A stretch of 64,000 nt of DNA from contig CM126214.1 of assembly GCA_052327205.1 (NCBI GenBank), forward strand, positions 138,198,001 through 138,262,000. The letters are read 5' to 3'. Below the pieces are notes generated by a model. That model made no database searches, had not been told where the DNA came from, and was given only the letters and a program-made list of their open reading frames with translations. Shown here piece by piece: positions 1 through 64,000 of the stretch (position 1 is the stretch's first letter; the number at the start of each line of letters is the position of its first letter). A program made the position numbers and the translations under genes. Origin of the DNA: Somniosus microcephalus (lineage: Eukaryota).

Positions 1-3000
1 CCATGATGTATGGAAAACATGGGGTGGCTCTTTATGAAAGAATCAGTCAAGGAAAACTAAAGCCAAGGCCAATTGCAAATTGAACCTAGGGCTACCCTTG
101 TCTCTATGGCTCAACTATTCATTCAAGTAATGCACAGCATTCTGGATACACTGCTTTTTAAAAAAAAAAAAACTTCAGTTGGTATTGCTAATTTTATTCC
201 AAATTAAAGGGATACAGGTCCTTACGAAGTTAGATTTGATTTTTAGGCGCACTACTGAGAAACACTCAAAATGCCCATAGTGAAGTTGTAGACCATGAAT
301 TTCTGTATTTTTGACCAAAGCCTGTAATGGAATTGTTTTTTCCTCATTGATGGACAGTGAGGCGAGGGTAGTCTTTTGAGTAAGCTGATCTTAGTGAAAG
401 TGGCAGTTAGGGAACTACATTTGGTTTGTCCTTCAGATTTTTGGAAAGGAGAAGGATAGAGAAAACAAGGGTACCCACTTGTACTCACTATTTCAATACC
501 ATCTTGCTAAACTCCCAGATGTCTGGCTGTTGATTGAAAATAGGATTGGGATCAGCCGCAGTGCTAACAATTGCCGTATAGGGTCATACATCAACAATGG
601 CCATTTGGGATCAGTGTCAGAAGTCTGCAAGAACCCTGGAACAGTACTTCAGAGTGTCTTGTCTCCACTTACTACATCCCCTCAGCAACATGGCCGAGAT
701 TAGTCAGTGGAAGCATTAATCATGGCTACACAATGTTCCACACAATTAATGTTCTGTTGTGGAACAGGGGACAGATTAAAGTACCTTCTTCTGGACACTG
801 TGCCATACTCTGACCATTATTAGTCTGCCGTGAAGTCTTTTAATGACATGTCTTAACTTTTTAAATGGGCACGATCATGAATCATGCAAAATATGAAATT
901 AGTGAAAATAAGCTGGTAAATCAGCAATCATTTCATCCTTTAAAAAGCTGCAGATTTTGTTCAAATAGGTAGCACAAACTTTTCCCTGCATGACCGTAGA
1001 GATTGAGCAAGTTGTTCTAGGAACATAGCCTGCCCAAAAACCTCACTAATAATGCCTTCAAATTCAAACAACTTTCTCAGAATGCAGGACTCCTGGGGAT
1101 TAATCCCTGCTCAGTTGTTAGATATAAAAAACACATTAAATTACTGAAATTATGCAAACATTTTTCCAACCCTGTCCTCTAAAGCTGATGTATTGTACAT
1201 AATAAACACACACCTCATCAGCAAAGCCACATCTAACCAAGAGTATTGTTTATTCTGAAAGTATCCCAATCAACTGTCTGGAAGGTGTGAACAGTTGCTG
1301 AGCAACAATTATCAGTTTTTCATACCCTTCGCTGACACAATTGCCATGCCCTGTATGTGTCCCAAGTAACATTATGACCAGAAAACAGCAGGAGAAATGA
1401 TGATGTTAAAATTCAGGACAGGAAGATGTCATTAGCATTTCTGATATGCCAGGGCCCTTCTCTGGCTACTATGAGCCTTTGCATGACTACTTGTCAGCCT
1501 TCATTGTCATCACTGCTGACAGTGCATACAAGGTGCAAAGCTGCAAGTATGAATAAATTGCATTAAATTAAAAGCCACAAGCTTGATATGTCTCTACAGT
1601 AGCATCACACTCTTGTCAGGCATGATCCTTTCTGAGCAGCTGGCTTTATTTTTCAGACATCAACCAGCTTCATCAAGCAGCAAGTCAGGCAATATGGAAT
1701 GTCACCACCTTGATCGGGGCAACTGATACAAAAAATAACAGGAAATGAGTGGCACCAGAACTTTCCCGTCTCCTCTGGACAAAAAAAAAAATCAGTGTGA
1801 TGAACAAGCAGTGATTGGAAACATCATGGGCTAATCAAGTTTGCTGAGTGTAATGCATTTCCTATGTCACTCCTGATCTTCCATCCAACACACTACTCTG
1901 CCCCAGAGAATGCTGTCACAGACCAACAAGACCGGTTTTGTAATTCAAAGAGCTCAAAGATACTTTGGGCTTGAAGACATAGTGGTTCCTGCTGCCTACA
2001 TTAGCAAGTGTAAAGTGAAGGTTGGATCAGTGACACCTTCTCATTCAAAACTCATTTCCAGTGGAAATGCAGTTAAAAGATTCAGCAGGGTAATTATTCC
2101 TATAGTTTACATGCTATCAGTTTTCAGTCCTGTAACACTGACATGGCACAAATTTAATCTGAAGATTGATGCTACAGATTTAACCTGAATCTTCATTTAA
2201 TCCGTCACTTTTGCAAGTCAATAATTGACTTCAACACAACTGAAGATCAGCAGTTTGTAGACAAGTTCAGAGGAAATCATAATGAGGTTGCTGGTCCAAA
2301 GCAGATGGTGTTGTCAGAAGTTCAGCTTGTGTAAACACTCCTTCACTCTGCGTACATGTTCTGTTTAGAGGTTTGTTCAAATAAGCCAACAACATTGATG
2401 TTTTATAAATTTTTTTATATTAAACACAGGATTGCATAGGATATACGGCACAGAAACAGGCCATCCAGCCCATGCCGATGTTTATGCTTCACTCGAGTTT
2501 CTTTCCGTCTTTCCTCAGCTAACTATGGGCATAACCCTCTATTCCCTTCTCCCTCATATGCTTGTCTAGCCTCCCCTTAAATGCATCTATACTATTCGCT
2601 TCAACCACTCCGTGGTAGCGAGTTCCACATTCTCACCACTCTCTGGGTAAAGAAGTTACTTCTGAATTCCTTATTCGATTTCTTGGTGACTATCCTATAT
2701 TGATGGCCTCAAGTTTTGCTCTTCCCCACAAACGGAAACACTATCTACTCTATCAAAAGCCTTCATAACTTTAAAGACCTCTATTAGGTCATCTCTCAGC
2801 CTTCTCTTTTCAAGAGGAAAAAAAAGACCCAGCCTGTTCATCCTTTTCCAATAGGCATACCCTCGCCTTTCTGGTATCATCCTTGTTAATCTTTTTTGCA
2901 CCCTATTCAGTGCCTCTATATCCTTTTTATAACATGGTGACCAGAATTGTACGCAGTACTCAAGGGTGGTCTAAATAAGGTTCGATACAAGTTTAGCATA

Positions 3001-3298
3001 ACTTCCCTACTTTTCAATTCAATCCCTCTAGAAATAAACCCTAGTGCTTGGTTTGCTTTTTTAATGGCCTTGTTAACCTGTGTTGCTACTTTCAGTGATT
3101 TGTGTATTTGTACTCAGAGATCCCTTTGCTCTTCTACCCCACTTCCGTTTCATATTTTCCAAGTAATGTGTGACCTCCCTATTTTTCTTACTAAAATGGA
3201 AATTTATTAATGTCGTCTTGTAATTTGTTGCAGTCCTCCTTAGTATTGACTATCCCCCCCCGCCCCCCGTTTGGTGTCATCTGCAAATTTAGAAATAA

Positions 3299-3692
3299 GG
3301 GGCGCGATCTTGCCAGCCCTGGGGAGGCGGGACTGCCGGGAAAATGGCAGAATCTGGGGGCGGGTGTCCATTCCGCCCCCAACCCACCTCCGTGCCATCT
3401 TCCCAGGAAGCGGGTAGCCAACCCGCGCCGGGTCCAGTCTCCTGGAGGCGGGAAGGGGATTACAGCCACTTAACTGCCTACAGGCAGTTAATAGGATTAT
3501 CCCCATTTTTCCACCAGAGATGCAGGCTTCCCCATCAAAAAAATGAAACGTCATACGCTGACCTTCTCTGTAATCGACTTAAGATCAGTCAAGGGAAAAT
3601 AGCGTGGGTTGGCCACAAGTCGATGGGGCGGGACTAATATCCGACAAGCAGCAGTCCCACCTCCAATGTGCCCCCATTGACAAAATTGCCCC
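3299..3692. mobile_element. GC-rich MITE-like insertion (possibly PIF/Harbinger-type ends)
   Basis: Interrupts the CR1 RT cleanly. Imperfect TIRs GGGGCGCGATCTTGCCA and TGACAAAATTGCCCC. TSD not clear. Confidence 0.6.
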
Positions 3693-3781
3693 GTGTTTTT
3701 GATTCCAAAATCTAAATTGTTAATATAAATTGTAAACAACAGTGGTCCCAGCACTGATCTTTGTGGAACACCACTTCCCAC

Positions 3782-4937
3782 TGTTAGAAATCAGGGGTGT
3801 TCAAAATGTATATGGTTATGCAAACAAAATTGTGACACGAATAATGCGGTGTTTACATGATGGTTTTAGAACTGGAGACAAAAAGTCTCTTCAGACTAGT
3901 ATTAGAATAACTGGATAGAGGCTTAGAATCAGCTTGTGTTTTGGTTCTCTGCAGATGTTATAGCATTCTGCAGTGTGATGGTCATAAATAATCTTGTTTC
4001 CAAGCTAATTATCTGCTGTTTTCTAGCTAGGATTTCAACCTTGTTTGTGTATCTCCAATTGGACCAACTAAGGCTCAATGCCCACTTTTCTTTTATTATT
4101 GCTAATAACCATGATACAGTATAATGCTACGGTAGGAATTGGAATGCTACGGTAGGAATTGGAGTTAGCTTAACAAAATTGCTTGTGAAGATAATTAAAA
4201 GTTAATTAGTATAAAAGACATAAAATAAAAAGGAATTTAGGGGAGTTAAGGTATTCATCTCAGGATGGGGCGGTTTGCTAGATGAAAGTGAGATAACAAC
4301 TAGCTGAAGTGGGACACATAACTAAAAGGGTACAAGGCCAGGCCTAGTACCAAATGTGCCAGGGAAGATAGGGACCAGGGAGATAAGACATGAATTCCAA
4401 AAGGAAGAACCGTCAGAAAGATTAAACAATAAGACAAATTGGATGAGATCATGAGACCCCTTTTGGGGAAGGCATTCATCCAAGAATTGAGACACAGAAC
4501 TCGATGCCCAATTGGGTACAGAGGTTTTAGGGGAGCCTCTAAGTTAGATGGTCTTTTCAATAATTTGGCTTCAGGCCCACCCCTAAAAAGAGAATAAAAG
4601 TAACACTGAGTGCTTACGCACACAGACGGTGGAGGGAAGAGCCAAGCAGAAGTTAGGCTGGTCGAACGCTCTTTCGAGTGATCCCACTCTCACCATCAGA
4701 GGTTCTAGACGAGAAGAAAGGCCGCAAGCCAGAGAACTGTTCACGCACGCCAGCCATCTGTCCGATCGGGACCAGTACCAGCTGCTTGTCACAGTTGTAT
4801 GTTTTTGCTGTATAACCAGCATGTTACATTCCATCTTAAACTCTGATTAAACACAATATACCCACCATATTGGTTTGCAGTCGATCCTGATTATTTGAAA
4901 GACTAGAGATAAGCTACTAATTGGCCTAATCGCCACA
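3782..4937 (+). mobile_element. Probable solo LTR (1156 bp; ERV- or Gypsy-like)
   Basis: Starts TGTTAG and ends CCACA. Flanks CCAC/CCAT form a 4-bp TSD with one mismatch, and removing the insert restores the CR1. ATTAAA near 4846. Internal 20-bp tandem duplication at about 4123-4162. Confidence 0.72.
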
Positions 4938-5411
4938 CCATCTTCTGCCACTCTGAATAGCTACCTTTACCCTAACAAAAGAAATGCAAATTAAAGTGGC
5001 TGGTATGTAGCTGAAGCACTTAGTTTGCCAGAAGTCCATGTCATTGTGCGGTGTGTGCGTGGAGGGGTGGTGAGGGGGGGGGGGTATGGCTGAGGAAAAA
5101 GAAAGTAAGAATATCTAGTGATCAGGGTTAATGATAGTATTAAAATGAAAAATGAAATATAGTTACTGATCTGCTAGGCAGCATCTAAAGTAAAAATTAC
5201 ATTTTAAAATTGTGGTGCTGAGAGGGGCTTAAATTAATATCGGGATCCAGTAAAATATGGGCACTCATTTTAATCCCCCACTTTCCTTGAACCATTTCCC
5301 CCATAGATCACCATTTAAAAAATGTAAACACTAATGTAATAAAATCTTCATGAACGGATACGGATCAGACTGCAAAAAATGTTTACAATAAACTCAACAA
5401 ACCACACCTAC

Positions 5412-7139
5412 CTTCTTGTCCAATATTAGGATCTCTACTATTACTGGGTCCACAAGTACTATACAGTGAAGCAAGATCTTGCGGGTTGTAGGACTTCAAA
5501 ATTTTCAATACATTCCAATGCGAGTCAACTCCATTTGAATCCAAGGCTGATTCTGGCTTAGATGATACCCCGGAGTTTCTTGACTGAACAGGGGACATCT
5601 CCTGAGATAATAATTTAACATTTCTTCCTTGGACACCCCTCCTTGTTCCAAATGTAAGCTGATCATTTCTTAAAGGACTGTTTACTTTCATTCTTTTAGC
5701 TGTAGGCTCATGCGAGTCCAAGCCTCCCTGATTCTCTGACACATTAGTAAGACACATTTTGCTAACATTTGGCGCCCAAAGACTATCATATCTAAACAAA
5801 GGTCCCCTAGGTCCATCAGATTCGTAGTCCAACTTAATGCCAGGCCTTTCCAACATATTTCTCTTACTATTACCAGCTTCTGAGGATTCACTTCTTTCCA
5901 TTTTTTGCACCACATCTGGCATTTGCCTAAGTTCAGTATGTATGGATCCATAGTTTTCTAGATGTACATTAGGATTTTGGGTAGCCTTGAATGCTTTAAA
6001 TTCGCCTGAAGATCTAGATCCTGCTGCAGAGGGAAGGAGATTATTGCACAGAGATTGGTGTGATGATGATGATGGTGATTTTGCCTTCCCAAGCAGCACG
6101 TTTGAAGCATCTGGTGAAGCTGCTGGTAGTGGTGACCTGGTCCGACGAGAAAACTTTCTGTTCATTTCTTTGGTGGCAAGCAAAGAAGAAACATCTTGAC
6201 CTAATAGTGCAGGAGGGCATCCAGTGCGTCTGCTTTTAACTGACCCACCACGAACAGCACTTCGAATTCCATTTATTGGACTTGGGTCAGGATTATATTT
6301 GTGTACCAACCTTTGGTGCATCACTAAGACCTCTGGGTACAAAGTTCTGTAAGTACAAAATGGACACGTGTTGCTCAGTAAGGCACTCTTGGAAACTGAG
6401 GTAGATGCATTTCCCAGAGGACTACCACCACTACACAGGCTTTGCTGATATATTGTGGTGCAGAGATTCAAGGGCTTTTCCAATAAGCTGGATTCAAATC
6501 TATCACAGTCGTCCTCCATATTACCTCTAGCACTAATGTAGCATTGGTCATTTATTGAAGCAGATTCCAACTTTATGCTTCTAGCATTATTCTGTTGCAC
6601 ACCATCTTCTGACAGTTCTTCCATTAAACATTCCTCCAAAACCTTGGACTCGTCTAGGTCTATAACCGCCTTTGGATCAGAGTCACTCCTGTGGAACTCA
6701 CTCACCACCTTTTCATCCTTTGATTTCTCACGATATGGCAGCACTGCATTACAGAAGATCCGGCGATTGTTATGAAAACTAGTATTCCTGTTCAAGTCTG
6801 GGAACGGTCTATTCATATTTGAAAACATAACATTTTGAAAAATCGGACGAGAAGAATGAGTAGGTTTGAGTTTCCTCCGAGGAAAGTCTGCATCTAAATC
6901 TTTGGCACTGCCCAAAGAATCTGTAATCAACTTCTTCGAGTCCACAGATTCCTGAACAGATTCATCACTTCCTTTTGGTACGACTTCCAATTTCGGAGAT
7001 GCCATTGAACTCTTCAGAGGATCACTCTTTTCTTCAGCCTTTTTCTGCTCACCCTTGTGGTGTCGCTCCAAGTGATATTTAAGTGAGGTCTTTTGAGCTG
7101 CAGCATAGTCACAGAGAGGACATCTATGGGGTTTTTCAC
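5412..7139 (-). CDS. ZNF217: ZNF217 large coding exon (1728 bp; two fingers and CtBP-binding motifs)
   Basis: Acceptor TTTTGCTTCAG|GT. Reads GEKPHRCPLCDYAAAQKTSLKYHLERHHK...KPLNLC...CPFCTYRTLYPEVLVMHQRLVHKY...RRTGCPPALLG. Donor GAAG|GTAGGT at 5412/5411. Next exon not identified in 1-5411. Confidence 0.93.
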
Positions 7140-8336
7140 CTGAAGCAAAAACAAGAAAAAGGTTTTAAATATACTATATTTAGGGTCTACCAATCGTTAC
7201 ACTACAATTCACAATCACACCCAAAAATCACATTTTTGTCACGAGTCCTACCCTCTGTAATTGATTTTAATACCGTTTCAATCTTGCATATCCATGCTCT
7301 ACCTGGAAGGGAGAAAAGAGTGCTTAAAACATCTAATGCATGATGAACCAGAGATAGACCTCTCCTAAAGAGAAAATAAAAATTTCACAACTCTGGTTTG
7401 TTTTGGTGGTTGGGAGGGAGTTGGGGGGGGGGGGAAAGAGAAAATGAAACTGCAAAGCTGGGGTTGGGTTAGTTTTTTTTTATATAAAAGTACAACTTAA
7501 GGCAACCAAGAATCATTAATGACTGCCATGGAGTTCTCCACAGGTCAGGCTTCAGCATACCCACCTGGCCATGAATACCAAGGAGATAGGGTCAGAATGT
7601 GGACATAGCTATCAAGGGGAGACGGTTAAAAAGTCTAATGTGGAGCAGTGAACGGTGCCGAGCACACAACAGTTTCGGACACCGGAGGTCCTCAGTGAGC
7701 CATGAAAATGCCAGAATCTTTAAAAGTCAATAGTGCTGCATTTCAAGTTACCCCATTGGGATGATGCAGAGAATAAGTGGGTTTATTAAACAATAAATTG
7801 GGTAAAATTATTACAGATGGTCAGGATATGCCAGATATTTTGAATGGATTTTTCACATCACAAAATGAGGACTGCAGGCTAACTATAGTAAATGGGATTA
7901 AGCCGTCCATAACACATAAAAGCTAGTAAAGATGGTGCTGAGCAAAAACTGGAAGGATGAGATGGCTACAAGGCTTCTAGGCCAGAAGGGATTAATTCCT
8001 TGAGGATTCTGGAATGTACAGTATGATGAAATTCATCATTTTTTTGCTGATAAAATATTGGAGTAGTGCCTAAAGACCGGAAGATAGAAAGTGTACGTTT
8101 GATATTTAAAAGAGTAGCAAGTGCGACAAATTTCAGGTCTGCCTTAAATATTCTATCAGCCACAGAAGTGTTGGTCACTCCTGAAAGTGGTCCATTATCC
8201 AGGGGTCTGGATATCCAGTTATACAATAGTGTAACCCAGGGCTATAACAATAGAGCCCCCTTTGTAATCTGAACTGGATAGGACGTCTTTCCACATCCCA
8301 TCTTTCAGTGGGTGGACTGAAACACTTGTGATATGA

Positions 8337-8710
8337 GGCTACTGACCATAGAGCACATATACCAGAAACGCTGTTTACGGAGGTCACGTACCATCATCAA
8401 AGACCCTACCCACCCCAGCCACAGTCTGTTCGCCCTCCTGCCATCTGGGAGACACTACAGATGCATTTGCACCCGAACGACCAGATTTAGGAACAGCTTC
8501 TTTCCTAGGGCTGTCATCCTACTGAACTCCACAAATAAACTCTAAAGCCTGCACATCTGCCAATGCACTTTATTATGTTTATGTTAATGTATTACAAGCC
8601 AAATAAATGTTGAATGTTTAAATGTCTTAATCTAAATGTACACTCTCGGGAGCCGCAAACCTACATTTTGTTGTACTGCACTTGTGCACTAACAATGACA
8701 ATAAAGTTGA
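8337..8710 (+). mobile_element. Rex1/Babar-type LINE 3' end
   Basis: IIKDPTHPSHSLFALLPSGRHYR..RTTRFRNSFFPRAV is the typical C-terminus, followed by a 3' UTR ending GACAATAAAG. Confidence 0.85.
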
Positions 8711-9749
8711 TACTGCCAGTGATTCTACCTCAACCAGTTTCAGGTCCCTCTGTCCACATTAATGGACTTACTTAAGTTTTCCTACTGCATCATCAGGTTC
8801 TGACCAGTTCCAGGCTTGAAATGGGCCAGCTTTCCTCGCTAGGCCATGCTGCCTTCTCCAATCTAACTGGCTGACTGACTTTACACTAGTCTCTTCCCTC
8901 CTTTTTTCTCGGTTCTTTCACAGAAAGCGGAAGGGCACGGTCTCCAACTCCTGCCTCATCCAGAGATGTGCCAGCAGGCCCGTCAACCAAACTGACTACC
9001 CCTTCCCCCCCCGCCCCCACCCCCCCAAAGAGTACATGATCAGCAGACACCTCATGAATAGAAATCAGTCCCACCATAATGTGTGAATATTAATTAGGCC
9101 ACCCAAAAGCAGATAATGATTCTCTTAATATTGCCAGTCGTTGTGGTAGCCTCTATAATGCTTGGCTCATTAACACCTTAAACCCTCTTGGTCTCAGTGG
9201 CTGGTTAACACCTTAGTCTCAGTGGCTGGAGCCTGCGGCTTTTTAAACCTGTGGAAATTCAGCGTGTTTTAAAACATGCACTTAAAAATAAGCTTCCCAA
9301 ATACTTGGTGGAAAAGAAAATTAAAAATCCCAAAAATGAGCAGCAGCAAGGCATTAAGCCACTAATTAAAGGCTAATTAGCCCAATACAAATTATTGGGG
9401 GGGGGAGAGAAGAGAACAAATTCCTGGAGGTAACTAATTTAGATAGGTAATTCTCCTTCCTTGCTCCATCAGTGGAGATGCCTTCAGCCACCTTTACTCA
9501 TTAACTCTGCCAACTCCCTCACCATCTTCGAAAACTCATTACTCTTCTCATTCCCTTGTTTGTTGTCCACTTATTTACTTTCACCCTGTAAAATGCTTGG
9601 AGATGTCGCTTTGCACATAATGATCAATACAGAAATGAGTGTTGTGTGGCCAAGGATAATCCAGTAAATGCAATTTCCTTGGATTTTCGGAAGTAGTTCA
9701 ACAAAAGATCCTCACGAGATGTTAACAGGCAAGATTAATGCTCATAGAA

Positions 9750-10335
9750 GGAAGTTATGAACCACCTTTATAAAACACTGGCTCGGCCTCAACTGAATTA
9801 TTGTGTTCATTTCTGGGCACCGCACTTTAGGATAGAGGTGAAGGCCTTAGAGAGGGTGCAGAAAAGATTTACAAGAATGGTTCCAGGGATGAGGGACTTC
9901 AGTTACGTGGATAGACTGGAGAAGTTGGGGTTATTTTCCTTAGAGCAGAGAAGGCTGAGAGGAGATTTGATAGAAGTGTTCAAAATCATGAGGGTTCTAG
10001 ACAGTAGATAGAAAGAAACTGTTCCCACTGGCGGAAGGGTCGAGAACCAGAGGACACAGATTTAAGGTGATTGGCAGAAGGACCAAGGCGACATGGGGAA
10101 AAACGATTTTATGCAGTGAGTGGGTATGATCTGGAATACACTGCCCGAAAGGCTGGTGGAAGCAGATTCAATCACAGCTCTCAAAAGAGGAATTGGATAA
10201 GTACCGGAAGGAAAAAAATTTGCAGGACTACCGGGAAAGGGCAGGGAGTGGAACTAGCTGAAATGCTCTTGGAGAGCCAGCACGGGCTCGACAGGCTGAA
10301 TGGCCTCCTTCTATGCTGTAACTATTATATGATTC
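9750..10335 (+). mobile_element. Younger CR1 3' end
   Basis: LYKTLARPQLNYCVHFWAP...LEQRRLRGDLIEVFKIM, then the tail GGCTGAATGGCCTCCTTCTATGCTGTAA. Confidence 0.92.
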
Positions 10336-11829
10336 TACAAATAATCAACAAATTGCCTAGAAGGGTAAAGAATTGGCTTAACAAAGATAGACGAAAGATG
10401 GTAAATGGAAAATTCAGTGTCACGGGAAAAAATAGCCAGTGCTATTTTACAGGTAACTGTTCTGTGACCCCTACTGTTTGTGAACGATAAGGAAAAGGGA
10501 GTTTGTACTAACATATTAAATTGGCTAATGACACAAAGCTAAGTGGGCAAATAACAAGTAGAAAAGGGACTTCAAATGGAAAGGGAAAAAAAGTCGGGAC
10601 GGGAGTATAACGGGTGGTCAATCTGCAACTGTCAAAAGTTAATGAGGCCTTGATTATTTTCAGAAAGATTTGTACCATTTAAGTAGATTGTCAGATAAGG
10701 CTGATGGATTTTAATGTGGATAATGGTACTGTACTGAATTATGGGAACAAGCAACAGTAAATGTGTTTAATATGCAAGAGTCCTATTTTGTCATTCTACT
10801 GGCAGAGGCTGAAAATTAGGATTGGAGAGTGATTGGAGAGTGATTGATAGATAATACACTGAAAGCATCTGGCCAGCAATAAGGCAAATTGGGTACTGGA
10901 TGCATCTGGAGGGTCAAAATGAGTTGTACTGAAATTGTACAGGAGAATTATGGAGTATGGCATATAGCTTGGTTACTGCACCGGAAAAAGAATAAGGATT
11001 TATTGGAAAGGGCTCAGAAGTGTCCAGGATTATTTTAGGCCTTAGGAGTTGAAGTCAACAAGAAAGTCTAAAGCAACAAAAAAGCTTACTTTCAGTGAAA
11101 TAAAGACATAAATGACTAAAATAATGAAAGCTGGAGATAAGGTTGAGATGTGCATAAAACTAGAGGACAGCAGTACAAAATTCACAGGCCTTGAGCAAAT
11201 TTAGATATTAAATTACAAAGTTTTTACCCAATAGGAGAGCAGATGTTTGAAACAGACTTCGAGAAGATATGGGTCCATTGATATTTAAAAAAGGGAGATG
11301 GATCACTATCTATTGAGAAGATAGATTATGACATAATAACAGCACTGCCACTGGCAAGAAGTGAATGAAAAATCTGATTGGAACCGTAAAACAATCCAAA
11401 TTAAGTTTGCTAATTAGACCCTTAGCAATTGCTCAGCATGGCAGTAAATACAATTCATGCATTCCATAGGTGAAGACATGATTGGCCAGCATTTTCCAAA
11501 ACTCCCCTTTTATGCAGCAGTGGACATAGGGGGAATGAAGTAGGAAATGAGCAAGTAGTGGTCAGGGAGGAAAAACAGAGGGAGCAGCCCATGATAGAAT
11601 GATAATGGACTCTGGATGGAGTAGACTTGATGACCCAAAGGCCGTTTTCCACTCCAGACTTTAATGTTCTTAAGCACTTTAGATATTCTTTGTAGATCCC
11701 AAGTTCCCAACCCATGTATGGTTCCAGCCTGGTTTTCATTTATAGCTTTGTAACAAACAGAGATACCTTTTATTCTATATCAAGTCAATAGCACCATTAT
11801 TTGGCAGTGTTTAAGCCATTTACAAAATA

Positions 11830-12193
11830 CAGGAAACTTTGTGCTATCCGGCACTGACGGGACCGAGCTGTTGCCGTTCCCTCAAAACTGCCGGACAAAC
11901 CAGCGTTAATGTTGAAGCATACGGAGCTTTTTAGCTCCGTATCTGGCAACAAACACTGTTGCTTAGCAACAGCTTCTAAACAGTCGGCCGTACCTTGGAA
12001 GCGTCTGTCGCTTAGCAACAGCTTCAGAGAGACTTTGCGGAGCCTGACTGTTGTGTGTGTTTGGGGGGGGGGGGGGGGAAAAAAGAGGAGAAAGCCACGA
12101 GAAGGGAAAAAAACCTAACAAAACGGTTCCTGATTTTTGCCGGTGGCTCGAGCTTGCTGGACATTTAGCCTCCGGATAACACAAAGTTTCCTG
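11830..12193. mobile_element. Tc1/mariner (pogo/Tigger-like) MITE, 364 bp
   Basis: 22-bp TIRs CAGGAAACTTTGTGCTATCCGG and CCGGATAACACAAAGTTTCCTG (1 mismatch), with TA on both sides. Confidence 0.85.
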
Positions 12194-12218
12194 TACTGAG
12201 GATTTCTGAAATATTTCA

Positions 12219-12422
<204 letters not shown>

Positions 12423-13261
12423 TCATTCCACATGAGAGCAATTTCCTTTCTGGCAATTTTATCCTAATCCAAGAGGATGAACCATTTACCAATTGTACAT
12501 TAAATCTACAGCAAAAAGTGTGTATAATAAAAGTACTTCTAAATGACATTTTCAATTTAACAGGTGTGACTGCAAGAAAATTAGTTTTATTCTTAGAATA
12601 GCAGATGCACCTGGGTCCCAAAAAAAAACCGTGTAATGAGGCAAAAAGTTGCAAAGTTACAAAAACATACCTACCTCCGAGAACTCCCATCATAAAAGTA
12701 TTAAACCAGTTGACTACTCAAGACCAGAATTAATTTTGTTACCTCCCGTCTCTCGCGCCCTCACCCCCAAAACAAAAAAGGGCAAATGTCATTATAGGTG
12801 GACATTAGAATGTTGATCTTCGAAATACAGCAGTGTCTCTGCAGAAGATACACTAGACATTGCTCAACCATAATCAATACTTGGATCACCAACTCTCACG
12901 CCTTCATCTATGCTGTCCAATTACAATTTGCCTGCCTATCACACCAATTACACACGCAACTTACTGACTGAGAAATATATTCACTGTGGTTCATAATTTG
13001 CATCGATTTAAATTGGCAAGTGAATCAAAATGAAAATCAAAAATCCAATTGGCTAATTAGATCCTTTGCAGCTGCTCAACATGGCAGCATGTTCAATTCA
13101 TGCATTCTATGGGTGTGGGCATTATTGTCTTGAGCTTTCCAATGTTAGCAGCAAAGCTCCCCTTTTATGCTGCAGTCCAAGGGATACTGCTGATTTAAAG
13201 GGCTTCAATAAAACTACAGGAAAATGCAATGTGATGCAGCACTGAGCGCAACAGGGTGGTC

Positions 13262-13525
13262 CCAAGGTCCCCATCTGCTCTCAGGTGGATGTAAAAGATT
13301 CATGGCACTATTTTGAAGAGCAGGGGAGTTATCCCCAGTGTTCTGGCCAATATTTGTCCCTCAAATCAACAAAACAGATTATCTGGTCATTATCACATTG
13401 CTGTTTGTGGGAGCTTGCCACATTACAACAGTGACTACACATCAAAAGTACTTCATTGGCTGTAAAGCACTTTGGGATGTCCCGAGGTCGTGAAAGGCAC
13501 TATATAAATACAAGTCTTTTCTTTT
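13262..13525 (+). mobile_element. Deu-domain SINE (SacSINE1-like), 5'-truncated
   Basis: GTAAAAGATTCATGGCACTATTTTGAAGAGCAGGGG...CTGGCCAATATT core plus an L2-like tail GGCACTATATAAATACAAGT. Confidence 0.78.
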
Positions 13526-15871
13526 CTCCACACTGCCCGTCAACTTTTTCCATCAAATCCACATTCATAATGGCAACAGCATATGTAAACTTGTCACACT
13601 AGTTACAGCCTCCCCCAGTGGAGACAATACAGCACAACTGGCAAGAGGATGCAATTACAGCGAGAAGTTTATATAGCCAGTTGCTATTCTAATAAAGTGT
13701 AAACCTAGGAAGACATTTACCATTGTAAATTGCTGGGGTACAAGGCAGCCCACTGTCACCTTAAGGGCAACTAAGCGATGGGCAATAAATGCCAGCCTTG
13801 CCAGAGACATCCACATCCCAAAAAACCCCATTCATTTTGCTGCATCAACTTCCATGATGTAGCTGCAAACTGTGGCCACTAGATGGATCTGTGGACAATG
13901 GAGACATTTTCCCAACTCATCATCTGGTATATTAATCAGCTGATCCTGGGCAACACCACAGGCTATTTACTAGTGCTTTAAAATAAAAGCGTGATTACTC
14001 AATACCTTGAGCTTTCATAGAAACCATACCAAAGTGCATTTTGCCCATAAATTTAAACAAATGTTAAGCTTCAAAATGAACAAGAATATCCTGAAGCATT
14101 ATCGGAGCTAAATGTCAACTACTGAAATTTTCTAGATACGAGAAAGGAGTAAAACAATAATGAAACATTGTTTAGAAACTAACATCTTGGACCCACTCCA
14201 AAATATTATATGCACACATTCTCTTCTCCCAACCTCTCCTTTTTTGGACCTACACTAGAGTTGAAATAATAGCTGTAATGATGTTTGCCATTAATGATAA
14301 ACTAGGATATTTGTGATGAATGAGACAAGAGAAACTCATACATACATAGCCTAATTATAAACAGAAGATGGTTACAGGAAGTTAAAGGCAGAAATTCAGT
14401 ATGATTCAGGGGCCATGAGAGAGAGATTGGGGGTTTGTTGACATTTGTAAACCAATGAGGATTAAGATTCACTACCACTTATTCTTTGTGCATACCTTAA
14501 AACTTAAATTTTAACCATGCAACAGGTCCTGATCACAGCAGGTCAAGCATAATGAGGATGACATGGGGTAGGAAGGACTATGGCATGGCCTGAATATGCA
14601 ATACCAATGATCTGCAGTTTTCTCATTGTAATCAATACAATTCTTCCAATTTAGCATGTGCAGGATTGTGAAGTATTTAAGCGCCACAGTAGTACACAAT
14701 CGTCTGTGATCAGTAGTCATAGCCAGACTTTTATTCAGTTGAAGGCCATATTATCAACATGAGTATTGCAATGTCACATGCATTTCTAGAGGTATGAGCA
14801 GTTTGATAAAAAATGGAAAGTGCTTTAACTGCAATAAAATGGCAAAGCACTAGATGGTGCAATCTTACTGCAATATCAATCTGACAATGAGTATGCATTT
14901 ACAGATTAAAAAATGGGTATTATTCATATTGAAAGTTAGAAAGTATGAAAAGTATTTTAAGAAAAAGGGTCAATGATTGAAGGTTGTGGCACATCACTTA
15001 AAACTAAGCATTCATTTTATAATAGTACGATAGATGCAACTGAATCCTGAAAACGCATTAGATCAAATTGTTAAACAATGGTCTGCAAGTCACAGGGAAC
15101 GTAACATTTGAAGTGGATTGTCTTTACAGGAACAAAGTATAAACATACACAATTTCCCCAATATATGCATTTAGCGGTTAAAATTTTAAATCTTTGTTCC
15201 AGGCAGCAGAGAGAAGAAAAAAAGTCACAGCATGGTTTACACTCTTTCACCTTCAGATCTTGCAACAATACCATTAAAAGGAGCATCACTAGCAGTAGCC
15301 AAAATAACCAGTAGAACTGCTTTCAACGTCAAGGCTCTGATGTAAACATTTTTGAGTAATGAGTTGGTCAGTTTTGTGGTCATTTGCAAGAAGGTTCAAG
15401 GCAGTTCCAGTCTCAAACTACAGATAGAAGTTAATTTCAATCCATTCACTGTACCACTAAAGTAATGTCAAACAAGACATTCCTGGCCTCTACATTTAAC
15501 GTACAGCTAATTATCCAATCCATGGTCACAAAGAACAAGGGTATCCTTGTCCAGTTTTAAAGCAGTCGTATTATCATTCTGTCAGGCAGGCTATTTAAAA
15601 GAGGTGCGGCACATGGAGGTGATCACATTACATTCATTCGATACTGCCACATGACAGTAATTAGTTCCCAGTTTTAAAACTTCGGGAAAACAATTTTCAC
15701 GTTAATCGCAGCAACTCATACAGTAGCCCTTCACCAAAATTACTCCCTCATTGGCAAGAGATGAAAAAAAAACACCTATAACTTTTTGCATGGTTCCCAG
15801 AATTAGTTATTCAATATTGTTTCTCCAGTACACACCGTATAGCAAACCTTTGGCATATATCAGAACACTTC

Positions 15872-15902
<31 letters not shown>

Positions 15903-16479
15903 TTCCTTTCTAAAAATTTGAAGAGATAACTGAACAAACTAAGCAATACATTACACCCATGTTGCATCTATGCCAAGGGGGGGGGGGGGGGGGATATTCC
16001 ATTAAAATGTTGTACTGTAGACATGAACATCTCAATAAATAGCTTACTAGTCATGCATAGCCAATAAATAGTGATTATGTTTTGGGAATTTATTTACTCT
16101 TTTCCATTAGATACTGTTGGCTTGTGTTTTAGACTACATTCTAGGAGATCTTGCACCTGGTGGTGGGGCCTTTAAGCTGCTCGGATATCTAGGTAAATTT
16201 GTAGCATGCCCAGGCACAAAGAGAACCCCTTCCGTTTATTTCAGGTAGTGTTTTTATCTGTGCTTTTATATAATCCTCTTATTTCAAAGGCATCAGAATA
16301 TTATACTAGACTTTTGACTTGAGTTTTAACAGCTATACAAATTTATTAAAAATAGCAAAAACAAGTTAGCAACAGTAATGCATTAAAAAAGTTGAGCTAC
16401 CTCCTCGTGCAGTTAAATAAAGCTTGCAACTGCTGTGCGAAACAGTATTATGGAACAGTTCTTTTCCTTTCCTCATCAC

Positions 16480-17015
16480 CTACGGAGTACTGGGAGCAGT
16501 TCTACAAAGGAGATATTGGCCTTGTGCAGCGTGGGTTTACCAGAAAGATAGCCGGACTTCAAAGGGTTAAGTTACGAGGAGAGATTACACAAATTAGCAT
16601 TGTATTTCCTAGAATTTAGAAGGTAAAAGGGGTGATCTGATCGAAGTTTTCAAGATATTAAGGGGAACGGATAGGGTAGAGAAAAGCTATTTCCGCTGGT
16701 TGGGGCTGTTCGGACTTTGGGGGGGGGGGGGGGGCGGCAGTCTTAAAATTAGAGCCAGACCTTTCAGAAGTGAAATTAGGAAACACTTCTATACACAACA
16801 GGTGGTAGAAGTTTGGAACTCTCTTCCGCAAACAGCAAATGAGAGATCAATTGTTAATTTTAAATCTGAGATTGATAGATTTTTGTTAACCAAAAAGGTA
16901 TTATGGGATATGGGCCAAAGGTGGGTATATGGAGTTAGGTCGCAGATCAGCCATGATCTAATTGAATGGCAAAACAGGCTTGAGGGGCTCAATGGCTGAC
17001 TGCTGTTCCTATGTG
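16480..17015 (+). mobile_element. CR1 LINE 3' end
   Basis: LKIRARPFRSEIRKHFYTQQVVEVWNSLPQ and a CR1 3' UTR. Confidence 0.9.
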
Positions 17016-17814
17016 GAAGCAATTTTTAACTGATTTAAGCAAGACAGCTTGATAAATACTTTTTTTTTTTTTTTAAAAGAAGTTACCAGGACCAAACATA
17101 TTTAAAATAGTTTCAAATTCACATTTGATCAAAACCCACAAAATGTATTTGAATCGAATGGCTTGGACCCTTCCTCAGACATCAGGCAAAGGCAAACCAA
17201 TTAAAACCTGTAATGGAATATGATTTCTAAGTGAAGTGTGTGTTAATCACTTATGAATATTAGCATAATGTTAGAAGCCAAGAACACAAAAGTGCTTAAA
17301 ACAAAAAAAACATTGTGACACATTTAACAGTTTTAAGACAATATACTCCACTCCAGTTCCTGGTTTTTATTGCTATACATTTCAAATACATTGACATATA
17401 AGTAACCAAACAGGAGTCTAAGAATCTGAGATTTAATGAAACCTTTTAAATATTGTAGCCCAATATTCTCACTCCTTAAAAAAAATGTACGCTTCACATT
17501 TGTTTTAACCGCTACCCACTGTCCCTCAAGACATGAATTAATTGGAGAGAACCCAATTGCACATTTTAGCAAGAAACCACTTCTTTCTAGGTGTACACTT
17601 TCAAACCTTAAAAGACAATTTTTTTGGAAGGCTACTAAATTTGACAATAGATCACCAAAAATGTGGGCTCTTCTATCTTGAGATACTGTGGCAGAAGTTT
17701 GCACAGATTCTTATCCAAGAAGAAAGAATTTTCAAATTCAGAAAATTGAGTGTTGGCAAGAAATGTAAACGAGCATTAGACCCAAGCATCCCAATAGGTT
17801 TATAACCTTCCTAC

Positions 17815-19588
17815 CTGATGAAAGTCCTTCTCCTAGTACTCCATCTTCTGAGCCCTCTTCAGAGCCCTCCTCAGGTTTGTCAGCTCCTGGGCTATGGTCT
17901 TCAATTGTTGTAACGGAGTCTATGGATTGAGTGCCAGCTTCACTGCCATCAACTGAATTTGGAGGATTCTCCACACTTTTCCTGCCTTTCCGGTGTACTC
18001 GGGAGTGGAGCACTAACTGATGGTAGGTTCTAAAAATCTTACCACACATTGCGCAGTTGGTCGGTTTAAGTTTATTCTGGGTCAATTTCGAGTCAATGTC
18101 CACATCTCCCATTGGAGGCAGTCCATTCTGGCCTAGACTGCTGTTTTTGATTTTAGACTTTTCTAGGTTCTCCAAGGTAGGACCATGATTGCCTTTCTCC
18201 ATGGTCCAATGCTCACTGGAATCCTCTTTGTCGGAAGGTTCCTCTTCATTCTCAGAGTTTGCCATTTGCCCTGGATCTTTCACATTCTCTCGGCCAACTG
18301 CCACTTTTCCCTTAGTAGCCAGCTGCCAAGCTTGGTACGTATTGAAAGGATCAAGTTCAGATATCCATTTTCCCAGCTTCACAGGCTTGTTACAATTGTG
18401 TGACAAAAGGGGATTTAAATTCAGCATCTGCAGGAATGCTTCCTGCGATATCGCAACTTCCTGATTTAAGGAGTAATCGTCCAGTCTATCATCATCGGTG
18501 AGATCTTTGTTGTGAACTTTACTATGTTCTTTCAAGCTGTCTTTATTAGGGAAAAGAAATCCACAAACCATGCACATTTTGTAAGGAGAGGCAACGTTTC
18601 CTGAAATTGGTTCTTGCATAGCAACATTATTGATAGTTGCAGGACCTTCTGAATCCTGCTGTGATTTGCCCCTAGCTTTACTCGAATGCGTTCGCATATG
18701 GTTTTTTAGAAACCAAGGCTCCTTAAAACGTCGGCCACATACATTACAACCATAGGTAAATGAATCCTTGTGTTTCCTCATGTGTGTTTCCAGACTCAAA
18801 GCACTCTCGCAGGACAGTCCACAAACTTTACAGCTGAGCTCACCATCTTTGTTTTCATCATTTGCCTCTTGTTCTGGAGAACTTGCTGTAATATGCACCT
18901 CTTCGATAGGACTCAACCCTTCCTCCACCTGGAGGACTGCGGGCTCACATAGCGTAGGCCTGTGCTGAATCACTACATGGTGACGGAGTTCTTCCGAGTG
19001 TTGAAAGCCTTTATTACAAAACATACAAGGCAGAGGTGGACATTCTTCAGCTTGAACTGCAACATTTCCTTCCAAACCGTCAAAAGACAAAGCAACACCA
19101 TTTATTGGCTGATCAGTCTCAATCATGTCAGCATCATTAGGCCTGATGCTATTAGACAAAGTATTTGGGCTAGCAAAGCTTGTAGGTGACAGATTGGCCT
19201 TATTTCTTCCAGTTTTTCTTCCTTGTTGCAAATGGTCTAGTTTGTGCTTTCGAAGATGAATTTTCAAATTTGATTTCTGGGACGTTCTATGGTCACAAAA
19301 GGGACACTTAAATGGCTTTTCATTTGTATGCATGTGCATGTGCTGTGCTAAAAGGCTACTGAAAGGAAAGCACTGGTCACAAATTGAACAATGATGTTCA
19401 ATAGAATTTTTTGCATCAGAAAAATCACCAAGTGTTAAGTTCACATTTTCTTCGACATCCACAGATGTTTTCATTATGGAGCTCTCCGTAGATTTCATCA
19501 CAAATTCATGAGTAGGCTGGTCAGTAAACCAAGGCATAAGCTCTTCTTCAGATGTTCTTTCCTGGTCGTCTTGATATTGTATTCTCAT
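17815..19588 (-). CDS. ZNF217: Zinc finger protein 217, first coding exon (591 codons + 1 nt; 7 C2H2 fingers)
   Basis: ORF 17738..19639 has ZNF217 hallmark segments CMFC...QHRPTLCEPAVLQVE, HKDSFTYGCNVCGRRFKEPWFLKNHMRTH, PYKMCMVCGFLFPNK, LDPFNTYQAWQLATKGKVA and CGKIFRTYHQLVLHSRVH. First in-frame ATG is at 19588 (true start not proven). Phase-1 donor TCAG|GTAGGA at 17815/17814. Candidate acceptor TCTGCTTTCAG| at 19691/19690. Confidence 0.93.
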
Positions 19589-20059
19589 CACATTATTTTG
19601 AGACAATACAAAGCTTTGGAGTTTCAATTTCAATCCCAAAAGCTTGCTTTTCTTGTGTCCTTGTACTTACAGATGCAGGGGTTTCAATTGCTGAAAGCAG
19701 AATACAGAGCATTCAAAATAAGATTAAAACTATCATTTAAACCGTTAATATATTGTGCAACAAAAGAACTGATTGTTTAAACAATATGCTTCAGTGCCAA
19801 AAATAACTATGGATGGTAAAAAAAGTTCCAATTCAAAACAAGATACTTTGCACAAATTTGTATAACTACTTTCCACTGCAATGTAAACGTCAGGGACATA
19901 AAGAATAATAAGATTAGAAAATCCAAACCAAGTTACTCTTTGGCAGGCCTTATCAAAGGCAGCCCCAGCTCGAAACCTAGTAAACATTCACTTCTATGCA
20001 GTTGTTTCTGCTAAACTGGAGACCTGGAAGTCGGACTCCATTTTTCCTTTGGACTTATC

Positions 20060-20755
20060 GGCCTGGATTTTGTGGCAGAAATAATGGTGAGGCTATCAGC
20101 TCACCATCATTAAAGTGTAAACCGTACAGCACAACAGCATGCGGAAGTCAGGAAGTTGTTGTCAGAGTTGCCCTGCTCCTCCAGGAGCTTCACTATACCA
20201 ATATCTCAAGAGACTCTGTTCAAAACCCATGGAATGCGTGAAGCTGCTGTACCTACATGATAAATACCCACTAAACTCGAGAAAAAATGAGGGCTCGTCT
20301 ATTCTAGTGCAAGTAATCTTTTAAAAATGCTGTGATAAGTCTTCATTACTTCCAAACAACCTCGCTGGCACTGAAAATTAACTTTTACATGTATGGAGGC
20401 TCAATCCTTCAGCTTTTAAAAATTGTTTTGTATTTTATCTTTCTTTTAATCCCATCTTTCTTCCCCTTTTCACTTTCTGTATATGAGTTGGCATTGAATT
20501 AAATATACTTAAACTTACACTTCCTGGTTCAGACTCTGCACTGCTCATTAACAATGCTTCAATCTGATTGGTCCAGGAGAAGGAGATACAGTTGCCTGTC
20601 CTGTTCACACAAGTCCTAGATCCCCTGTGGAGGCCGCTGTGCCAAAACGGCTTTCTAATTACAGCAAGTTCCAGAGAGAAAGTCCATAGAAAGTTTGCTG
20701 CAAGTATAATGAATGGCTGGCGCAGTTTGTTCACCGCTGACTGCAAAATCCAGCC
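20060..20755. mobile_element. MITE-like non-autonomous DNA transposon, about 700 bp
   Basis: Ends GGCCTGGATTTTGTGG and CTGCAAAATCCAGCC are near-inverted repeats. No ORF. Confidence 0.6.
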
Positions 20756-23487
20756 AATGTTTCACTGCAGACTAAAAGACAGACTCATTTCCCAGTCTGG
20801 CAACTGGCATACAGCATCTTCTGGGCATGTTTGTCCCAATGTCATTAGTCAAATCGGAGAGGCGAAAATACTTACTGAAATTTCTTAAAATGGGAGTGTC
20901 CTCTACTCAGATTTCTGGATTCTCCAGTTTTGCCTTTGAAGCCAACTGTAAACATTAGAAGTTCTACTTCTAACAAAAGATATAGATTTACTGGAGGTTG
21001 CGGAGCTGTGGCCAGATTACCAACAACTGACAATCTGGGGAAATATACAATTTCCAGTTTCTCTATAGCAATATTCAAGAACTCAGTAAAATATTTTGAA
21101 ATAGCTTGATAAAGATTAAGGTTAGTAGTCAGTCCACAGGTTTCATTACCAATGCAATCAATTTATATGTGGAAAAAAGTTATATACACAACTTGAGAAA
21201 ATCTACCAAACTTTTCTGACCGATAACCACAACTGCCCTTAATTGGCTGGACCACCCTAAAATAAATAAATACTGCTTCGCCCTCTGCAACTAAATCTTA
21301 TTAATTCCAGAAGGCAAAGGAAATCACTATACTCCTCTTCACCTCCCGAGCTCCCTCCCCACCCCCGCCCGGGTCCTGCCATCAGCATAGAAGACACCAG
21401 TTCTGAGGAACTATGTCTGCATTCACAAAATTAAGGCTATGCACTCAACTCCTCCTTCAGGCCCCCCAGTCTCCTGGACCATTCCCAGCTCTAACTTCAA
21501 TACTATACCGCCACCCACCATTACTCATCTTTGCCAATGAGGCCTATCTCATGTTTCCCTGATTCTACTCCCCCACCAAAGACACTCATAACAAAAAGGT
21601 CTTGAAATCAAATTGTTAACTTCCATAGTTAAAAGACCCCACCTCAGGGAGGTTGTTTCCAACAAGACCAGAAAATAAAACAATGCCCAGCTAGCTGCAG
21701 TTTCCAAAATGTTGCCACTTGGTGGCACTGTAACAAAATTCAACAAGTTCATGATTTTGGGTTTTACTGGTTCAGTGTTCACCAGCCCTCACCGACAATC
21801 TCCGCTCCCAACCCGACAATTTTTCTAGTTTTAGTATAAATGGGCATTTTCTCAGTCTTTTTAAATTAAAAAAAATACGCCATCAGTCAACAGCAAAAAG
21901 AGACACAAAAAAAGTGACTGGGGTCATTGTAAATATCCTGCGAGCAATGAATGTGTATGCATTCGGTACGGAAAACAGAAGTGGAGCAATGTGCACATAC
22001 GAGGTATAGAAATATAAATTTATTTATTTATTTATTTTTTAAAGATGTAACTATTCAAGATTGTGTTTGGTAGAGTTTTATTGCTTAAAAATCCAAAAAT
22101 GACAATTATTTTTTGTTGAAAACAAATCTATTCATAGGAAGGCAAGAAAGAGTATTTCAGCATCAGCCTGTATGTAGTGTTGGGCACTACAACAGTCCAA
22201 GAGTGTTCTTGATTCTCATCATATTCTTTTTAGTGATAAGACTGAAACAAGGCCATCTCCAACCACTTCCTTGTACAACTCACCACTTATATCCACCCCA
22301 GGAAAAAAAATTCCCATGCAACTTACAACAGCACTTTCAAGCTGACAACTGCCACGCCTTTGGCCCTCCATTTGCCACAATACCTCTGCAGCTGTTGATT
22401 TGCTCAACTACTCCCTGTCCCCCCCCTCTTTGATGCCCTTACCCCGAGCAAAACTTTAATCTCCCATCCTGGTCGTTCTTCATAGTATACCTCCCCCCCA
22501 CCCCCAAAACCGTCACTCAAGTCTAAGGGATGCAGACTTCTGTATTTAGCGGACAACTGGTTTAGTTTGCTCTGGTCCGGCTCTACTTGACATGCGTTTC
22601 CTGCCAAAAATCACACACAGCTGTAGGAGCCTGCTGGAGAGCAAGGATAACCACCTGACTTCTTTTCTCCAACTATCAATCGTCTCATGATCCCTCTGCC
22701 AAGCCATTCCACTCACCTCCAACAAGAGTTTGTGGATTTCTGTCACTAAGGATACCTGCAGGCCATTGGTTCCCTGCAGATCCCATATGCAACTGCTTGA
22801 ATGTAAAAAGCACCGTACGTCATTCAGCCTGTGTTGATCAGGAACTTTGTAGCCTGACCATTATTACTGTAAGTTATTAAAGAAGGACGTGCTTCTTCTG
22901 CTGATCTAAACTGAAAATGGGGTTAAAAGGAAAAAGGGGGGAAAAAGTGAAAGTTTTTAAAAAAAAAGTAAATATGAAACTCAAAACATTTACAAATAGT
23001 GGTTTTCAAATTTATGTATGGGAGATTGCCTGCAAATATGGAGACATTCCGGAGATCCCTGTCCTCCAAGAGAAGGGCAGCTACCCAAAAGGAAACAAAC
23101 AGTGTTAATATTGCTGAAACCATTTTTGAATAACATTTTCAAATTACCAGTCTAAATGTTGAGTTTCATCATTTACTTCCTTTTTAAAAAAACTCAAGTT
23201 TTTCCAGGTTTAGCCCCATTGTCACTTTACATTAGCAGACAAAAATACTAGTACAGCAAATAAAAGAAATATACAGAAACTCAAACGAGTCCCTAATTTG
23301 AAACTCCATGGTCAAGAGTTTTTCTCCTCTAAGAAACTTCATTCGGGCAAATAATCCACAAAAAATAAGTTACACTACTATCCACATGTACACTTATACT
23401 TTAAAATAAGAAAGTGATCTGCTAATTTAGAGCACAGTGGCATTTCTGATCTCTGCTGCCTGAATAGTGGAGAAAACAATCTTCAGA

Positions 23488-23916
23488 AAAAGAAAAAGGC
23501 TTGCATTTATATAGCATCTTTCACAACCACCAGTCCCAAAGTGCTTTACAGCCAATGAGGTACTTTCTGAAGTGTAGTCACTGTTGTAATGTGGGAAACG
23601 CAGCAACCAATTTTCACACAGCAAGCTCCCAAACAGCAATGTGATAACCAGATAATCTGTTTTTTTAGATGTTGATTGAGGGATAAACATTGACCAACAC
23701 GCCGGGGATAACTCCCCTGCTCTTCTTCGAAATAGTGCCATAGGCTCTTTTACGTCCACTTGAGATGGAGCCTCGGTTTAACATCTCATCCGAAAGACAG
23801 CACCTCCGACAGTGCAGCAGTACTACATTGGGTTTTTGTGCTCAAGTCTGTGGAGTGGGACTTGAACCTTCTGACTCTTGAGGCAAGGGTGCTACCAACC
23901 GAACCACAGCCGACAC
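23488..23916 (-). mobile_element. Deu-domain SINE (SacSINE1-like), near full length
   Basis: Reverse-complement homolog of 13262-13525, with a tRNA-like head (GGTTCAAGTCCC on the minus strand). Confidence 0.82.
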
Positions 23917-24061
23917 AGGCCCGAAGAATCTCAGCTGGAGGTATTTTCTGTGCTGCAAACTGAAGATTGGAGTATTACACATACAGTGCTACAGGCCTCT
24001 GGTGGAAAATCTTGAAGCAAGGCAAACACATTCATTTTAAATCAGAGTACTACATGTGGAA

Positions 24062-24062
<1 letters not shown>

Positions 24063-24098
<36 letters not shown>
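24063..24098. repeat. (GA)n microsatellite
   Basis: About 17 perfect units. Confidence 0.95.
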
Positions 24099-24101
<3 letters not shown>

Positions 24102-25124
24102 CAGTCGTATTTCTTTAATCACACATCATAGATTAATTTGTGCTGGTACTGTTGGAACCTAATGCACACAAAGTGCTTTGTGCAACAGGTGGTATTTGTG
24201 GTTGTGCCAAGTTTACCACACAGCCCATTATTATTTTGTTGCAACATACTGGTGCTAAAAGTTTCAAAATAAGCCACTGTTCTTTCTGTAGAATTGTATA
24301 TTTTGTATCTGGCAAAACACATCCACCCACTTCCATCAGAATACTAAATAAGTTCTGCTGGCTGTACATTAAGCAGTCCTACTGTACAATATTATTCCAC
24401 ATCACTGCTAATCCAGAAATGAGCAAGCTTTTCCAAAGCCTGGAAAAAACATTACTGTAAAGAGAGAAATGTGTGGTCTTTAGAAATATTCCCCCTTTCC
24501 AAAAAAAAGCCAGAATACTAGCATCACATCAGCGAAGGACTTGAACCCACTTCCAATGTTTGATTGAAATTGCAGTTGGTTCTATTCTGTCCATCTGTAT
24601 AAACATTTGTATTTTGGTGCGGCATTCATGTAAATTGGCAACTACACTAAAATCAGAAGCATCCGTGCACTTTCCTTTTAGTAGCCTTGCAGTGACAGTT
24701 TGAGTTTCAATACAATGCTCTAAAAGCCATGGTTAGCTGCAACATTTGGGCTTGTGAAGTTGATGCATCAGTATTACCTACATTATCAGCAATGTTAGTA
24801 CCTCACAATGGATGCATTGGCCTCCTCAAAAGTTTTAAACACGTAACTTAAAACGCAATTTAAAACACAAATTAAACATGCATCATGACAGACACGCATG
24901 CAGTTTTGATGCTCGAAGAGAACGGTATAATCTGACCAGCACAAGTTGAGGCAACAAGACCATCAACATTAGGAGCTTGGCAATTGCTGCGTTCACACTA
25001 AGTGGAGATCAGGATCACCAATTCCCCCAAGTGGGAGACTCGCATCGCTGGGAACAACCCCCAAGTAAACTTACAAAATCCATTAAGTCAGGTCACTGGG
25101 AAGACCTGGTAAATGAGTTTTCCT

Positions 25125-25505
25125 ATAGCAAAATACTGCAGATGTTGGAAATCCGAAATAACAGAAAATGCTTTGCAGCCTTCCGGACTCAATATCGAGT
25201 TCAACAATTTCAGATCATAACCTCGGCCCCTATTAATTTTTTACCTGTAATTTTTCCACTCCTTTCCGACCCCCCCCCCCCCCCAACTCTCTCCTTTTGT
25301 TTCACTCTCCCACCTGGCAGCTATCTCTTGCCCTGCCAGTACACTTCACACCTAATCTCAACCTATTACCATCTCGTCTGGCTTCGAACACCTTTTATTG
25401 TCTCTTCTACTTCTTTTGTCCGATCGCAGCCCTACCTTCGATCTATTTTCTTTTCAGTTTTGACTGACCTGCTGAGTTTTTCCAGCATTTTCTGTTGTTA
25501 TTTTT
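25125..25505 (+). mobile_element. Penelope-like element fragment with inverted terminal segment
   Basis: LQPSGLNIEFNNFRS* resembles a GIY-YIG C-terminus. The 5' end is an inverted copy of the 3' tail. AATGAGTTTTCCT is repeated at 25112-25124 and 25506-25518. Confidence 0.72.
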
Positions 25506-26128
25506 AATGAGTTTTCCTGCCAGCTAGGATTTACAAATCTGGCAAACTTATGCTGGAGATGCCACTGGCTGTGAAAAGTCCACATGTCGAGGACCAAATG
25601 GTGTTGGTACAACCTCCAGAGTCAATTTAAAAGCAGCTGAAGAACCAACTTGAAGTGCTAATTGCCATGGCTGGCCAAGCAGAGTTCAGTTTTGTTTAAG
25701 AATTTTCAAATCAGTAACCTAGCTCTTTCCAGCAGTGGATCAGATTTAATCTGTATTTTTCTAAAATCTAAAATGAACAAAAAAAAACTAAAATAAAAAA
25801 TCTCCACATGCCATACTGTCAAGTGGAAAATCTACACAAAGTATTGCTTGCTTAAAACCTCCAGTACAAACAGTAATGAGAACAAAACAAGCTTTAACAT
25901 TACTTTTACACATTTATACAGTTAGAGGAAGTAGCATTGACCACACTTCCTGTAACAATCCCTCTCATAAGAGAATCAATGTGCACAGTGATTATGGATG
26001 GGAAGTACTGCATTGTATTAACTGCTGCTATATCACTTAACAAATATAAATGCATACTCACTACTCCGGCTTACACTATAAAATTGGTACAATAAGTAGC
26101 CAGTTTGAACAAATCTCTGCCTCTTGTG

Positions 26129-26430
26129 CAGTATTGTCCAATACATTAGCCACATGTGGCTAATTGGGAATCCAGATGTGGCCAATTGCATTTTTGATTA
26201 ATAGAAAAAGAGACACCCTTGTTGGTCATGTGATTTCATGCCAGAATTCCAAACCTTGGTGAAAGAGAAAGACTGCAAAGTTTCACGCTGAATGGTGGTA
26301 GAAGTTTAAGTAATAATACGTGGTGTACATTTACTTGCATTTTCTACTAGAATTAGCGCATGTGGCTAAACAGTGTAACTAACCCTAACTACACCGGTGA
26401 CTAGTTAGCGATTTCTATTAGACAACACTG
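26129..26430. mobile_element. hAT/Charlie-like MITE (MER3/MER33-type ends)
   Basis: TIRs CAGTATTGTCCAATA and TATTAGACAACACTG, with internal palindrome TTAGCCACATGTGGCTAA. TSD eroded. Confidence 0.6.
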
Positions 26431-29400
26431 TTATAGTATACAGAATTAAATGCATGCCACACTTAAGCAAACTTATTTCCTCATTTCTGTTATATGCAGA
26501 GCTCTCCAGTCAGACAAATGCTACAACAGACACATTGCTGAGTTCAGGTGTTTGAAAGAAAAAATCATAGCAAATGCAATAAACCACACACTGAACACCC
26601 ATATAGTGTTAATATTCCATGCTAAAATTGTGCAAGAGCATGCACGAGAATGTCAAATACTGGGGATGGGGGAGGAGATTACACCAACACCCACAAACCT
26701 CCATTTTCAAATGTTTTATAAAGTTAAATCCAGATTTAAAATAATTCAATGGATTAAAACTAAAGTTAAAACCAGGAAAAAAAAAATTAAAAATGTTAAA
26801 CTAGCAAGAATACACCAGTCTGGTGCTGGTTACAAATGGTTTTTATTTTAATTAACTTTTTCTACTTTTTTGGGAGTTATACACAACTAGCGAGACTAAT
26901 GATTTAGATAGAAAAATCAAAAACTACAGGCCACACTCGAACCAGATGCTATCTCCACATGCAACTGAAAGATGTAAAAGAAAGCAAATAACTCGACACT
27001 CAAAATGACAAGATTCCAGGGAATTGCATGGCTCGGCAAGTGGAGACCGTCAAAACTCAAGTTAATCATTAAAAACGGAAAACTTCGGGATACTCGGTCA
27101 CCATTACACATCCTCACATGACAGTGACTGAACTGTATAGTAATTACACCAACATGCTTTGGTTTAATTAGCACGTGGTATACAATAATTATTTAACTGC
27201 AGTGGAAAAATGCCAGCATATAGAACGAAACAGCTTTGCCAGTGACCCTTATTACATGAGCAACTATCAAATACAATTCTAACTGTAAAGGATGTTAAAA
27301 CAAGATCTGCAAAAGAGAAATCCATTTTCAATTATAGTTTACAATTTAGTACTGGCTAGACAGACAATCTAAATGAAGTGCTAACTGTCTTATCTAATGC
27401 AGTCAGTTTAAACAGAATCCCATAATTGAGGAGATTAACATTCTAGTAACTGGGAACATTAGCATGAGATGCAACAATGGTAAAACTAGTTAAACTGTCA
27501 ATAGAAAAAAATTGCAAATGTGAAGGGCTCAAAATAAATATTCTGAATGGTCTAAAACACAAATCCTTGCCAGTATGGCAGTGGGAGGCTCAACAATTAA
27601 ACTCAATTTCAGTTCCACTTCACATCATGACAAAACTGAGCTAAAGTAGCATATTGAGCTCAAGGCATAAAGGTGCACTTTTTCACTATTTTTGTCTGCC
27701 ATGTTCAGCTCTCTCCCTCTCATATGAAGATCAAACTTGGAATTTTGTTCCTCTTTCCACTGCAGCACAATTCAGCATCTATTTATAATGTTCAGCAATC
27801 TGGCTGCAGTTGAGGTAATTTACAGTAACTTATGGGGAATGTGTTTCCCAACAGACTGGGTTGGACTTTTTGGTCCAAATTTACTGCTCTCAAGTCTATG
27901 CAAAACAGAACGAGATTCAAATTCTTCCCCCCACTCCCTTCATTAAAGAGACTGATTTTTACTCCTATTCAAAAAAAAAAGGTTTAATTAATGGAAGTCT
28001 GTTTGCATATCTTTTGAGAAGTTATTTTCCCAAAAATTAGCTTTGAATCCAATTTTCTTCCTCCATTTCTGTCTGGAGCACAATTTCATGGGCCTTTACA
28101 GTACCTCGGCCCAAATAGCCATTGTTCATGTATTAACCTCCATGGCACAGCAAGCTTCACAGCGAAACAGGATCCTGTCCTCATCCAACATGCATGCACA
28201 GTCACATCAGGGGTCGCCAGATAGTGAGAACCATGGACAAATTTCCCCTCCCTAGCACGGGGTGCCGAGATTAGTCCCTACTGATGAAGGCCGAGTTAGC
28301 TGGAACACGTGCAGATGAAACCTGGTACTTTCCTGCACTGTATGCTCAGCTAGTAGCTGAATAAACTCACTAAGCCAAGTATGTTGAACAGACAGTGACT
28401 TAATTACTGGCAAATTTATAACATGTATGCGGTTTTATTCAATTTGTTCCACGCTGAGCCTCCGACATCAGGCAATTTGCAAACTAAGTTTTGTAAATGC
28501 ATTGGAAGTGAAAAACTGAATGAATAGTACTAGAAACAAAATCTAAATCACTTACTACACTAACCCAATGCCATCCATTAGTATTGTGCATCTCTCTGCA
28601 CAGTTTTCTAGTTTAGCTTTTAATTTAATGTAGCTTCCGATTTAAACAGAGGCTTACATTCCTGCTGTAAATTTATTTCCTCCTTGGTTTTGGGGCTCAA
28701 TTCAACTACAAAAAAATCTTCCCCCATCATGTTACTTCACATCATCTCAGAAAAGTGTATTTTTATTCCAATCTATAGACACTATGGTCAAAAGATTTAA
28801 TAAAAGCTCCAAAAAAATCTTATGCAGTACGCTGAATTAATACTTTTGTTTACAAGTGTAGTAGAGAAATGCCATTGATACTGTAACAAAATACTAGTGG
28901 GCAGCCAGACAGCATTTTTAGCAGGTCGTCAGCCTCTACAGTTCGTTTCCCAGGATATGGCTTGTGCATTGTGGCATTCATTAGAGTCCATTCTCTGATT
29001 CATCACGAGTATAGAAACAGCAAGAAGAAAACAGCTGCATGGAAGGGTGGCTGCTGGAAATGCAGAATTATTGTACACACACACACACACGGGAGAAGAA
29101 CTGTGGGCTGAAAGTGAATTATGAATCCAACTTTTTTTTTATATATCTAACTACAGCAACATGCATATGTAGAAGCAGCACTCCAAATACAGGTTTGCAA
29201 AAGACAATTCCTAAATAAGAAATACAAGAAATCTGGTAGCATCAGCAACTGGAGTTAAATAAAAAGTTAACTAGAAATGTGGATTTGAACTTTATACATG
29301 CTCCCCAAGGCGCAATGGGGTTCATTGATGCAGCCTGTGAAAACAAAGGTTTGAACACCCAAAGAAAATCCAATTTAGACATTCATTACTCACAAAATAG

Positions 29401-30064
29401 ATACTTGTCAACTTGCCTAGCACTAGAGCCGCCTCAGATTAATGAGTGATTTGCAATGCTATGGTCAAGCATTGGTACGAAAATCCATTAATATAGTTTA
29501 AAATTGTATTCAAAAATGTTTGAAGTAAGTTTTGTTTTAAAACCAAAGCTAAAATTAATCAGACAAGAATGATATTGGATAAGAGTATAATGCAAACTTC
29601 CATGCTTTATAAACTCAGGTTATATTACCAATTTAAGAAAGAACGGTCAACATAAATCAGTTTGAAAGATTGTACAGGTTCTCTCAGTATGGTTAGAAAC
29701 CCATGGTTTGTGCCACCAGCTTCCAACAGAACAAATGGAATTATTACTACTTCTACCAAAGTGATATTATTGGCACTCCCTCAAGTGGTAGAGTGCAAGA
29801 ATTGCAGTAATAAAATTCTAAAATATTCTATTGGTATGGTCTTCACACCGATTTTGAACAAGTTGCTGACATCGTACAATGCACAAGGTACTCAATTCTA
29901 CACCAATTCAGCAATCAATGGCCCATGGCAGGCAGACCATAAAAATCCCTATTGGCGATATTAGCAACCATTTGCACGGAATAGCCACTCTGCCAACAGC
30001 AGCAAAGTGGCTTCCTCTGCAACGATTATTCTAAGTTACAAGTTGATGGCACATGCGGAAGAGG

Positions 30065-30102
<38 letters not shown>

Positions 30103-31459
30103 CAAAAAAAAAAACCACCTTGCATTGCAAATACATCCCTCGAGGGTACCCTTTATTTCAAGTGAGCATCCCACTATAATGTGAAAGTATGGAGGAGAAA
30201 CAGCCATTTTATACTGCGACAGTACAAGGCACTGGTACAAAGTGTTTATTTTTACTCTAATGGTTCTTGTGCATTTCTTTCATTGCAAGACAAGTATCTT
30301 TTTACTCAGTATCCTTGCATTACAAGAAGTGCACTTTCCCTAAAATTTCACAAAAATAATTGTTTAAAAAATCTTGAATTGCACCTTTGATTAGCAAGCT
30401 GAATTGCTGTAGCGTTTACTTTGTTTAATTAAATTTATAAAAAAAATACCAATGTACAATCTAACGTGGCAGCTGAGTATCTAGCAATTTGATGTTTCAA
30501 AATGTAGCCTAATGACCCTTAATTAAACTAGTTGTTTAAAAGGTACACAAACACTATAAAACAGGCCAGGAAGTTTACACCAAGGTTGCTACCAGCTGTA
30601 CGACACTGGTAGACCAGAGACCAATGAAATTAGTGGGCAAATACAAAAATCAGCTTTTCATATTTACAACACAACTAGTGACTGGCAGTGTAGAGGCTTA
30701 GAAATTTTAAAAGGCCATTACCAGTACAGTTTAAATGGCCATTTCCTTAAATGGAAACAGCCCCAGTTTAAAGTTGTACTCTAGAATTGAACATCTACAG
30801 TTCATTCAAAACCATTTGGCTTGCATTATAAGTGAACATTACCTAGTGGAGTAATGTATGACTCTCTCTTCCGTGAATATACAGATTTGCATTTAAAAAG
30901 ACCAGAATGGAATTTGAATGAAGGGTTGTGGTGAGGTTGGAGGTGGTGGATAGGATTTAAAAACTTGCATGTAAATTGTTTGAACTATCACATCATCTCA
31001 TTTTCTCAGTAAGATACTAAAATTAAAATAAACTCTCAGCAAAGGTGGTGTATAAAGCAAATTGAAATTTTGAAATTTGAAAAGAAAATCAAATTCAAGG
31101 AAAGTTGCATCAACACAGCAGCCAACTGTTCCGAATTAAGACCATAGCTTGGCAGAATGACTCGAAAAGTAGAAATGATTTTATTTGCATATCATTCCCA
31201 TTGTAAAGTACAAATTCATTTCACTGTTTATCTCTGCGTCACTTCCCCTCCCATGGATTTTAAAACCTCAAGATGTTTAACATTTGGCAAGTGCGTTATA
31301 CCAATGAGCTGTACCACATAGAAACAGGATATGTTCTCAGAAACGTCTTTATTTCAGCTAACCCATGTAGGGACTCCCATCAAATTGCCCAGGTGATCTA
31401 GTGAATTATTTTTCTTTTTCATACAGATAGTGTTCAGAAATGAAAGGTTATGAACAAAA

Positions 31460-31672
31460 AGCAAAATACTGCAGCTGCTGGAAATCAAAGAAAACCCAAA
31501 ATACTAGAACAGAGGTCAGGCAGTATCTGTGGAGAGAACAGACAAATTAACATTTCTGGTGTGGAACTTTCAACAGAACTGAAGGGTCCGTCCGCACATG
31601 AAATGTTAACTTGCCCATTTTCTCCATGGATTTTACCTGACCTGCTGAGTGCTTCCAGCATTTTCTGAATTT
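31460..31672. mobile_element. Palindromic Penelope-tail-derived repeat
   Basis: Head-to-head copies of the CCTGACCTGCTGAG...TCCAGCATTTTCTG tail also seen at 25460-25500 and 62470-62520. Confidence 0.65.
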
Positions 31673-34600
31673 CTTCACGAAAGGTTGATCCTATTTTTGT
31701 TCTGCAATAGGAATATATCTGCAAATGTGTTTACCACAAAGTATCACTATAATGAACAGAGACATTTTACAAGTGCCATCAGATAAAATATCTATTACCT
31801 AAATACCTTGGTTAGTTGCATATGATAATCAAATGCTTTCTTGTATTACACAGAGCATTAGCCATTGGGCTGAGTGCGTACATCATGCAAACAAAGGATA
31901 AACTGCAGGATACTGGCATACACAGCAAGTAGAAACAACTGACAAACACAGACAACAAAGTTTCTAGAGTTTTTGAACATTAGGTCCACAAGAGAGAGTG
32001 TTGAACTAGACCTATGCAGTGGTCCTGGGTGACTGACAGCTGAAGTGAACAAATAAAATAAAAAGGGGTGTCACATCATACGGTCTTGCTTACAATGCTT
32101 GCACATTATACACATTAGTCGCAGACCAGAGTTTTCAGATGGAGGGTAATGCCCTGGGGAAGCTACGTGCAGTCCTGGACCAATAAGAGCAGCTTTTTGT
32201 TCAGCAGGCGAGCAAGATGGCTGAGCATAGAAAAACTATTGCAGAATATGGAAGGAATAATGTGAGGCAGTGAACAAGTGCATGTCCTGGGTCAGCAACT
32301 TTTTGTTAACACAAATTAGGACTAATACATATTGGAGGAAAATGACGGTCAGAGACTCAGACTAAATTTGTTAAGCAGACTATAATTAGTGACAAATTTG
32401 TAATAAAGACAAATTGAAATAAAAAAGTTATTTCTAGAGCTGTTGTGGAACCAAAACCTTTTCTTGTTCTATTTAAAATGGAACTCCTGATCGTGCTTCT
32501 CAAATAATGGTAACAAAGGATGAAGCACCAAAAATGACTCTTGGGGGCCATTGATGCATCTGTTTAAATTAGTCTTGCATGTCTGCATAGAGCTTTGAAA
32601 TATTGGCAAAATGCAATCCTAGGGTTTAGAGATCAGAGCTATAAAATCATTTCACTTCATTTGAAAAAAAAAAGCAATTAACTTGGGAGTTCAAATTGAC
32701 AAACTGCTTTTATATTGGTCCAACATTAATCCGGATTCTGGTAAACTACCACTTTTGTAAGCCAGCTCTCCGGTTATGCTGCTAAATCCAGCCCCCTTAT
32801 CCTGCTGCCAATCTCTCAGATCCGCAAAAATACCAAGTCTGCAAATGTACCACCAGAATAAGGGGCCCGAGTCCAATAGTGTAAACACCAGGGGCAGTGC
32901 ATGGATATCATCGCCAGGAATCTGAATTAGTACAGCACCAATAGAAAAAAAACAAAAACCAACACCATTATTAAAATAGACAAACACCACAACGCAAATA
33001 AACTTATTTCCTACTGTAATCTTCAATTTCCCTGTTTGGCAAGCAATGTACAGAGTGAAACTTCAGACAATGTCCAACAAGCAAACAACTGAGAACAGCT
33101 TGAAGGATCTTGGCATGATCAAAGCACGATATTCCTCGCCCTTCCTTCCTACCCAAGCTAAGATTCATATACTTTGTACAAAATTTATGGCAGTTGATAA
33201 CTGTACTGGAGAATATATCCACAGATGCAGCCCCAATCAGTTAAAGGGCACAGTATAATGCAATATTTAAAATAAACCAGACCCTAATAATTTAGAAAAT
33301 CGTGGTTTTATATAAAAATCACACTCGAGCAGGGTGATTGGAATATGGCTATACTGAACAAGCTGGTCCACATAAGTAACTACTAGCACTAATGAAAAGG
33401 TCCTTCCAGTGTACTATAGCACTGTTATTGCTAAAATGTTGCAGTGGTAAAATCATATGACCAATTAGCATGGTTGTAAACATGCCAACAAGTTCTGGTT
33501 TTAAAAAAGATGTTCATCTAATGTTCTACAGGACTTTGTAACGTGGGCTATGAAAGGAGTGTACAACATGACTAGGAAGGTGTAATCTACTGCTCACTTT
33601 AGTCATTTACATTTATTACAAAAATGGACGCAACACACTATTTTAGACAAATTAAGTTGGTTCAACAGTGGCAGGACTTATTCATCTCAAACCCTCTGGC
33701 TGACTGTTCCGAGCTCCGTTGCACCTGCCTGAACAACAAGTTTGAACACCTCTTGCCAAATGAACTCTGGACTGAACAGCACGCAAACAATGCCACTCCT
33801 TCATACATAATCATTTAAAAAGGAGTAGCACACAATGCAAGTCAGCATGCATTTCGACATCTGTTACAGGAACACCATGAAGGAAATTCCTACACATAAC
33901 AGTAATGCTTCACTGTACACTATAGTTGGTGTTTGTGAAAACCCGAGAAGCACAATCAGGGGTTTCCCATGAAAAATGGAAGGCCTAGCAGGCGTAGGTA
34001 GGCAGGCAGCTCAAATATAGCTATGCTGTGTCAAAAGGAAATCCTCTCAAAAAGGATGAAGCATTGCAGCAAATCCAGGCCAATTTTGAGTGGTGGAAAT
34101 ATGCAAATTGAATGTGGGGTTAAGTAGCAATGCAAAAATTAGGTCATAAAAGCTGAAAATTACTACATAATCCACAGAAAATGGGGCACTTAACTCAATA
34201 TGAAGTTTTAAACACCCACTTACCACTGAATGTAGTAGTTTTTTTTTTAAATAAAAGGGTGCCATGTTAAATTTTCTTACTGAAAACTACAAAACTATCT
34301 TCCAAAATTCTGCCATAACTTTAAAACCAAGCTTCAAAAGCATAAAAATTGTACTGTGCAATATTATTGTATGAACGTTTGATGCAGCTGCCGCAACACT
34401 CACTATTTTAACAGAAGCAGGAAACTGCTCATTTTAAAAAGCACCAATAGTGCACAGCATAATATCCAGGCTCCAATGGCAATATTCTGAGGGATTCAAG
34501 GTGCTCAATTATGCTAGACATGAGATACAGAACAGTTTTTCACTAAATAAGTCTGCTCTTCATTCAAATTATCCATTAATTTTTTTTTTTTTTTTTTAAG

Positions 34601-37600
34601 CACCAAATTCACATTTCCCCAATTTAAATTATTGCATCATTTAAATCTTTTGACACAAGTGACTTCAAATTATCAAGCGTGGACTGTACATCAAATTGAA
34701 AACATTGAACCAATTTGAATGGGTTAAAGCAGGAAGTTGCAGTCTTTAATTTACTTTTCCTGGCCCTTTATCTTACATTCTTTACTCATTTATTATCACT
34801 CCTTTCTGTAAAATTTGTTGATTACTCACCTGGTGGCAGAGCTAGTTTTTTCCCCCCAAATGACTAAGTGAGACAGCAATAAGGGCTCTACAACTAGCCC
34901 AAGTATTAAGCAGCAAAGGGGTTGGGTGATGAAAAGGAAAAGCGTTATATAGAATTCCCATCCCTGACAATGAGCATCAACAAGTAATTTGGCTTCTAGA
35001 GCATCATGGCCTAATTCAATCCTGGATTCACCACAAATGTATATAACAATCTGGTGTGGGAACTCTGTCCTCTCTCTCACTTCATGCAGCAGCCAAATTT
35101 GCAGAGCTCCACTAGAACCCCAGCCAAGATTAACTAACTTAGTACAGGGTCTGTATATTTCAGTATTACACCAAACAGTGCATTCAACAGGAGCCATCAG
35201 GCACGAATTATAATTTTTTTTTTATTTTTTAAACTTTCAATACAGAAATCGACAGTATAAATAGAAGGCACTGGCAGGAAAAGGCCGGATATTGGAGAGT
35301 AAATCAACTCACGATGTGAAGCATAAAAACTACAAATTCATTATTTTAGCACCATTCCATTCATCAGGATGGAGAACTTTAAACGTTGAGCTACAGAGGT
35401 AAAGAGCTCACATTTGTTCCCTGAAGGCTATCTGAAGTTTCTCAAGCCTGGGCCAACAACCGAGAGAGAGAGAGTTCAAATCTCACCATGGCAGTTTGAG
35501 AATTTAAATTCAATTTTTAAAAAAGCCAGCATCAATAAAAGTGACCAGGAAGCAGTCATATTGTCATAAAAACCCAACTCGTTCATTCATAAGAGAACAT
35601 AAGAAATAGGAGCAGGAATAGGCCAATCGGCCCCTCGAGCCTGCTCCGCCATTCAATAAGATCATGGCTGATCTGATCCTAACCGCCAATCCACTACCAC
35701 AGAACCATCTCCTGAATCTAACAGAATTAGACACACGAAATAGGAGCAGGATCAGGCTACACGGCCCCTGAGCCCGCTCCGCTACCCACAGGGCCATGAC
35801 CGATCCGAACCTAGACTCATGTCCAAATTCCTGCCCGCTCCCCGTAACCCTTAATTCCCTTTACTTCTAGGAAACTGTCTATTTCTGTTTTAAATTTATG
35901 TAATGATGTAGCTTCTACAGCTTTTTGGGGCAGCATATTCCATGGACCTACCACCCTCTGAGTGAAGTAGTTCCTCCTCATCTCAGTTTTGAAAGAGCAG
36001 CCCCTTATTCTAAGACTATGCCCCCTAGTTCTAGTTTCACCCATCATCGGGAACATCTTCCCCGCATCCACCCGATCCAACCCCTTCACAATCTTATATG
36101 TTTCAATAAGATCACCTCTCATTCTTCTGAACTCCAATGAGTAGAGTCCCAATCTACTCAACCTCTCCTCATATGTCCATCCCCTCATCCCTGGGATTAA
36201 CTGAGTGAACCTTCTTTGTACTGACTCGAGAGCAAGTATGTCCTTTCTTAAGTATGGACACCAAAACTGTACGCAGTATTCCAGGTGCGGTCTCACCAAT
36301 ACCTTGTACAACTGAAGCAATACCTCCCTATTTTTATATTCTATCCCCCTACCAATGAAAGCCAACATTCCATTGGCCTTCTTAATCACTTGCTGCACCT
36401 GCATACTAACCTTTTGAGTTTCGTGCACCAGGACCCCCAGATCCCTTAGTACTTCCCAGTTTCTTGCCATTAAGATAATAACTTGCTCTATGATTTTTCC
36501 TGCCGAAAACTGCATAACCTCACACTTTCCAGTATTGTATTCCATCTGCCAAATCTCTGCCCACTTACTTAGCCTGTCTATGTCCCCTTGCAGGTTTTTT
36601 TTATGTCCTCCTCACTCACTACTTTCCCTCCCATCTTAGTATCATCTGCAAACTTTGATATGTTACACTCGGTCCCGGTCCCCTCCTCCAAATCGTTAAT
36701 ATAGATTGTAAAGAGTTGGGGACCCAGCACTGACCCCTGCGGAACACCACTAGTTACTGATTGCCAGTCTGAGAATGAACCATTTATCCCAACTCTCTGC
36801 CTTCTGTTAGATAGCCAATCCTCTATCCATACCAGAATATTACCCCCAATCCCGTGATTTTTTATCTTAAGCAATAATCTTGTGTGGCACCTTGTCAAAT
36901 GCCTTTTGGAAGTCTAAATACACTACGTCCACTGGTTCCCCTTTATCCGCCCTATATGTTACTTCCTCAAAGAACTCCAGCAAATTTGTCAAACATGACT
37001 TCCCCTTCATAAAACCATGCTGACTTTGTCCTATTAAATGATGATTATCCAAATGTCCTGTTACTGTCTCCTTAATAATGGACTCCAAAATTTTACCTAC
37101 CACAGGTGTTAGGCTAACCGGTCTATAGTTTCCTGCCTTCTGTCTACTGCCCTTTTTAAATAAGGGTGTTACATTAGCAGTTTTCCAGTCTGCCAGGACC
37201 TTTGCTGAGTCCAGGGAGTTTTGGAAAATTACCAATGCATCCTGTAATGAAATCTGTTTGTCTTGATCCTGTATTCGTTGAGCACTCATATATATTACCC
37301 TCCCCCACTGTGTATAGTTTCACTTCCTCTTTCCCGACTAACCTGGGAGGTTCCAGGTCTTGGCTCCGCCCCTGACTTCTCTTACATAAAGATCCCAGGA
37401 TCTGTATGACTCATTCCTGTGAACCAGTCGGCGTGTTGAGATGTTAGCTCTGATCTTAGTGATTAAAAGCCAACTTGTTTAAGTCTATAACTTCTAGTTT
37501 TGTGGTTATTGAAGGCCCATCAATTTTAATCACTAAAGAATACTAGGATGGATCGACTCCTAAAACCAGAGCGTCTGGACTTGGATCCACATTCTACTGA

Positions 37601-39212
37601 AGCATCAAATCAATTTGGACACTGGCTCAAATGCTTCGAACTCTTTGCGGGGGCCTCATCCGCTAGCGAGGTAGATAAACTGAGTCTACTGACTACTCGC
37701 GTAAGTCATCGGATTTGTTCGTTCATCCGGGACGCCACCGCTTACACGGAGGCCATCACTATCCTGAAGGCCCAATACCAGAGGCCGGTAAACGAAGTGT
37801 ACGCCAGACATCTGCTGGCTACACGCAGGCAGCGACCAGAGGAATCAATGGACGATTTCTTACAGGGCCTAAAGGACCTGGTCCGGGACTGTAACTGCAA
37901 GGCCGTGACGGCCAACGCGTACTCTGACGAATTGGTCAGCGATTCCTTCATCACGGGCCTCAAATCGAATTATATCCGGCAGAGACTGCTGGAGAAGGAG
38001 GTCCTGGACTTAAAAAAGGCAGTGGCCACTGCGCGATCGCTGGACGTGGCCCAGAGAAACTCGGACTCTTATTCTTCCGGCCATGCGGCCCTCACCGCCT
38101 CGTGCGCGCCGAGGGGGCCGCCATCTTGGAATCAGCCATCTTCCCCATCCAGGTCTCAGACCAGCTCTACGCCGCCGGAGTCCCCACAGAAGTTCACCCA
38201 GGAGTCCTACTGCAGCGGCAATGTCTCGAGGCCCGAAATGCTACTTCTGCGGCCAGGCCAAGCACCCCAGACAACGATGCCCAGCGAAGGACGCTACATG
38301 CGTCAAATGTAAGAAAAAGGGGCATTTTAGCAAAGTCTGCACGGGGAATCCGATTTCCAACTCCGTCACCGCCTCGTGCGTGCTGTGCGGGCCGCCATCT
38401 TGGGATCTGCCATCTTTTCCCGACTCAACGGCCGCCCAGGGCCCAACAGTGGCTTCGATCACGGTGGATCAATCCAGGCCACACCCGTTGACAAAATCCA
38501 TGATGGACATACAGGTAAACAGGAATTTAACGAAATGTTTAATTGACTGTGGGAGTACCGAGAGTTTTATCCACCCTAGCCTGGTACGGCGGCACTCATT
38601 AACGGTAACCCCTACACGGAGCAGAATTGCTATGGCTGCTAAGCCCCACACTTCGGACATTTTGGGCTACTGTGTGGTAACACTGACTGTAAAAGGAACG
38701 GACTACAAGGATTTTAAACTCCGTGATGCCAGAACTCTGTTAATGTAATCTTGGGCCTGGACTTCCAGTGCCACCACAAAAGTGTCACGCTAGCATATGG
38801 CGGGTCCCAGCCGCCACTCACAGTCTGTGGCCTATCAACCTTAAAAAGCAGCCCGCCCTCTTTATTCGCTAATCTTGCTCCGAACTGTAGGCCCATAGCG
38901 ACCAAAAGTAGACGGTAGAGTCTGGAAGACAGACACTTTATCAAGGCGGAAGTGGACAGACTCCTGCGGGTAGGCATTATTGAATGCAGTACCAGCCCGT
39001 GGCGTGCCCAAGTAGTCATAGTTAAAAATAGCGAAAAGAAACGGATGGTAATTGACTACAGTCAGACTGTTAATATTTATACCCAGCTGGACGCCTACCC
39101 TTTACCCCGCATATCAGAAATGGTCAACCAGATTGCGCAATACCGAGTCTTCTCGACTATCGACCTCAAATCCGCGTATCACCAGCTCCCCGTTAGAATG
39201 GAGGACCGCCCA

Positions 39213-42200
39213 TGATATACCTATCAATTCCTCCAATAAAAGGCGAAGAGTTACGAAGGTGACTAAAGGTTTTTATTGACTAAATAACAGAGCCCACTCT
39301 CGTGGGTGATCCGATCCAAGCAGGAGGAATACCAGTCAGTCGCTCACCTTTATACCTGGCCTGGTGGGTGGAGCCAAGGCGGAGTCGGCGGTGGTCATCC
39401 CAGGTATAGCAGTGTGGCAAGAGGCGACCTCGTACCGTGATACAATAGTGGTCAGTGATACAGTTATAACGAACAGTGGTGAACAGTGCTAACTACTAAC
39501 AGTGATACGATAGTGAACGTGGTTTACCACATTCACCCCTTGTTTAGAATTAAGTCCGGCGGGGTGAAGTGTACTACCAATTCTGGTAGGTCAGTCTGTC
39601 CGGAGGCTTCGTAAGCCTCTCCGATCGCCGCAGCGGTGGTGTTGCCTTATCCGGTGCTGGTGCCTTATCCGGTGTTGATGCTGGTGTTTGCGTGGTCGGC
39701 GAGGGCTCGTGGGGTTCCGGCATGCCGTCTACCTGGGCTGGGGTTGGGGGGGGTGGTGGCGGTGTTTCCGGATCGGCTGAGGGTGCGAGGTCTCGTAGGG
39801 AGACAGTGTCCTCCCGCCCGTCTGGGTACGCCACGTAGGCGTACTGGGGGTTGGCGTGCAGGAGGTTCACCCTCTCGACCAGGGGGTCCGTTTTATGGGC
39901 CCTCACGTGTTTCCGCAGCCAGACCGGCCCCGGGGCGGTCAGCCAGGTTGGTAGAGTGGTTCCCGTAGTCGACTTCCTGGGGAAAACGAACATTCGTTCA
40001 TGGGGGGTGGTGTTAGTGGCCGTGCAAAGTAATGACCGGATGGAGTGCAGCGCTGTCGGGAGGACTTCTTGCCAGCGGGAGGTTGGGAGGCCCTTAGACT
40101 TTAAGGCTAAGAGGACGGCCTTCCATACCGTCGCGTTCTCTCTTTCCACCTGACCGTTACCTCTGGGGTTGTAGCTGGTGGTCCTGCTTGCTGCAATACC
40201 TCTCTCTAGGAGGAATTGCCGGAGTTCCTCGCTCATGAAGGAGGAACCCCGGTCACTGTGTATATAGTTCGGGAACCCGAACAAGGCGAAGAGGGCATTC
40301 AGGCACTTGATGACCGTGCTACTGGTCATGTCGGGGCAGGGGAAGGCAAAGGGGAAACGGGAGTACTCATCAACGATGTTGAGGAAGTACACATTACGGT
40401 CAGAGGACGGGAGGGGCCCCTTAAAGTCGATGCTCAGGCGCTCGAAGGGGCGGGTGGCCTTGATCAGGCTTGCTCGGTCCGGCCTATAGAAGTGCGGTTT
40501 GCACTCCGCACAGGTCTGGCAGTTCCTGGTCATGGTCCTGACCTCCTCGATGGAGTAGGTCAGGTTGCGGGCCTTAATGAAATGGTAGAGTCTGGTGACT
40601 CCGGGGTGGCAGAGCTGGTCGTGGAGGGTCTGAAGCCTATCGATATGCGCGCTGGCGCATGTCATTCGTGAAAGGGCATCAGGGGATTCGTTCAGCTTGC
40701 CTGGCCGGTACAAGATCTCATAATCGTAGGTGGAGAGCTCGATTCTCCATCTCAAAATCTTGTCATTCTTGATTTTGCCCTTCAGCTTGTTATTAAACAT
40801 GAAAGCCACCGAACGCTGGTCGGTGAGGAGGGTAAATCGTTTGCCTGCCAGGTAGTGCCTCCAGCGCCGTACTGCCTCCACGATCGCCTGGGCCTCTTTC
40901 TCGACCGACGAATGTCGGATCTCGGGGCCCTGTAGGGTCCTTGAGAAGAAGGCCACTGGCCTCCCCTCCTGGTTTAGGGTGGCGGCTAAGGCGAAGTCGG
41001 ATGCGTCGCTCTCCACCTGGAAGGGGATGGACTCGTCCACTGCGTGCATCGTGGCCTTGGCTATGTCTCCCTTAATGAGGGAGAAGGCCGCGCACGCCTC
41101 CTCCGTGAGGGGGAAGGAAGTGGCTTTCAGGAGGGGTCTGGCTTTGTCCGCGTAATTGGGTACCCATTGGGCATAGTAGGCGAAAAGCCCCAGGGTTCTC
41201 CTAAGTGCTTTAGGGCAGTGGGGGAGGGGTAGCTCCATGAGGGGGCGCATTCTTTCTGGGTCGGGGCCGATGATTCCGTTCTCCACTACGCAGCCGAGGA
41301 TGGCAAGGCGTGTGGTGTTAAACACGCATTTCTCCTTATTGTAGGTGAGGTTCAGCCGTTGGGCCGTACGGAGGAATTTCTCCAGATTCGCGTCATGTTC
41401 CTGCCGGTCGCGGCCGCAGATAGTGACGTTATCTAGGTAGGGGAATGTAGCCTGCAGTTCGTTCTGGTCAACCATCTGGTCCATCTCCCTTTGGAAGACC
41501 GAGACCCCATTAGTGACACCGAAGGGGACCCTAAGGAAGTGGTATAGGCGCCCATTCGCCTCGAAGGCGGTATACTGGCGGTCCTCAGGGTGGATAGGGA
41601 GTTGGTGGTAGGCCGACTTCAGGTCGATGGTCGAGAATACTTTATACTGTGCAATCTGATTGACCATGTCAGATATGCGGGGGAGGGGGTATGCGTCCAG
41701 CTGGGTATATCTGTTTATGGTCTGGCTGTAGTCGATGACCAGGCGGTTTTTATCGCCGGTCTTTACGACTACGACCTGGGCACGCCAGGGGCTGCTGCTC
41801 CCCTCGATAATGCCCTCTTTCAGGAGGCGCCGCACCTCAGAGCTAATGAAGGCTCTGTCCCCGGCGCTATACCGCCTGCTCTTGGTAGCGACGGGTTTGC
41901 AGTCAGGGGTAAGGTTAGCAAACAGAGAGGGTGGCGGGACCTTGAGGGTGGAGAGGCTGCAGGTGTTACGCGGTGGGCGGTTTAACGTTTGCTGGTTGTT
42001 GACTGTGAGTGGGGGGAGGGGTCCACCGTATGCTAGGGTTACGCTTTGGAGGTGGGATTGGAAGTCCAGCCCTAGTAGGACGGCAGCGCAGAGATGGGGG
42101 AGGACGAGGAGTTTAAAGTTTTTATACTCCGTGCCCTTAACCGACAGGGTCACGACACAGTAGCCGCTGATGTCCGTGGCGTGGGACCTCGATGCCATCG

Positions 42201-43913
42201 AGATTCTGCTGCGCGTTGGTAGGACAGAGAGGGAGTAGTGGCTCACCGTGTCTGGGTGGATGAAGCTCTCCGTGCTTCCGCTGTCGAACAGGCAGGTCGT
42301 GGCGTGGCCGTTCACTTTGATGTCCATCATTGACTTGGACAGATGGTGCGGGCGGGCTTGGTCCAGGGTGACGGAAGCTAGTGTGTAGCTGAGCGAGTCG
42401 TTGTCATCTGCGGGCGAGGCGGTCGGGCGTGGTGAGTAAAATGGCGTCTCCCACGAGGTAGGGCAAAATGACGGAGAAGATGGCTGCCCCCGTAGCTCAC
42501 ATGAGGCACTATTGGGGTCGGTTGCCTTAATCAAAGATGGCCGCCCCCATGACTCATGTGTGGGGATGCTGGCCTCAGTTGCCCTAAACAAAGATGGCCA
42601 CCCCCATGACTCATGTGTGGGGATGCTGGCCTCAGTTGCCCTAAACGAAGATGGCCGCCCCCATAGTTCGCATGCGGCACTGCTGGCCTCTGAGGATCCG
42701 CTCCTGCAGGCCTTGGAGAAGTGGCCTTTCTTCAGGCAGGTTCTGCATGTGGAGTTCTTGGCTGGGCAGCGCGACCTCGGGTGCTTCTCCTGGCCACAAA
42801 AAAAACAGCCGGCGGCCCGATCGCGGATGCCCGATGTCGGGGCCGGTGCCGGGGGTGGCGGGGCCGGTCGGGTCCGGGACGCCGACGCAGAGGTAGGTCC
42901 CGGGGGCGGCGCTGGGAAGGGTGCTGTGGTAGGGGTCGGGCCCGAGTCCCAGGGTCGCGAGCAGTACCTGGTGAATGCTTCCTGATCTTGGTGGGCCACT
43001 TCCAGGGAGATAGCGAGGGCTTCAGCTTTTTCCATGCTGAGGTCTTTAGCTTCCAGCAGTCTTTGCCGTGAGTACTCGGACCGTAGGCCTTTCAGGAATG
43101 CGTCGCGGATATTATCTTCAGTATTTTCGGCTGCCGACACCGATTTAAAGTCACAGTTCCTGGCGAGTGCATATAGCGCCTGTGAGAATTCGGCTACTGA
43201 TTCTCCTGGCTGTTGCGGCCGTGATCTTAGGAGGTGCCTAGCGTACATGTAGTTTACCGGGGTCCGGTACTTCTGTTTCAGCAGGTTGATGGCGGTCTCG
43301 TAGGTAGTCATGTCCTCGATGAGAGTGTATACTCTCGGGCTCAGTTGCGCCTGCAGGACACTTAGTTTGGATGCCTGAGGGACGCTGGATTCTCTCAGGT
43401 ATGATTCGAAGCAGACCAGCCAGTGTTTAAAGTCTGCGGCTGAGTTTGCTGCTCGTGGGTTCAGGTCCAGGTACGGCGGTCTGAGGGCTCGCAGCCAAGC
43501 TGGCTGGTGTGGCTGTGCTCCTGGGAGCTGCGCTGGTGGCTCCTCCGCCGGTTGTGACTCGTTGTCGGACATCATTAAATTTAGTCAATAAAATTGATAT
43601 ACCTATCAATTCCTCCAATAAAAGGCGAAGAGTTACGAAGGTGACTAAAGGTTTTTATTGACTAAATAACAGAGCCCACTCTCGTGGGTGATCCGATCCA
43701 AGCAGGAGGAATACCAGTCAGTCGCTCACCTTTATACCTGGCCTGGTGGGTGGAGCCAAGGCGGAGTCGGCGGTGGTCATCCCAGGTATAGCAGTGTGGC
43801 AAGAGGCGACCTCGTACCGTGATACAATAGTGGTCAGTGATACAGTTATAACGAACAGTGGTGAACAGTGCTAACTACTAACAGTGATACGATAGTGAAC
43901 GTGGTTTACCACA
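39213..43913 (-). mobile_element. Intact Ty3/Gypsy LTR retrotransposon B (4701 bp, probably Mag-like)
   Basis: Two 319-bp LTRs (43595-43913 and 39213-39531) with TG...CA ends, identical by eye. 5-bp TSD GCCCA (39208-39212 and 43914-43918). PPT AAACAAGGGGTGAA before the 3' LTR. One uninterrupted gag-pol ORF. Confidence 0.98.
39574..43575 (-). CDS. Gag-Pol polyprotein, 1333 aa (Gag with two Zn knuckles, PR, RT, RNase H, IN)
   Basis: Knuckles CFFCGQEKHPRSRC and CRTCLKKGHFSKAC. Protease LFDSGS. RT YPLPRI/IDLKSAYHQ/VPFG/YLDN. RNase H SDASD/EKEAQA/TDQ/PDALSR. Integrase HHCC plus IDF/SDRG/VERE. Gypsy domain order, with no env or chromodomain. Confidence 0.97.
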   Translation of the reverse strand: MMSDNESQPAEEPPAQLPGAQPHQPAWLRALRPPYLDLNPRAANSAADFKHWLVCFESYLRESSVPQASKLSVLQAQLSPRVYTLIEDMTTYETAINLLKQKYRTPVNYMYARHLLRSRPQQPGESVAEFSQALYALARNCDFKSVSAAENTEDNIRDAFLKGLRSEYSRQRLLEAKDLSMEKAEALAISLEVAHQDQEAFTRYCSRPWDSGPTPTTAPFPAPPPGPTSASASRTRPAPPPPAPAPTSGIRDRAAGCFFCGQEKHPRSRCPAKNSTCRTCLKKGHFSKACRSGSSEASSAACELWGRPSSFRATEASIPTHESWGWPSLFRATEASIPTHESWGRPSLIKATDPNSASCELRGQPSSPSFCPTSWETPFYSPRPTASPADDNDSLSYTLASVTLDQARPHHLSKSMMDIKVNGHATTCLFDSGSTESFIHPDTVSHYSLSVLPTRSRISMASRSHATDISGYCVVTLSVKGTEYKNFKLLVLPHLCAAVLLGLDFQSHLQSVTLAYGGPLPPLTVNNQQTLNRPPRNTCSLSTLKVPPPSLFANLTPDCKPVATKSRRYSAGDRAFISSEVRRLLKEGIIEGSSSPWRAQVVVVKTGDKNRLVIDYSQTINRYTQLDAYPLPRISDMVNQIAQYKVFSTIDLKSAYHQLPIHPEDRQYTAFEANGRLYHFLRVPFGVTNGVSVFQREMDQMVDQNELQATFPYLDNVTICGRDRQEHDANLEKFLRTAQRLNLTYNKEKCVFNTTRLAILGCVVENGIIGPDPERMRPLMELPLPHCPKALRRTLGLFAYYAQWVPNYADKARPLLKATSFPLTEEACAAFSLIKGDIAKATMHAVDESIPFQVESDASDFALAATLNQEGRPVAFFSRTLQGPEIRHSSVEKEAQAIVEAVRRWRHYLAGKRFTLLTDQRSVAFMFNNKLKGKIKNDKILRWRIELSTYDYEILYRPGKLNESPDALSRMTCASAHIDRLQTLHDQLCHPGVTRLYHFIKARNLTYSIEEVRTMTRNCQTCAECKPHFYRPDRASLIKATRPFERLSIDFKGPLPSSDRNVYFLNIVDEYSRFPFAFPCPDMTSSTVIKCLNALFALFGFPNYIHSDRGSSFMSEELRQFLLERGIAASRTTSYNPRGNGQVERENATVWKAVLLALKSKGLPTSRWQEVLPTALHSIRSLLCTATNTTPHERMFVFPRKSTTGTTLPTWLTAPGPVWLRKHVRAHKTDPLVERVNLLHANPQYAYVAYPDGREDTVSLRDLAPSADPETPPPPPPTPAQVDGMPEPHEPSPTTQTPASTPDKAPAPDKATPPLRRSERLTKPPDRLTYQNW

Positions 43914-46900
43914 GCCCATACACCGCCTTCGAGGCGAACGGGCGCCTCTACCATTTTCTCAGAGTGGCCTTCGGGGTAACAAATGGGATCTCGGTCTTCC
44001 AACGTGAGATGGTCCGCATGGTTGACGAGAATAAACTACAAGCTACCTACCCCTATCTGGACAATGTCACTATCTGCGGGCACAACCAGCAAGACCACGA
44101 TCTAAATCTTGCGAGATTTTTAAAAACTGCCCTAAAGCTGAATCTAACCTACAACGAAGACAAATGCGTCTTCAACACAACCCGTCTCTGTATCCTCGGC
44201 TGTGTGGTGGAAGATGGGGTAATTGGACCGGACCCTGACCGATTACGCCCCCTAAAAGGAACTGCCCCTGCCACACAATCCCAAAGCTTTAAAAAGGTGC
44301 CTGGGATTTTTTTCATATTATGCCCAATGGGTGCCCAATTACTCTGATAAGGCCCGACCCCTCATTAAATCAACGTCCTTCCCACTATCAGCTGAAGCTC
44401 GGGAGGCTTTCACCAGTATTAAACAGGACATTGAAAGGGCTGCAGTGTGTGCAGTGGACGAATGCATTCCCTTTCAAGTCGAAAGCGATGCGTCAGACTT
44501 TGCCTTAGCTGCGACCCTCAATCAGGCTGGGAGACCTGTGGCCTTCTTCTCCCGAACCCTTCAGGGACCTGAAATCAGGCACTCTTCTGTTGAGGCGGCG
44601 GCACAGGCTATAGTGGAGGCAGTGCGGCACTGGAGACAGTACCTAGCCGGCAAACGTTTCACCCTGCTCACCGACCAGCGGTCGGTGGCTTTCATGTTTA
44701 ATAACAAAGGGGGAAAATCAAGAATGACAAAATACTCAGGTGGAGGATCGAACTATCCACGTTCGACTATGATATTATGTACAGGCCGGGAGCCCTTAAT
44801 GAACCCCCAGACGTCCTATCGTGGGGAATGTGTGCCAGCATTCATACGGACAAATTACAGGGTCTCCACAACGACCTCTGTCACCCAGGGGTCACCCGAC
44901 TATACCATTTCATGAAGTCCTGCAATCTGCCCCACTCCATCGAGGTGGTCAGGGCAATGACCAGAGCCTGCCGCATCTGTGCGGAATGAAAGCCTAGTTT
45001 CTACAGGCCTGACCGTGCACACCTTATCAAAGCCACACGGCCATTCGAGCGCCTAAGTCTGGACTTCAAGGGACCCCTTCCCTCTGCCGACCGTAACGTA
45101 TACTTCCTCAATATCATTGATGAATATTCCCGCTTCCCCTTCGCCATTCCCTGCCCAGACATGACCAGTGCCACGGTCATCAAGTGTCTCTGTAATCTAT
45201 TCTGCATGTTTGGCATGCCGAACTACATACACAGCGATAGGGGGACGTCATTCATGAGTGACGAGCTGCGCCAGTTCTTGCTCTCGAAGGGGATAGCCAC
45301 TAGCAGAACCACTAGCTACAACCCCCGGGGTAATGGGCAAGTGGAAAGGGAGAATGCTACTGTTTGGAAGGCTGTCACGTTAGCCTTAAAGTCAAAAGGC
45401 CTTCCGACCTCCTGCTGGCAGGAAGTCCTCCCAGACGTGCTCCACTCCATAAGGTCTCTGTTATGTACTGCCACTAACGCTACCCCTCACGAAAAGATGT
45501 TCGTTTTCCCCCGGAAATCCACCTCGGGCATATCTCTACCCGCGTGGCTGACGTCTCCGGGGACAGTACTATTGCAGAAGCACGTGAGAGGCCATAAAAC
45601 GGACCCCCTTGTGGAAAAGGTACAGCTCCTCCATGCAAACCCTCAGTACGCCTATATCGAATACTCTGACGGGCGAGAGGACACTGTTTCCATAAAAGAC
45701 CTCGCTCCCTTGGGGAGCGGAGAGAACGATGGGAGACTACCCGATGAAGACCTACACTACAAAGAGACAGGACGCCCAGAGGTATCAATACCCAACTTTA
45801 ACCTGGAGGACACTGCAGATAACCTGGAAGACACTGCGGAGGCCCGGACAGCGGAGGAACCAGAATCCACTCCCCTAGGAGGCACCCCAACCGGCTTTGC
45901 GCCGATCACCGAGAACTGCAAAACCTCCTGACAGACTCACTTATACCAACTTTTAAGAAACATCAGCCCGATGGACTAAATCTATAGAAGGGGTGAATGT
46001 AATGAAATCTGTTTGTCTTGATCCTGTATTCGTTGAGCACTCATATATATTACCCTCCCCCACTGTGTATAGTTTCACTTCCTCTTTCCCGACTAACCTG
46101 GGAGGTTCCAGGTCTTGGCTCTTGGCTCCGCCCCTGACTTCTCTTACATAAAGATCCCAGGATCTGTATGACTCATTCCTGTGAACCAGTCGGCGTGTTG
46201 AGATGTTAGCTCTGATCTTAGTGATTAAAAGCCAACTTGTTTAAGTCTATAACTTCTAGTTTTGTGGTTATTGAAGGCCCATCACATCCACAATCCGTAC
46301 CGCCACTTCCCTTCATGTCCTTCAGGGAAGAAAACCTGCGGTCCTTACCCAGTCTGGCCTATGTGTGACTCCAGTCCCAGACCAATATGTTTGACACTTC
46401 ACTCTGAAGTGGCCTAGCAAGTCACTCAGTTGTACCACCACCTTCTCAGGGAAACTAAGAATGGGCAATGCCAGCCTTGCCCACATCCTGAGAATGAACA
46501 AAACAAAATCATGCTTCTACCAAAGGAAGTGGCTTTTCAGGCCACATGATCTTTTTCTGTTCCTGAAACTTCAATCATGGATGCCACTAGCATCAGGCCA
46601 TCCTCTAGCCAGACAGCAAAAGGAGCTAGCCCAGTCTAGATAATAGTACAATGCTCCAATCAAAAAAAGGACCAAGATGCACTGAGGAGTCGTCAGCAAC
46701 ACTTCTCAGCAATATATTTATTTCAAATACAATATAAATTGTCAGGTACAAAGATTTCTAGGTGTAATATCAATTGGTTTCTATACATGAACACCGCCAT
46801 TTTGAAAATATGACATTCTGTTCAGTCTTGAAGACAGAGACCCATTAAGAACTCCCACTGAGCATCCTAAAGAAATCAAAAGCAATTATAAAACCGAGCA

Positions 46901-49900
46901 GGACTGACTTATTTAGCAAAATTATAAGAATAGCTGGGTCTTCAGAAAGATACTCTGCATACTGATTTGAGCATTGAGGCCTCAAACTTCCTGGTATTCT
47001 AGTTTCCTAAGAAAGGGTGAGGTACACCAAAGTCACTTCTGCTGGTACGCCATGTAACAGTATATACTAGAAATCTCTAAATTATACCCATTCTTCCTGC
47101 TGACGCTTCAGCTGTCAAAGGCTGGAATTTACAAAATCACATTGTACACATCAGGGTTACTCTCACTTTTTGTCAAGGCCACAACCCCCAGAACCCCCCT
47201 CAGCTCACTGGCTTCAGCAACATCCAAAAGCTGGCAAGCTGTGGATAGAAGCTAGAAACACAGGCAGCACCATGTTTGAGCACCCGAGTGGCTCGACTAC
47301 AAGTAGTATTGTATGCTAAAGACTGAAAAATATTGGACAACTCCAAAATTAGTTTTACCAAAAAATGCAAGTTATACCTTCGGTAGCTGACCAACCTCAC
47401 CAATATCTTGTCTCAAGTATCAGACCCTCAACCAGAATCTCCAAGCTCAAAGTCAGATGCTGTTACACGTCTGCTTCCCTTCTGTCACAAATTTGCAAGC
47501 CTCTTAAATGACTTGGGGTGTGTATGATGGAAGAAAGGCGGCAATAAATGAATTCCTTCCTGTACCTCAAGTGCACTTCCTTGCAAGTCAAACCAAGGGT
47601 GGCATAAATGCAGATACACAGACTAGGCTAGACTTGATTTGACTAAAAATCACCAACCACTGGAGAGAAAACAGTACAGGGGAATTGTTTTTTCCCAACC
47701 TTGTATATCAAGACTTACCGATTTAAATTCTGGACTCTATTCAATTTACATCAGTATTCAGGGTTGATTTAACTTCAGAGCTGTGCATCCATGATGTTCC
47801 CTAACAGGCATCAAATACCTTTTAAAATTAAAAACACAGAACTGGTTAGACATGTTTTTGCCACACCCTCATACTATATACACCATACTATAATGAGAAT
47901 GACATCCATGAATATGCTATCATCTAGACTAGCACATCAATATTTACACCCATGATATACGGATGAATCATTACACCGATTACACATTGCAACATAATAC
48001 CATTGCAATTACTCCAAGTCATCAAATACACAAACAGGGAAATCAGCACAAGACTAAGCAATTTTGAAATCTAGGCTAAAAAAATGACTATTGCACTACA
48101 GTGCAAATGGCCATCTGCAACTCACAACTCAGGTATGTAGAGCTCTCTCAGTCCCTACAATTAAGTATACTCTCCATATTAATATGTGGAACTCCACAGC
48201 TGATTATAATTATATGCATTTGATATCCACAACAATCCTGATGTGGTACAGAGCCACACAGACCAAGAGTGACCCAAGTTCAAATCTGAAGGTGTGCAGA
48301 GATAGCTGATCTGACAAACGATGGCAGTGGATGGGCATAGATCAACACCTTCAGGAGAAGAGGGCACACACACACACCTTTGTATGGGTTGGTACCACAG
48401 TGTGGTGCATTCACCTCATGAGCCATCATCGAATGTGTAAACTTTTAAATGCACATTAAAGTTTCTATACAGGATCACTCAACTTCACCTTCAACTGCAT
48501 GATAGAACATCTTCAGAAACATGCCATCTGCAGTCTAAACGTGTACACTCAAACAGTCAAATTCAGCCAAAAACTAGGTTAAAAAGAAAAATCAATTTTC
48601 CACCCACGGGTGTAACTCAAAGTTGCTCAATTCAAATTTTTCTCAGTTCTAAATTCTCACTTTGCTGTTATTTATGTTGCTTTTTTCAAATTATTAGATA
48701 ATTCCATTTGTTTTGTACAAAAGACAGCTTTGATTATCAGTCAACTGCACACAAAATAGAACAGGAAAAACACAAAGATTACAGTTATGGGAGTTTCTTG
48801 CTGAATTCAGTGCTGCCTTTATGCAAATGCTACAAACATACACCTCAGCAATTAATTTCATCCATTTTTCTGTTTTCCTCCAAAAGATAATAAAAAGCCC
48901 AGGAACTGACATTTTCCTGTAAGTGTCATAACTAGTTTTATGACCACAATTGCATCAATAGTGAAGCAGCTCTCTCCAGGCCTGGTAATGAACCCCAGAG
49001 TGCCAACTGGAGTCTGTTTACTCCCAACTTCCAGTAGCAGAATGTTCAAGATAGCTCAAGATATTAAATGAAACAGTAAAGATGATGAACACTCTACATT
49101 ATACTGGATCAAGTTCCAGTTATACCGACAGGGGCAAATGAACAGCATTACAGTGCAACTCGCAGCTATATTTGCTCAGTACTCTAGTTTGCTCCATGCC
49201 TGTGCAGTAGCCCTCCTGTGTTAGTACTCAATGGTTTCTGGAAGGGTGGGAGGGGGGAAGAAAAAAAAAAAATCATACCCTGGCCAGCAAGTAGTTTGAC
49301 CACAGTCCATTTGCATTACATCAGTTCCAGCTGTTATACTACAACCAGCACAATAGGACTGTAAAGTCAGCCTACTACATTAATGAAAGTCTGAACAGTA
49401 GCAATATAAAAGGCATCAATTGCCCATGAACCTGTAAACCATGATATTTCAACACCAATACCAGAATCTATCGCAAGTCGTGAACACAATCTTTTGAGAT
49501 GCGAACTACCAGAAACCATTTTGAGTGCCTATTGCAGTTCAGACAGCATCCAAACTAGTTATTACAGCCTTGCAACATATGCCAGGCCATCTATCCTCTA
49601 TGACAAGCCCCTCACTGATGCATATCCTTCCAGTCAGCTTTTTCGAAGGCCAGAGAAACTTTCCTACAAGAAATGCAATTTTTAAAAAGTACAGAACTTA
49701 GATTTGGAGCAGCTCCACCTCGAACTAATGTAGAGGTAAAAAGAATCATAGTATCTGACTGTAGCAAGTTTGAGACACAGCAGAAAGTGGAAATAGTTGC
49801 TTAAGTTATCAAAACTATTTATGTTAGTATTGATCTTTTAACATTTTTACTTTTCAAAAACATCTATTGATTAAACTACTCGAGTCAAATCTCCCAACTA

Positions 49901-50289
49901 CTTCTGTGATTCTGCTGACTTGCAGTTTAGAGCCTACAATAACACACTTCATCAGTGCTGGTTCTGAGTGCATTGAACAAAGTACAGAAATGAAATTTAG
50001 TGAACACAGCAGCTTAATATTCACTTGTGTATCAAATAAATGTTCAGCATAATTTAGAAACCAGCTAAATGGACACCAACTACATAGTACTCACCCACAT
50101 ATAACCACAAGTTTCCATTTTACACACACAGGACTTAAACTTACTATACAGACACTTACAATTCAGAAATACTGTCCTATCCTATTTAGGTAATATGCCA
50201 TTGATAATGTATTTATAAAACACTACCCACCCATCAAGTAAAATTTGAGGGGAATGATTGCAAGGGTTGGGGTGGGGGGTAGTGTGGAG

Positions 50290-50635
50290 GAGAAGATTTA
50301 GATTAGCTCAGCAAGATTAGTCAGACAGAACAGGAAAATCCCACGTTCAATTCCCAGTATGTCATCTTAGCCAATTTCTCAGCTGGTGTGGCAGGAGTGC
50401 TGCAATCAGCCTCAGTGCCACTGGGCTGGATATGGGGGGGGGGGGGGGGGGGGGGGGGGGGGAGGAGGAGGAGAATCAGCCAGGGTTACAACTCCACATC
50501 ACAATCCAGCAACTTCTTCCGGAACTACACGCAGCGTGTGGATATCAGGGGAGGGTGGAATATAGAAATCAGGCTTGGCTTAACAGCCACCACGGGCAAA
50601 TAGTCTGCCAATATTCATACCCGAGCCGTCACAGT
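50290..50635 (+). mobile_element. Degenerate tRNA-derived SINE with a poly-G run
   Basis: GTTCAATTCCC B-box-like motif. Similar decayed copies at about 52380-52600 and 58920-59190. Confidence 0.5.
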
Positions 50636-53600
50636 AAATAATGATCACTTGCAAGAGATACCAGAGTGAAAAGTGCTTGTAGAATCTTATCCAGAAATGA
50701 GTGAGGAGTGAACACCTCCAGGACGGGAAGAGGTTAAAAAAAAGTCCAAGACAGTAATAAAAAAAGTGAGGAGCTTGAAACTTTGATTCAACCAAAAACT
50801 GGAAAAAAAATGTAGGAGCACCAATAGTTTGAAGACCACCAAAATTTAAAGAAAACAAGCATGTCTCGGGGATAGTTTGAAAGTACTGTCCACCTATAAT
50901 CCCAATTCATTCTCTCATTTTCCAGGAAGTGACTTTTGTCTCAGTAAAAGGTCTTGCTATAGCCATCATAATCTCTATCAATGTATCATCCTTAAGGTTT
51001 ACAACTGATAGGAAAAAGGATTATGGGTTTTGCATACAGTATAGTTCCTGCCAGGGCTGCAAGAGAAAGCCAAGATAGTAAACTGCCACATTTGAGGAAC
51101 GAAAATGTTATAGTAGACAATATCTGAATTTGAAGATCAAAAGGGACAGGAGAGGAAGTTGCTATCAAGGCAGCAAGGGAAGTTTAAGTAACCTAAACCT
51201 ACAATGCCAGTCATATTCACTTGTGATGCAAACGGATCTGAGATGGTGCAAGACTAAATTATATAAAATATAATAGCATTTGCTGGTTTAGTGGCACTTA
51301 CTGCTGATTTGCTTTGAGAATATTTCCTGACAGCACTTGCATTTGCTGCTGCTACTCTGTGGTCACATCTGCAGCTTTACTGCTCATATCTACCCAAAAA
51401 TGGAACAGTGATGGTACAGTACTCAAACAGAGGAAATACACACAAAATGTTAGATATAGAATTATGCACAGAGTATCTTGGTTTCCTTTTGTATATTGTA
51501 CAATAAGTGGCAGATCAAGATAACCCATAGGAACTAGAGGTTTACCAGCACACAAAAAGTTTACTCAGTAGCCATATTGTATTAAACACCCAAGTGCCAG
51601 CTCATGGGATCATTGTTTGGAACTTCACTGTGCCTAGTTTTTTAAAATACTGATTGTGAGGATTGCACTATAAGCACATGAGTCCACATGTCCATTAACA
51701 TATACCATTTGTATTACAGCAGAATCCAGAATGGGATAGGTGTTTGCACAGCAGTATAGTTTAGTACTGCTGGTGCTCACTATGACTGACTGCAGCACAG
51801 GATGCAGAGTGTTAATTAGGTAAGTATCATTTGTAAAGGGTGGTGAGAAAGAACGGTTGCTGCATACCACAACACTGTATATGCATTATCAAAATTCTCT
51901 CAGGACAAATACCTTTCATTCATTTCAAACCAGCAGGAAAATAAATTGGATAGCTAAATAAGGCACAACAACTCTGAACTACATTTGCTATTTATTTTAA
52001 ATACACTATCCTTCACACTACCTGCACTAAAAATTCACATTTGTCAGCAACTTGCAGGTTTTAGATCTCAGGTTTCTCTGGAAATATTTTACCTATTTCT
52101 AAGAATATTGTTTTGAATGGGAATGGAGCATAAGTAAAACTTCAGCTTGCCTATGTTTTTTGCCAACTTTCTTCACACTCACCCCCTCCCTTCTGAAGGT
52201 ATTGATGCTTGCTGGGGTGTAGTCACACAGGTATGGGGCATTCACCAGCACCTTGTTCAAGCTGCAATTCTTCTGTGCGCAAAAGTATCATAGTTGAGCT
52301 CAATCCAGTTCCTCAAACATCTACGAATGCGTACTTTCCAGCAAGGGTCATTGGATAGCACCAGAAACATAACAGAGTTCATTTCCCTTCCTTAGCCCAA
52401 GGAAGCAGAAGCCAATTTAAGCACCCTTACTGTCACCTTTGCTGAGACCAGCTAATTCAGCACAGACACAAACTGAAGTGTAGAATAGAAAAGATAATCT
52501 ATAAATGCATAATTCTGAAAACTGAAACCAGGATTGGGATTAGCCCATTCTGATCTGTATGGCTCAGCTATACAGTAGCTTTACCAAATGAACTAATGGG
52601 AGCAGTAGCCACTATTGCTACTTAACATTTTAAGTGCTGGATGACATGTACAGCAATCCTTTTCTTAAAATGGCAAGACTGAATTAGAATCACTACTTAA
52701 CACTGCAGTAATTCACTCTTATTGGCATTTATACAAGTAACCCACAAAAAGAGTGTTTTGGTACACTCCCATTTCACATTCAGAATACTGAAATACTTTT
52801 TGAACCACTGAGTTATTATACTAGATTCCACCACCCCACAGCAAATTCTTAGGGGGGAAAGTCATAATATTTAGCATTTATATTTCATTTTAACATCGTA
52901 AAAATTTAAAATAAAAGTAATTTTAGGCCATTAGTTTAATGGGCCTCTTTTCTGGTTCAACCTGAAATGGAGTTTGCATAACAGTCAGTTCACTAAATAG
53001 AATAGGTGGGTGGGGTTGCTCCTTGTATGAGATATAAATTTCCTATTGTATTATTTACAAAATTACAGGGCTAAAGTCACAGCAGTTACCTAAAAAAGCA
53101 ATCAACCAAACCTTTCGAGTTTGACATTGCAGGCATATTGTGCACATTTATCAGTTGCTATTTCAATCTGCTGGCTGCTAAAACACAAAAATGGACACTT
53201 TTTAAAAAAATTGTTAAAGATCAACTGGAACACAAAGTACAAGGTGAACTAGTACAAAGCAAGAACACATAGCAACCAACCACCAACTTCCTATAAAGTG
53301 ATATACTGCTACAAAACTAGCAGAAGACCCAGGGCTGTTGAAAAAGACAACCGAATATGTCTCTAATTTAGGGAACCATTTAAACCCAACAACCCTATGC
53401 AGTACAGGATGTATGTGTAATGCAAACATCAATGCTGTCTATTACCAGTAAAGACTTATTGAAAATTTAGATAAGTGTATGAAGCCTCCAAGGTCACAAT
53501 CCACAAGCCCAACAGGCAGTCTGACATGCCTAATGTGAAGGACAGATGTGGCTTTTAGTTTAACAGCACAACACAGGAGGCTGCCTGTATATCAAAAACA

Positions 53601-56600
53601 GCTCTGAAAGGAAGGGTGGGAAACAGACACTAGCCTAGTAACCACTTCTATTTGTACAAAGCAACCCACTAAAAAATAGCCTACTAAACCAGGCATTTCA
53701 CAATTTTTGTGTATAAAAAAAAGACACTTAGATTTTTCCAAAAGCAAGATGTCTGACAGAAAGTATCCATTTTCAAACACAAGCCTTCAACCAGATTGCA
53801 CACAATATTTTCCTTTTAGAAAAAATAAGTGCATTATCCTCATACAATGAAAGACTGTACTTTTAACAGACACAGTAAATTGATTCCATACATTCCTTGC
53901 CCTTTTCCAACCCTCACCTACAACAAAAGCTGATTTCTGTATCAAAGTATTTGCTATAAAACATCACAAAACCATCAACTGTACTTGGATACAGTAACAA
54001 AACCCAGACTAAATGTATATAAAACTACATCACAGAAAGCATATATTTTGTTTACTGTACTGAAAGTGCATTCTGCTTTATGACTCAGACTATTTTAGAA
54101 GCCTTGATTTTTGGATTGTAAAATACTACTTCAACAGGAAATCAGGATTTTATATTTACACTGAACTTAAAGGAAATTGAAAAAACAAACAAGGCAGTTG
54201 GATATTTACCATACATTTGTTTTCAATGGCTTACATATAGATTAGAGTTGTTCTATACTACATCTAAATAAAAATGAGGACTCGTCACATCATGCACAGC
54301 TTTGAATAAGGCAAAACAAAAACAAGTGGCAACTGAATTTTATTCTGAACTGCCAAAAGCAGCTGACACTTCAACTCCCCAGCATCATAGGAGGTTCGGG
54401 TTAACCTTTTACAGGGCTTCTGCAACAATAGTGCTGCTGTGATCATTATTCTGCCTGTGGAGGATATCAGTTTCAACATCACGATTATCAAATGCAGCAT
54501 TTCCTTGATCAATGAATCACACTGGAAAAAAAGTCTGCAACTTTTAGGGGTTGGGGGAGGAAGAGAAATTATGACTGTGCATTGACATTGGGTTTTTTTC
54601 CCCCTGAAATGTGGCTGAGAATTAACAATACAATTTAGAGAAACTAGCTCATAAAATCCTGTTGCCTTCTGTATATAGCGCTGCTTTAAAATTAGACTTA
54701 GAAAATAAGGGTCTAAGAACTTCCTCCATGCATGTTGAAAAGGGGATATTCAGAAAATTTAAGTCATTTAAAAAAAGGAAATAGTAAAACGGTACCATTT
54801 TAGGGACAAAAGGTTTTACCAATTTTTTTGTAACACATGACTGAACCCACAAGATAAAGACTAGTCTTTTCACTTCCTGGTACATTTTCTAGCTACATAA
54901 TTATATTCAACTATGATACTTAAACCCTTACAGCTGCTCACATCTAATAATTTATTTTTAATATGTGATATGTTCCAATATTTAGTTACTAGGTTCCTTT
55001 GATTATTTTTCAATAAGATTTTAAATTGACATGGTTCTCTTGAAGAACTGATATGCAACAAAGGGTGCAGATCAGAAGCTGAAGTTCATGTATTGCAAAA
55101 CTTTGTGCAAGCATTAAGCAGCCAAAGGTCCTTTTAACAGCACTAAACAGCTTTTTTTGGTCTATGGCATCACTGGAATAGTCTTCAATATTTTTTCTAA
55201 CTTTAAACACTAAATAATTAAATCTGGCCCACCAGGGCATTCTAGTTTTGTCTCAAGACAGAAATACATATTCTGATGTGCTAAATTTGAACGTAAAGCT
55301 ATCAAATAGCTCTGAAAGGCCATTCAATGGTTCTTTCATCTGTACTGCATGTGTGTAGTCAGCAAACAAGTACAGTATTGAAATCTAGAACTACTGTTTC
55401 TAAAACAAACATTTCAATTAAACACATCAAGCCAATTTCAAAAAGTACACAAAAATCAACCTTGAGACATTTTTTAAAAACATTCATAGGATATACAGCA
55501 CAGAAACAGGCTATTCAGCCCAACCAGTCCCTGAAGGAGAGCCAGCTAGCTGCCACTGACCTTTGTTAAAGACTAAAAGTTCCAATCAAGGTTGCAGAGA
55601 CCAAGACAAAAAAAATACATTAAAACTACAATTTCTCTGGAATTTTCTAGTCTCTCAGTTCAGGTAAGCCTGATAAAGCACTTTATTCTCAACTTGTGAA
55701 CATTTGTCCAGCAGCCCTGGTTTCAATCAGTCAATTAGTAACTAATTATTAGTCCAATCTACAATGCAGTCCCTTGGTTTAGGTTGTAATGTGTTCTGAA
55801 ACAACCTGTTAGTACAGTGCTTGAAGTGGTTTTTAAACACAGATTTCTATTCACTAAAACTTGTGCACTTTTGTCCAATTCATTATTGGAATAGAAATAA
55901 GTACAAATTACAATTCACTGTTCAAAAGTGTTTTCTGATATTTAACACATTATGTAAAAAAAAAGTTAGTAGTAAGTTAATTAGTTAAGATAACCACTGG
56001 ATTGAAAATAAAACCCTAAAATCAAAGTCAAAAAAGTTATTTCCAGCAGTCTCAAGATTCAGAAGCAGAGTTTCTGTTCTTTTAAAAAAGGAATCAAGAA
56101 TGCAACAAAAGCAATATGGAGAGGCTTTTTTGTTACATACAAGTATTTTGCAATAAGTTACATTAATTAGCACTGCTTTGTGGAAAATACTATAAATACC
56201 TCTATACGTTTTTAGTCATTACGTTAAAAAAAATTACAGTACAGTTCAAAAGCGACTTTCAGCACACATGTCTAAACATGGCGTGAAGGCATTCAAGCTA
56301 TTGTCATGTCATTGTGCTTGATACCTTTTCTCCTAACACAACCCCCAACCATACCGTCATGGTATTAGTCAGCAAGTCACTGCCTGCTTTAAGCAGATAA
56401 AGTCTGAATAACCTTCGATTTCCAACCGAATTCTTAGATACTATTCAACAGATACTTAAAAAAAACACCAGCCACTTAAAAGTTCCTTTAAAGATCTTCA
56501 CAAGATAAGAGGTAAGCGACCAACAGCCAACACAATCCGAGACCATGTGATCCGGGAGTTGCTGATTAGAATAAAAACGAAGTGTGTTGAAAGCCACAAT

Positions 56601-57476
56601 CTTCTCAATTGAACTGCCTCGCAAAATAAAGTTCGGTCTTATTCCGAATGCCTTTTATAAAATATAAATGTCCCGATTACCCCATAAAAAGTGAACTTAG
56701 AGTAATCGTCACCATATGATATAGAAGCAATTAATAAATGGAACTCCGGTTAAGTTTTCTTCCCCCCACAAAAAATAAATATATATATTTTTTTAAGCTG
56801 TTCGTTTGCGGTTGTTCTATTGATCGCTATATACAATCTGCATCGTTCAGAAAACATCGCCCACTGAGGACACAAACGCAACCCAAACGAAACAAAAAGA
56901 ATCTGACAGCGATCAATGAACTTTCATAATGACTAACAAGGCTGCCTCAGACCTTCAAGCCACAGTTCATTAATAAAATTCCCCTCCTTTATAAACTCTA
57001 CCTTTTTTTAATGTAATATATTTATATAACGTATATAACCAAGACGGATCAGACCCAGGGTTTCATTTTCTCTATTCGCAAAAGTTAAGATTTTTTTTAT
57101 ATCAAAAAGGGGAAAAAATCCCAGATAATTTTTTTTTGTAGCTGAGCTGAGGCTCCCGTTGACTTTTTCCTGTTTGGAGCGGTTGTTGATGTGTTTGCAT
57201 ACAGTAGCTGCATGAAGTGCTCATTTCGTAATACGAGGACGACCTTTCGAATTAGAGCCGCTTGCAACAACAACAACAACAACAAAAAAGCCCCACTTTA
57301 ATAGAGATAAAGACAAGTTTAAATAGACCCATATATTCTGTAACTGCAACAAACAAACAGAAAAACACACACCCGTTCCCTTCCTCTGACTAACCTGCCT
57401 CTCTCTCTCTGGACTCATCCCCTGAAGCCCTTTATTCTAAGCTATCTCATTATTTATGACTCGGCTGCCCTCCTAC

Positions 57477-57590
57477 CTTGCGCTGCCTGTGCTATAGGTG
57501 CAGGCTCCGTGCAGTTGCTCGCTGCTCCCTTTGCCGTGTTATATTCCGCCGATAATGCTCCAGCGCTCGCACCGCCTCGCGCTCCCCCCC
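57477..57590 (-). other. ZNF217: Probable non-coding exon 1 of ZNF217
   Basis: Donor CAAG|GTAGGA at 57477/57476 lies just downstream (minus strand) of the only host-like CpG island in the window. TSS position is inferred, not seen. Confidence 0.6.
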
Positions 57591-57700
57591 CCCCCGACGT
57601 CACGTGCCCCCCCCCCCGCGCGCGCACGCGCGCGCGCTTTAAGGATTGACACCGTGCCCGCGCTTTCACGTGCATGCGCTGCCTTCTATCTGTGCGTGTG
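57480..57700 (-). promoter_or_regulatory. CpG-island promoter with CRE/E-box and NRF1-like motifs
   Basis: Dense CpG cluster in an AT-rich background. GACGTCACGTG at about 57596-57606, GCGCGCGCACGCGCGCGC at about 57618-57637, CACGTGCATGCGC at about 57667-57679. Confidence 0.7.
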
Positions 57701-58659
57701 TCTCTCTCTTTCTCTCTGTCACACTTTCCTGGTGTGCACTGCCTCTGGTTTTGAGGGGGAGAAAGGTGAAAAACATGAAATAATAATTCATGAACTGAGT
57801 CGAACCAGAGATCGCAACTTTTTTTGTTCTCCTCTTCAACAAGGATTTGTTTTGAAACTTTGTACTCTACAACCACGTGGGCAAAGAGTGACAAAAGCGT
57901 AGGGTTGCTAACCTATTTGCCAATCAGCAATGATTCTCTACATTTTTACCCTGTGTTCTTTTGGAATCTTTGTTTTGTGCTAAAACTTTAAAATTCACTT
58001 TTTGTTGGTTCTTCTCTATACAGATTTGGGATATTTCTATTACATTTCCCCTGATTCCCAAATTTCACTTCACTTTTTGATGTGGATGATATCTTCTTTC
58101 TGTTTGCTTACTCTAAAGACTCCCATGCAGCTGCCTAGGTCTTACTATGAAAAATCTATGAGCCATGCCAGAACAGGTGATATTCAGCAGAAATATGGAA
58201 ATTATTGCCAAAGCAATTAGAAGGTGTATTATATTAGTTTGTATTTGAAATGCACTTATGTTACATTACAATAATTCACGGAGTAATCGGAACAATATTC
58301 CACAATCACATGAATGTACCACACATGCAAATGATTAAACTGGAGACAGATTAAACCATGATCAGACCATAATGGAATACTTTCTGTATTCAGTGGTCAT
58401 TTACCATGTATTTTTGCTTATACACAATGGTCACGGGAGACCATTCAACCCATCTAGTTTATTGTTTCACAGAAACCTATAATTCCCTCTTCAAAGCATC
58501 TAACTGCTAATGCCATGAAAAGGCATTTTAAATATATGTTTACCCCATCAGAAGATTGCTAGTCACAGCATTGTTAAGGCATGTCACAATGAGTATCACA
58601 GTGAGTTAGACAAACACAATTATTCTGGCTTGTTCCTAGGTCCCAATTAATTACCTAGA

Positions 58660-58835
58660 ATTATACAGAATGTACAGCACAGAAGCAGGCCATTTGGCCC
58701 AACTGGTCCATGCTGGTGTTTATGCTCCACACAAGCCTCCTCCCACCCTACTTCACCTAACCCCATCAGCATAACCTACTATTCCTTTCTCCCTCATGTG
58801 TTTATCTAGCTTTACTTTAAATGCATCTATGTTAA
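58660..58835 (-). mobile_element. CR1 3' UTR fragment
   Basis: Homologous to 2440-2600 (ACAGCACAGAAGCAGGCCATTTGGCCC...CTATTCCTTTCTCCCTCATG). Confidence 0.8.
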
Positions 58836-59344
58836 CTATTTACGGTTGTGTTAAGTAGAATTTATTCAATGATTGGGATATATATATAGAATAATAAATA
58901 ACTTTGCTCCCACTACAACTCAGTGAGTTTATTCAGTGAGTGGCTGAGCCATGTAGTCAAGGACCTTTCCAGGCTCTGTTCATTGTCTATGTTGAGTTAG
59001 AGGTTCTCAGCTGGGGTGACAATAGAGCTGTTAAAATTAGTTTCAGCCTCCCTGCATTAGGGAAGGGAAAATCAAGGAAGCTCAAAGCACTGATCCCAAT
59101 GCTGTAACTTCTGCTTGAAGTACGCATGTGATATATTGGGCTTGAGCTGTGATGGTCCTACAGTCGATTTGCCTGCTGACACTCATTTGGGTAACATATT
59201 GAAGGATAACTTTAAGCAGAATCATGACATTGTATAACAGCCTTGAATTAGTTCCCAGCTATTTATTTTATAGATGGCACACTTTTAAGGATCATTTTTT
59301 AAATAATTTTTCTTTTCTGACAGAAGTTCACAGAAACAGAAATC

Positions 59345-59658
59345 ACAGAAACCCCACAGTGCAGATAGAGGCCATTTCAGCCTGCACCGACACATATCCC
59401 ACCTGATCCCCTACACCAACACATATCCCACCCTATCTCTGTAACCCCACATATTTAATCCCCCTAACACTAAGGGTCAATTTATCATAGCCAATCAACC
59501 TAACCCGCACATCTTTGGACTGTGGGAGGAAACCGGAGCACCCAGAGAAAACCCACGCAAACACGGGGAGAATGTGCAAACTCCACACAGACAGTCGCCC
59601 GAGGCCAGATTCGAACCCGGGTCTGTGAGGCAACAGTGCTAACCACTATGCCACCGTG
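59345..59658 (-). mobile_element. V-SINE (HE1-like)
   Basis: On the minus strand: A box GTGGCATAGTGG, B box GGTTCGAATC, and V-domain TGTGTGGAGTTTGCACATTCTCCCCGTG...CCGGTTTCCTCCCACAGTCCAAAGA. Confidence 0.9.
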
Positions 59659-59668
59659 TTCCACTGAC

Positions 59669-60070
59669 AAAAATTCTCATCCTTGTTTTCAAATCTCTCC
59701 ATGGTCTCACCCCTCCCTATCTCTGTAATCTCCTCCAGCCCTACAACCCCCCGAGATATCTGCGCTCCTCTAATTCTGTCCTCTTGAGCATCCTTGGTTA
59801 TAATCGTTCAACCATTGGTGGCCATGCCTTCTGTTGCCTGGACCCTAAGCTCTGGAATTCCCTGCCTAAACCTCTCCATCTCTCTACCTCTCGTTCCTCC
59901 TTTAAGACGCTCCCTAAAACCTACCTCTTTGACCAGGCCTTTGGTCACCTGCCCTAATTTCTCCTTATGTGGCTCGGTGTCAAATTTTTTGTCTTATAAT
60001 ACTCCCGTGAAGCGCCTTGGGACATTTTACTACGTTAAAGGTGCTATATAAATACAAGTTGTTGTTGTTG
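59669..60070 (+). mobile_element. L2-clade LINE 3' end
   Basis: KILILVFKSLHGLTPPYL peptide, then the tail GTGAAGCGCCTTGGGACATTTTACTACGTTAAAGGTGCTATATAAAT and (GTT)n. Confidence 0.88.
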
Positions 60071-61782
60071 TACGCTGTTTTGCGCTTAATGGAAGGCAAT
60101 TTAGCAGCCAATTGTGAGATGGACGCTAAAGGTTTATGATACCTTATGAGAGATTCTATAGTATTACATGATTTTTTTCCACCATTAATATATATATTCA
60201 TAAAGAATAAGTATCTGAGGATGTGCTATATCATATTCATGTGTTTGCACAGTTTCATAGACTGAGAGGGTGCAGCTGAAGTAGTTTATACAGTCATCTA
60301 AACCCCAGGACTGTGTTACATCTGTCACACTATCATCCAGATATTAATGTTTATAATAATATTTTAATTCTGTTTTCTATTGAGTATTCTAATTTGAATT
60401 TTGCTATTGGAGCTTGTAACTTCCATTACTACCAGGAACCCTTCCTTAGCATTATTACTACAAATCAAATCTGTAGAGAGTATACTAAAGCATACTATAA
60501 AGTAAAGTTGGTATCCTCTTCAATTTCCTTTGGGGATCAGATAGAAATTTCTGAGGTTTCTTTTTTTGAATCAATGATTATTTCCTTCCCTTGGGATATT
60601 AGGTAGGCTGGAGAGGCCATGGAAATCAGAAAGAGTTTGCTTGATTGGGCAAATGACCTTTTCTCATTCAGTAGCTTCCTAAGTTATTTTACATTTGTTG
60701 GGCACATAACAAGAAGTGGGGGGAGGGACAAGGTTATAACCATCAGAATCATGACTGTCTCACGTGACAAGAAGTGCAGAGAGGAAATTTTCCCAGGGAA
60801 TCTATTATTTCCTCTCTGCACGTCATGTAGTGAAATTGAAACACGTTCTTTATAAATGCATTTATGGTTGCACTACACATAGCACATAGAGGAAATCTTC
60901 CTGCTAACTCAGGATTACAATTACCCAATGTATATATGTAATATATTCTTGTGATGTGCACAAAAATAATTTTAGTGAAATCTGGTATTGATGTCTTATG
61001 GATTAAATTATATCCATCAGACAAAAGGTAACTCTACTGTCTATGTATCTGGGATATGCCTTTAATAGGTTTAAGCAAAACATATAAATGATTCCACATC
61101 AACTTTCCCTGGCAAGACTTTACTGCATCTAGTTGGTGTGAAATTATTTTTTCTGCAGCATCTGTAGTAGATGTAAACACATTGATGCACTACAGATGCT
61201 GTGTCTATAGTACACACATGTGTATGTTTATGGATTTGTGAGGCCTGTTTCTGTCGGCCAATTTAACTGTGACTTAAAACAGGCCCTTGTAAACTGGTTT
61301 TGACGATCAGTACCAACAATCTATTTCATGTTTGTCAACAGACTATATGATGTTGTACTGCTCATTTTCCATTACAAATAGAAAATAACAGAAGCAGAAA
61401 GAGATTTTTTTTCTTTCTTAAATATATATTTTTCTGAAAGCCATGGAGATGCACACAATCATGTGCGTGCACACACACACACTCACACTCACACACACAT
61501 TCACACACACAAACAACAGAACATAGTTGGTTTTATAATCTGCCTTTTATTTCAGTCCTCAGAAAGAGCCAACTAATTCTTTTGTGACACGTATTTATAA
61601 GTATATAGTCTTTCTCACTGATAAAAGCCACATTACACCTTGTCATGATCACTTTTAAAACAGCTTACAATCCAATAATAGTATCTGAATAAAAGCAAAA
61701 CACAAAAAACAGGTGCTAGGAGTTCTGAATACAGTAAAGTTTGAAATATTAGTGGACAGTTTCAATCAATTTTTAACAGCAT

Positions 61783-62063
61783 CTATTCCTTTATATATCC
61801 CCAAACCTTCCAAAGGTAATATATTATTGTGAAAGTGTTACAGGATAAAGCTCCATAACCAGCTGCTTGTTCCGCCTTCCCATATCATTCCAGGTCAGGT
61901 AGATTGACACAGGTGATAAGGACCTATTCCTTTATATGTCCTCATCCCTTTCAAGGGTAAATGTATTTATATTATTTTTAATGGGTTAGAGAATAAAATG
62001 ACGTACCCAGCTGCTTTTGGCTCCCTCGGTTCCAGGTCAGGTAGAGTGACACAGGTAATAAGT
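61783..62063. repeat. Diverged tandem duplication, unit about 140 bp
   Basis: CTATTCCTTTATAT...CCAGCTGCTT...TTCCAGGTCAGGTAGA.TGACACAGGT.ATAAG occurs twice in tandem. Confidence 0.8.
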
Positions 62064-62139
62064 ACCATGTGTTGCCTGGGAAACAGAGTCAAGCTGTACA
62101 TGGATGGACAACTGCTGTTCACCCAGATACCAGTAATCA

Positions 62140-62520
62140 AAATGGTGGTCTACCTGCCTTTCATCTGCCACATTCCCGGGTCACATAACCCGTTTGGCCA
62201 GATTATGCTATTAAGCTGTAACCATTTACACCTCCTCTGGACCCATCTTTTGTTTCTCAACTTGTCCTTTTTGCCTTGCACTATCATCCTTTTGGTCATT
62301 TAATCAGTCCTGTCCTCCACCCTATCACAGACCTCTCCCTTTTATTCTTTCCCTGCCCCCCTCCCTTTCTCTCTGGATCTTTATTTGCTTTAAAGCTGTT
62401 CACCTCTAATATCTTCCAGTTCTGATGGAAGGTAATCAACTTGAAATGTTAGCTCTGTTTCTCTCTCCACAGATGCTGCCTGACCTGCTGAGCGTTTCCA
62501 CCATTTCCTGTTTTTATTTC
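62140..62520 (+). mobile_element. Penelope-like 3' region
   Basis: Pyrimidine-rich body ending TCTCTCCACAGATGCTGCCTGACCTGCTGAGCGTTTCCA, the same tail family as 25125-25505. Confidence 0.6.
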
Positions 62521-64000
62521 AAAATGCTGGGCCTGACATGCATGGTGTGGTACTCTACAAACTTGGTGTTCTCTTCTCTTGACACGTAGCCAGCAATATG
62601 TAGAGAGCCTTGGCCTCACCATTCAGGCACAAGGGACACAAACTATGCACCCCCCTCCCCCACCCCCAGCTCGCCCAAAGATGGTCATGGCCCACTTTCT
62701 AGGTATGAATCTCTGTCACACACATTTCAATTTATCTTCCCCTGCTGCTCTTCCCCCACAATTTGTCTCCCCTTAGCACTCCTCTCCAAAAGTCAGTGAA
62801 TCATACTGGGGTGCATTCCAAGGAGTCCGTAGCCTCATGGTAACTTCCTTAACAGTGAGTCTAAATTTTGAGTGTTAGCAGGCAATTCAACCACGAGCAG
62901 CATCATAGCCACCCAATTATGTCCTTATCCAAATATCACAAATCTGCACATTCCAGCAGGGAATCACTGGACAGCAATCAGAAGAAGGAATCATGGGTAA
63001 TTTTGTATTTGTATCTCCTTACCCAAGCACCATAACCCAATTGTCATTCCTCTACCATTACCTCAACTGAGGTTAGCTAATTCAGCACATACAGGGATTC
63101 AACCAATTCTCTTCTAAATGTAATTCTCCCTAGTCACACATGAAAAAATATCATAAGGTAATAAATATAGAAAGATCAACCCTATCTAATTGAAGCCTAT
63201 TTCAGGCTTCATTAAGTGTATTGCAAAATATTTACCTTTACTTTAGGAAAAGCTTTGTGTAATTTATTGGTGTAATTTATTCCCACTATTTGACTATAGC
63301 TATGTTTAACACAGCACTGACCTAGTGCACTACCATTCATTCCAACATCAATGAGAAATGATAAGAAGCTTGCAGACTAATTCTCGCATTCTTTCCTCAT
63401 AGTCTATACACCACTAACCAAAACTGTTGGTACCTGGATAGCTCTTTCTAGGAAAAGGCTAGGAAAGGCTTCCTTAGTGGTTCAAGCAAGTGAAAACAGC
63501 TCTTCCCCACTGCCAGTCTGAGCCAATTGCAACAAGTTTGCTTGGTGGTTGAAGCCAGCCATGTGTGACCCAGGCGTTGGGAGCTGCCACCATTAGCATA
63601 GGTCCTGGCGCAATCTAAAAACAGCTTTAATCCACTGAGTAGCTCAGCCATGCAGACTTTGAAGATCTCAGGCTCAATGCCCAGTGTTGTGTTAGCTAAT
63701 CCCAACATGACAATCCATTTGGCCTTAGTGATTCCTGCTGTAAATGTACATATATGGGAAGTACCCCGTGGTAAAATGTCCCATCAACACTTGTTGTAAC
63801 AGCTCACAAATGAATAAAGACTACTTGGGTGAGGTATCAGAAGGAGTTTTACACCAATGGAACTGTACACCAGCAAGGACTCAACTCCTTCAGGAGATGA
63901 TGGGAAGGAAGAAAAATTGGCAAGAGGAAAATAAGTTACAAAAGTAGTGTTGTATTAGCCTACACTCTATTTTTAAATGTTAATATTAAAATGATAATTG

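Follow-up and report, generated by a model that had tools for sequence, protein, structure and literature searches.

The role of the last aspartate of the YxDD motif of reverse transcriptase (RT) is an old open point: yeast mutants altered at this position polymerise without transposing. In the accessible part of its description, the Ty1 D211N mutant keeps polymerase activity, with kpol down 223-fold and a preference for Mn, and loses transposition, with 5-10% transposition rescue by second-site changes in RNase H (PMC2148107). A sequence-only reading that preceded this analysis had stated that this second Asp-to-Asn change polymerises and blocks transposition, correctly so by the same text (PMC2148107). 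The accessible part of a review reports that Ty3 D214N keeps its activity with lower processivity and is lethal for transposition, and assigns Ty3 metal binding to the other two aspartates (PMC5371799). Asn also occurs naturally at this position: the parts of the nematode literature open to us describe a YVDN motif in the Bel/Pao elements Cer7-Cer12 of C. elegans and in hookworm belpaoviruses, including Atlas (PMC554778, PMC9094657), so a natural YxDN is already on record, a correction to the sequence-only reading. The activity of the nematode Asn form was described in 2005 as still to be tested, in the portion of that paper available (PMC554778). For Gypsy elements, no report of YxDN was found in the full-text literature, a scope without most subscription journals and repeat databases; in the latter, YLDN families are probably filed under numbered names. 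A second point of comparison is self-priming, which is predicted, in the accessible part of the source, from complementarity of the primer site to the 5' LTR (PMC6317226).

We analysed a window of 64,000 nucleotides from the genome of Somniosus microcephalus (GCA_052327205.1, contig CM126214.1, positions 138,198,001 to 138,262,000 of the forward strand). It contains two LTR retrotransposons, A and B, with the following features in window coordinates:

37243..46284, plus strand: element A, of the same clade as B, frameshifted, with B nested within its RT
37243-37522 and 45998-46284, plus strand: LTRs of A, with a CATCC target-site duplication
44054..44065, plus strand: RT motif C of A, YLDN (TAT CTG GAC AAT), context ATYPYLDNVTICG
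45988..45997, plus strand: polypurine-tract-like site of A, a 10-mer shared with B
39208-39212 and 43914-43918: 5-bp target-site duplication of B, GCCCA
39213..39531, minus strand: 3' LTR of B, identical in sequence to its 5' LTR (319 nt)
39532..39541, minus strand: polypurine-tract-like site of B, adjoining the 3' LTR
39574..43584, minus strand: single gag-pol frame of B, 1,336 aa from stop to stop, first Met at 43575
41428..41439, minus strand: RT motif C of B, YLDN (TAC CTA GAT AAC), aa 716-719, context ATFPYLDNVTICG
41620..41634, minus strand: RT motif A of B (STIDL), with the first catalytic Asp intact
43595..43913, minus strand: 5' LTR of B, 319 nt, TG...CA

Element B is 4,701 nt long. 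Its frame encodes a CCHC Gag (the knuckles were identified by eye), protease, RT, RNase H and a DD(35)E integrase, in which 35 residues separate D and E (aa 1109-1113 and 1145-1150); env is absent and no Pfam match to a chromodomain was obtained at E 0.001. The order of Pfam domains after Gag (PR-RT-RNase H-IN) is that of Ty3/Gypsy elements, as are the TG...CA LTRs, the short target-site duplication and the polypurine tract. Among solved structures, the best sequence match of the B RT is Ty3 RT (E 5e-32), and the YLDN of B aligns to the YLDD of Ty3; B does not have the canonical YxDD, which is typical of Ty3/Gypsy without being its classifier. An alignment-based structure model of the B RT/RNase H has a normal fold (pLDDT 89.9, against 34 for a single-sequence model), and a fold search with the B RT/RNase H model returned CaMV RT first and Ty3 RT second. 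The pieces of A that resemble B lie at 38745-39209 and 43919-44311, and the two LTRs of A are a single 7-nt indel apart with zero substitutions. The YLDN motifs noticed by the sequence-only reading were recovered letter for letter in both elements; all four codons differ between A and B, each synonymously and at the third base only, and the intact frame and identical LTRs it had ascribed to B were likewise found.

No tRNA gene was found in the window, and no relatives of the B RT were found in the viral contigs scanned. A tandem repeat (57-nt unit, 3 copies) lies between Gag and protease of B at 42477-42690. Frequent frame lengths in the B family differ by a step of 19 aa (1317/1336 and 1325/1344), and two pairs of B-family RT matches (L010/L011 and L028/L029) lie ~4.4 kb apart on the same strand, which fits tandem elements sharing one LTR. 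Minus-strand fragments adjoining A (35817-37319) resemble the RT of what we take to be a CR1-type LINE, and A may therefore have inserted into a LINE. Large minus-strand exons at 5383-7164 and 17738-19666 presumably belong to a ZNF217-like C2H2 zinc-finger gene; the nested elements lie ~18 kb upstream of the larger exon and are possibly intronic.

The exact 33-nt stretch of B that carries the Asn-coding motif is present in 1,436 copies in the genome. Substituting any other base for the first of the Asn codon gave 0 copies, so none encodes Asp, and changes at two control positions gave 2 and 1 copies. Degenerate patterns gave 33,625 YxDN and 3,469 YxDD matches in the genome, with 0 and 1 control matches. 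All of the best 150 RT matches listed for the 6.4-Gb genome have 100% identity to B across 246 residues, and 107 of these 150 lie within open frames of at least 1,300 aa. When the RT of B was compared with those of 11 other YLDN copies, hand-picked among the first listed matches on one contig (C1), dN/dS was 0.06-0.11 in ten and saturated in the eleventh; this range is the same as that of RNase H and of most integrase values. Two RNA runs, chosen by species label, placed 5,572 and 7,710 reads on B, reads that are drawn from many copies and may include host read-through, and family B is transcribed; the first mate mostly maps to the plus strand, as is usual for element-sense RNA in stranded libraries. 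The earlier claim that the Asn is conserved and not a product of decay is borne out by the copy counts and the low dN/dS of RT. Together with the fixed state of the site inside sequence clusters (below), these results reject decay or G-to-A hypermutation as the origin of the Asn. YLDN is a real, selected feature of an abundant, recently amplifying Gypsy lineage.

The sequence-only reading had named two ways in which it might be wrong, namely a YLDD consensus for the family or dependence on a YXDD helper. Judged by sequence, neither holds: YLDD is absent from the copies of family B, and the genome's YLDD family forms a distinct lineage whose LTRs are its own. The sampled YxDD copies belong mostly to this one family (e.g. 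L061-L074), which has ~3,400 motif matches and about 63% RT identity to B. Its LTRs are 227-231 nt long, unlike those of B, with 98.3-99.6% LTR identity where delimited; its sampled copies are more often broken, and some have long open frames. The youngest sampled copies (100% LTR identity) are YLDN. A lone YLDD copy was observed within a YLDN family (L075, G000:C1:47150000-47159000); its frame is broken, its RT has a dS of 0.06 to L076, and its YLDD is probably a sporadic transition.

Across the query and the best 120 of 950 homologs, motif C has N as its last residue in 96 cases and D in 25. The Asp of motif A (121/121) and the first Asp of motif C (120/120) are invariant. Among named hosts of the clade, sharks, rays, corals and a sea anemone have mostly YxDN, and a damselfly and a whipworm have YLDD. 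We also took 150 representatives from 50% clustering, counting those with at least 43% identity as in-clade. The 104 distant in-clade representatives comprise 51 N, 48 D and 5 other or missing, whereas Gypsy RTs outside the clade have DD in 46/46, a set that stands for few lineages and is not a random Gypsy sample. The 80 metagenome loci divide into 39 xxDN, 33 xxDD and 8 degraded. Inside seven 90% clusters the D/N state is fixed, one YLEN excepted. A FastTree phylogeny of 174 rows (162 of 220 in-clade and 12 of 46 outgroup rows kept, tested column removed, no bootstrap) separates clade and outgroup with full local support and has 17 D/N changes, 11 of which are forced by well-supported branches. 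Parsimony gives 2-18 gains of Asn and 2-17 reversions to Asp, depending on the costs, and so allows either direction.

As the clade alternates D and N, YLDN is not a fixed clade signature, which the sequence-only reading had thought possible. That reading had also proposed mapping YLDN and primer-site type onto an RT phylogeny; YLDN does map within one clade, with repeated changes, but the primer site shows no tie to Asn (see below). In the P0239 cluster, a basal in-clade protein family, motif C is ANIDD, with no aromatic first residue in the 3 members covering the site. The clade of A and B may be Cigr-1, to judge by a match in size. Cigr-1 is reportedly small, with a single long frame and ~245-nt LTRs; B is likewise small and has one long frame. 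The accessible part of one study reports the Cigr-1 clade in tunicates and molluscs (PMC6238403).

Neither A nor B has a primer site starting with the TGG of the tRNA type. Each instead has a site complementary to its own LTR:

43579..43593, minus strand: primer-binding position of B, starting 1 nt after the LTR, a 15-nt perfect complement of the LTR arm
43653..43667, minus strand: LTR arm of B, putative self-primer, ending in the poly(A)-like signal AATAAAA
37524..37536, plus strand: primer-binding position of A, perfectly complementary over 13 nt to the LTR arm at 37456-37468, whose last bases are ATTAAAA

Complementarity of the primer site to the 5' LTR, the mark of Tf1/sushi elements, is thus present in both A (13 bp) and B (15 bp). 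Of 37 elements, 22 could be delimited, and pairing of at least 9 bp between primer site and LTR arm was found in 20 of these. In 9 of 12 representatives the pairing within the family is longer than every cross-family pairing, and the arms change together between families. The LTR arm of most families stops 36-58 nt short of the LTR end, its last bases being AATAAA(A) or a variant, and in four families the arm end lies ~80 nt behind a TATA-like box; outside sharks the arm end is often a TAAA variant and not a canonical poly(A) signal. The metagenome loci with an LTR pair have at least 13 pairs in 9 of 19 cases. The short RNA-seq reads on B define no start or cleavage site.

The paired site is also found in YLDD elements. 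It is present in 7 of 7 delimited copies of this genome's YLDD family and in the YLDD metagenome loci L148, L160 and L132, and weakly in L140; among the 9 D-type loci that lack an LTR pair, 6 have no pairing of at least 11 nt, and some of these are truncated or decayed. Because YLDD members carry it too, the priming site belongs to the clade and is not tied to the Asn. The link between Asn and unusual priming that the sequence-only reading had suggested is therefore unsupported, and a one-to-one link is rejected; a link at the level of the whole clade would amount to a single event. Minus-strand priming is probably Tf1-like self-priming from the LTR arm, common to D and N members. The arm would be cut into a primer, and the duplex would mask the 5' poly(A) signal. 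Arm pairing that ends at a poly(A)-like signal is possibly an undescribed variant of self-priming.

We searched for residues that might compensate for the Asn. Strong raw associations with N were found in 3,809 column tests, the best being an RNase H Asn at column 323. In a test corrected for the tree, with 11 independent pairs and hence low power, 0 of 7 columns were significant (an eighth, column 145, lies outside this count). The four RNase H catalytic acids are conserved in D and N groups alike. The clade as a whole is separated from the DD-only outgroup by 22 columns, for example DYSQT in place of DYR-, NGV in place of NAP (motif B) and RAQ in place of xxP. Such clade-specific residues, located in the fingers and motif B, are candidate sources of a permissive background.

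We consider it likely that the clade keeps two essential aspartates and that its background cancels the cost of Asn at the third. The two invariant aspartates, in motif A and first in motif C, would handle metal binding as they do in Ty3, leaving the third position to assist rate, processivity or pyrophosphate release. A clade-wide background, for which DYSQT, NGV and RAQ are the candidates, would have lifted the penalty that keeps the Ty1 D211N and Ty3 D214N mutants from transposing. With the penalty removed in this way, the site would drift back and forth between D and N, and no partner change would be needed at each switch. We infer that a broad animal Ty3/Gypsy clade has an RT that works whether Asp or Asn occupies the last YxDD position. 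The earlier claim of a working natural RT holds in that the RT evolves like a working, self-sufficient enzyme, from which its activity is presumed. Counting against a permissive background are the failure of the Ty1 and Ty3 mutants to transpose, the 223-fold loss of kpol in the Ty1 mutant, the presence of a YLDD family of the clade in this very genome, the 0 compensating residues found, and the origin of the candidates in a contrast between sequences. A more elaborate combination is tentative: the third carboxylate would be dispensable in vivo, giving a two-aspartate RT, alongside an undescribed self-priming that ends at the LTR poly(A) signal, where one duplex would both prime and mask premature 5' LTR polyadenylation, with the priming route or the changes in fingers and motif B permitting Asn.

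Asn may instead be favoured and not neutral, tuning rate, fidelity, metal preference, primer cleavage or strand transfer to suit replication of the lineage. The roughly tenfold excess of YxDN over YxDD matches, the YLDN state of the youngest sampled copies and the 2 to 18 separate gains of Asn that parsimony permits would agree with this. Yet the same parsimony analysis leaves room for 2 to 17 returns to Asp, families with YxDD survive, amplify and remain under purifying selection, and the primer site and polypurine tract are common to D and N members, and we therefore regard a benefit of Asn as unlikely. Still less credible is a crippled YLDN RT whose copies are made in trans by the YxDD RT of a related family. 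The genome does hold a YLDD family of the same clade, which has ~3,400 matches, terminal signals like those of B and a number of long open frames, and mutants of the model systems Ty1 and Ty3 fail to transpose in the accessible accounts; however, a passenger RT would decay, and the RT here has low dN/dS and invariant polymerase-specific residues, while the YLDD family is distant in RT (about 63% identity), has other LTRs and is more often broken in the sampled copies, and family B is without any Asp copy. Restoration of Asp at the RNA or protein level, through A-to-I editing of the Asn codon or through deamidation, can draw on two established processes and on Asn and Asp codons lying one A/G transition apart, but it is highly implausible, since edited genomic RNA would yield Asp-coding insertions (0 beside 1,436), no variant at the Asn codon is among the 40 best-supported RNA differences listed from the two runs, beyond which there are 215 further ones, and Asn-Val and Asn-Ile are slow contexts for deamidation.

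A widespread animal lineage thus appears to copy itself successfully with Asn at the position of the YxDD aspartate. Natural D/N sister families are numerous and independent, and some of them have reached thousands of near-identical copies; the role of the aspartate can therefore be studied in unaltered enzymes. There is also a warning for annotation, as a YxDD filter would mark as dead a lineage that ranks among this genome's most abundant young LTR elements.

Tf1 is primed by the initial 11 nt of its own transcript. Elements A and B resemble Tf1/sushi elements in that the sequence after the 5' LTR is complementary to an LTR segment and there is no tRNA-type site, but the arm in their clade ends at a poly(A)-like signal, ~80 nt behind a TATA-like box in four families, and B differs from the Tf1/sushi chromoviruses in the missing chromodomain match at the integrase C-terminus. 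The engineered Ty1 D211N and Ty3 D214N enzymes have the same change at the same position, with polymerase activity kept in vitro according to the accessible accounts; unlike these mutants, the YLDN families are natural, exist in thousands of copies and conserve the four RNase H acids. The nematode Bel/Pao elements, as far as the accessible texts describe them, share the Asp-to-Asn change at the end of YxDD, and the LTR elements that carry it there are intact and were recently active. B differs from them in having no env and an RT closest to Ty3, and its integrase spacing of 35 departs from the values in the accessible part of PMC554778. Since the Gypsy clade alternates D and N among close relatives, its Asn has an origin independent of the Bel/Pao YxDN, and what is new here is repeated natural D/N switching in a successful Gypsy clade.

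Follow-up and report, generated by a model that had tools for sequence, protein, structure and literature searches.

Primer sites complementary to the element's own LTR point to self-priming in a non-chromovirus clade of animal Ty3/gypsy retrotransposons

A clade of short-leader, single-ORF animal Ty3/gypsy retrotransposons lacks a tRNA primer site and carries in its place, in nearly every relative that could be checked, a leader segment of about 13 nt that pairs with the element's own LTR. This group very probably starts copying from a piece of its own RNA. We describe the clade from an intact member, element B, found in the window, the 64,000-nt stretch of Somniosus microcephalus contig CM126214.1 analysed here. 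Because the exact start of the pairing at the U5 boundary, its polarity, its strictness and a fixed motif at the LTR arm's 3' end all suit a primer, we lean, on balance, towards a model in which the minus strand is primed in cis by the steps proposed in the Discussion. Judged from sequence, what is new is self-priming outside the Tf1/sushi group, in a non-chromovirus animal gypsy clade; that an element can work like Tf1 was already known. To our knowledge, tRNA-free priming within Ty3/gypsy has so far been tied to Tf1/sushi chromoviruses.

Results

An intact element whose primer site matches its own LTR

Element B lies on the reverse strand of the window (Table 1). Its TG...CA LTR pair, target duplication and polypurine tract are those of an LTR retrotransposon, and the PR-RT-RNase H-IN order detected by Pfam is that of Ty3/gypsy elements. 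Pfam found neither a chromodomain nor env in the 1333-aa frame, and the best solved relative of the protein is Ty3 Gag-Pol (E 3e-59). We therefore class B as an intact Ty3/gypsy element that lacks a chromodomain.

A first-pass annotation of this DNA had reported that the 5' LTR ends in TATCA and is followed by one A and then by a 15-mer exactly reverse-complementary to a segment inside the LTR, hereafter the arm. Re-reading the sequence bears out these coordinates, together with the AATAAA inside the arm, the TATAAA beginning 69 nt before it and the first gag ATG at the 20th base past the LTR, 4 nt beyond the end of the duplex (helix P1). It was likewise right that B has no tRNA primer site, no TGG being found past the LTR, and that the 3' end of the arm faces the U5 boundary, a polarity that, with the exact start of pairing there, fits a minus-strand primer. 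The longest duplex between LTR and leader is 15 nt in B; across 5000 dinucleotide shuffles of the LTR sequence it never exceeded 11 nt. The B primer site is shared by each of the 20 own-genome copies that were fetched, the window copy included; these are the best 20 of 40 scored among 655 own-genome candidates.

Element B is inserted into the RT region of a second element, A, which lies on the forward strand, is frameshifted and belongs to the same clade. The layout of A is that of B: CA, one A, then 13 nt matching its own arm. The LTRs of A and B align only near the LTR end, and two of the pairs in A are changed on both sides relative to B. A search of Rfam over positions 37000-46500 returned 0 matches at E up to 1.

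Table 1 Features of elements B and A in the window
Feature	Position	Strand	Basis or remark
5' LTR of element B, TG...CA, 319 nt	43595..43913	-	identical to 3' LTR, 0 mismatches
3' LTR of element B, 319 nt	39213..39531	-	arm copy at 39285-39271, without a primer site after it
Target duplication TGGGC flanking element B	43914-43918 and 39208-39212		sequence
Two GC-box-like hexamers 5' of the TATA box (B)	43748..43764	-	motif positions; putative function
TATAAA of B	43731..43736	-	sequence; predicts transcription start near 43706
Putative primer arm in B LTR, 5' strand of helix P1	43653..43667	-	exact complement of 43593-43579; covariation across families
AATAAA, putative poly(A) signal within B arm	43654..43659	-	sequence
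ACCT right after the predicted cut in B (clade motif AAA/RCY, slash at the cut), 5' strand of P2	43649..43652	-	motif at arm end
U5 segment, present in both B LTRs, pairable with the poly(A) hexamer	43615..43624	-	folding
AGGT, candidate 3' strand of P2 in B, 6 nt before LTR end	43601..43604	-	minimum-energy fold of B favours other partners; P2 weak in B
Lone A separating B LTR end from primer site	43594	-	recurs where LTR pairs fix LTR ends independently
Putative primer binding site of B, 3' strand of P1, no TGG	43579..43593	-	mean pairing probability 0.93; fold z = -3.5
Single frame of B, gag-PR-RT-RNase H-IN, 1333 aa (ATG at 43575)	39574..43575	-	translation and Pfam
Polypurine tract 5' of B 3' LTR	39532..39545	-	sequence
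5' LTR of element A (same clade)	37243..37522	+	target duplication CATCC
3' LTR of element A	45998..46284	+	LTR pair
CATAAA of A	37385-37390	+	71 nt before A arm
Arm of A, with ATTAAA	37456-37468	+	sequence
Putative primer binding site of A	37524..37536	+	13-nt exact complement of own arm; 1 of 5000 shuffles reaches 13

Arm and primer site covary across the clade

We examined 79 loci: A and B, 46 own-genome loci picked by gag-start patterns, and 31 loci on contigs from metagenomes or contaminated genomes, namely those reaching the gag start among 78 fetched. Six had no scorable junction, among them L105, which was misanchored. At 61 of the 73 scored loci at least 10 contiguous Watson-Crick pairs run from the first base of the site, and 8 further loci pair at 12 of 13 positions. 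Only four (L095, L132, L147 and L174) do neither; at the arm, L147 apparently carries inserted sequence, and L174 appears to have lost some. Together the loci carry 24 distinct 13-nt primer sites. Since junctions were located by a CA-A-TTT-like motif, the missing TGG in the scored set is circular evidence; at A, B and ten loci with paired LTRs, the independently fixed LTR end agrees within a few bases and no TGG is present.

From these loci 27 representatives were chosen by eye, siblings being dropped and the poor copy L132 kept. The arm reads NNAGYNNWTWAAA in consensus, then RCY, and the resulting AAA/RCY motif marks the arm end in 26 of the 27. With the register set by this motif alone, positions 4-12 all match in 23 of 26 cognate arm-site pairs and in 0 of 644 non-cognate ones; chance pairing is rejected both by this zero and by the shuffles of the B LTR. 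Over positions 1-13 of 26 representatives (338 in total) there are 330 Watson-Crick pairs, one G-U pair and 7 mismatches. Pairing drops from 23/26 at position 13 to 14/26 at position 14, and more than one pair type occurs at positions 4-9, 12 and 13. As the families are related, their counts are not independent events. Within one host family, pair 8 is changed on both sides in 1048 copies, all of one subfamily, compared with 13 changed in the arm only and 24 in the site only; all 100 of the double-changed copies listed are compensated.

The clade lies apart from chromodomain-bearing elements

Of the 70 proteins listed in a search for relatives of B, 49 score at least 677 bits with 44-70% identity, and their named sources are a ray, a shark, an isopod and Trichinella. 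The next matches are two Trichinella gag-region proteins (about 300-325 bits), followed by other gypsy proteins at no more than 259 bits that include chromodomain-bearing fish proteins. None of the 49 close relatives has a chromodomain, and distant matches carry PF00385. In a FastTree phylogeny of RT-RNase H (79 sequences, midpoint root, no named reference element such as Tf1 or sushi-ichi included), the chromodomain-bearing fish proteins fall outside the clade, which sits on a long stem of 0.83 with a support of 0.91. The earlier description of B as a non-chromovirus element thus agrees with its lack of a chromodomain and with a lineage apart from the chromodomain-bearing proteins found. Judged by the absent chromodomain and the distinct RT-RNase H branch, in a tree that known Tf1/sushi members lie outside, the B clade is not a member of the Tf1/sushi group. 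An outgroup, L124 (30% identity), has an ordinary TGG primer site.

Many relatives have frames of 1150-1280 aa. Copies of related families number thousands in this 6.4-Gb genome, and relatives occur also in nematodes and marine samples. In IMG/VR, 0 of 10 candidates proved to be relatives, and the protein atlas returned generic gag clusters only. The layout of Cigr-1, in which the LTR is short, a single ORF spans about 1200 aa and non-coding sequence is scarce, resembles that of the clade. This likeness to the Cigr-1 clade (Ciona; also molluscs, PMC6238403) is one of layout, and the available portion of PMC6238403 does not describe a Cigr-1 primer site.

The arm is predicted to lie downstream of the transcription start

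The first-pass annotation had taken the arm to be internal, apparently about 40 nt past the predicted start of transcription. Ten of the 13 own-genome representatives have a TATA motif that begins 71-90 nt before the arm (a count made without a shuffle control). At 25-35 nt none has one, and two have an extra one at 15 nt. One of the GC-box-like hexamers of B has counterparts at 88-90 nt before the arm in A, L129, L134, L164 and L169. From the TATA spacing, transcription would begin 40-60 nt upstream of the arm. A position of the arm inside R is thus supported indirectly, by TATA spacing, in B and its host relatives; as a rule for the clade it is opposed by the marine relatives, which have no TATA at a fixed distance from the arm, and by L105, a tandem element whose LTR measures 80 nt, with 37-39 nt before the arm, and whose 11-bp duplex runs from the conserved A of AG(T/C). 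L105 looks like a case of Tf1 geometry. Reads of two raw RNA runs cover A and B on both strands; they mix subfamilies, and no start or poly(A) site is readable among the rows listed.

Ordinary Tf1 geometry in a new lineage would account for the pairing differently. Transcription would start at the 5' end of the arm, the first 11-14 nt would be the primer, as the first 11 nt are in Tf1 (PMC7175516), the hexamer would be silent beside the cap, and the AG(T/C) conserved at -11 to -9 would be initiator-like. The sharp edge of pairing at 13 nt speaks for such an arrangement, as do A at -11 and G at -10 (24 of 26 representatives each) and L105 with its short LTR and duplex; the U- or GU-rich sequence just 5' of many arms could serve as a U3 upstream element. 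Against it stands the TATA motif, often with a GC box, kept at 71-90 nt in LTRs that barely align and never found at 25-35 nt. Moreover, positions 12 and 13 covary, so the RNA has to extend to -13 or beyond, and 22 of 26 representatives have a pyrimidine at -13. A pyrimidine is unusual at a cap site. We consider a cap-proximal arm of this kind unlikely for the clade, and an internal arm rather likely for B.

Folding around the predicted cut favours a cis hairpin

P1 forms in the folded R-U5-leader region of B, and its mean probability is 0.6-0.99 in 25 of 26 folded representatives. Beyond the arm, RCCT can pair with AGGY further along the LTR to form a second helix, P2, whose summed length of 103 exceeds that in shuffles (74 ± 5.5, maximum 93 in 1000). 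P2 reaches 4 bp without a bulge in 16 of 26 representatives and is not the favoured fold in A or B. G-U pairs make up 14 of its 79 pairs, as against the single one in P1. In B, L129, L134 and L132 the partner lies 6 nt before the LTR end and would be absent from the polyadenylated 3' end. A third duplex, 3' of the primer site, is not above chance (148 vs 144 ± 5), and the 48 nt before the arm show no conserved structure beyond shuffles (mean z -0.14), which counts against an internal arm as a rule for the clade.

These folds bear on whether priming might occur in trans or from the 3' end, with a short LTR transcript (from a 5' or solo LTR) or the 3' R of genome RNA pairing with the site and being trimmed to AAA. 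The arm is present in both LTRs, the poly(A) signal is mostly within it, and the thousands of related-family copies in the genome could provide short RNAs. Such a source is nonetheless improbable: folding readily yields the cis hairpin, each copy keeps its arm and site in tight linkage, and P2 is above chance, several host families needing U5 45-50 nt past the hexamer to form it.

Masking of the poly(A) signal is a plausible second job

AATAAA or ATTAAA lies inside the arm in 19 of 26 representatives. Two of the remaining seven have a canonical hexamer a little farther downstream, four lack one in the vicinity, and the last is a damaged copy. In the 5' context the hexamer or arm end is paired in all 27 folded families (unpaired probability 0.01-0.12), and removal of the primer site frees the hexamer (0.4 or more unpaired) in 15 of the 27, in folds without host flank. 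In B it is hardly freed (0.12 vs 0.19, with 81% still paired), because a U5 segment can pair with the hexamer in either LTR. The earlier argument that the hexamer has no partner after the 3' LTR accordingly fails for B, as this second partner sits in both LTRs. The broader proposal, that P1 masks the poly(A) signal of the 5' LTR, stands in part: the arms with a hexamer and the families in which it is freed support it, whereas the hexamer-less arms and the fold of B do not. Masking by P1 therefore appears to be not the conserved core but a second job, which these folds make plausible. Poly(A)-tailed retrocopies numbered 0 in the genome for the two families searched.

Could the duplex have no role beyond concealing the 5' poly(A) signal or regulating translation of gag, with something else as the primer? 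Its pairing of the hexamer in every family and the closeness of its end to the AUG in B would suit such roles. The duplex is kept, however, in six intact cases without a canonical hexamer (L161, L167, L051, L053, L057 and L058), always starts one base past the LTR end, which masking does not need, and all but lacks the G-U pairs seen in P2; gag begins at a variable distance, about 17 to 100 nt, and no alternative primer site is evident. We regard a purely regulatory duplex as even less probable than priming in trans. Priming by a host tRNA half or other small RNA, with the LTR match incidental, has a precedent in some copia lineages that use tRNA halves (PMC6317226), and the host tRNA set compared was incomplete, its 63 scored matches coming mostly from one tandem array, yet it is scarcely credible when each of the 24 primer sites matches its own LTR and not the others, and no TGG occurs where LTR ends are fixed independently.

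Discussion

For the B clade a tRNA primer is very unlikely. That the arm is the primer we hold to be highly likely, and that this primer is made in cis by a cut, likely. In the model towards which we lean, B and its host relatives would start transcription about 40-60 nt upstream of the arm, which would place the arm inside R, in most cases together with a poly(A) signal. After synthesis of the leader, the arm would pair with the primer site, and this would also hide the poly(A) signal of the 5' LTR. The RNA would then be cut at the duplex end, AAA/RCY; the likeliest enzyme is the RNase H of the element, by analogy with Tf1, and the cut may be aided by the short helix P2 stacked on the duplex. 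The freed 3' end would prime a strong-stop DNA of 20-65 nt, which could jump to the 3' R via the sequence that separates the cut from the poly(A) site. Even a long capped primer would leave the second strand transfer possible on the Ty3 route, where a second strong-stop DNA, the plus strand ending at U5, is the one transferred (PMC5371799). In Ty3 RT about 13 bp separate the two active sites (PMC5371799), and the 13-bp length of the duplex matches this spacing and may be linked to it.

More tentatively, self-priming may have evolved here apart from Tf1/sushi, with a capped R piece of 55-75 nt ending in its own poly(A) signal as primer, and with one 13-bp duplex that both keeps the 5' LTR from being polyadenylated prematurely and marks the cut. 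Copying of the primer might then rewrite the site in each cycle and so account for the scarcity of G-U pairs. A primer site templated from the arm would fit Tf1, in which about half of the cDNAs keep a copy of the primer site (PMC11042837), and not the Ty3 route.

The closest known systems are Tf1 and Tf2 of Schizosaccharomyces pombe, Tj1, Tosmo and the Tf1/sushi group, which share with B the Ty3/gypsy domain order, a primer site complementary to their own 5' LTR and independence from tRNA (10.1101/2022.12.06.519325, PMC4600332, PMC7175516). In Tf1, the primer is released when RNase H cleaves the RNA duplex (PMC7175516), and the central duplex is flanked by two more in a "pretzel" (10.1101/2022.12.06.519325). 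For the extra helix beside the cut (10.1101/2022.12.06.519325), P2 is the candidate counterpart in the B clade; compared with the three-duplex pretzel, the B clade has the central duplex, the helix after the cut is above chance, and a duplex 3' of the site is not. The clade further differs from Tf1/sushi in lacking a chromodomain, in pairing over about 13 bp rather than 11 and in an arm that usually carries the poly(A) hexamer, and from Tf1 in an arm that, in the host lineage, probably lies 40-60 nt inside R.

Self-priming has also been predicted for the plant TAR elements (Houba, Osr-1) of Ty1/copia and for Tcn1, wherever 10 nt or more that begin 0-5 nt past the LTR are complementary to it (PMC6317226), a description that applies equally to B. 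Those elements differ in belonging to copia or chromovirus lineages and in their plant hosts, and the available text describes no overlap with a poly(A) signal (PMC6317226). Skipper has an unexplained non-tRNA primer site (PMC5006619). In the portions of the literature searched, self-priming in a non-chromovirus animal gypsy clade or an arm holding a poly(A) signal was not found, and an earlier mention may exist, for instance in Repbase or GyDB; the supplements of PMC13524379 gave no mention for the terms tried, which is weak evidence. HIV-1 conceals the AAUAAA of its 5' LTR by base pairing in a stem within R-U5, and its priming is by tRNA. The hexamer of the B clade is likewise paired, but its main partner is the primer site itself.

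Annotation tools that require a tRNA site would score B-clade elements as having no primer site. Host control through tRNA fragments aimed at primer sites is reportedly the theme of one published study, and self-primed elements would escape control of this kind. If the arm is internal and doubles as a poly(A) signal, one duplex would solve two problems of LTR elements at once. The clade also bears on how often self-priming arose, and on whether hairpin priming preceded tRNA priming, as has been proposed (PMC3601003).

A three-level nest in a window with zinc-finger frames

Element B, the intact Ty3/gypsy retrotransposon proposed to prime itself, is the innermost of three nested levels: a fragment matching reverse transcriptase hosts element A, and B entered A within the reverse transcriptase region of the latter. 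Two long exon-like frames encoding C2H2 zinc fingers are present in the same window, one of them with ZNF142-type matches, and the nested elements may be positioned in an intron, or upstream, of a zinc-finger host gene.

Features in the window, with positions and strands
Feature	Position	Strand	Remark
Long exon-like frame	5383-7164	-	C2H2 zinc fingers
Long exon-like frame	17738-19666	-	C2H2 zinc fingers
Fragment with reverse transcriptase match	36867-37319	-	Hosts element A
Element A, with B inside	37243-46284		Same clade as B; frameshifted
57-nt tandem repeats	42477-42690		Within B's reading frame
AG(T/C) of the arm	43663-43661		Arm positions -11 to -9
Hairpin, 5 bp	43675-43688	-	GAGA tetraloop

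The arm and its surroundings among relatives

Within the arm, the LTR segment complementary to the primer site, AG(T/C) is kept in about 24 of the 26 representative arms, a conservation that exceeds the pairing requirement, and it may represent an initiator-like motif or an RT determinant. The tetraloop hairpin ends a few bases 5' of B's arm and showed no conservation in other families. Several marine relatives (L051, L054, L062) carry, upstream of the arm in the U3-R region, a TTACCT motif that on the opposite strand resembles a 5' splice site. Two separate copies (L027 and L147) contain a GC-rich repeat in the LTR region at a GCC or GGCC motif, immediately 3' of the arm in one of them; this repeat appears to be an insertion.

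The tandem element L105 (L105:99-178, 179-245 and 3961-4040) has an LTR of only 80 nt and a second helix, predicted to form just after the proposed cut, of ACCAT/ATGGT; in one copy, the primer site is duplicated around a palindromic insert. Members of this animal retrotransposon clade were also found on contigs filed as bacterial genome bins (L117-L123), probably through host contamination.

Coding frame and expressed relatives

The 57-nt units, three to four of them in B, fall after the zinc knuckle and before the protease and encode a 19-aa repeat. In RNA run X8, 56 reads differ in sequence upstream of window position 43516 and 17 molecules terminate at 43558; these probably stem from an expressed subfamily whose gag has a different N-terminus.
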